Shown: piece after piece, positions 1 through 29,198 of the stretch
Layout of the letters: every line of letters begins with the position of its first letter
Numbering within the stretch: position 1 is the stretch's first letter
Source: Bacillota bacterium
GTDB taxonomy: Bacteria; Bacillota; Desulfitisporia; Desulfitisporales; JAWSUQ01
Length of the DNA: 29,198 bases
Assembly (NCBI GenBank): GCA_033549265.1
Contig: JAWSUQ010000001.1
Location: 1-29,198, forward strand
Direction: 5' to 3'
Notes under the pieces: model-generated
Seen by the model: only the letters and a program-made list of their open reading frames with translations
Told to the model about the DNA's origin: nothing
Databases searched by the model: none
Made by a program: the position numbers and the translations under genes

Positions 1-2
1 AA

Positions 3-509
3 ATGCTTTCACCGGTATTAGCCTTTACTGCTGAAGAGGTTTGGGGATACCTACCGCAGCAAAACAAGGCTGACAGTGTTCAGCTGGCAGGCTGGCCTAC
101 TGTTAATCAGGAGTATATCGATGGGCAACTGGAGGAAAGATGGGAGAAGATAATAGATCTTAGGGATGAGGTTTCCAAAACCCTAGAAAAAGCCCGTCGA
201 GATAAGGTAATAGGACATTCTTTAGATGCTCAAGTTAATCTCTATCTTGACCAAGAACTGTTTGATTTTCTCAAGAATTTCCCTGAAAAATTAGATACTA
301 TTTTCATTGTTTCAAAAGTGGAGCTGCTCCAAGGAGCCACTTCTACTCCAGAGGGCACTGTTGATTCTACAGAATATAAAGGATTAAAAATTCAAGTAGT
401 TAAAGCACCTGGTAGCAAATGCGAGCGATGCTGGAAATACTGCGAAACAGTAGGTCAAAGTCAAGTACATCCGCAAATCTGTTCAGTCTGTGAAACAAAC
501 CTAAAGTAA
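3..509 (+). CDS. ileS: Isoleucyl-tRNA synthetase, C-terminal part (5' end outside window)
   Basis: PVLAFTAEEVW anticodon-domain segment, IGHSLDA, and C-terminal zinc finger KCERCW...CSVC typical of type-1 IleRS; the ATG at 3 is internal. Confidence 0.97.
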   Translation: MLSPVLAFTAEEVWGYLPQQNKADSVQLAGWPTVNQEYIDGQLEERWEKIIDLRDEVSKTLEKARRDKVIGHSLDAQVNLYLDQELFDFLKNFPEKLDTIFIVSKVELLQGATSTPEGTVDSTEYKGLKIQVVKAPGSKCERCWKYCETVGQSQVHPQICSVCETNLK

Positions 510-511
510 CT

Positions 512-553
512 AAAAGAGATAACAAAGCATAATTGCTCTGTTATCTCTTTTTT
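512..553 (+). terminator. Intrinsic terminator after ileS
   Basis: AGAGATAACA-a-AGCA/TAAT/TGCT-c-TGTTATCTCT hairpin followed by T run, just after the stop codon. Confidence 0.88.
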
Positions 554-669
554 GGTCATGCCATATTTTAATTGTTTCATTAAGTATAAAAATGGTGTAG
601 AATAAGGTGGAACAATTGTGATTACTATTACGAAAAATGATTTGGGTCAATAGAATGGAGCTGATGATA

Positions 670-2157
670 ATGTTATTAAACTCTATAGTAAAAGAGCTAG
701 ACTTTGTAATAATTCAGGGGAATATAAATAGAGAAGTAAGCTCGATTGCCTATGACTCTAGAGAAGTTATATATAATAGTATTTTTGTGGCAATAACAGG
801 TTTTACAGTTGATGGTCATAATTATATTGAGAAAGCAATTGAAAAGGGTGCAACTACAATAGTTGTAGAAAAGGATATTGATATAGATGAAAATATCACT
901 GTTCTTAAGGTTAAGAGTTCTAGAAAAGCGCTAGCTTTAATATCTGCAAATTATTTTAGCAATCCTACCGAAAAGTTGAACCTAATAGGTATAACTGGAA
1001 CTAATGGGAAGACATCCACCACCTATTTTATTAAATCTATTTTGGATTATGCTAATAAAGCTACGGGTATTATCGGTACAATCGGAACTGTAATCGATAA
1101 CAAGCTAATTAAGACTAAAAATACTACGCCAGAATCTCTAAATCTACAGCAAATCTTCTCTGAAATGGTAGAGGCAGATACAGAAAATTGTATTATGGAA
1201 GTATCATCCCATGCCTTAAGCCTTAGTAGAGTGGCTTACTGTAGCTTTAATACCGGCATATTTACTAATCTTTCTCCGGATCATCTAGAGCTTCATAAAA
1301 CTATGGAAGAATACTTTAATGCCAAAGCGCAATTATTTGAGTTGACTACAGACTACAATATTGTCAATATTGACGATGAATACGGCAAAAAACTAGCGGC
1401 AAGAATCAAAAACTATGATGCAAAATTAGTTACATTTGGCATAGAAGACGCCAGTGCAGATATATATGCAACTAAGATTTCCTGTCAAGCTGATAATACA
1501 ACCTATGTAGCCCATACTCCTAAGGGAAGTGTGAAGATTAAAGTTAAGCTCCCAGGTATTATTAATGTATATAACAGCTTAGCTGCTATTGCATGTGCTT
1601 ATTGTAATAATATTAGTTTACAGGATATAAAAGAAGGCATTAATGGGCTAGAACGCATTAAAGGAAGATTTGAAACAGTATATCAAGATAATGATTATAA
1701 GGTTATAGTGGACTTTGCCCATACTGAAGACGGATTGGAAAAAGCTCTTACTACTATTAAGCCCTTTGCCAAAGGGAGAATTATTTTAGTATTTGGCGTA
1801 TATGCCGCTGCTGGAGAAATGGGCAAGGAAAAACGTAGATCAATGGGTAAGGTTGCGGTTAAATATGCAGATTTTGCTGTAGTAACGTCGGACAACCCTA
1901 AGGACCAAGACCCTAATTTGATTATTAGGGATATAGTAGAGGCCATAGAGGAAGAGGGCGGTAGCTATCAAGCAATAATTGATAGAAGAGAAGCAATCAA
2001 CTTTGCCATTAATCTTAGTAAAAAAGGCGATATTATTCTCATAACAGGTAAAGGCCATGAGACCTCCCAAATAATAGGCAAGGAAGAAATACCCTTTAGT
2101 GAAGCAGAAATTGTAAACGAAATAATGCAGAAGGCTAAAGAATTAAGAATTAGTTAA
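670..2157 (+). CDS. murE: MurE-family UDP-MurNAc-dipeptide:amino acid ligase with atypical specificity pocket
   Basis: DSR, GFTVDGH, P-loop GITGTNGKTST, NTTPES, MEVSSHAL, FTNLSPDHL, DFAHT, SDNPK, GKGHE; start placed at ATG 670 (GGAG at 657-660) rather than 637. Confidence 0.9.
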   Translation: MLLNSIVKELDFVIIQGNINREVSSIAYDSREVIYNSIFVAITGFTVDGHNYIEKAIEKGATTIVVEKDIDIDENITVLKVKSSRKALALISANYFSNPTEKLNLIGITGTNGKTSTTYFIKSILDYANKATGIIGTIGTVIDNKLIKTKNTTPESLNLQQIFSEMVEADTENCIMEVSSHALSLSRVAYCSFNTGIFTNLSPDHLELHKTMEEYFNAKAQLFELTTDYNIVNIDDEYGKKLAARIKNYDAKLVTFGIEDASADIYATKISCQADNTTYVAHTPKGSVKIKVKLPGIINVYNSLAAIACAYCNNISLQDIKEGINGLERIKGRFETVYQDNDYKVIVDFAHTEDGLEKALTTIKPFAKGRIILVFGVYAAAGEMGKEKRRSMGKVAVKYADFAVVTSDNPKDQDPNLIIRDIVEAIEEEGGSYQAIIDRREAINFAINLSKKGDIILITGKGHETSQIIGKEEIPFSEAEIVNEIMQKAKELRIS

Positions 2158-2198
2158 TAATCTAGATTAATCATACACTATCACGAGAGGTGACTTAA

Positions 2199-4037
2199 AT
2201 GTGCGGATTTGTGGGCTTTGCTGACGCTAACTTAGAAATAGATAAGATGAAAACAATTGAAAGCATGATGAACACAATAATTCATAGGGGCCCTGATAGC
2301 GGAGGGGTATATTCAGATGAAAAGGTAACTTTAGGATTTAGACGGCTGATGATTATAGATCTATCGGAAGATGCAAGCCAACCAATGTATAATGAAGACA
2401 AAAGCTGTGTTTTGGTTTTCAATGGGGAAATATACAACTATCAGGAATTAAGAGCAGATTTAATTGCTAAAGGGCATGTTTTTGTTAGTAATAGTGATAG
2501 TGAAGTAATTCTACACGGTTACGAAGAGTATGGCGTGGAACTGCTGCAAAAGGTAAGGGGAATGTTCGCATTTGCTATTTGGGATACAAACAGCGAATCA
2601 ATGCTTTTAGCCAGGGATTTTTTTGGTATAAAACCATTGTACTATTCTCAGAATACAGTAGACAACTCCCTTATCTTTGGCTCAGAAATTAAATCATTTT
2701 TGAAGCAACCAGCCTTTAAAAAAGAGCTAAATAAAAATGCCTTAAGGCCCTATTTAACCTTTCAATATTCAGTACTAGACGAAACCTTTTTCAAAGGTGT
2801 GTATAAATTAAAGCCTGGTCACTATATGCTGTACAAAAAAGGCCAGCTAGAACTTAAGCGCTACTGGGAATCCAGGTTTGATGAAGAGGGTAATAGCTTA
2901 GAGTATTATGTAGAGCAAATTAAACAAACTATGAGGGAATCGGTTAATTATCATAAAATTAGTGATGTCAAAGTAGGCTCATTTTTATCAGGAGGCATAG
3001 ACTCCAGTTATATTACCGCATTACTAATGCCAAATAAGACTTTTTCGGTGGGTTTTCACGACTATGAAGCAATGTTTAACGAAACTAAATTGGCTAAAGA
3101 ATTATCGGATATCTTAAAAATAGAAAATAATAGGTATATTATTAGCGCAGATGATTGCTTTGAAAAGTTGCCAACTATTTTATATCATATGGATGAGCCC
3201 CAATCAAATCCTTCTGCAGTCCCGTTATACTTTTTGGCAGGACTTGCTAGTGAATATGTAACAGTAGTGTTGTCCGGTGAAGGTGCCGATGAAATATTTG
3301 GAGGGTACCCTTGGTATCAAAACTCGAAATTAATGGCAAAATATGAGAAAATTCCTTTTGCGATTCGCCGCCCTATTTCTTTATTATGTCAAAGACTGCC
3401 AAAAAACAAATTCACTGGATTTTTGGAAAAGGGCGGGAAAAGGGTGGAAGAGAAATTTATTGGGGAAGCCAAGGTGTTTGAGGAAAATGATGCTCTCTCC
3501 GTTTTGAAAGATGAATATAAAAAAGGTCCCTCTGTCCAAAGTATTACTAAAAAAGTATACGATGAAGTAAAGGGTGAGGATGACGTTACTAAAATGCAGT
3601 ATCTTGACATAAACTTATGGCTTCCTGGAGATATTCTTTTGAAAGCTGATAAAATGAGTATGGCCCATTCCCTTGAATTAAGAGTCCCGTTCCTAGATAA
3701 AGAAGTAATGTCATTAGCATCCCGGATACCAAGTGAACAGAGAGTTAACAGTATAAATACCAAGTATGCCTTAAGAATTGCGGCAAATGAAACATTGCCA
3801 GATGAGTGGGCAAAAAGACCAAAACTAGGCTTTCCAGTACCTATTAGATATTGGATGCGGGAGCAGAAATACTATGATATGATTAAGGAAATGTTTCAAT
3901 CAGAAATGGCTAAAGAGTTCTTTAATACTGAGGAGCTTGTTAGATATCTAGATGAGCATTATACCAGCAAAAAAAATTATGCAAGGTATATTTGGACAGT
4001 GTATGTTTTTCTTGTATGGTACAAAAAGTTTTTTTAG
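2199..4037 (+). CDS. asnB: Asparagine synthase-like glutamine amidotransferase (AsnB/AsnH family), likely peptidoglycan amidase-forming enzyme
   Basis: N-terminal MCG nucleophile, HRGPD, NGEIYN, SGGIDSS, SGEGADEIFGGY, SLELRVPFLD, KLGFPVP; GAGGTG RBS. Confidence 0.93.
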   Translation: MCGFVGFADANLEIDKMKTIESMMNTIIHRGPDSGGVYSDEKVTLGFRRLMIIDLSEDASQPMYNEDKSCVLVFNGEIYNYQELRADLIAKGHVFVSNSDSEVILHGYEEYGVELLQKVRGMFAFAIWDTNSESMLLARDFFGIKPLYYSQNTVDNSLIFGSEIKSFLKQPAFKKELNKNALRPYLTFQYSVLDETFFKGVYKLKPGHYMLYKKGQLELKRYWESRFDEEGNSLEYYVEQIKQTMRESVNYHKISDVKVGSFLSGGIDSSYITALLMPNKTFSVGFHDYEAMFNETKLAKELSDILKIENNRYIISADDCFEKLPTILYHMDEPQSNPSAVPLYFLAGLASEYVTVVLSGEGADEIFGGYPWYQNSKLMAKYEKIPFAIRRPISLLCQRLPKNKFTGFLEKGGKRVEEKFIGEAKVFEENDALSVLKDEYKKGPSVQSITKKVYDEVKGEDDVTKMQYLDINLWLPGDILLKADKMSMAHSLELRVPFLDKEVMSLASRIPSEQRVNSINTKYALRIAANETLPDEWAKRPKLGFPVPIRYWMREQKYYDMIKEMFQSEMAKEFFNTEELVRYLDEHYTSKKNYARYIWTVYVFLVWYKKFF

Positions 4038-4062
4038 AAACCAATGGAGTTGAAGATATTTC

Positions 4063-5292
4063 ATGAAAAAGTTAGACTTTGTTCCAGTAATACTAGGTAG
4101 CGATGTTAATGCCTACGGCATGGCAAAATCATTTCATCAGCAATATGGTGTAAAAAGCGTGGCTGTTGGTAAAGCACAACTTTTTGCTACCAACTATTCT
4201 AAAATAATAACAGTTGATGTGTGTGATGATTTTGATCATCCCGATGTTTTTGTTCCTAAGCTTATTTCTGTTGCAAAAGAGCTAAAAAAGACCACAGCTA
4301 AACTTGTCCTAATTGCTAGCAGTGACAATTACGTAGAGCTTATCGTCAGAAATAAGGAGGTATTAGCAGAGTATTATGTTACTCCTTTTGTTGATGAAGA
4401 TTTATTGAATTGCTTAATATATAAAGAGAAGTTTTATGAAACCTGTGACAAGCATAATTTAGATTACCCTAAGACTGTTATTTGCACTAAGGAAAATAAA
4501 GATCAACTTCAGTTACCATTTGAATTTCCGGTAGTTGTGAAGCCATCAGATAGCTTGTTATATGCTAACTGTTCCTTTGCTGGCAAAAAAAAGGCTTATG
4601 TTCTACAGGATAAAAAGGGCTTTAAAGAAGTTATAAATAAAATATATTCCACTAGCTATGATAAAAATTTGATTATTCAAGAGTATATTCCAGGCGACGA
4701 TACTGCAATGCGAGTTCTAAACTGTTATTGCGGACAAGATAAAAAAGTAAAAATGATGTGTCTTGGTAGGCCGCTTTTAGAAGATTATACTCCAGTATTA
4801 ATTGGCAACTATACCGCAATTATTAATGAGTATAATGAAGAAATTTATAGTAAGTACAAGGATTTTTTAGAACAGATTGGTTACATTGGCTATGCTAATA
4901 TTGATATGAAATACGATGAACGAGATGGAAAATATAAAGTGTTTGAAATAAATTTGCGGCAAGGAAGAAGCAGCTACTTTGTCACTGGAAGTGGATATAA
5001 CTTAGCTAAATATTTAGTAGAAGATTATGTATACAACGGCGGCTCGTCAGAGTTAGTTTTGGGAAGAAATGAATCTCTTTGGTTAGGAATACCTAAGGGG
5101 GTATTGCTCAAATACCTTGAAGATGAAGAGCTTAAAGCTTACGTGCAAAAACTTATAAAACAAAAGAAATACTGCTATACCTTATACTACAATAAGGATT
5201 TTAACCTCATAAGATATCTAAAAAATAGCTTGTATTATCAAGCCTATCACAAAAGATATGCCCAATACTTTAAAAACAGAGATATTGACTAA
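4063..5292 (+). CDS. asl: ATP-grasp D-aspartate ligase (Asl/YxbA family)
   Basis: PVILGSDVNAYGMAKSF, FPVVVKP, IIQEYIPGDDTAMRVLNCY, MMCLGRPLLED, DMKYDERDG, FEINLRQGRSSYF closely match my recall of Enterococcus faecium Aslfm. Confidence 0.88.
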   Translation: MKKLDFVPVILGSDVNAYGMAKSFHQQYGVKSVAVGKAQLFATNYSKIITVDVCDDFDHPDVFVPKLISVAKELKKTTAKLVLIASSDNYVELIVRNKEVLAEYYVTPFVDEDLLNCLIYKEKFYETCDKHNLDYPKTVICTKENKDQLQLPFEFPVVVKPSDSLLYANCSFAGKKKAYVLQDKKGFKEVINKIYSTSYDKNLIIQEYIPGDDTAMRVLNCYCGQDKKVKMMCLGRPLLEDYTPVLIGNYTAIINEYNEEIYSKYKDFLEQIGYIGYANIDMKYDERDGKYKVFEINLRQGRSSYFVTGSGYNLAKYLVEDYVYNGGSSELVLGRNESLWLGIPKGVLLKYLEDEELKAYVQKLIKQKKYCYTLYYNKDFNLIRYLKNSLYYQAYHKRYAQYFKNRDID

Positions 5293-5356
5293 TTTTCTTT
5301 CTTTAGCTAAACAGCAACTGACAAAAGTTGACTTAAGTTTCGGAGGGGGGATTATC

Positions 5357-6439
5357 GTGCCACTTTTAGACAAGACAAATATTGAAAAAGTAGAAAAGTA
5401 TAATAATTTCGTGAGAAAATCAGAATTTGCATCTGCAACCCAAGATATCAATTGGTCATTAGTTAAGAAAGATTGGGATAATGAACAGGTCTTTATTGAA
5501 CAAGATGGTAAAATTGTTGCAGCTATGTCACTGCTAATAAAAAGAGTTTTGGGCAACTATGCTATGATATATGTTCCGAGAGGTCCTGTATGTGACATTT
5601 ACAATAAAGATTTAGTGAATGAGCTGGTCCTAGAGGTGCAGCCAGTGGCCCATAAGTATAATGCCTTTATGCTGAGGTTTGATCCAGAGGTAAATTATGA
5701 TAAAAGCCTTGGCGAAATGTATGGGGAATTAGGTTTTATAGTAAGAAACCTGGGACTTAGCAAGGACGACTTTATCCAGCCAAGATATAATATGGTTTTA
5801 GATATAGAAAATTTAGATGAAGATGGGGTCTTGAAAAAGTTTAGCAAGAAAACGCGGTATAACATTGGTTTGGCATCCCGCAAGGGCGTTATTGTTAATT
5901 ATTATAATAGTGATGAGGCATTAGAAATATTTTATGAGTTGCATGAAATTATGGGGAAAAGAAATAAGATAGCCATTAGGCCCCTTCAGTATTTTAAAGA
6001 TATGAGGGTTGCCTTTGGCCAGCAATTGAGAATATATATAACAGAGCATGAGGGAGACTATTTATCTGCGGCAATAGCTATTAGCTATGGAAAAAAAGTT
6101 TGGTATATTTACGGTGCCAGCTCCAACGAAAAAAGAAATTTTATGCCTAACTATATTATGCAATGGGAAATGATTAAGTGGGCTTTGGAACAAGGCGCCA
6201 CTAAATATGATTTTGGCGGGGTTTTTGAGCTGAACCATAGCGACGGTTTGTATAAATTTAAAGAGGGATTTTGTTACACTGACGGTGCTACAGAGCTGAT
6301 TGGAGAATTTGACAAGGTATACAAACCCTTAGTTTATTACTCTTTCACCAAATTAGTACCGAAAGTCCAAAAATTGAGGAAGAGCTTAAATACAGTAAAA
6401 TGCTTAGGTAGAGGAGGAAAGAATGAGAAGGATAGTTAG
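5357..6439 (+). CDS. femX: FemABX-family aminoacyl-tRNA-dependent peptidoglycan bridge transferase (short FemX type, no coiled coil)
   Basis: TQDINW..VK..W, IVAAMSLL, YVPRGPV, LRFDPEV, IQPRYNMVLD, WYIYGASS, YDFGG, LYKFKEGF, IGEFD; start moved to GTG 5357 behind GGAGGGGGG RBS, giving MPLL... like the N-terminus of Weissella FemX as recalled. Confidence 0.9.
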   Translation: MPLLDKTNIEKVEKYNNFVRKSEFASATQDINWSLVKKDWDNEQVFIEQDGKIVAAMSLLIKRVLGNYAMIYVPRGPVCDIYNKDLVNELVLEVQPVAHKYNAFMLRFDPEVNYDKSLGEMYGELGFIVRNLGLSKDDFIQPRYNMVLDIENLDEDGVLKKFSKKTRYNIGLASRKGVIVNYYNSDEALEIFYELHEIMGKRNKIAIRPLQYFKDMRVAFGQQLRIYITEHEGDYLSAAIAISYGKKVWYIYGASSNEKRNFMPNYIMQWEMIKWALEQGATKYDFGGVFELNHSDGLYKFKEGFCYTDGATELIGEFDKVYKPLVYYSFTKLVPKVQKLRKSLNTVKCLGRGGKNEKDS

Positions 6440-7483
6440 ATTTGTTTTTTTTTGCTCATAATCATCCTTCTATTTATGGGAGGTAGGACTGTTACTGATG
6501 TGCTTTTGATGACAAAGCAAGGTGTTATCACTGTTGTTAGTATTGATGCTATTAGCCAGTTGCCTATCAAAAATGTAGAATATCTAATTATTGATTATGA
6601 CACTCATGAGCTGGTGGAAAAGCTGAGCACTAATGAAAATGGCAGTGCAACCTCAAGCTTGCTGGACTATGGAAAAACATATGTCATCAGGCAACATAGG
6701 GTGAAGCCACCTTATGATTATTCAAAAGAAGTTGAACAATTACTTACAATCGATAATGAGATTCACCATTTCATAGCAGAACATAGCTGGCTAGACTATA
6801 TTAAAGAAGTTAGTCGTACTGCAGATGGGGAACTTATTATTAGAGAAGTATATATACCGGTCCCAACTATATTGCAAAAGCCGGAACTGCCAAACGGTTG
6901 TGAGATTACTTCCTTAACAGCTGTATTAAATTATTATGGCTACAGTGTCACAAAAACTGAGATGTCAGATGACTTTTTGCCAAAGCAACCTTTTGTTTAT
7001 CGAGATGGTAAATTATATGGTGCTGACCCTTATTTGGCATACTCTGGCAATCCAAGAAATAGCTATGGCACTGGTTCAGCAAATTACGGCGGGTGGTTTA
7101 CTTATCCTCCTCCAGTAATTGAAGCTGCTAAAAAGTACATTATGAGCAGCGAAGGTGTACATAGTGCTGTAGATATATCTGGAAGTGACCCGGAAGATAT
7201 TATAGAGCTATTAAATCAGGGTATTCCTGTGGTGACTTGGATGACATTAGACTTGGATGAGCCAAGATTTTTGGGCTACTCATGGTATTTACATGATAGT
7301 GAAATAATATTTAATCCACCGGTGAATCTTCATGCTACAGTTATAAATGGGTATGTGGATGATAGATTGCATGTAATGGATCCATTAAAGGGACAAGTTA
7401 TTTATGATGCCAATACATTTTTTAATAGCTATGATGCCTTGGGAAGTCATGCTATGATAGTTGTCAATCAAATACATGATTAA
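6423..7483 (+). CDS. Membrane-anchored C39-like (Peptidase_C39_2) cysteine peptidase with SpaA/prealbumin-like Ig domain; reading frame broken at T9 tract 6445-6453
   Basis: QKPELPNGCEITS (Gln, Cys), NLHATV (His), VMDP (Asp); TNENG...L.YG.TY Ig-like pattern; AGAGGAGG RBS before ATG 6423 whose frame stops at TAA 6459-6461, while the long ORF continues from 6452. Confidence 0.78.
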
Positions 7484-7495
7484 GAAGGTGCAGCA

Positions 7496-8221
7496 ATGGA
7501 ACACAAACTATTAGGAATTTTAGGTGGAATGGGACCTAAGGCTACCTCAGTTTTTTTTGATAAAATTATAGAATATACAATTTCTAAGCGGGATCAGGAT
7601 CATATTGATATTCTAATCCTTAATCATGCTACATTGCCTGATAGGACTAGTACTATTCTAGAGCATAGAGAAGAACAATTTTTAGAATTAATTGAGAAGG
7701 ATATTAGGCTTTTTGAGCTGGCAGGAGTCTCGAATATTGCTATACCTTGCAATACTACACATTTTTTTCACAGCAAGATGCAGGAAATGACAGAAATAAA
7801 TATAATTAATATGGTAAATGAAACAATTAAAGAGATATACGCGAAATATGGCGAGAGTAGTAAAATTGGCATCTTGGCAACTAATGGTACCATCAACAGT
7901 GGAGTATATAGTGAGGAGTGCAAAAAATACAATCTGGAGTTACATGTTCCGGAAGAAGCGATGCAAGAAAAAGTTATGAAAATAATTTATGAGGATGTAA
8001 AAGGCGATTTAGATGCTGACCCTACTGAGCTAGAAGCAATCATAAATGAACTTGTTTATAAAGAAAATTGTGTTTGTGTTATATTAGCATGTACTGAATT
8101 ATCTTGTATCCAAATAAGCTATAAAACAAAAAAATATTGTATCGATGCCATGGAGGTACTAATCAAGAAATCTATAATATTATCTGGCAAGAAGTATGGA
8201 AAAGAACTAGAGTCTAGATAA
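7496..8221 (+). CDS. racD: Aspartate racemase (cofactor-independent Asp/Glu racemase family)
   Basis: LGILGGMGPKAT, DQDHI, both catalytic cysteines in IPCNTTH and LACTELS, GILATNGT. Confidence 0.9.
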   Translation: MEHKLLGILGGMGPKATSVFFDKIIEYTISKRDQDHIDILILNHATLPDRTSTILEHREEQFLELIEKDIRLFELAGVSNIAIPCNTTHFFHSKMQEMTEINIINMVNETIKEIYAKYGESSKIGILATNGTINSGVYSEECKKYNLELHVPEEAMQEKVMKIIYEDVKGDLDADPTELEAIINELVYKENCVCVILACTELSCIQISYKTKKYCIDAMEVLIKKSIILSGKKYGKELESR

Positions 8222-8262
8222 GGAGCAGGCAGACTAAGCACATACTTAAGGGGGATGTATGT

Positions 8263-8475
8263 ATGACAATAAAGACTAACAAGTTCGAGGAATTTCTATC
8301 AGAATCCTTTTTTGATGGTTTAAAGCATAGAGAACTAAGACTATCTGATGAAGAAGTGAAATATATTCAAAGAGAATATCCAAAATCAATATTAAAGAGA
8401 ATACAAACAAACCAATATTTAGATGGTAAAACTTGGTATAATGTTAAATTAATTAGTGATAAACCTAATCTGTAA
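8263..8475 (+). CDS. Hypothetical 70-aa protein
   Basis: AAGGGGGA RBS, co-oriented and tightly spaced within the operon; no motif recognised. Confidence 0.7.
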   Translation: MTIKTNKFEEFLSESFFDGLKHRELRLSDEEVKYIQREYPKSILKRIQTNQYLDGKTWYNVKLISDKPNL

Positions 8476-8506
8476 TACTAATTAGCTTCAGTGGTGGTGG
8501 AACCTA

Positions 8507-9265
8507 ATGAGAAAAAATGACCGCAAAAAAAACAGAGAAGAGAATAAAGGGGAATCTGGTTGGCTGTTGACTTATGCTGATATGATTACCTTAGTTTTAA
8601 CGTTCTTTATCCTTCTTTATACAATGTCCACAATAGATGTTATAAAATTTTCCCAAGTAGTTGCTTCTGTAAAAGGTTCTTTAGGAGTGATAGATGGCGG
8701 AAGAACAATCGAGTCAGAGCCCTTAAATGATATGGGTGAGATGGAAGACGAAATTTTGCAGATGTTAAAGGATTGGGAAGAGGAAGAAGATACTATTAGA
8801 GATATAGTTATTAGGCTAGAAGCATTACTAGAAGTTGAACAAATTCAGGATGCTGTCCGTATTCTAGTAGATGAAAGGGGCATTAATATTAGGTTCTTGG
8901 ATCATGTGCTATTTGATAGAGGTAGGGCAGAGCTGAAGCCCGAAGCAAAACCGCTACTAGATGAAGTGTACAATATTATCAGTGAGCTTGACAATCAAAT
9001 TAGAGTAGAGGGTTATACATGCGACTTGCCAAGTAATACGGTGGAATTTCCTACAAATTGGGAACTATCAACTAGAAGAGCGACTAATGTTTTAAGATAT
9101 TTACATGAAAAAGGAGTAGATGGTGAACGGCTCTCAGCGGTGGGTTATGGTGAGTATCGCCCATTAGTTCCTAATACTAATGAAGCTCAACGGCGCCAAA
9201 ATCGAAGAGCCGATATAATTATTTTAAGGGAAAATTATATGGAAGATTTGGATGATAGAAATTAA
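8507..9265 (+). CDS. motB: MotB/MotS-family stator protein with OmpA-like domain, no adjacent motA
   Basis: WLLTYADMITLVLTFFILLY transmembrane helix with conserved Asp, DERG, LFDRGRAEL, TNWELSTRRA, GYGEYRP, NRRADI. Confidence 0.92.
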   Translation: MRKNDRKKNREENKGESGWLLTYADMITLVLTFFILLYTMSTIDVIKFSQVVASVKGSLGVIDGGRTIESEPLNDMGEMEDEILQMLKDWEEEEDTIRDIVIRLEALLEVEQIQDAVRILVDERGINIRFLDHVLFDRGRAELKPEAKPLLDEVYNIISELDNQIRVEGYTCDLPSNTVEFPTNWELSTRRATNVLRYLHEKGVDGERLSAVGYGEYRPLVPNTNEAQRRQNRRADIIILRENYMEDLDDRN

Positions 9266-9294
9266 ACAGAGCGATAGGCTCTGTTTTTGTTTTT
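9264..9294 (+). terminator. Intrinsic terminator after motB
   Basis: AAACAGAGC-gatag-GCTCTGTTT followed by TTGTTTTT. Confidence 0.85.
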
Positions 9295-9363
9295 GGTTTT
9301 ATAGCTTTATTCCTAAAATAATTATTTTTGAGCATATTAAATAATAGTTTTCAATATTTGCAT

Positions 9364-9383
9364 TAATACTATTAATAGTATTA
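9364..9383. promoter_or_regulatory. Perfect 20-bp palindrome, candidate operator
   Basis: TAATACTATT|AATAGTATTA in the intergenic region upstream of the ACT gene. Confidence 0.4.
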
Positions 9384-9410
9384 GTTGATTTTTTTGAAGG
9401 ATATCTTTTA

Positions 9411-9439
9411 TTTTAACCGAATACATAATGCTATATAAT
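9411..9439 (+). promoter_or_regulatory. Candidate sigma-A promoter for ACT/UPF0210 operon
   Basis: TTTTAA-17 nt-TATAAT; perfect -10, weak -35. Confidence 0.45.
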
Positions 9440-9460
9440 TTTTTAAAGAGGTGGAAGCAA

Positions 9461-9739
9461 ATGAGTGAAAACAAAATAATTGTAACAGTTTTAGGGAAGG
9501 ACCGAGTTGGGATTATTGCTGGTGTTGCCAATACATTAGCTGGACTAAATGCAAATATTTTAGATATTAGTCAAACTATTCTACAGGATTTCTTCACTAT
9601 GATTATGGTAGTGGATATTACAAATTGCAATGTAGAGTTTAGCAGTATCAAAGAAAAACTTGACGAAACTGGTGAAGCATTAGGAGTAAAAATAACTGCT
9701 CAAAGTGAAAAAGTTTTTGACTTTATGCATCGTATTTAG
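9461..9739 (+). CDS. ACT domain protein (UPF0237 family)
   Basis: IIVTVLGKDRVGIIAGV...NILDISQTIL..FFTMIMVVD; start ATG 9461 after GAGGTGG. Confidence 0.92.
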   Translation: MSENKIIVTVLGKDRVGIIAGVANTLAGLNANILDISQTILQDFFTMIMVVDITNCNVEFSSIKEKLDETGEALGVKITAQSEKVFDFMHRI

Positions 9740-9752
9740 GAGGTAACAGACA

Positions 9753-11123
9753 ATGCCTGTTTATTCAGTAACAAGTAATGAGATATTAGAGACAATTCGC
9801 ATGGTTGAAATGGAGAACTTAGATATTAGAACTATTACTATGGGGATTAGTTTGAGAGATTGTAGCCATAGCGATGCGAAAATAGCCCAACAAAAGATTT
9901 ATGACAAGATTACTCGATTAGCAGAAAATCTAGTTGGAGTTGGAGAAGAACTAGCAAGAGAATACGGAATACCAATAATAAACAAAAGAATATCAGTTAC
10001 CCCTATTAGCATTGTTGCGGAGGCCAGTGACGTAGATTCTTATGTAGGCTTTGCCAAGGTACTTGACAAAGCTGCTAAAGAAGTAGGAGTGAATTTTTTA
10101 GGGGGTTTTTCAGCTTTAGTACATAAAGGGTGTACCGTTGGTGATATAAAGCTAATGGAATCTATCCCGCAAGCGTTGGCGGAAACCGAGCGAGTATGCG
10201 GATCGGTGAATGTAGCTAGTACTAAAGCAGGAATTAACATGGATGCAGTTTATAAAATGGGCAAAATAATAGTGGAGACAGCTGAGCTTACCAGAGATAA
10301 GGGTGGTCTAGGTTGTGCGAAGCTAGTAGTATTTTGCAACGTGCCAGAGGACAACCCCTTTATGGCAGGAGCATTTCATGGTGTGGGTGAGCCAGAATGC
10401 GTCATTAATGTTGGTGTTAGTGGTCCTGGTGTTGTCCTTAACTCAATTAAGAAGCATCCTAATGTGGATTTTGGCGAGTTGGCTACTGTGATAAAAAAGA
10501 CAGCTTTTAAAATAACCAGAATGGGTGAACTGGTAGGTAAGGAAGCTTCAACTAGGTTAAAGGTACCTTTTGGCATTGTTGATCTGTCACTAGCCCCTAC
10601 TCCTGCTATTGGTGACAGTGTAGCTGACATCATAGAAGCAATGGGCTTAGAAAGGGTTGGTACTCATGGTACTACGGCAGCTTTAGCAATGCTGAATGAT
10701 GCAGTCAAAAAAGGTGGAGTAATGGCTTCCTCACATGTTGGAGGTCTAAGTGGAGCCTTTATTCCTGTAAGCGAAGATGCAGGAATGATTGAAGCAGTGG
10801 AGGTAGGAGCATTAACAATCGATAAGCTTGAGGCTATGACATGTGTATGCTCGGTAGGCTTAGATATGATTGCAGTTCCAGGAGATACCTCAGCTGAAAC
10901 AATTGCAGCAATTATTGCTGATGAATCTGCCATTGGGATGATTAATCGTAAAACTACGGCTGTGCGGGTTATTCCAGTGCCGGGAAAAAAAGTTGGCGAA
11001 ATGGTGGAGTTTGGAGGTCTACTGGGAAGGGCTCCCATCATGCCCGTAAATAAGTTTAATTCCAGTGCCTTTGTCAAAAGAGGTGGCAGAATTCCAGCAC
11101 CCTTACAAGCTTTTAATAATTAA
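9753..11123 (+). CDS. UPF0210 / DUF711 (PFL-like fold) family protein
   Basis: [75 protein letters not shown]. Confidence 0.93.
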
Positions 11124-11141
11124 ATAAAATTGAACCTAGAG

Positions 11142-11182
11142 AAACCACTTGATATTTAATTATAATATCAGGTGGTTTTTTA
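11142..11182 (+). terminator. Intrinsic terminator after UPF0210 gene
   Basis: AAACCACTTGATATT-taattat-AATATCAGGTGGTTT (one G-U pair) then T run. Confidence 0.8.
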
Positions 11183-11269
11183 AATTTTTGTAGGTTAAAT
11201 AATATTTAACGCATAGAATTTAATGAGCACATTTGGGGAAATTATATATATGGGCAAGGAGGAAAAAAA

Positions 11270-11578
11270 ATGAGTATGGATGATATTAAAGTAAGGTTAG
11301 TCCACAAGATAGAGGAGCTATCAATAAATATTGAAAAAATGAAACTGGCGGAATATGTAGATTTGTTACACAACCCTAAACGCTTGTTGTACATTAACTT
11401 TTTAGCGGGAGTAGCCAGAGGTGTGGGGCTTGCCATAGGTTTTACTCTTTTAGGTGCAGTAGTAATATATGTTTTGCAGAGATTAGTTTTATTAAACTTG
11501 CCTTTGATAAGCGATTTTATTGCTGAGATTATTTGGATGGTGCAAAGCCAAATGAACCAAGGCAGAGGTGGGTTGTAA
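11270..11578 (+). CDS. DUF5665 family small membrane protein
   Basis: LAEYVDLLHNPKRLLYINFLAGVARGVGLAIGFTLLG pattern; AAGGAGG RBS. Confidence 0.85.
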   Translation: MSMDDIKVRLVHKIEELSINIEKMKLAEYVDLLHNPKRLLYINFLAGVARGVGLAIGFTLLGAVVIYVLQRLVLLNLPLISDFIAEIIWMVQSQMNQGRGGL

Positions 11579-11602
11579 TTTCTTAAAATAGGAGTGTATA
11601 TC

Positions 11603-12349
11603 ATGGACCAGAAAAAGCAGTTACAAATAAAACAGCAATTGCTAAAGGAAAGAAAAGAGTTTCAAGAAGAAGTTTCTCATATGAATCTAGGACAATTAGA
11701 AGGATCAATGAGTGATGCTACTGGAGAACTATCAACATATGATAACCATCCAGCAGATCTTGGTTCAGAAATGTTTGAACGCAGTAAAGATCTGTCCATA
11801 AGGGAAAACTTGAAGCATCAAATTAGCCATATTGATGATGCTTTAGGCCATATGAAGGATGGTACATACGGGGTTTGCGAAATGTGCGGCAAGCAGATAG
11901 ACAATGAAAGACTAGAAGCGATACCTTCAACAACCTTATGTAAGGCCTGTAAAGAAAAGAATGAACATGATATTATTGACACCCAGGTAAGACCAGAGGA
12001 AGAAGAAGTTATTCCTCCACCATTTGGAGGGAATCTTGAAGGTAGACCGCTAAAGGAGCTGGGTGAACAGAAAATTAACATGTATGATGGGGAAGATGCC
12101 TGGCAAGATGTAGCAAGATATGGGACTGCAGATTCTCCTCAAGACCTCCCAGGAACAAAGGATTACCAAGACATGAACATTGATGCCGATGAGGACAGGA
12201 GCAAGGTAGAGGATGTGGATGGGATACCTTATTTTAGGGGAGCAGATGGAATGATTTATGAAGATTTATATGGAAAGGATGACGAGGACTCTCCTGAAGA
12301 GGTTATCAGAGGAGATGAAGGTTGGGATAGAGTACAGCGAAAATCTTGA
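11603..12349 (+). CDS. yteA: YteA-family TraR/DksA C4 zinc-finger protein (sporulation associated)
   Basis: GELSTYDNHPADLGSEMFER, YGVCEMCG...RLEAIP..TLCKAC, acidic tail with AWQDVARYG; the GTG at 11594 is part of the RBS, so start placed at ATG 11603. Confidence 0.85.
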   Translation: MDQKKQLQIKQQLLKERKEFQEEVSHMNLGQLEGSMSDATGELSTYDNHPADLGSEMFERSKDLSIRENLKHQISHIDDALGHMKDGTYGVCEMCGKQIDNERLEAIPSTTLCKACKEKNEHDIIDTQVRPEEEEVIPPPFGGNLEGRPLKELGEQKINMYDGEDAWQDVARYGTADSPQDLPGTKDYQDMNIDADEDRSKVEDVDGIPYFRGADGMIYEDLYGKDDEDSPEEVIRGDEGWDRVQRKS

Positions 12350-12374
12350 ATATTTTTCTTCCCTATGGTAAAAT
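12346..12374 (+). promoter_or_regulatory. Sigma-A promoter for lspA-rluD
   Basis: TTGAAT-17 nt-TAAAAT with extended -10 TG at 12366-12367. Confidence 0.7.
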
Positions 12375-12402
12375 TTAATAATCCGAAAGGGGAGATAAGT
12401 AA

Positions 12403-12888
12403 ATGCTATTTTGGGTCGTTGCAGCAGTGATTTTTATTATTGATAGGTCTACCAAATATTTAGTAGTGGCTAATATGTCTCCAGGTCAGTCTATTCCTAT
12501 CCTGGAAAATATTTTTCACCTTACGTATGTGCTAAATCCAGGGGCAGCATTTGGATTATTTGCATATCAAACTATGTTTTTTATTTTGATTGCTGTGTTA
12601 GTGGTAGGCGTAATTCTCTATTTTAACTGGACCCTTCCTGCTGGTAAACAGTTCTTGAGAATTGGTTTAGCATTGCAATTAGGTGGATCTCTCGGGAACC
12701 TGTTAGATAGGATTCAAAGTGGCTATGTTGTGGACTTCTTTGACTTTAGAGTATGGCCGGTTTTTAACATTGCTGATATTGCTATTGTGACTGGCGTAGT
12801 AATCTTAGCCTATGAAATTCTGAGAACAGATTATACAGAAGATGAAAAGGATGAGGACCTAATTGAAAATGGATACAACAAAGGATAA
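12403..12888 (+). CDS. lspA: Lipoprotein signal peptidase II
   Basis: D..TKYLV, NPGAAFG, GGSLGNLLDRI, VVDF, FNIADIAI. Confidence 0.96.
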   Translation: MLFWVVAAVIFIIDRSTKYLVVANMSPGQSIPILENIFHLTYVLNPGAAFGLFAYQTMFFILIAVLVVGVILYFNWTLPAGKQFLRIGLALQLGGSLGNLLDRIQSGYVVDFFDFRVWPVFNIADIAIVTGVVILAYEILRTDYTEDEKDEDLIENGYNKG

Positions 12889-13798
12889 GGAACAGCTTAA
12901 TATATTGGTCGATAGCACTGGGGACAGGCTTGATTTATATATTAGTGAGCATAGCGGTTTTAATAGGTCAAGAGTACAAAAGCTTATTAAAGATGGCTGT
13001 GTATTAGTTAATAGGGCTAATGCCAAGTCTAACTATAAAGTAAAAGAGGGCGATATTATAGCTGTTGACGTCCCTCTTGAGCAACCATTAGAGGTTACCC
13101 CGGAAAAAATTCCACTAGACGTAGTTTATGAGGATAAAGACTTGATAGTGATAAATAAGCAAAGGGGATTAGTTGTTCATCCAGCAGCTGGCAATTACTC
13201 GGGAACGCTTGTTAATGCCTTATTAGAGCATTGTGAGGGCGAGCTGTCGGGAATAAACGGTGTCATACGTCCAGGAATAGTTCATCGTATTGATAAAGAT
13301 ACTACAGGGCTATTAGTTGTAGCTAAAAGTGATCAAGCCCATCTAAAGCTAGGGGAGCAAATACAGAACAAAACGGTAACCCGTGAATACTTTGCTTTAG
13401 TTCATGGTAATATAATAGAAGCTAAAGGTACCATAGAAGGCCCCATAGGCCGACATCCAGTTAACCGAAAAAAAATGGCAGTGGTAGAGCATGGGAAGCC
13501 AGCTGTAACTCATTATACGGTAGAAAAACGCTATAAACAGTACACCTTAATTAAGGCTAAGCTAGAAACTGGTAGAACCCATCAAATAAGAGTTCATTTT
13601 TCTTTTATCAATCATCCGGTGGTTGGAGATCCTTTATATGGTCCACTAAGGCCCCATTTTAAGCTAACTGGTCAGTTGCTTCATGCCTACAAGCTAGGTT
13701 TTATTCATCCTGCTCATGGTGAATACATAGAATTTTTCAGGCCTATACCTGAAGACTTTCAAGAAGTATTAGAAAAAATAGCAATAAATAATATTTAA
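12863..13798 (+). CDS. rluD: RluA/RluD-family 23S rRNA pseudouridine synthase
   Basis: S4-like N-terminus, INKQRGLVVHP, HRIDKDTTG catalytic Asp, LETGRTHQIRVH, GDPLYG. Confidence 0.95.
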   Translation: MKMDTTKDKEQLNILVDSTGDRLDLYISEHSGFNRSRVQKLIKDGCVLVNRANAKSNYKVKEGDIIAVDVPLEQPLEVTPEKIPLDVVYEDKDLIVINKQRGLVVHPAAGNYSGTLVNALLEHCEGELSGINGVIRPGIVHRIDKDTTGLLVVAKSDQAHLKLGEQIQNKTVTREYFALVHGNIIEAKGTIEGPIGRHPVNRKKMAVVEHGKPAVTHYTVEKRYKQYTLIKAKLETGRTHQIRVHFSFINHPVVGDPLYGPLRPHFKLTGQLLHAYKLGFIHPAHGEYIEFFRPIPEDFQEVLEKIAINNI

Positions 13799-13803
13799 AT
13801 AAA

Positions 13804-13832
13804 TTGACAACCTAGTTAATATAGGATAAACT
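13804..13832 (+). promoter_or_regulatory. Sigma-A promoter of pyr operon
   Basis: TTGACA-17 nt-TAAACT. Confidence 0.82.
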
Positions 13833-13854
13833 GTAACAAGCAAACTGAATATTT

Positions 13855-13941
13855 GCCTTTAAAGTAGTCCCGTGAGGCTAGTAAGGGTTGATATTTTACA
13901 GGTGAAATCTACCTGCTTACTCACGGTAAGCAGGTTTTTTT
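13855..13941 (+). promoter_or_regulatory. PyrR attenuator 1 (binding loop, antiterminator, terminator)
   Basis: CCTTTAA...AGTCCCGTGAGGCT (13866-13879) matches ARUCCNGNGAGGYU; terminator ACCTGCTTAC-tcacg-GTAAGCAGGT-T run at 13911-13941; AGTAAG 13880-13885 can pair with CTTACT 13916-13921. Confidence 0.92.
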
Positions 13942-13946
13942 AATGA

Positions 13947-14504
<558 letters not shown>

Positions 14505-14505
14505 A

Positions 14506-14617
14506 TCCCTTTAAGTTGGTCCTGTGAGGCTAATAAGGGAGTGTAGGTTGCCTATTAGATTTTATTAACTTTAGGTAAGTTATTCTTCCTAGCCTTTTCA
14601 GGTTAGGATTTTTTTTT
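14506..14617 (+). promoter_or_regulatory. PyrR attenuator 2 upstream of pyrB
   Basis: TCCCTTTAAGTT-GGTCCTGTGAGGCT-AATAAGGGA binding loop (14506-14540); terminator TCCTAGCC-ttttca-GGTTAGGA-T9 (14587-14617). Confidence 0.9.
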
Positions 14618-14640
14618 ACTAAAGAAAGGAGAAATATAAG

Positions 14641-15585
14641 ATGACACTTAAATCAAAAGACCTACTTGGTATTGAAAAGTTATCTAAAGAAGAGATTGAA
14701 CTGATCCTGCACACTGCTCAGTCTATGCGGGAAATAGTAGGTCGTCCTGTGAAGAAGCTCCCTACCCTGAGAGGACGATCAATCATTAATCTGTTTTATG
14801 AGCCTAGCACTCGTACTAGGACTTCTTTTGAACTGGCAGGAAAATATCTTGGGGCAGATACTGTCAATATAGCTACATCCAGCAGCAGTGTAGTGAAAGG
14901 TGAAACTCTAATAGATACAGGAAAAACTATTGAAGCTATGGGAGTAAATATTGTAGTGATTCGCCATCCCCAATCAGGTGCCCCTCATTTGCTAGCTAAT
15001 AACCTTAGAGCCTCTATAATCAATGCAGGAGATGGTACCCATGAGCATCCTACTCAAGCCCTGCTAGATATGTATACTATTTTAGAGAAGAAGAGCAGTT
15101 TACAGGGGCTAAAGGTAGCAATCATAGGGGATGTACTTCATAGTAGAGTAGCGCGCTCTAATATATGGGGTCTAACGAAAATGGGAGCTGCCGTGCATTT
15201 AGCAGGTCCTCCAACTTTGCTGCCAAAAGAACCTTTTATGCAGTTAGGGGTAACATGCCATTATAAGATTGAAGAAGCTATAGCAGAAGCTGATGTGGTG
15301 ATGGTGCTCAGAATACAGAAGGAACGACAGGAAAAAGGGCTTTTGCCAAGCTTAAGAGAGTATTCCAAATTATATGGAATAACAGCGGAGAGGCTTAAGC
15401 TTGCCAAGGCTGATGCTTTGGTGCTTCATCCTGGGCCTATGAACAGAGGGATAGAAATTGCATCAAATGTGGCAGACGGTGTGCAGTCGGTAATCCAGGA
15501 ACAGGTAACTAATGGAGTAGCAGTGAGAATGGCCTTGCTTTATCTTCTATCAGGAGGGGATAAGAAAAATGAAGATATTAATTAA
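14641..15585 (+). CDS. pyrB: Aspartate carbamoyltransferase catalytic subunit
   Basis: [50 protein letters not shown]. Confidence 0.98.
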
Positions 15586-16873
15586 GAATGGACTAGTGAT
15601 AGATGGTAGTGGAAATAAAGGATATCAAGCTGATCTGTTAATTAATAACGGTGTGGTAGAGAAAATAGCGGAGCATTTAGACATAGAGTTTGAGGCAGGA
15701 GGAGAGGACGTAAAAATAGTGGACGCCAAAGGCAAAATTGTAGCTCCAGGGTTAATAGATATCCATGTACATCTAAGAGAGCCAGGCCAAGAAGCTAAAG
15801 AAACTATTTATAGTGGTACGAGAGCAGCCGCAAACGGAGGTTTTACCGCCGTAGCCTGTATGCCAAACACTGAGCCTGCTGTTGACAATAGGGCTACAGT
15901 AGAGATGGTACAAGCTATTGCTGCTAGAGAAGGGGTAACTAAGGTTTATCCCATTGGTGCTATCACTAAGGGCAGAACAGGAAAGGAACTGACAGAGTTT
16001 GGTGATTTGCAAGCTGGAGGGGTAAAAGCTTTATCCGATGATGGTGATGAAATAATGAGGTCTGATGTTATGCGCCGGGCTCTCGAATATAGTAAAGCCT
16101 TTGATTTGCCAATAATTTGCCATTGCGAAGATAATGATTTAGCAGGTAATGGGGTAATGAATGAAGGCTACTGGTCTACTATACTTGGACTAGCAGGCAT
16201 ACCTGCTTTGGCTGAGGAGCTGATGGTAGCTAGAGATATTGAATTAGCTAGGCTTACTAATGCAAGGGTGCATATAGCCCATATAAGTACCAAGGGCTCA
16301 GTGGAGCTAGTAAGGCAAGCAAAGAAAAAAGGCATAAAGGTTACCGCTGAGGTTGGCCCCCATCACTTAGTATTGACTGAAGCTGCAGTGGCTAATTATG
16401 ATACTAATACAAAAGTTAATCCGCCCCTGCGTCTAAAGGAAGATATTGATGCTTTAATAGCAGGCCTAGTGGATGGAACAGTTGATGCTATTGCCACCGA
16501 TCATGCTCCTCATACGGAAGAGGAAAAAAATCAAGAATATGCCTATGCGCCCTTTGGGCTAGTAGGATTAGAAACTGCCCTAGGTTTGATGATATCTGCA
16601 CTTGTTATCCCAGGACATTTAACCTGGGAACAGTTGATTGAAAAAATGTCTGTAAATCCTGCCAAAATCCTGGCTTTGCCTGGTGGAAAAATAAATCTTA
16701 ATAGCCCAGCAGATATAGTAATAATAAATCCTGATATCAAATGGACCGTAGATGCTCAAGCTTTTTACTCTCAAGGAAAAAATACCCCGTTTCAGGGATG
16801 GGAGCTTCAGGGTAAAGCAGAGATGACCATAGTAAATGGTAAGGTTGTAATGGAAGAAGGAAAGATACTATAG
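15569..16873 (+). CDS. pyrC: Dihydroorotase
   Basis: [21 protein letters not shown]-like [32 protein letters not shown]. Confidence 0.97.
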
Positions 16874-16905
16874 TTAGTTTGACGATAATAAGGAGGTATG
16901 GCAAA

Positions 16906-18000
16906 ATGAAAGGTTACTTAATCTTAGAGGATGGAACAGTTTTCCATGGAGATGTTTTTGGCAAAGAAGGTGCTACTGGCGGTGAAGTGGTTTTTACCAC
17001 TGGCATGACTGGATATCAGGAAGTGCTAACAGACCCTTCCTACTGTGGTCAAATTGTCACCTTTACCTATCCTTTAATTGGAAACTACGGAATCAACCAC
17101 TGCGATTTCGAGGCCTTAAGCCCTAGTTTGGCAGGGATTGTCGTAAGTGAGCTTTGTCAAGAGCCCAGCAACTGGCAAAGTAAGATTAGCTTAGCTGAAT
17201 ACCTCCGGTTAAACAATTTAACAGGTATTCAAGGAATTGATACTAGGATGCTGACCAAAATATTGCGGGCTAAAGGAACTATAGGTGGAAAAATAGTTGT
17301 CTGTGAAGATGAGTTAGCAAGGCTACAAGCCAATCCAAAACAGCTGCAGCCTAGTCTTACTACTCAAGTAGCTCAAGTTACAACAGCTAAGCCTTATTTT
17401 ATTCCAGGGGGTCCAGAAACTATTGTTGTACTAGACTGTGGTGCTAAGGGTTCAATTATGGAATGTCTAGTAAATATGGGGTACTCTACCTTAGTGGTGC
17501 CTGCAACAACTTCATGGGAGGAAATATTGGCTTATGACCCGGTGGGCGTTATGCTGTCTAATGGTCCTGGCAATCCACAAAATGTATTAGAAATTTGCAA
17601 TACAATTAAGAACTTGTTAGGGAAAGTACCAATAATGGGGGTTTGCCTGGGTCATCAGTTATTAGGATTAACTTTTGGGATGAATACCTTTAAGCTGCCA
17701 TTTGGTCATCGAGGCGGCAACCATCCAGTAAAAGAGATAACTACGGGTAAGGTAATGATTACTTCCCAAAATCACGGCTATGTACTTGATAAGGACACTT
17801 TACCTGATGAGATTGAAATAACTCATGTCAGCCTTAATGACAACACTATTGAGGGAATTAGACATAAGTATTTACCTGCATTCTCGGTCCAGTTTCATCC
17901 AGAGGCAGCACCAGGACCAAAGGATGCTGGGTTTATCTACAAGCGCTTTCAAGAGCTAATTAATAATTTTCAGCATAAAAGTAGAAGGGGTGTAAGCTAA
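16906..18000 (+). CDS. carA: Carbamoyl-phosphate synthase small subunit
   Basis: [48 protein letters not shown]; start ATG 16906 after AGGAGG. Confidence 0.97.
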
Positions 18001-21000
18001 TGCCAAAGTACGAAGACATCAAGAAAGTAGTGGTGATTGGATCAGGACCTATTATTATTGGGCAAGCAGCAGAATTTGACTATGCTGGGACCCAAGCCTG
18101 CACCACCCTGCGTCAGGAAGGAATCGAAGTAGTATTAGTTAACTCCAATCCAGCAACAATTATGACTGATATTGATATGGCAGATAAAATTTACTTAGAG
18201 CCGTTAACTAAAGAATTTCTAGTAAAAATAATAGAAAAGGAAAAACCAGATGGACTTTTACCGACTCTAGGAGGACAGGTAGGTCTTAACCTTGCTATGA
18301 AGCTGGCGGAAGAAGGAGACTTAGAAAGACTGGGAGTTAAGCTATTAGGTACCCAGCTAAGCGCCATTAAGAAGGCTGAGGATCGAGAATTATTTAAAAA
18401 AACTATGGAAGAAATACAAGAGCCAATTCCTGAAAGTATGATTGTATCAACAGTAGACCATGCAGTGGCCTTTGCAGACAGCATTGGTTATCCAGTTATA
18501 GTTAGACCAGCCTATACGCTGGGTGGTACAGGCGGTGGAGTGGCTAGTAATAAAGAAGAGCTAATAACAATTGCTAAGTCAGGTATTAGAGCATCGTTAA
18601 TAGAACAAATTTTAGTGGAACGAAGTGTGTCTGGATGGAAGGAAATTGAATATGAGGTCCTTAGAGATAGAAATGATACCTGTATCACCGTTTGTAATAT
18701 GGAAAACATTGATCCAGTTGGGATTCATACTGGCGATAGCATAGTGGTGGCTCCTGCTCAAACCTTAACAGATAGAGAGCACCAAATCCTTAGATCTGCA
18801 GCCATTAAGATTATTAAAGCATTGAAAATCGAAGGGGGCTGTAATGTCCAGTTTGCCTTAGATCCCCACAGCTATAACTACTATGTAATTGAAGTTAATC
18901 CAAGGGTTAGTCGCTCTAGTGCTTTGGCTTCAAAGGCCACAGGATATCCAATTGCCAAAGTAGCTACAAAGATAGCCCTGGGCTATCATCTCGATGAAAT
19001 ATTAAACGAAGTTACTGGCAAAACCTTAGCTTGCTTTGAGCCAAGTTTAGATTACGTTGTTTTAAAAATGCCCCGTTTTCCTTTTGACAAGTTTACTTTA
19101 GCAGATAAAAAGTTGGGGACCCAGATGAAAGCCACCGGAGAAGTGATGGCTATTGGAAGAAACTTCTGCGAAAGCTTGCTAAAGGCTATTCGCTCGCTGG
19201 AACTGGGGTTAAACGGACTACTATGGGCTGAAGGAGCTTTGGATAAAGACACTTTACGGGCGAAGCTAACGGAGACAACAGATAATAGATTGTTCATATT
19301 AGCTGAAGGCATCCGCCAGGGGATAAGCTGTGAAGAAATACACGAAATCACTAAGGTAGATAGGTTTTTCCTCAGCAAGCTTAATACAATTATTTCGTTA
19401 GAACAAGAGCTGGCTCAGGCAAAAGGCAATATTAATTATCAATTGCTGGAAAAGGTAAAGGGACTAGGTTTTTCTGATGAGACTATTAGTACTCTTACTG
19501 GAGTTTCCATTAGTGATATTAAAGGAATGCGTGCCGCTTTTAAGATTAAACCCGTTTATAAAATAGTTGATACCTGTGCTGCAGAATTTAGTGCTGCCAC
19601 ACCTTATTATTACTCTACCTACGAAAAAGAAAATGAAGTAGCTGGCAAACAACAGGACAGCATTTTAGTATTGGGATCGGGCCCCATCAGAATCGGACAG
19701 GGAATCGAATTTGACTATTGCTCAGTCCACTCTGTACAAGCTTTAAAGGAAATGGGCTTTGAAGCAGCTATTATCAATAATAACCCAGAAACTGTAAGTA
19801 CAGATTTTAACATATCTGATCGGCTCTACTTTGAGCCATTAACGGTGGAAAATGTGATGGCGGTTATTGAAGAAGAAAAACCTATTGGTATTATTGCTCA
19901 ATTTGGTGGGCAAACTGCCATTAATCTAGCTGCTCCCCTTGAAGCTCAAGGAATTAAAATTCTTGGAACCTCAGTAGAAGCTATGGACTTAGCTGAAGAC
20001 CGGGAGAAGTTCGAGCAGTTGTTAGAGCAGCTTCACATACCTAGGCCAATTGGTCGCACTGTTACGTCGGTTGAGGGGGCTTTAAAAGCTGGCAACGATA
20101 TTGGTTATCCTGTGTTAGTGCGACCGTCCTACGTTCTTGGTGGCCGAGCTATGGAAATAGTATATTCTGATGAGGAGCTGGCAAACTATATGGCTCAAGC
20201 TGTAAAGGTGTCGCCTCAGCATCCAGTATTGATTGATAAGTACTTGACCGGTATGGAACTAGAGGTAGACGGAATTTGTGATGGTCAAGAGGTCTTAATT
20301 CCCGGAATCATGGAGCATGTAGAGCGAGCTGGAGTCCACTCAGGCGACAGCATGGCTATTTATCCTGCCCCAAATGTAACTAATGAAATTAAAGAGCAAG
20401 TAAAAGCATATACTGAAAAGCTTGCCCAGGGCTTAGGAATAAAAGGCATTTTTAATATTCAATACGTGGTCCATGAGAATCAGGTATACGTGATTGAGGT
20501 GAATCCTCGATCGTCCAGGACTGTACCCTATTTAAGCAAGGTAACAGGAATCCCCATGATTAAAGTGGCTACTAGGATTATTCTTGGTGAAAGCTTGGCT
20601 TCTATGGGATATAAAGCAGGTATAGCACCAGAGCCTAGCTTCTATGCCGTTAAGGCACCTGTATTCTCCTTCGCCAAACTATCATTGGTAGATACTCACT
20701 TAGGACCAGAGATGAAATCTACCGGTGAAGTGCTAGGCTTAGATGAAAACTTGAATCTAGCCCTATATAAAAGTTTAGTAGCTGCTGGACTAACAGTAAA
20801 TACTAAAGGTGGGGTGCTAGTGACAGTGGCTGATAAGGATAAGGTTGAGGCTTTAGAAATAGTTAGAGGCTTTGCACAACTTGGCATGAAGGTTTTTGCT
20901 ACTAGTGGGACAGCTGCCTTTTTAAAGGAAAATGGTATAAAGGCTGAGGTTGTAAAAAAGATTAGAGAAGGAGCACCTAGCTTAGTAGATACAATTAAAG

Positions 21001-21206
21001 AAGAGAAAGTAGACCTAGTTTTAAATACCCTCACAAAAGGAAAAGCCCAAACTCGAGATGGCTTTATGATTAGACGAGCAGCAGTGGAGCATGGCATACC
21101 TTGCTTAACCTCGCTAGATACAGCTAAGGCTTTGTTAAGAGGAATAACTTCTGTTGAAAAGGGAGACCAACTGAATGTAAAGCCACTAAAAGAATATGTG
21201 CAGTAA
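18000..21206 (+). CDS. carB: Carbamoyl-phosphate synthase large subunit
   Basis: [17 protein letters not shown], duplicated ATP-grasp halves, [23 protein letters not shown]-like C-terminus. Confidence 0.98.
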
Positions 21207-21219
21207 AGGAGTGAACTAG

Positions 21220-22008
21220 ATGTGGCAGCAAAGGAACACGGAAATTGTTAAACATGAAGAAATAATGGAAAATCATTTTCTGTTAACATTAATAGCTCCT
21301 GAAATTATAGAGGAGGTAAAACCTGGTCAATTCATTAATGTCAGAGCAACAAAACAGCTTGATCCATTACTGAGAAGACCTATTAGTATTTTCGGAGCAG
21401 ACAGCAGTAAGGGGGAATTAAGCATTGTGTATCGTGTTGTGGGCAGGGGCACTGAAATGCTAAGCAAAAAAAAGGCTGGGGAACTATTAGATATTATTGG
21501 GCCCTTAGGAAACGGCTTTTTACTGCCTCCAAATGACCCTAATCATGTACTAGTTATAGGTGGAGGGATAGGATTGGCTCCGTTGCAATTTCTGGTACGA
21601 ACGCTGATAAATGATGGCCATAAGGTAACCCTGATAGCAGGCTTAAGAAATAAAGAACAGCTGCCTTTATTGGAGCTTTTCCCTAAAACAGGAGTAGAGC
21701 TGATAATTACTACCGATGATGGCAGCTTTGGTAAGCAGGGGATTGTGACAGAGGTTAGTGCTGACCTGTTAAAAGAAAGCAACATTTCAATGTTATACTC
21801 CTGCGGACCGGAAGCAATGCTGGCAGCTGTGGCCAAACAGGCTCATGGCCTTAATATCCCTTGTCAAGTATCGGTTGAACGAACTATGGCCTGTGGTGTG
21901 GGGGCTTGCTTAGGCTGTGTCTGTGAGCTAAAAAAGGATAACGAGCTTAAATATGCCCATGTTTGTCAAGATGGACCTGTTTTTTGGGGAAATGAGGTGA
22001 TCTTTTAA
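21220..22008 (+). CDS. pyrK: Dihydroorotate dehydrogenase electron transfer subunit
   Basis: [51 protein letters not shown]. Confidence 0.96.
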
Positions 22009-22931
22009 TGGTTAAGCTGCAGGTGGATTTAGGTGGTATTATTATGAAAAACCCTGTAACCACAGCATCTGGCACATATGGATTTGGACAGGAATATCAG
22101 CATTTAGTACCAGTAGAAAAATTAGGTGCAGTAACTGTAAAAGGATTGACATTAGAGCCTAGGTTAGGGAATAAAGGAGTTAGAATTTGCGAAACTCCTA
22201 GTGGCATGCTTAATTGTATTGGCCTGCAAAATCCAGGTATAAGCTATTTTATAAGTACCATAATGCCTTGGTTGCAGGAGCAGCAGGCTCAGGTAATTGT
22301 TAATATCTCCGGCAACACTATTGATGAATACCGACAGATGGCAGAAGCACTGTCTGTAGTAACAGGGATAGATGGATTAGAAGTAAATATCTCGTGCCCC
22401 AATGTGAAGGCTGGTGGCATGGCCTTTGGTACAGATCCTGAACAAACCTTTAAGGTCATAAGCGCTGTTAAGGAAAATACCCAACTTCCTGTGTTGGCTA
22501 AGCTGTCACCTAATGTAACTGATATTGTAGCGATTGCTAAAGCTGCTGAAGCGGCTGGTGCCACTGGCTTAGCAATGATTAATACCTTGCTGGGGATGGC
22601 AATTGATATTAATAAAAAAAGGCCAATCCTAGGAAATATAATGGGCGGATTATCAGGGCCTGCCATAAAGCCTGTGGCCTTGCGGGCAATTTGGCAAGTA
22701 TCTCAACAGGTATCCCTACCTATTCTAGGAATGGGTGGTATTCTAACCTGGGAAGATGCCATAGAATTCCTTTTAGCAGGTGCTACTGCTGTAGCCGTTG
22801 GTACAGGTAACTTTATTAATCCTATGGCTACCTTAGAAATAATATCAGGGATTGAGAAGTACTGCTTACATAATAATATCTTAGATGTAAATAATTTAAC
22901 CGGCTTAGCCTGGAAGGAGATGCAAAAATGA
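22008..22931 (+). CDS. pyrD: Dihydroorotate dehydrogenase B catalytic subunit
   Basis: [43 protein letters not shown]. Confidence 0.97.
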
Positions 22932-23653
22932 AAGCAATTGATCGGCTCATAGTAGCTTTAGATGTATCTACTGCAAGTGAGGCTATTAAAATTATTGATG
23001 CTTTAGAAGACACTGTCAAATATTATAAAGTAGGAATGCAGTTATATAACAGTGTTGGCCCTAAAATGGCAGAGGAATTATTAACAAGGGGTAAAAAGGT
23101 TTTTATTGATTTAAAATTTCACGATATTCCCAATACTGCCTCACAAGCAGGGGCTGTATTTACGCGGATGGGTGTGACTATGTTTAATGTCCATGTAGCT
23201 GGAGGCTATAAGATGATGAAAGCTACAGTGGATACTGCTGCAGAGGTGGCAATAAGTTCAGGGATTGAAAGGCCTAAGATCATTGGAGTTACAGTTTTGA
23301 CGAGTTTAAGTCAAGAGGAATTTAATAATGAGATAGGCTTTAATGGGAAGATAATTGAGAAAGTAAGAGCATGGAGCAGTCAGGCTCAAGAAGCGGGCTT
23401 AGATGGGGTTGTTGCCTCAGCTCAAGAATTGCCAATTATAAGACAGGCTTGTGGACCAGATTTTATAGTAGTTACACCAGGCATCAGGCCAGCTTGGGCA
23501 GCTAGTAATGATCAGCAACGAATAGTAACCCCTAAAGAGGCAATGCAACTAGGAGCTAGTCAGATAGTTGTTGGCCGGCCTATCTACGGTAGTAGTGATC
23601 CCAAGGAGGCTGCTAGAAAAATTTTAGCTGAAATGGAGGAAGGACTATGTTAA
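22928..23653 (+). CDS. pyrF: Orotidine-5'-phosphate decarboxylase
   Basis: [38 protein letters not shown]. Confidence 0.98.
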
Positions 23654-24216
23654 GTGAAGAACGTATTATTGAAATTTTTAAAGAAGCAAAGGCATTAAAT
23701 GAGGGGCATTTTCTATTGACCTCGGGTAAGCATAGCAATCAATATATTCAATGTGCCCAGGTTTTGAGGTTTCCCAATTATACTGAAGAGCTTGGCAAGG
23801 AACTAGGTGATAGATTTAAGGGCCAAGTGGATATTGTTATTGGCCCTGCAATGGGTGGCATTATTGTTGCTTATGAGGTTGCTCGCGCTTTAGGAGTTGA
23901 AGCTATTTTTACAGAGCGGCAACAGGGAGAAATGTTGCTGCGGAGAGGATTTAATATAACTCCAGGACAACGGGTATTGGTAGTAGAGGATGTAATAACC
24001 ACAGGAGGTTCAGTCCAAGAAGTTATTAACATAGTAAAAACTATGGGTGGACAGGTGATTGGTGTAGGTGTATTAGTTGACCGAAGCGGTGGAAGGGCAG
24101 ATTTCGGAGTACAGCTAGAATCCTTACTACAGCTGAACATACCTACTTACGAACCGGAAAACTGCCCACTTTGCGCTACCGGCAGTAAGCCAATAAAGCC
24201 TGGTAGTCGTAATTAA
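23647..24216 (+). CDS. pyrE: Orotate phosphoribosyltransferase
   Basis: GHFLLTSGKHS, GPAMGGI, VVEDVITTGGS, VDRSGG. Confidence 0.98.
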   Translation: MLSEERIIEIFKEAKALNEGHFLLTSGKHSNQYIQCAQVLRFPNYTEELGKELGDRFKGQVDIVIGPAMGGIIVAYEVARALGVEAIFTERQQGEMLLRRGFNITPGQRVLVVEDVITTGGSVQEVINIVKTMGGQVIGVGVLVDRSGGRADFGVQLESLLQLNIPTYEPENCPLCATGSKPIKPGSRN

Positions 24217-24237
24217 TCTATTGATATTTTTTAACGT

Positions 24238-24921
24238 CTAATTAGACCCTAATTGCTTTGCACTAAGATAAAGATTTCCTTGCTCATCAAGACTGGCTAG
24301 GAAAACGTCATCAAAGCCTTGATAACCTTGCTTTTGAATTTGCTTTAGTAACCAGTCTTCCGATACATGGGCTTTTTGAAGATTTTTTTGGGATAAATGA
24401 CCATCAGTTATTAATGCCATAGGTAAGCCTCTGGAAACAGCATTAATAGCCAAATCCTTCTTGGTTACAGGCTCATTTTCTGGCTTTAAAATAATACTGA
24501 GCTTACCGGAAGTTTCTAAAATGGCATACTCTACATCCTCAATACTAGATACATCCTTTTGACGAAGCTGAGCTAATAAATCATTAATATTGAATCTCAA
24601 TTTTCGCATTTCATCCTGTAATATAACACCTTTTTCAATAACTACGCTGGGAGTTCCGTTTATAACGGCCCTCAGCTTTTCACTTTTTAAGCTTATTTTC
24701 GCTAAAATCATTTCAGCTATTACTAAAGTTGCGATAGGAAGAACACCAATATGGAGCGGAATTTCTGTTTTTTCCATTGGAATTGCTGCCAACTCTGCAA
24801 TCATAATGGCCACCACAAGGTCAAAGGCGGATAGTTGGCCAATTTCTCTCTTGCCCATAATTCTAATCATAAATAGAACTGTAAAGTATAAAATTATAGT
24901 TCGGATAAAAGTTTCTGCCAA
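24238..24921 (-). CDS. DUF421 / YetF-family membrane protein
   Basis: RIMGKREIGQLS.FDLVVAIMIAE, GTPSVVIEKG, LLAQLRQK, YAILETSGKLS; start placed at TTG 24921 after GGGAGGTG RBS. Confidence 0.92.
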   Translation of the reverse strand: MAETFIRTIILYFTVLFMIRIMGKREIGQLSAFDLVVAIMIAELAAIPMEKTEIPLHIGVLPIATLVIAEMILAKISLKSEKLRAVINGTPSVVIEKGVILQDEMRKLRFNINDLLAQLRQKDVSSIEDVEYAILETSGKLSIILKPENEPVTKKDLAINAVSRGLPMALITDGHLSQKNLQKAHVSEDWLLKQIQKQGYQGFDDVFLASLDEQGNLYLSAKQLGSN

Positions 24922-25018
24922 TATTTTCACCTCCCTTAGCAGAACTTGCAGGAAAATCAAGTTAACTGTCGAATAATAAAACAAAATTAAAAGTTTTGCC
25001 ATATAAGGGGTGATTTAC

Positions 25019-25195
25019 TTGAAGCCTAATCATAATAATTTTTGTAAAGGCTGTCAATATGATGGTGGTAGTCTCTGCCTATCTAAAACAATCAAAAAAG
25101 AATTGAAGTATCAGAAGTATGTTGATGGTTCTGATATAATATTTCAATTAACATACTGTGGAGAAAGAAAAATAGTTGAAACCGCCACTAGCTAA
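25019..25195 (+). CDS. Hypothetical 58-aa protein with four cysteines
   Basis: AAGGGGTG RBS then TTG 25019; CKGC, SLC, YCG; followed directly by a terminator. Confidence 0.6.
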   Translation: MKPNHNNFCKGCQYDGGSLCLSKTIKKELKYQKYVDGSDIIFQLTYCGERKIVETATS

Positions 25196-25234
25196 AAAAT
25201 CCTTGGTCTTGTCCGATCAAGGTTTTTCTTCTTT
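25196..25234 (+). terminator. Intrinsic terminator after small Cys-rich ORF
   Basis: CCTTGGTC-ttgtcc-GATCAAGG then TTTTTCTTCTTT. Confidence 0.7.
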
Positions 25235-25279
25235 CTATTCACTTCTGTGCATAAGCTTAAGTAGAGAGGTGAAGAGAAA

Positions 25280-25966
25280 ATGAATGTTAAGACACTTGTT
25301 ATGATTCCCATTTTAATGGCTTTTATGATTATCGCTATTCATGCTTCCTTAAATGATGAAAGATTAGTTACTGCAGTAAGTGAAAAGAAGCTCACAGTAG
25401 TTATTGATGCTGGTCACGGCGGTATCGACCCAGGAGCTGTAATTGGCAGTTTTTTGGAAAAGGAAATAAATTTAGCTGTAGCTAAAAACATAAAAACTGC
25501 CTTAGAAGCAAAGGGTTTTCAAGTCATAATGACTCGAGACTCCGATTCTAATTTATTAGAAGTCAGCAATAACAAAATCATTAATAAACAGTTAAATAGC
25601 TTAGCCAATAGATTATCTATTAGTGAAAAGGTGCAGCCGGATGTCCTGGTAAGCATCCATGTAAACAGCAGTGATAGCGCTGCCCACTTTGGACCGCAAT
25701 GCTTTTATAAAGAGGGAGCAATCAAGGGAAAGGAGCTGGCGGAGCTAATTCAACAAAAGCTTACTAATGTTAGAATGGGCAAGCGCATAGCCATTCCAGG
25801 CGATTATTACATGTTGAATAACAGTTCAGTTCCTGCTGTTATTGTAGAGCTGGGCTTTATAACTAATAAAGAGGAAAGGCAGCTTTTAGAGCAGGAAAGC
25901 TATCGGAAGCTATTGGCAGATGCTATTAGTGCCGCCATTATAGAATTTTTGCATCAAGATTCCTAG
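25280..25966 (+). CDS. N-acetylmuramoyl-L-alanine amidase (Amidase_3, CwlD-like) with N-terminal signal/anchor
   Basis: IDAGHGGIDPGA, EKEINL, SIHVNS, VIVELGFITN; all zinc ligands and catalytic Glu present. Confidence 0.92.
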   Translation: MNVKTLVMIPILMAFMIIAIHASLNDERLVTAVSEKKLTVVIDAGHGGIDPGAVIGSFLEKEINLAVAKNIKTALEAKGFQVIMTRDSDSNLLEVSNNKIINKQLNSLANRLSISEKVQPDVLVSIHVNSSDSAAHFGPQCFYKEGAIKGKELAELIQQKLTNVRMGKRIAIPGDYYMLNNSSVPAVIVELGFITNKEERQLLEQESYRKLLADAISAAIIEFLHQDS

Positions 25967-25985
25967 GGATAAGAGGGGGCAAGAG

Positions 25986-27440
25986 ATGGCAAAGCGATTT
26001 ATTAACATTGTAATAGATTCTCTTAACCCAGTAGTGTTAGTGGATTGTATCAATAAAAATAAAACACCTGCTCTGAAATTTTTAGCGGACAATGGAAGAT
26101 TTTCGTTAAAATGTATTTCTTGTTTTCCCACTATGACACCGGTGGCAGCAGCCTCCATTGCCACCGGTTCTTCTGTAGATCAGCATGGTGTAGCGGGCTT
26201 TATCTGGTATAATCAAAGGGAGCAACGGAAAATTAATTATGGAGCTACTAAAAGAGCAGTGGCCCAAATAGGTGTGCTCCAAGTTGTTAATGATCTACTT
26301 TTTTCAATGAATAATAGTCATCTAAATGTAGACACTCCCACTATTTTTGAATTGTTAGAAAACAGACAAATCAGTACAGGGGCAGTGAATTTTTTCTCCT
26401 TTAGAGGTACTACTGAGCATCAAGTGAAAGTGCCTTGGTTAATAAATATTGCTTCAGGCTTTAAATTAAAAGGAAAGATTAATGGACCAAGTCAACTGGT
26501 GTTAGGAAAATTAGTCAACAGCACTAAGGCCTATTTTGATAACTGGCAGAGGAGATTTGGGTTTAACGATTATTATACCTACAAGGCAGCGTTAGCAATG
26601 TTATCAGCAAAAAAACCACCTAGCTTTTTGATGCTGTACTTTCCAGATAACGACAGTTTTTCCCATAAATATGGTCCTTTTAATACCCAAGCTAGCATCA
26701 TGAAGGTAGATAAATATATTGGTGAAATACTTAGTATCTATGGTAGCTGGCATAAGGCTATCAGAGAAAATGTTTTTTTAGTATTAGGAGATCACTCTCA
26801 AAGTCAGATATATAATGATGGCTTGGCCCTAATCGATCTAGATAGGCTAACAAAAGGGCAGAAGGAGTCTGTTGTTATATGCCCTAATGAAAGAATGGCG
26901 TATCTGCATCTATTAAATACAGACCCAGACTGCAGAAGGAATTTGGTTCAGCTATTAGCAAAAGATGATAGGATAGGAATTATTGCCTGGAAGGAAAACA
27001 CCCGCTATTTTGCAACTAATAACGGGTGTAAACAAAAATTGGAATTCTGGTCAGGTGACCAATACTTGTGCTCTGACAAAAAGTGGTGGAATATCAAGGG
27101 TGATATTCAAGTAGTAGACGGTAAGCTTGCTGTCAGTAATGAGACAAAAAGAATTTGCTTTGGTGACTATCCAGCTGCCTTTTCTAGACTCGCTAGCGCT
27201 TTAAATAAAATGCCCCCATCTACCATTATTTTATCGGCCAAATCTGGCTATGAATTTTCTGGCAGTGATGCTCCCACTCATCTAGGAGGTGGGAGTCATG
27301 GATCACTACATAAAGATGACAGCTATGTGCCCTTGATAATTACTGGTTCAGATCTATGGCCTAGCCAGGAGGGGATAGATTATCTACAAGAATTATGGTG
27401 TCAGCATTTTGGTATTAATCATCCAACCCTAAAGCCATAA
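25986..27440 (+). CDS. Alkaline phosphatase superfamily, NPP-type phosphodiesterase
   Basis: IVIDS, FPTMT nucleophile Thr, D.FSHKYG, GDHSQ, GSHG metal ligands. Confidence 0.88.
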   Translation: MAKRFINIVIDSLNPVVLVDCINKNKTPALKFLADNGRFSLKCISCFPTMTPVAAASIATGSSVDQHGVAGFIWYNQREQRKINYGATKRAVAQIGVLQVVNDLLFSMNNSHLNVDTPTIFELLENRQISTGAVNFFSFRGTTEHQVKVPWLINIASGFKLKGKINGPSQLVLGKLVNSTKAYFDNWQRRFGFNDYYTYKAALAMLSAKKPPSFLMLYFPDNDSFSHKYGPFNTQASIMKVDKYIGEILSIYGSWHKAIRENVFLVLGDHSQSQIYNDGLALIDLDRLTKGQKESVVICPNERMAYLHLLNTDPDCRRNLVQLLAKDDRIGIIAWKENTRYFATNNGCKQKLEFWSGDQYLCSDKKWWNIKGDIQVVDGKLAVSNETKRICFGDYPAAFSRLASALNKMPPSTIILSAKSGYEFSGSDAPTHLGGGSHGSLHKDDSYVPLIITGSDLWPSQEGIDYLQELWCQHFGINHPTLKP

Positions 27441-29181
27441 ACCAGGGATCGTTTGCTTTGGTAAATACTGTTTGCTCATTTGTATAAATAACCATTCCTG
27501 GCTTGGCTCCACTGGGCTTTTTGACAAACTTTACTTTAGTATAGTCAACAGGGACTTGACTTGAATGAGCTGCCTTACTGAAATAGGCCGCTAAAAGGGC
27601 GGCTTCGTATATAGTTTGATGGGGTACGCTGAGCCCCTCAGTTTTTATTATTACATGAGCACCAGGTATGTTTTTTGTATGAAGCCAGATATCTTCTTTT
27701 TGACTATTTTTTAAGGTGAGCCAATCATTTTGTTTATTATTTCTACCTACTAGAACCTTAAAGCCATCACTTGAAGTAAATTCTAAGGGACTAAGGGGAG
27801 CTATTTGCTCCCTCTTTTTCTGGGCATCTGGTTTTGATGGGGTTAAGTAACCTTGTTCTGTTAACTCTAGCTTTATTTCAGCTAAATCAGCTATTGTCTG
27901 ACACTGGGTGATAAAGGCTTTGATTGACTCCAGGTAGGACTGGTTTTCTTCCCCAATACATATTTGTTGGGTAAGATTAGCAATAGTTTTTTTGCTCTTA
28001 TTGTAGCTTTTAAAATAAGCTTGGGCATTATCAGCAGCCGTATGATTAGGATCTAGCTCTATCTCAATTGTGGGCATATCTGGGTCAAAATAATTAATTA
28101 CAGATACTTTAGCTGCCCCTAAAGGTATTTGATATATATTGTTAGTTATCAGCTGTCCTTTCACCTTATCTGCTTCACACTCAAGAGCTGATGTTAATTC
28201 ATTATACTGTAGATTAAGCTTAGCTGTAACTTTATCTATTTCTTGGTCTGCTTTTTGCAAAAGACTATTTTTTAATTGAACAAATCTATCTAAGTTATCT
28301 TTAGCAAGATAAAAGGTATCAGCGGTAATGTTTAAAGTTTCAAAATACTCCAAAATACCTAAATTAAGATGAGTTAAGGCAATAGATGAGAAAGCTACCA
28401 GCTTTCTTTTTTCTGTGTATATGCAGGGGCTGAAATTTCCAGAGGTTATTATTTGCTGCAATCCGGCCAGGTTTTGAGATAGTTTCCTTATCTCCGTTAA
28501 GCCACATAAGTCAGATTTGACAGACAAAGGGATACCACTGCGAAAAACCATTTCTGTCGCAATTAAAGGGCTGATTCCTTGAATATTTTGAACTAAGAGC
28601 TTTGTCAGTTTAATACTGTCAGCTGACATTATCATACTAGCTAGTCGATCTTCGTCTATTTCAACTAGGTTTGATTTTCCCTGAGATGGAGGATCTATAT
28701 AGGCCCTACCAGGTAATACTTCTCTAAAGCGACTAATACTATGGCTGACGCGTTTAATAGAATCGATAATCTTTCCATCATTATCCAAAAGGATAATGTT
28801 ACTATGTTTTCCCATGAACTCACATACTAAGGTTCTTCCTTCTAAATCTCCCAGTTCGGTATAGGTGGAAAAATGTATTCTGACCACTCGCTCAAGACCA
28901 GGTTGGCTGATGCTGTTAATCTTTCCTCCATTAAGGTGCTTCCGCAACACCATACAGAATAAAGGAGGATGAAGGGGGTTAGTTTTTTTCTCGCTAGTTA
29001 AATGGATGCGGCTGTTATTTGGGTCACTAGATATTAGCAGCTGATAATTTTCGCCTTGGTTTCTGATTAAAAAAATTAACGTATGAGATTCAGGCTGGTG
29101 AACCTTTTCCACCTTTCCTTGGACTAGCTTGCCTGTTAATTCTTGGCAGATACCGTTTATAAATATGCCATCAAAGGACAT
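27415..29181 (-). CDS. rqcH: RqcH (FbpA/NFACT family) ribosome quality control factor
   Basis: MSFDG, FCMVLRKHL, EFMGKHSNIIL, NAQAYFKSYNK, VGRNNKQND, WLHTKNIPGAHV, AKPGMVIY; start ATG 29181 after AAGGTG. Confidence 0.96.
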   Translation of the reverse strand: MSFDGIFINGICQELTGKLVQGKVEKVHQPESHTLIFLIRNQGENYQLLISSDPNNSRIHLTSEKKTNPLHPPLFCMVLRKHLNGGKINSISQPGLERVVRIHFSTYTELGDLEGRTLVCEFMGKHSNIILLDNDGKIIDSIKRVSHSISRFREVLPGRAYIDPPSQGKSNLVEIDEDRLASMIMSADSIKLTKLLVQNIQGISPLIATEMVFRSGIPLSVKSDLCGLTEIRKLSQNLAGLQQIITSGNFSPCIYTEKRKLVAFSSIALTHLNLGILEYFETLNITADTFYLAKDNLDRFVQLKNSLLQKADQEIDKVTAKLNLQYNELTSALECEADKVKGQLITNNIYQIPLGAAKVSVINYFDPDMPTIEIELDPNHTAADNAQAYFKSYNKSKKTIANLTQQICIGEENQSYLESIKAFITQCQTIADLAEIKLELTEQGYLTPSKPDAQKKREQIAPLSPLEFTSSDGFKVLVGRNNKQNDWLTLKNSQKEDIWLHTKNIPGAHVIIKTEGLSVPHQTIYEAALLAAYFSKAAHSSQVPVDYTKVKFVKKPSGAKPGMVIYTNEQTVFTKANDPWFMALGLDD

Positions 29182-29198
29182 TAGCTTCACCTTTTCTT

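Follow-up and report, generated by a model that had tools for sequence, protein, structure and literature searches.

A second MurE-type ligase with a rebuilt substrate pocket heads a horizontally acquired gene cassette in a Bacillota genome

A second murE in an inserted gene cassette

The window analysed here is a stretch of 29,198 nucleotides from a Bacillota genome. We identified in it, between ileS and a pair of ACT and DUF711 genes, a block of about 8.7 kb headed by murE2, a gene for a MurE-type ligase. The features of this block are as follows:

512..551, + strand: hairpin followed by a T-run after ileS, the upstream boundary of the cassette
670..2157, + strand: murE2, encoding a second MurE-type ligase of 495 aa
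2199..4037, + strand: AsnB-type glutamine amidotransferase (Pfam GATase_7 and Asn_synthase; TIGR01536, 543 bits)
4063..5292, + strand: ATP-grasp ligase, a candidate D-Asp ligase (Pfam ATP-grasp_3)
5258..6439, + strand: FemX-like aminoacyl transferase (Pfam FemAB)
6452..7483, + strand: protein with SpaA-like and C39_2 papain-like peptidase domain matches
7496..8221, + strand: Asp/Glu-family racemase (TIGR00035, 184.6 bits, cut-off 93)
8263..8475, + strand: conserved open reading frame of 70 aa (tblastn matches at 21 of 80 loci, mostly immediately 3' of the racemase gene)
8507..9265, + strand: orphan MotB-like protein with an OmpA domain, the last gene of the insert, absent from the empty site of the relatives
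9264-9286: terminator, the downstream end of the cassette

The ATG at position 670, preceded by GGAG at a distance of 9 nt, is the likely start of murE2 and falls within an open reading frame spanning 637-2157. Among the neighbouring genes, the racemase, the ATP-grasp ligase and the AsnH-type amidotransferase represent the enzyme classes of D-Asp cross-bridge formation, here encoded together; judging from the protein families, the ATP-grasp enzyme is a candidate D-Asp ligase and D-Asp the candidate product of the racemase. The best NCBIfam model for the FemX-like protein is UDP-MurNAc-pentapeptide-lysine N6-alanyltransferase, with a score of 282 bits that is under the cut-off of 500 for this model. 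Rfam searches upstream of murE2, in the window and in seven diverse loci, detected no riboswitch or T-box, and a search of sequencing runs for the cassette listed none. A lysine riboswitch in Neobacillus was considered as a clue to the substrate and set aside: it is located 2 kb downstream, controls an ABC transporter and is present in only three close relatives.

In two close relatives (same family, same order), the ileS site contains none of the cassette genes, and about 60-120 bp separate ileS from the ACT and DUF711 genes. In the window, these two genes are found 3' of the cassette and are followed by ylyA, lspA, rluD and pyrR. The genes flanking the cassette are syntenic with those of the same-family relative, with 64-89% identity, and the GC content is 35.1% in the cassette compared with 39.5% in the remainder of the window. 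The murE2-headed block is an insertion that was acquired horizontally as a whole cassette.

The assembly, a fragmented bin that is 93.5% complete, contains three MurE-like genes. A canonical murE, flanked by murF and a PBP gene on contig C47, encodes a protein that contains FGCGGDRDITKRP (GGDRD), DNPR and DHLDYH and is 40% identical to the murE2 protein. The third gene, on contig C258, encodes a more divergent Mur ligase. murE2 is a paralogue present beside the host's own DAP-type MurE. This paralogue status within an acquired cassette had been missed in the original prediction.

Fragmented as the assembly is, contamination is an unlikely source of the two murE genes because the window contig (C1) and C47 both show a GC content and tetranucleotide profile typical of the bin, and because, in the tree, the C47 MurE clusters with its counterpart from the same-order relative. 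The tetranucleotide profile of the window contig is the second most typical among 246 contigs. We consider it very improbable that murE2 is a duplicate that is redundant or in decay, or a contaminant, without a distinct function in this host. The division of the bin into 499 contigs and its 3% contamination would suit such an explanation, but the reading frame is intact, the catalytic residues are all kept, the contig composition is typical, the flanks are syntenic with those of a same-family relative, and the subfamily to which the protein belongs is the only MurE in four genomes.

A full MurE fold with a rebuilt pocket

All three Pfam domains of Mur ligases, Mur_ligase (PF01225), Mur_ligase_M (PF08245) and Mur_ligase_C (PF02875), are present in the murE2 protein, which scores as a MurE family member with TIGR01085 (498.2 bits, cut-off 257.3). 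Structure prediction, which had been proposed as a check on the original prediction, yielded a confident AF2 model (pLDDT 91.5, pTM 0.89), and the predicted fold is that of a full MurE. In Foldseek comparisons, the model matches MurE structures with TM scores of 0.88-0.91, as against 0.58-0.69 for MurF and about 0.56-0.62 for MurC; for the product-bound, closed MurE structures 1E8C and 4C12, the scores are 0.90-0.91. The pLDDT of the rebuilt loop described below is about 87-90, and a helix begins at E383. The motifs compared are the following:

997..1014, + strand: P-loop GTNGKT (G110-T115), invariant in the canonical and variant groups
1279..1296, + strand: DHLELH (D204-H209), canonically DHLD(Y/F)H; D212 is replaced by Glu, and the equivalents of D209, H210 and H214 are kept
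1792..1839, + strand: rebuilt loop FGVYAAAGEMGKEKRR (F375-R390), with Gly386 replaced by Tyr, a three-residue insert, Arg389 lost, Asp390 replaced by Gly, and K393/R394 kept
1891..1902, + strand: DNPK (D408-K411), canonically DNPR (R416 replaced by Lys)
2050..2061, + strand: KGHE (K461-E464), invariant in both groups; E464 corresponds to E. coli E468

At the three altered sites, DAP-type MurEs contain FGCGGDRDxxKRP, DNPR and DHLD(Y/F)H. An HMMER alignment with the solved MurEs of E. coli, M. tuberculosis and T. maritima and a plant MurE-like protein places the three-residue insertion directly after FG and aligns Met384 of the murE2 protein with the Arg of GDR (R389 in the literature) and Lys411 with R416. 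The same insert and residue placement were obtained with MAFFT, using E. coli K-12 MurE (numbered from the genome, that is, the literature number plus 1) and 39 canonical MurEs. The original prediction had described a loop three residues longer and lacking the Arg, DNPK instead of DNPR, and DHLELH instead of DHLDYH, and all of this is borne out by the sequence and by both alignments. It had also allowed that a residue of the KRR stretch might take the place of Arg389; this is not the case, given that K393/R394 are conserved in the variant and canonical groups alike and Arg390 of the window protein is not conserved within the subfamily.

Across 186 sequences of the subfamily, the replacement of G386 by Tyr, the three-residue insert, the replacement of D390 by Gly and that of D212 by Glu are each found in 100%. 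Lys replaces R416 in 98%, whereas the canonical enzymes have Arg in 100%, and a few subfamily members retain DNPR. The R389 position, Arg in 100% of the canonical enzymes, is unconserved in the subfamily. Among the copies from named species, 77 of 78 contain DNPK and 78 of 78 contain DHLELH. Altogether, 10 positions are fixed differently between the two groups, most of them in the C-terminal domain, where the group-specific changes are Y357 to Phe, P361 to Glu, G386 to Tyr together with the insert, D390 to Gly and R416 to Lys; two group-specific changes (Gln/Arg208 to Pro and D212 to Glu) map to the DHLDYH region. The changes thus cluster at the amino-acid site. Because the pocket changes are fixed in 186 subfamily sequences, they are not due to chance or sequencing error.

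The catalytic set, consisting of the P-loop, E182, D209/H210, the carbamylated K224 and K393/R394, is invariant in the 186 variant and 39 canonical sequences. Furthermore, identity over the two groups reaches 97% or more in 81 alignment columns, among them those of the P-loop, E182, D209/H210, H214, K224, H359, K393/R394, D413-N414-P415 and G464-E468. On the basis of the conserved catalytic residues and the status of the variant as the sole MurE in other genomes, murE2 is predicted to encode an active MurE-type ligase.

Arg389 of E. coli MurE reportedly, according to the structure paper, has a role at the distal carboxylate of meso-DAP. In MurE, N414 and R416 hold the D-centre carboxylate of mDAP and D413 and E468 its distal amine, and the corresponding motif of the S. 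aureus Lys enzyme is DNPA (PMC3829189, from which all S. aureus residues compared here are taken). The arginines that mark meso-DAP-type enzymes, Arg416 in DNPR and Arg389 in the GGDRD loop, are Lys and Met, respectively, in the murE2 protein, which has the attributes of a Lys-type site: the amine-binding Asp (D408) and Glu (E464) and a residue other than Arg at the fourth motif position (K411). As judged from the alignments, the pocket keeps the ligands of the distal amine and loses the arginines assigned to the distal carboxylate of meso-DAP, with Lys411 retaining a positive charge. The match to Lys-type enzymes at the amine site is a functional resemblance, not family membership; the score of the murE2 protein with the Lys-ligase model NF010628 is 354.2 bits, below the cut-off of 536.

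A MurE subfamily spread across Clostridia and Bacilli

Close homologues of the murE2 protein (46-71% identity) all share FGVYA..G..G..KR, DNPK and DHLELH. Using two variant-specific peptides as probes against one genome per species, we matched about 366 species genomes, the best 80 of which include Paenibacillus, Bacillus/Neobacillus, Virgibacillus, Lentibacillus, Tenuibacillus, Paucisalibacillus, Chengkuizengella, Anaerovirgula, Natronincola and Fusibacter. Within the window's own phylum, the variant was found in one of 400 sampled genomes (G367). In a maximum-likelihood tree, the variants form a single clade (SH-aLRT 99) nested among clostridial canonical MurEs. This pattern indicates horizontal spread of the variant, since the copies from Bacilli group with the clostridial copies, apart from the MurEs of their own hosts.

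NCBIfam contains no dedicated model for this subfamily. With the DAP-ligase model NF001126, its members score 550-560 bits, compared with about 640 for canonical enzymes, and those among the matches listed that carry a source name are all labelled as DAP ligases. A literature search for the DNPK-type MurE subfamily found no paper. The proposal that murE2 represents a distinct and possibly uncharacterised MurE subtype is upheld by the monophyly of the clade, its fixed motifs and these annotation and literature searches. New here are the identification of a distinct MurE subfamily for which we found no characterised member, its paralogy, and the lineages in which it is the sole MurE.

Such lineages comprise Fusibacter bizertensis, one complete Fusibacter chromosome, the Clostridia genome OKU2 and G367. 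Because it is the only MurE in Fusibacter and the other sole-variant genomes, the variant must, to judge from gene content, be a working MurE. It occurs together with at least one other MurE-family gene in P. castaneae, V. necropolis, Proteiniborus, Anaerovirgula, Natronincola, P. globulus and Chengkuizengella, and the canonical GGDRD/DNPR motif was verified in the first three of these. We found no published peptidoglycan data for Fusibacter. The content of the DAP pathway was tried as a discriminator and dropped: G367 and Fusibacter possess lysA and can make both mDAP and Lys. In G367, dapA is present and a search for DapF gave no match. Additionally, the subfamily was considered, and rejected, as an explanation of the A4beta, L-Orn chemotype of Ornithinibacillus, no Ornithinibacillus protein being among the 120 best matches to the Paucisalibacillus globulus copy.

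Gene neighbourhood and the probable substrate

We counted linked genes within 10 kb of murE2 at the 80 best loci, those of named species. An Asp-type racemase is present at 75 of the 80 loci, an ATP-grasp ligase at 64, an AsnB-type amidotransferase at 45, a C39_2 peptidase at 35 and a FemX-like gene at 8. In most loci, the gene directly upstream of murE2 encodes a Ddl-like ATP-grasp protein that matches the D-Ala-D-Ala ligase C-terminal Pfam domain and is 28% identical to the ATP-grasp ligase of the window. The window-type ATP-grasp ligase is paired with FemX in members of the Fusibacter clade and in a small number of Paenibacillus species, and three Fusibacter-clade loci share the gene order of the window.

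Taken together, pocket and neighbourhood suggest that murE2 probably encodes a MurE that adds Lys (or Orn) and supplies a pathway for D-Asp bridges. Since the carboxylate-binding arginines are lost and the amine-binding Asp and Glu are kept, the most likely substrate appears to be a diamino acid that lacks a distal carboxylate; for L-Lys itself we would put the likelihood a little short of even, and L-Orn seems an unlikely choice. In the proposed mechanism, MurE2 would add L-Lys or L-Orn, leaving the side-chain amine free for extension; the racemase would make D-Asp, the ATP-grasp ligase would attach it to the side-chain amine, and the AsnB-type enzyme would amidate the attached D-Asp. In the window cassette, the FemX-like enzyme might add one L-amino acid. 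We infer both the added amino acid and the order in which the bridge is built. In Firmicutes, a module for a D-Asp bridge would itself point to Lys or Orn, since Dermabacteraceae are the only group for which bridges of dicarboxylic amino acids on mDAP (A4gamma) have been reported (PMC4062624).

The original prediction held that the substrate is not meso-DAP and may not be ordinary L-Lys either. The first part is favoured by the pocket changes, the separate canonical MurE and the linkage to D-Asp-bridge genes. The second part runs against the intact distal-amine ligands and the neighbours, which point to L-Lys or L-Orn with a D-Asp-containing bridge. The accompanying premise that Lys-adding enzymes typically keep the first Arg is not general, as the Thermotoga enzyme 4BUB has Ser there in the alignment. 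Characterised Lys-adding enzymes carry other motifs, DNPA in S. aureus and DDPR in Thermotoga, and this difference weighs against Lys or Orn as the substrate, as do the sub-cut-off score with NF010628 and the positive charge of Lys411 at the R416 site, which could still pair with a carboxylate. The family of the racemase is, moreover, no proof of D-Asp. Most of the named hosts (Paenibacillus, Virgibacillus, Neobacillus) are classed as meso-DAP organisms; the product of murE2 would then have to be minor, conditional or overlooked, which counts against a major role. Wall-type calls of this kind, as in the description of O. massiliensis, can rest on whole-cell hydrolysates (PMC4062624).

Alternatively, the variant might still add meso-DAP, with Lys411 replacing Arg416, a neutral or regulatory change of the loop, and a cassette that decorates DAP stems, either with an A4gamma-like DAP-D-Asp bridge or by amidation of DAP. 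We regard this as unlikely. It would accord with the positive charge kept at position 416, the few members with DNPR, the intact D413, N414 and E468, the mDAP chemotypes of the hosts, the presence of lysA in all sole-variant genomes tested, which implies that mDAP is made, and the amidation of mDAP by AsnB-family enzymes in other Firmicutes. However, it leaves unexplained both the second, canonical DAP ligase in most tested hosts and the five pocket positions fixed differently in about 190 sequences, and the report of A4gamma from Dermabacteraceae only (PMC4062624) also argues against it.

The Ddl-like gene raises the prospect, in our judgement quite improbable, of an unusual substrate: a pre-formed N-epsilon-(D-aspartyl)-L-lysine supplied by the adjacent Ddl-like ATP-grasp enzyme, or else LL-DAP, D-Lys, lanthionine or a diamine. 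Its position directly upstream in most loci, the loop lengthened by three residues with its invariant new Tyr, and the possibility that Lys411 pairs with the free carboxylate of the branch all fit this idea, and MurF, which uses D-Ala-D-Ala, offers a parallel for a pre-formed dipeptide. Conversely, we know of no precedent for a MurE that accepts a dipeptide, the substrate of the known D-Asp ligase is the nucleotide precursor, and the conserved D413/E468 suit an acylated amine less well than a free one.

Comparison with known MurE enzymes and wall pathways

The murE2 protein shares with the meso-DAP MurEs of E. coli (1E8C) and M. tuberculosis (2WTZ/2XJA; EC 6.3.2.13) the three-domain fold (TM 0.89-0.90), about 31-34% identity, the P-loop, the carbamylated Lys, D209/H210, K393/R394, D413, N414 and E468. 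It differs from them in having Lys in place of R416, Tyr with the three-residue insert at G386, Gly for D390 and Glu for D212, in the loss of R389, and in being encoded outside the dcw cluster, with a true DAP-type copy elsewhere in the genome. Its best structural match (TM 0.91) is the L-Lys MurE of S. aureus (4C12/4C13; NF010628; EC 6.3.2.7), with which it shares a residue other than Arg at the fourth position of DNPx and the Asp and Glu of the epsilon-amine site. Overproduction of the S. aureus enzyme is reported to lyse E. coli (PMC3829189). Nevertheless, the two belong to separate lineages, with DNPK in one and DNPA in the other, and, given that the murE2 clade arose inside the clostridial DAP-type MurEs, a Lys specificity shared with S. 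aureus would be convergent. The best sequence match of the C-terminal domain is the L-/D-Lys MurE of Thermotoga maritima (4BUB; 98.6 bits), which likewise lacks Arg at R389. In contrast to murE2, however, 4BUB keeps the Arg of the second motif (DDPR) and has no loop insertion, and, unlike the subfamily, it has an Arg two residues further on, a position that is unconserved in the variants.

The D-Asp cross-bridge of Enterococcus faecium and Lactococcus lactis is made by an Asp racemase, an ATP-grasp D-Asp ligase and an AsnH amidotransferase, and the MurE of these species is the housekeeping Lys ligase, whose gene lies at another site. Genes of these three classes also adjoin murE2, but in this case the bridge genes move together with a MurE of their own, often entering hosts of the DAP type. 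Lysinibacillus (Bacillus) sphaericus reportedly has separate Lys- and DAP-adding activities for the vegetative wall and the spore cortex, respectively. By analogy, the genomes with two copies may likewise combine two MurE activities in one Firmicute, and in the few genomes tested, those with two copies had sporulation markers, although no Lysinibacillus sequence occurs among the matches listed.

Tentatively, and with more doubt than confidence, we propose that the MurE variant opens the pathway encoded by a transferable wall-chemotype cassette that has spread between Clostridia and Bacilli. Such a cassette would give DAP-type Firmicutes a second Lys (or Orn) stem with a D-Asp-containing bridge, beside or replacing the native one, in a conditional manner that extends beyond sporulation; in some lineages, for example Fusibacter, it would have displaced the DAP-type MurE of the ancestor. 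If this is true, many "meso-DAP" species carry an unrecognised second wall chemistry. MurE sets position 3 of the stem and, through it, cross-link chemistry, chemotype, recognition by NOD1 and PGRPs (DAP-type versus Lys-type) and sensitivity to many lytic enzymes. Should the subfamily indeed add Lys or Orn, the DAP-ligase labels of its members would be wrong, and prediction of wall type would need a rule based on the FGVYA loop plus DNPK. The switch would then be independent of the S. aureus-type ligases and would provide a second natural solution for studies of MurE selectivity. The joint movement of the enzyme with bridge genes and its coexistence with a DAP-type MurE raise the possibility that certain Firmicutes produce walls of two chemistries.

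Finally, we compared MurE content with sporulation genes. Neither Spo0A nor SpoIVA was found in the three sole-variant genomes searched, that is, those other than OKU2. In the genome of the window, which is 93.5% complete, Spo0A is present and SpoIVA gave no match, and P. castaneae, which has both MurE copies, possesses SpoIVA. In this small sample, the pattern fits a scenario, drawn by analogy, in which two-copy genomes belong to spore formers that keep the DAP enzyme for the cortex.

An inserted cassette and its variable members

The block that runs from murE2, the gene for the variant MurE, to motB is an insertion of approximately 8.7 kb, flanked by ileS on one side and by the ACT/DUF711 genes on the other.

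560-9300, murE2-to-motB block
8263-8475, 70-aa open reading frame (ORF) directly 3' of the racemase gene

In same-family and same-order relatives (loci L163 and L164), the corresponding site between ileS and the ACT/DUF711 genes is empty, and the GC content of the block is 35.1%, vs 39.5% for the rest of the window. The 70-aa ORF is probably an additional member of the cassette, with homologues (39-53% identity) in at least 21 of the 80 loci (the best 80 of 366 species genomes carrying the variant murE), mostly directly 3' of the racemase gene. A Pfam scan of the Neobacillus homologue (108 aa), the only one scanned, gave weak, sub-threshold matches only.

The ATP-grasp genes that accompany murE2 are of two types. 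The Ddl-like type lies immediately upstream of murE2 in the majority of loci and is missing from the window. The window type (4063-6439 with the FemX-like gene), with 51-55% identity between loci and window, is accompanied every time by its FemX-like partner, the pair being present in 8 of these 80 loci (L094, L106, L108, L125, L131, L138, L139 and L140).

In three Neobacillus genomes (loci L113, L115 and L120), a lysine riboswitch precedes an amino-acid ABC transporter approximately 2 kb downstream of the cassette (L113:15433-15614). We considered this element as a clue to the MurE2 substrate and rejected it: the riboswitch is lineage-specific and therefore provides no evidence on the substrate.

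A Paenibacillus-like locus of murE2, ATP-grasp and racemase genes, its MurE2 segment 75% identical to that of the window, was found on contig L080, which is assigned to a verrucomicrobial MAG and titled Candidatus Udaeobacter sp.; its presence there is probably a binning error.

Other MurE-like proteins

The third MurE-like gene of the window's own genome encodes a 510-aa paralogue (contig C258, L003:277-1809, reverse strand) and is adjoined by a 425-aa gene. In the paralogue, good N-terminal and central domains are followed by a divergent C-terminal domain, from which the DNPx motif is absent. Third copies resembling this paralogue occur in Proteiniborus, Virgibacillus necropolis, Anaerovirgula and Natronincola (298-361 bits against the MurE family model TIGR01085).

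Three genomes of the same phylum as the window (G059, G098 and G339; loci L027, L028 and L029) carry a different MurE variant, which forms a separate clade and shares 47-49% identity with the window protein. Its motifs read FGCVGERDxTKR, TTDNCR and EHLDFH, with the Pro of DNPR replaced by Cys.

Sporulation markers and the pyr operon

A true Spo0A (397 bits) is present in the window's own genome, and SpoIVA was not found in this assembly, which is 93.5% complete. An Rfam match in the window is located as expected, preceding pyrR and the pyr operon.

13852-13944, PyrR binding site (RF00515, 55.6 bits)

Follow-up and report, generated by a model that had tools for sequence, protein, structure and literature searches.

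In the 29,198-nucleotide stretch of DNA analyzed here (the window), which derives from the metagenome-assembled genome (MAG) of an uncultured bacterium, the products of two neighboring genes, FemX and Asl, probably work together, assembling an A4-type interpeptide bridge of two residues while the precursor is still nucleotide-linked in the cytoplasm. An earlier note on the window had proposed sequential synthesis of a bridge of the type X-(Gly/L-Ala/L-Ser)-D-Asx. The support for this proposal comes from comparative genomics: the clade formed by FemX-linked Asl proteins, the match between the Asl and FemX trees, the states of a Sporosarcina locus, the conservation of Lys36 and Arg211, and the presence of racD and an AsnH-like gene. 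The note also knew of no enzyme pair demonstrated for such a bridge, and the literature that we searched likewise contained none.

The two genes, described beforehand as asl-like and femX-like and lying side by side, are both intact and adjacent on the + strand. The asl gene (4063..5292, +), assigned from PF02655, homology, clade placement, and an AF2 model, encodes a predicted ATP-grasp D-aspartate ligase of a FemX-coupled clade and is the candidate for the second step of bridge synthesis. The femX gene (5357..6439, +; PF02388, 8.9e-56; PDB 4ii9, 1.8e-64) encodes a tRNA-dependent aminoacyl transferase of the Weissella type, the candidate for the first step. Its real start is the GTG codon at 5357, in place of the 5258-6439 frame of the ORF listing. 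The sequence shows a ribosome-binding site, GGAGGGGG (5342..5349, +), 7 nt before this codon, and the resulting product has 360 amino acids, as does the protein database entry for this FemX (P0346). With this start, asl and femX do not overlap but are 64 nt apart.

FemX has the FemAB fold, with a single domain pair and no coiled coil. It aligns with W. viridescens FemX (PDB 4ii9/1ne9, 335 amino acids) end to end in one continuous alignment, as expected from the coiled-coil-free architecture suggested earlier; the coiled-coil enzymes S. aureus FemX and FemA align to it in two pieces only. The motifs quoted for FemX (LRFDPEV, IQPRYNMVLD, and AAMSLL) are all present. The stated resemblance to the Weissella enzyme holds for the full length and the lack of a coiled coil, but not for the L-Ala specificity that it implied, as FemX scores 282.3 bits against the NCBIfam equivalog NF047883, for which the cut-off is 500. 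Judged by its sequence, FemX is a relative of the L-Ala transferase and not its equivalog. We know of no sequence rule for the amino acid transferred by FemX-type enzymes. Relatives of FemX occur in species that are reported to have Gly in the bridge. In W. viridescens FemX, Lys36 and Arg211 hold the phosphates and the D-Ala residues of UDP-MurNAc-pentapeptide (PMC2655667). Their equivalents in the aligned window protein are K70 and R241 (P0002 numbering), and the equivalents of Asp108, Tyr215, Phe304, and Lys305 are likewise conserved. With Lys36 and Arg211 kept, FemX would be expected to work before Asl, on the nucleotide precursor while it is still unbranched, and this precursor is probably its substrate. 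The gene is the sole FemAB gene found in the 93.5%-complete MAG.

The asl ORF is intact and encodes 409 amino acids with a match to Pfam ATP-grasp_3. Over its whole length, Asl shows 46% identity to a protein from Enterococcus that carries the annotation D-aspartate ligase, this reference being an annotated protein and not the experimentally characterized Aslfm, and it is 47-57% identical to the Asl homologues of Lysinibacillus, Ureibacillus, Vagococcus, and Sporosarcina. The AF2 model (pLDDT 94.5) adopts the ATP-grasp fold and matches PurK, CPS, PylC, and L-amino-acid ligases; the fold search returned generic ATP-grasp neighbors only, and no Asl structure exists. The nucleotide- and Mg-binding core of the fold is kept, and residues K160, D281, E295, N297, and R299 are invariant among 103 homologues.

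The adjacency of asl and femX recurs in 29 genomes from two classes, Bacilli and Clostridia. Cultured species carrying the pair include Serpentinicella alkaliphila, whose genes run asnB-asl-femX-C39, Sporosarcina trichiuri, S. aquimarina, Bhargavaea cecembensis, and Natranaerobius trueperi. All 29 of the femX-adjacent Asl proteins fall into one clade (SH-aLRT 95), which is sister to the Enterococcus/Vagococcus Asl, and no femX lies within 10 kb at any of the 66 remaining Asl loci. Mapped onto the Asl tree, adjacency to femX requires a single change, compared with a mean of 25 after shuffling (0 of 500 shuffles were as low); the adjacency is not a matter of chance. The phylogeny of both proteins, which the earlier note had asked for, also gives the same main clades for Asl and FemX, an agreement indicating that the pair was inherited as a unit. 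Twelve diagnostic substitutions, including a cluster at residues 241-249, mark the FemX-linked Asl clade. A separate clade with its own substitutions fits a changed acceptor and would be unexpected if FemX and Asl did no more than compete for a single Lys amine. From the clade and its diagnostic residues, the acceptor of Asl is predicted to be the α-amine of the residue added by FemX.

Such competition, in which FemX and Asl act in parallel on one side-chain amine and the wall is a mixture of Gly/L-Ala and D-Asx single-residue bridges, is nevertheless the leading alternative. The prototypes of both families, W. viridescens FemX and E. faecium Asl, use the Lys ε-amine of UDP-MurNAc-pentapeptide (PMC2655667, PMC4155827), and the sequence of the window's Asl does not reveal its acceptor directly. 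Parallel action, however, leaves unexplained why the femX-linked Asl proteins form a separate conserved clade with diagnostic residues of their own and why, across two classes, both trees have the same main clades. Two-residue A4 bridges are also established chemotypes, and we know of no chemotype that is defined as a mixture of two single-residue bridges. We consider parallel action unlikely.

Four of the five genomes with a classical Asl lack a FemAB gene, and so does S. pasteurii. The latter species, which has asl and racD, is reportedly described with a D-Asp-L-Ala bridge; if so, a bridge of this kind can also be made without Fem enzymes. An actinobacterial parallel is found in Ornithinimicrobium, where one ATP-grasp gene clusters with two FemAB genes.

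The gene neighborhood points to D-Asp as the distal residue. The racD gene (7496..8221, +; PF01177; TIGR00035, 184.6 bits), encoding an aspartate racemase that would supply D-Asp, is in the same operon as asl. This linkage holds across most Asl loci and in nearly all of the D-Asp-type ones, and racD is absent from the S. ureae-type loci. That Asl activates D-Asp is suggested by its linkage to racD and asnH and by the contrast to loci that lack racD. The asnB/asnH-like gene (2199..4037, +; TIGR01536) is also linked to asl, and its product combines a class II glutamine amidotransferase (GATase) domain with an Asn_synthase domain, as is typical of the AsnH type; homologues lie beside asl in many loci, both with and without femX. 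The roles of AslA, racD, and AsnH are established, with AsnH amidating the bridge D-Asp in L. lactis (PMC4155827; bioRxiv 2023.10.08.561446). Together, racD and the AsnH-like gene of the operon suggest a D-Asp residue that is later converted to D-isoAsn, with the AsnH-like enzyme of the window as the one that would amidate it in the bridge. The same Asn-synthase/GATase architecture is shared by L. lactis AsnH, which acts on bridge D-Asp, and Lactobacillus plantarum AsnB1, which acts on mDAP; an mDAP-like target may apply to the window's amidotransferase. The window contains no tRNA gene, and thus no dedicated wall tRNA is located nearby.

Here, we propose a pathway for the bridge based on these genes. 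In the first step, an aminoacyl-tRNA would donate Gly, L-Ala, or L-Ser, which FemX would attach to UDP-MurNAc-pentapeptide through the side-chain amine of residue 3. In the second step, Asl would activate the D-Asp made by RacD as β-aspartyl phosphate and join it to the free α-amine of the FemX-added residue, not to the diamino acid. In the third step, the AsnH-like amidotransferase would turn the free α-carboxyl group into an amide, giving D-isoAsn. The amine of the D-Asx residue would then be the acceptor in transpeptidation. We infer the order of FemX before Asl.

The distribution of the genes in Sporosarcina bears on this order. One syntenic Sporosarcina locus occurs in four states, defined by the presence or absence of femX and of racD, and carries either a D-Asp-type (racD-linked) or a divergent racD-less ATP-grasp gene. 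The state with femX but without racD includes S. ureae and S. newyorkensis, for which PMC6962226 gives a Gly-D-Glu bridge, citing Schleifer & Kandler 1972 and the S. newyorkensis description. Bridges of L-Lys-L-Ala-D-Asp and L-Lys-Gly-D-Asp are reported in S. highlanderae and Nesterenkonia, respectively. S. highlanderae and its relatives are missing among the named Asl or FemX matches, and no species with the femX-adjacent, racD-linked state could be matched to a chemotype measured on it. For S. aquimarina, a "Ge" bridge is listed (PMC6962226); it is not used here, since the paper carries it over from Schleifer & Kandler and the S. newyorkensis description, which concern other species, and it would clash with the racD gene in the S. 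aquimarina locus.

In a reversed order, Asl would put D-Asp on the diamino acid and FemX would then add Gly or an L-amino acid to the D-Asp amine, so that the tRNA-derived residue is at the free end. The genes do run asl then femX, and FemA and FemB extend existing branches. However, FemX belongs with the single-domain enzymes of the Weissella type and has kept the residues by which the nucleotide precursor is held in its unbranched form. Sporosarcina FemX proteins that are about 65% identical are paired with either the D-Asp-type or the divergent racD-less ATP-grasp, which is more easily explained if the constant diamino acid is the FemX acceptor, and the reported A4 dipeptide bridges are written with the dicarboxylic D-amino acid distal to Lys. 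The reversed order is therefore quite improbable. Least probable of all, though only slightly less so, is that the ATP-grasp enzyme adds a residue other than D-Asp (e.g., D-Glu) or that the two enzymes act on something other than the peptidoglycan precursor: there is neither a structure nor a specificity code for Asl, and the wider family includes the 39%-identical racD-less S. ureae-type enzymes from species reported to have D-Glu in the bridge, but the window's Asl lies inside the racD-linked radiation, sister to the enterococcal Asl, and shares its operon with an aspartate-racemase-family gene, an AsnH-like gene, and a MurE.

The proposed FemX–Asl pathway can be compared with known systems. 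Aslfm and AslA of Enterococcus faecium and Lactococcus lactis (racD-asl operon) belong to the same family as the window's Asl and share the linkage to racD and an AsnH-type amidotransferase as well as the invariant ATP-grasp core. In contrast, the window's Asl belongs to a separate clade whose genes are always followed by femX and which carries the 12 diagnostic substitutions, and its predicted acceptor is the α-amine of the FemX-added residue instead of the Lys ε-amine. In Weissella, the FemX step is followed by further Fem-added residues. The window's FemX resembles W. viridescens FemX (UDP-MurNAc-pentapeptide:L-alanine transferase; PDB 1NE9, 4II9) in its full length, substrate residues, and lack of a coiled coil, but it is below the equivalog cut-off, and an ATP-grasp ligase is predicted to add the residue that follows. 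The locus of S. ureae and S. newyorkensis has the same logic of one FemX and one ATP-grasp ligase. The FemX proteins there are 52-53% identical to that of the window, whereas the ATP-grasp protein is 39% identical and is not accompanied by racD, and the distal residue is reported as D-Glu, not D-Asp. No characterization of either enzyme of this locus was found in the literature.

Lys-Gly-D-Glu, Lys-L-Ala-D-Asp, Lys-Gly-D-Asp, and other two-residue A4 bridges have served as taxonomic markers since the 1970s, and the literature searched assigns no enzymes to them. The locus in the window and its 28 relatives would provide a concrete gene pair, and the Asl marker clade would predict such bridges from the genome alone. 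A genomic marker matters because an extra L-Ala in the bridge shifts only the molar ratio of Ala and is invisible to qualitative amino-acid analysis. The pair further suggests that the acceptor of an ATP-grasp ligase has shifted from the Lys side chain to the N-terminus of a peptide.

The asl and femX genes are located in an island of ~8.9 kb between ileS and an ACT/DUF711 pair, and these flanks adjoin each other in the two closest genomes. In the relatives, the ACT gene is directly 3′ of ileS, and the motB-like gene is inside the segment missing there. The apparent operon runs in the order murE2, asnB/asnH-like, asl, femX, C39-like peptidase, racD, and motB-like. Its last gene (8507..9265, +) encodes a motB-like OmpA-domain protein with MotB_plug and OmpA domains. 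A strong terminator-like hairpin with an 18-bp stem (512..551, not assigned to a strand) after ileS marks the left edge of the island, and a terminator-like hairpin with a 9-bp stem containing four GC pairs and a T-run (9264..9286, +) closes its transcription unit. The scan for sigma-70 promoters and terminators was at background level apart from these two flanking hairpins, and we claim no internal promoter. The whole cassette, including its own MurE, is inserted into a lineage whose relatives are without it. A complete bridge pathway with its own MurE may thus pass between Bacilli and Clostridia-like lineages in the form of a single island. More tentatively, and with the balance somewhat against it, asl and femX may lie at the heart of a mobile cassette that is self-sufficient, switches the wall chemotype, and comprises the DNPK-pocket MurE, FemX, the new-acceptor Asl, RacD, the amidotransferase, a peptidase of its own, and a MotB-like protein as wall anchor. 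After insertion into a lineage of the DAP type, such a cassette would give a second, bridged peptidoglycan beside or replacing the ancestral direct DAP cross-link.

The murE2 gene (637..2157, +; Mur ligase domains, TIGR01085) encodes a second MurE, which would set the diamino acid that bears the bridge. Its motif is DNPK in place of DNPR, and DNPK is kept in all of the island-linked MurEs; the other MurE of the genome has DNPR, and its gene adjoins other Mur ligase genes. The DNPK motif differs from both the DNPR of DAP enzymes and the DDPR of the second MurE of Caryophanaceae. The best PDB match of murE2 is a plant plastid MurE-like protein, which also has DNPK. A division of the two MurEs between the vegetative wall and the spore cortex was considered; Spo0A is present in the 93.5%-complete MAG, and SpoIVA was not found in it. 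Between femX and racD, the island encodes a C39-like cysteine peptidase with a SpaA-like N-terminal domain (6452..7483, +; PF13529, PF17802), which has the same position in the Serpentinicella, Paenibacillus, and Clostridia MAG loci.

The gene context and the phylogeny suggest that this locus carries, on a transferable bridge cassette, a member of an Asl clade that is committed to pairing with FemX. The 3′ end of ileS (3–509) is followed on the same, forward strand by murE2 (637–2157), an asparagine-synthase-type glutamine amidotransferase gene (asnB/asnH-like, 2199–4037), the ATP-grasp gene asl (protein P0001, 4063–5292), the FemAB-family gene femX (5357–6439), the gene of a Peptidase_C39_2 protein with a SpaA-like N-terminal domain (6452–7483), the Asp/Glu-racemase-family gene racD (7496–8221; TIGR00035 aspartate racemase subfamily), and, as the last island gene, that of a MotB-like OmpA-domain protein (8507–9265). 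Because the gaps among the first six island genes, from murE2 to racD, are short (12 to 64 nt) and convincing hairpins were found only 3′ of ileS (512–551) and 3′ of motB (9264–9286), the island looks like one transcription unit. No motA was found among the window ORFs, although the MotB-like gene is present.

Neither the same-family nor the same-order genome compared (one each) contains the murE2-to-motB segment. Since ileS directly precedes the ACT–DUF711–dksA–lspA–rluD–pyrR–pyrB genes in both, and Asl was not found in either genome, the segment from ~510 to ~9430 is read from synteny as an inserted island, a clean insertion of ~8.9 kb in the conserved ileS–lspA–rluD–pyr order. The nearest relative of the island occurs in Serpentinicella alkaliphila, with identities of 79% for AsnB, 69% for Asl, and 66% for FemX. 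The island MurE (MurE2) has a DNPK motif, which is kept in all island-linked MurEs elsewhere, and the second MurE of the source genome has the canonical DNPR and adjoins other Mur ligase genes. The two relatives have only a MurE that is about as close to MurE2 as the DNPR copy of the source genome is (41–42% identity). The best PDB match of MurE2 is a plant plastid MurE-like protein, also with DNPK; Caryophanaceae with the asl–femX pair have one DDPR and one DNPR MurE instead. The source genome is a 2.9-Mb MAG of 499 contigs; a Spo0A C-terminal domain is encoded on contig 7, and SpoIVA was not found in this 93.5%-complete assembly.

The longest femX ORF begins at 5258 and would overlap asl. 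In the sequence, GGAGGGGG at 5342–5349 is followed by a GTG at 5357 and then by PLLDKTN; the N terminus from this GTG agrees with that of Weissella viridescens FemX, and the resulting 360 residues equal the length of the protein-database entry for the window FemX. Therefore, the end of asl was placed at 5292 and femX at 5357–6439. All the FemX motifs listed in the earlier note are present in the protein. Its claim that FemX tracks the Weissella enzyme stands as to the alignment, which is continuous over the 335-residue protein (E 1.8e-64), whereas the coiled-coil Fem enzymes of Staphylococcus aureus align in two pieces only. The L-Ala specificity that the claim implies is not supported: with the NCBIfam equivalog model of the L-Ala transferase the protein scores 282 bits, below the cut-off of 500, and the window FemX is best classed, by sequence, as a relative of this transferase and not an equivalog. 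Lys36 and Arg211 of W. viridescens FemX, which grip UDP-MurNAc-pentapeptide at its phosphates and D-Ala residues (PMC2655667), have equivalents in the window FemX, as do Asp108, Tyr215, Phe304, and Lys305. No FemAB-family gene other than femX was found in the source genome.

A sequence search gave no PDB relatives of the window Asl. Its AlphaFold model (pLDDT 94.5) has a standard ATP-grasp fold, and the closest structures are PurK, carbamoyl-phosphate synthetase, PylC, and L-amino-acid ligases. The protein shares 46% identity across its entire length with an Enterococcus protein annotated as a D-aspartate ligase, and is 46–57% identical to homologs in Lysinibacillus, Ureibacillus, Planococcus, Vagococcus, Sporosarcina, and many Oscillospiraceae. 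Most homologs are followed by racD and many are also accompanied by an amidotransferase gene, the same asl–racD(–asnH) arrangement as that known in Lactococcus (PMC4155827).

The adjacency of asl and femX seen in the earlier note is a recurrent one. Among 80 Asl loci compared, femX lies immediately downstream in all 15 closest to that of the window (at least 52% identity in the best segment), and in none of the remaining 65 within 10 kb. The set was then extended with Serpentinicella, S. pasteurii, and Sporosarcina loci (12 femX-adjacent, 4 of the S. ureae type, and 4 femX-less), giving a tree of 103 rows rooted on the S. ureae-type and the femX-less ATP-grasp groups, both of which are without racD. 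A single clade (SH-aLRT 95) holds all 29 Asl proteins encoded next to femX, with the Enterococcus/Vagococcus Asl as sister (SH-aLRT 96), and the label "femX adjacent" requires a single change on the tree (mean of 25 when shuffled). Bacilli (Sporosarcina, Bhargavaea, Alkalibacillus, Paenibacillus, and Ureibacillus) are mixed in the clade with Clostridia-like members (Serpentinicella and Peptostreptococcales and Peptococcia MAGs). Phylogeny of both proteins was among the checks proposed in the earlier note; the main clades of the Asl tree recur in the FemX tree. Twelve alignment positions, each at least 90% conserved, divide the femX-coupled clade from classical Asl, and four of them cluster in residues 241–249. 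Most genomes that carry classical Asl lack a FemAB gene, as is the case in S. pasteurii and in four of five others tested. A Natranaerobius Asl homolog with adjacent femX was outside the tree; in Natranaerobius trueperi (locus positions 6765–13453) the pair lies a few kilobases from IS66-family transposase genes, which fits its mobility, and neither asnB nor racD is present in the stretch compared.

An Asl-like ATP-grasp gene is present in all 86 Sporosarcina genomes, and a FemX in 34 of them. The ATP-grasp gene occurs in four states, of which the first three, whose context was inspected, appear to share one syntenic position upstream of a DEAD helicase gene: (a) asl–racD without femX (S. pasteurii; 50% Asl identity to the window); (b) asl–femX–racD (S. 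trichiuri, S. aquimarina, S. ureilytica, S. jiandibaonis, and S. beigongshangi; 53–57%); (c) a divergent ATP-grasp gene, an inserted chemoreceptor gene, and femX, without racD (S. ureae and S. newyorkensis, which fall in one 90% cluster; 39%); and (d) a lone divergent ATP-grasp gene without racD (further genomes; 38–41%). Judged by coordinates, femX and the ATP-grasp gene lie directly side by side in 18 of the 86 genomes; 12 of these loci were inspected for state b. From the four states, racD would track a D-Asp-type ligase and femX an extra proximal bridge residue; the combinations of racD and femX presence together reproduce the four known A4α variants of the group. For the Gly–D-Glu bridge, PMC6962226 cites Schleifer & Kandler 1972 and the description of S. 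newyorkensis. No state-b species with a measured bridge was identified among the named Asl and FemX matches. A search of the whole S. pasteurii genome found no FemAB-family gene. This species has been described with a D-Asp–L-Ala bridge; either that description or the strain may be wrong, or a Fem-independent route may exist.

In the mechanism proposed here, residue 3 of UDP-MurNAc-pentapeptide would receive Gly, L-Ala, or L-Ser from FemX. The Asl-clade ligase would then use D-Asp from RacD to extend the new α-amine, and the AsnH-like enzyme would amidate the remaining free carboxyl group. The order rests on the substrate-binding residues of FemX, on the exchange of its partners, and on the written form of known bridges. 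FemX from state b and FemX from state c share about 65% identity, while their ATP-grasp partners differ; this fits FemX always using one acceptor, the diamino acid, and hence acting first. Dipeptide bridges with a D-Asp end are reported in S. highlanderae (L-Lys–L-Ala–D-Asp) and Nesterenkonia (L-Lys–Gly–D-Asp). Comparative genomics supports the earlier prediction of a two-residue bridge made by FemX and Asl in sequence. It was made knowing of no demonstrated enzyme pair, and likewise no paper pairing Asl with FemX was found in the literature searched, which covers few taxonomic journals.

The island C39-like peptidase could be a candidate bridge-specific endopeptidase. In cassettes of the Clostridia-like lineages and of Paenibacillus, too, a C39-like peptidase with a SpaA-like domain is encoded directly 3′ of femX, and one is encoded at positions 12319–13368 of comparison locus L092; in Viridibacillus, the peptidase gene adjoins asnB–asl at a locus without femX. 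A cluster in Ornithinimicrobium sufpigmenti (locus positions 2223–7104), in which an ATP-grasp gene lies with two FemAB genes and a gene for a DegT-type aminotransferase, may be an actinobacterial counterpart of this bridge-building scheme.

Follow-up and report, generated by a model that had tools for sequence, protein, structure and literature searches.

Homopolymeric contingency loci vary by slipped-strand mispairing in 5' coding regions, as in pilC of Neisseria and the poly-G/C genes of Campylobacter and Haemophilus, and most documented homopolymer switches are poly-G/C tracts in Gram-negative pathogens. At the RNA level, transcriptional slippage can join two reading frames, which is known for mxiE of Shigella flexneri (a U run with one inserted nucleotide), dnaX of Thermus thermophilus (A9) and insertion sequence elements (PMC1088944), and tssM1 of Citrobacter rodentium (A11) is likewise rescued by transcriptional slippage (PMC4256274). 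Runs of nine A or nine T readily cause slippage, and coding regions are under selection against them (PMC1088944). With the RNA polymerase of E. coli, the insertion of U rescues -1 reporters to 5% at T7 and 10% at T8, the values rising with length and with a bias toward poly(T) (PMC6260861). On the ribosome, the sequence U_UU.U_UU.U is listed as shift-prone and gives more than 0.1% of -1 frameshifting without a stimulator (PMC4066793). Furthermore, frameshifted genes are reported to be rescued by polymerase infidelity at poly(A/T) tracts and by savior indels, with examples from endosymbionts (PMC3017870 and the review PMC5009743). For the protein family concerned, the YvpB-like Peptidase_C39_2 proteins, there is no member with an experimentally known substrate, and a literature search for YvpB or C39-like proteins in peptidoglycan returned no functional study or substrate.

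The locus described here lies in a window of 29,198 nucleotides, i.e., the whole stretch of DNA that was analysed, at the start of contig JAWSUQ010000001.1 of a Bacillota bacterium. It features a run of nine T's near the start of a gene for a C39-like peptidase (Table 1) and shares with contingency loci the long mononucleotide run just past the start of an exported protein, the frame toggle by a single base and the intactness of the remaining gene. Unlike these loci, the tract is a poly-T run made of Phe/Leu codons within a membrane anchor, is not conserved in the homologues and is the lone locus of its kind in the genome. The resemblance to mxiE, dnaX and tssM1 consists in an A/T run of nine, overlapping frames and a longer functional product which requires one untemplated nucleotide. 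Those sites, however, are conserved among relatives and were demonstrated by cDNA or mass spectrometry, and the short product of the present one would be a 12-residue peptide of no evident use. With the endosymbiont cases, it has in common that a gene without other defects is frameshifted within a long A/T run and may be partly corrected at the RNA level; those cases concern reduced, AT-rich genomes with many tracts, in contrast to a single case in a genome of free-living type with 39% G+C.

Table 1. Features at and around the T9 tract (positions in the window)
Feature	Position	Strand	Remarks
Asparagine-synthase-like and ATP-grasp genes	2199..5292	+	same cluster
FemAB/FemX-like gene	5258..6439	+	directly upstream; 3' end including the stop overlaps the start of the peptidase gene
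Shine-Dalgarno site AGAGGAGG	6410..6417	+	5 nt upstream of ATG 6423
12-codon frame MRRIVRFVFFCS-stop	6423..6461	+	TAA at 6459-6461; runs across the nine T's
T9 homopolymer	6445..6453	+	written in Val-Phe-Phe-(Leu) anchor codons
U_UUU_UUU heptamer	6446..6452	+	zero frame of ATG 6423; slippery X_XXZ_ZZN type
Peptidase gene body	6452..7483	+	343 codons from TTG 6452; second anchor half, SpaA-like Ig domain, Peptidase_C39_2 domain
GTG in frame with the body	6500..6502	+	GGGAGG 16 nt upstream, a poor spacing
Public-record product of this contig	6509..7483	+	324 aa from ATG 6509; no anchor, no Shine-Dalgarno site
Asp/Glu-type racemase gene	7496..8221	+	13 nt downstream, same operon

The C-terminal domain of the encoded protein matches Peptidase_C39_2 (Pfam PF13529) with 81.2 bits against a gathering cut-off of 24. 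Its only solved relative is PDB 3ERV, a structural-genomics "putative C39-like peptidase", which was matched at E = 7e-16 and in a profile search at E = 2e-29. The YvpB-like Peptidase_C39_2 proteins, among them 3ERV, have the same C-terminal domain, and their conserved Cys and His are kept here. In contrast to them, the subfamily of the present protein additionally has an anchor as well as a SpaA-like Ig domain and occurs in a MurE/AsnB/ATP-grasp/FemX cluster. This N-terminal domain is of the SpaA-like prealbumin/Ig type and akin to the Ig-like repeats of Gram-positive collagen adhesins; the likeness to extracellular domains argues for a need of export. All 33 residues which are invariant in a 37-sequence family alignment are retained in the body, including the catalytic-domain residues Cys (C150) and His (H294), and this complete retention argues that the gene is not an old pseudogene. 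The gene belongs to a tight, co-oriented cluster with MurE-like, asparagine-synthase-like, ATP-grasp and FemAB/FemX-like genes ahead of it and the Asp/Glu-type racemase gene, a small open reading frame (ORF) and a MotB/OmpA-like gene behind it, where the FemAB/FemX-like gene probably has its real start at GTG 5357. Homologues elsewhere feature the same genes directly upstream, either MurE and AsnB or AsnB, a gene of ATP-grasp size and FemAB. Based on gene neighbourhood and domain architecture, it is reasonable to assume that the peptidase would act on the cell wall outside the membrane.

Two frames meet at the tract. The strongest Shine-Dalgarno site of the whole operon belongs to ATG 6423 (6423-6425), from which the codons read ATG AGA AGG ATA GTT AGA TTT GTT TTT TTT TGC TCA TAA, with the T9 tract beginning 22 nt past the start. 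The stop of the FemX-like ORF is the TAG at 6437-6439, so that this gene and the one starting at ATG 6423 overlap by 17 nt. The frame of the long ORF is open from 6440, with TTG 6452 as its earliest start, and lies at -1 relative to ATG 6423; the two frames overlap at 6440-6461, where the T9 run stands in the sense strand, and T10 or T7 would join both. The N-terminus of the joined protein reads MRRIVRFVFF-X-LIIILLFMGGR, with X at the break. The junction peptide across the break in the joined protein is RFVFFLLIIILLFMGGR. In the assembled state, the stretch 6423..6461 holds the true start together with the basic n-region and half of the anchor, namely the first, which a missing T separates from the body. 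None of the starts TTG 6452, ATG 6476 and ATG 6509 is preceded by a Shine-Dalgarno site, and GTG 6500 would be a weak start for an anchorless form at best. The first-pass annotation had named the ribosome binding site, the start at ATG 6423 overlapping the femX stop and the frame across nine T's to a stop codon, all of which are present in the sequence. It was equally right in denying TTG 6452 a usable ribosome binding site, while its weak internal start near GTG 6500 does have a GGGAGG motif, but at an unfavourable distance.

Comparison with homologues, the closest of which shows 55% identity, explains what the break separates. Their N-termini open with basic residues, after which comes a single uninterrupted hydrophobic segment that often ends in GG, and VRFVFF-x-LIIILLFMGGR aligns across the break with the homologue segments LRFTLFLVFTIVVIFFGG, VRFIIFVLVLSIIVFTGG and LRFTLFLMFVIAIILNGGR. 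Since both joined halves align to one anchor segment of the homologues, ATG 6423 is the true start of the gene, which is one base short in this assembly. The anchor form restored by T10 or T7, as proposed in the first reading of the sequence, hence agrees with the anchors of the family, and the proposal that T9 puts the anchor out of frame holds for its first hydrophobic half as well as for the basic n-region and the start codon. A strongly hydrophobic N-terminal window of 15 residues was found in 105 of 119 homologues. Four of the exceptions were re-examined at the DNA level, and in all four the start had been placed too far downstream, the anchor being encoded in frame ahead of it; recurrent anchor frameshifts among the homologues were rejected on these grounds. 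In terms of hydropathy, the best 15-residue window of the joined form reaches 3.2 versus 1.9 for a protein starting at TTG 6452, which is left with about 8 hydrophobic residues and no basic n-region. An in-frame N-terminal anchor is accordingly typical of this Peptidase_C39_2 subfamily and is broken here by T9.

Whether the arrangement exceeds chance was addressed by a genome-wide search for runs where the change of one base joins a Shine-Dalgarno-bearing start to an ORF of at least 150 codons. Such joining occurs for approximately 0.13% of the 6- and 7-mers in the genome and for 2 of 138 strand-instances of runs of at least nine. Besides the present tract, this genome-wide search for contingency loci gave only one more match, which abuts a 10-N scaffold gap, and the idea that the genome holds a whole family of such loci was rejected for that reason. 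The decisive evidence for a frameshift beyond chance is the homology across the break. At the equivalent place of eight homologous loci, T5 or T6 is the longest run and the anchors are in frame, and this absence of a long T run from all eight (8/8), which corresponds to one half of the refuting condition given in the first-pass annotation, speaks against an evolved switch. The out-of-frame layout was likewise found in none of the homologues examined, a weak comparison in that the nearest is only 55% identical and silent on the species itself. The tract has the length (about seven or more), the location in the 5' coding region and the one-unit toggle between a full-length and a truncated product which are characteristic of contingency loci; a tract shared by related genes or several such loci in this genome were not found. 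MutS was found in the genome. Further copies were sought as well: the exact protein clusters with no other and occurs on a single contig, no relative turned up among JGI metagenome contigs in a peptide-pattern scan, and a DNA pattern with the exact flanks and T6-T12 allowed found nothing in metagenome contigs or contigs of species-representative genomes. No public sequencing run covering the region was listed. Among related genomes, distant matches were present in only 2 of 40, and these cover part of the protein at 28% and 41% identity.

The quality of the assembly bears on such a one-base difference. The genome is a metagenome bin of 499 contigs and 2.95 Mb with 93.5% completeness and scaffold gaps of 10 N. 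No run of at least nine was found in it which separates two frames of at least 80 codons, and both candidates for split ORFs among the 8-mers are ordinary gene junctions. In contrast to such splitting, approximately 28 runs of at least nine lie inside long-ORF coding calls (crude calls), and nine 9-mers are in frame in the middle of ORFs with at least 80 open codons on either side. As the long runs within genes do not split ORFs, general miscounting of homopolymers is not the pattern here, and a genome-wide homopolymer error was rejected. Other T9/T10 runs are present in the genome, for example at 14609-14617. Long A/T runs are avoided in coding regions: the coding share drops from 80% for 5-mers via 43% for 9-mers to 33% for runs of ten or more, and run counts fall 8.5-fold from 8-mers to 9-mers. 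Baranov et al. read such a depletion as selection against slippage-prone runs (PMC1088944).

The assembled sequence by itself is compatible with a reversible switch, a one-off mutation and an assembly miscount alike, and the intact Shine-Dalgarno site, start and body fit a very recent mutation no better than a recoding site under maintenance or an error of the assembly. The reading which we prefer, at about an even chance of being correct, is a real slip from T10 to T9 which is incidental, reversible in principle and leaky, with the export of the enzyme switched off. Against this stands the rather improbable case of an assembly or sequencing miscount, in which the gene is ordinary and intact in the organism, with T10, and one T was lost from the consensus. 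Consensus indels are commonest at long homopolymers, the gene shows no further defect, one miscount could arise in a fragmented bin if its depth were low, and the other apparent homopolymer frameshift of the genome adjoins a scaffold gap. However, no other run of at least eight in 2.9 Mb causes a frameshift between long ORFs, and the many long runs kept in frame do not resemble the pattern of an error-prone platform. Moreover, the 10-N gaps suggest paired short-read scaffolds, in which a majority miscall of T10 would be uncommon. The first-pass annotation had treated an assembly error or a recent mutation as equally possible; this caveat stands as such, with the error side somewhat weakened by the clean homopolymers.

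An evolved device, either a selected T9/T10 contingency locus or a fixed T9 with programmed slippage or -1 frameshifting that sets an on/off state or a ratio, is to be judged just as improbable as a miscount. The layout is classic: the tract lies near the start of a gene for a surface enzyme that is exported, the strong Shine-Dalgarno site and the body are preserved, and the zero-frame stop follows two codons past the tract. In addition, nine T's equal the length of mxiE-type slippage in Shigella (PMC1088944), the tssM case of Citrobacter was rescued likewise (PMC4256274), and U_UUU_UUU is a recognised -1 motif. In the form of a fixed T9 with programmed decoding, the device would hold an enzyme of potential autolytic activity at a low level. 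The case for an evolved device is weakened by the homologous loci and the genome search described above and by the surroundings of the slippery site, which were examined for a hairpin or pseudoknot 5-9 nt downstream or a Shine-Dalgarno-like element about 10 nt upstream as stimulators of -1 frameshifting. The downstream sequence folds no better than its shuffles (z = 0.18), the only small hairpin begins 13 nt past the site, and the nearest upstream Shine-Dalgarno site ends approximately 29 nt before the heptamer. Neither an intrinsic terminator nor a promoter was predicted at the T run. In a more specific form, to which we attach little probability, T9 would be native and fixed, and the anchored peptidase would arise only from transcripts with one additional U or from -1 slips on U_UUU_UUU. 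If this were true, initiation at the strong ribosome binding site would yield the 12-residue peptide for the most part, along with wall-active enzyme in a small and fixed amount, possibly with a polar effect on the downstream racemase gene. A Bacillota-type bacterium would then have a recoding-based throttle within one of its operons for the peptidoglycan cross-bridge. Least probable, and in our view very unlikely, is a native T9 whose functional product starts inside the body at TTG 6452, ATG 6476, GTG 6500 or ATG 6509, giving a short-anchored or cytoplasmic enzyme. The database gene call does use ATG 6509, and coupling or re-initiation is conceivable with TTG 6452 at 13 nt past the femX stop and ATG 6476 at 15 nt past the stop of the 12-codon frame; yet no usable Shine-Dalgarno site precedes any of the four starts, the remnant left at TTG 6452 is a poor anchor, the homologues all have full ones, and the Ig-like N-terminal domain argues for export.

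Returning to the T10-to-T9 slip, the gene for the membrane-anchored protein with SpaA-like and C39-like domains would start at ATG 6423 and need ten T's at 6445, of which the assembly has nine. The difference corresponds to a one-base deletion of the type which replication slippage would produce in long homopolymers. In the T9 state, ribosomes recruited by the strong Shine-Dalgarno site would make the 12-residue peptide and then stop, while the body would be left without a usable start or a complete anchor, so that export of the enzyme would essentially be off. The T10 version reads GTT TTT TTT TTG, i.e., Val-Phe-Phe-Leu in a hydrophobic helix, and the run probably arose passively from the Phe/Leu codons of the anchor in a genome of this G+C content and not as a conserved, selected switch. 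Due to the hypermutability of T9 and T10, the off state would be reversible in the population via replication slippage. The gene may also leak, as one extra U added by RNA polymerase, or a -1 slip on U_UUU_UUU at 6446-6452, would yield exactly the T10 protein. This leak probably lies between a few percent and about ten percent and would be mostly transcriptional, an estimate derived from slippage rates of E. coli and not of this organism. Slipped-strand phase variation or transcriptional slippage toggling the enzyme, as suggested in the first-pass annotation, is physically plausible, because runs of nine T's are slippage-prone at the levels of DNA, RNA and ribosome (PMC1088944, PMC6260861, PMC4066793). 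We infer that T9 is real in the organism and arose by slippage, with leak and reversion. More speculatively, closure of the 1-kb peptidase frame could exert polarity on the racemase gene behind it.

Biologically, the locus is a single putative instance of a well-known phenomenon, as slippage-prone frameshifts are familiar. In practical terms, the comparison offers a corrected gene model, in which the gene starts at ATG 6423 instead of the ATG 6509 of the public record and encodes a membrane-anchored enzyme, frameshifted in this assembly. The four database homologues whose anchors are hidden by a start placed too far downstream serve as a warning in the same respect. If T9 is real, the export of an enzyme of a cell-wall operon would depend, in the population of this bacterium, on one base of a hypermutable run. 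The locus would then be a simple example from nature of how a wall-active enzyme of a Bacillota-type bacterium is expressed in an on/off or leaky manner.

The annotated starts of four database homologues of the C39_2 protein (P0003, P0031, P0060, and P0021; loci L010, L011, L012, and L013, genes at 1501) were found to lie too late, and an upstream in-frame start gives back the normal basic-hydrophobic anchor in all four. The true start of the FemAB/FemX-like gene in the window is probably GTG 5357 instead of ATG 5258. The sequence GGAGGGGGG is located immediately 5' of the GTG, ATG 5258 is without a Shine-Dalgarno site, and the version of the gene starting there shares 35 nt with the ATP-grasp gene. 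The alignment of the ORF to the NCBIfam FemX model begins at residue 34. The 393-aa product had no exact match in the protein collection. A small hairpin within the C39_2 gene would mask the GGGAGG 5' of the internal start candidate GTG 6500; it showed no improvement over shuffled controls.

Throughout the genome, the coding share of A/T runs declines with their length, from 80% for 5-mers to 43% for 9-mers and 33% for runs of at least 10, and 9-mers are 8.5-fold fewer than 8-mers, a depletion consistent with selection against slippage-prone runs. A T10 run on contig C355 is accompanied by an apparent frameshift close to the start of a 374-codon ORF, which is most likely a scaffolding artefact.

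Locations of features in the window, its genome (G000) and a homologous locus
Feature	Location	Remark
Start region of FemAB/FemX-like gene	window 5258-5420
Small hairpin, 7 bp	window 6466-6483	CCUUCUA/UGGGAGG
Racemase gene	window 7496-8221
MotB/OmpA-like gene	window 8507-9265	same operon as C39_2 gene
T10 run	G000:C355:2387-2396	adjoins 10-N scaffold gap
Second Peptidase_C39_2 match in genome	G000:C462:1233-1541	weak, 23 bits; short contig
MotB_plug/OmpA and C39_2 genes	L013:433-2508	MotB_plug/OmpA gene comes first

With 185.7 bits against the NCBIfam CuyB model (cysteate racemase), the racemase fell slightly short of that model's threshold of 190, and its score for the general Asp-type racemase subfamily was nearly equal at 184.6 bits. 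The C462 match may represent a partial paralogue. The C39_2 gene is accompanied by a MotB/OmpA-like gene in the window and by a MotB_plug/OmpA gene at one homologous locus, so that a link between the two families is possible.

Across several metagenomic lineages that are not related to one another (loci L004, L005, L007, L011, and L012), C39_2 homologues lie immediately 3' of MurE-like and AsnB-like genes, or of AsnB, a 406-aa gene and FemAB. According to these recurring neighbours, the anchored C39_2 peptidase is a conserved member of the wall-precursor cluster.
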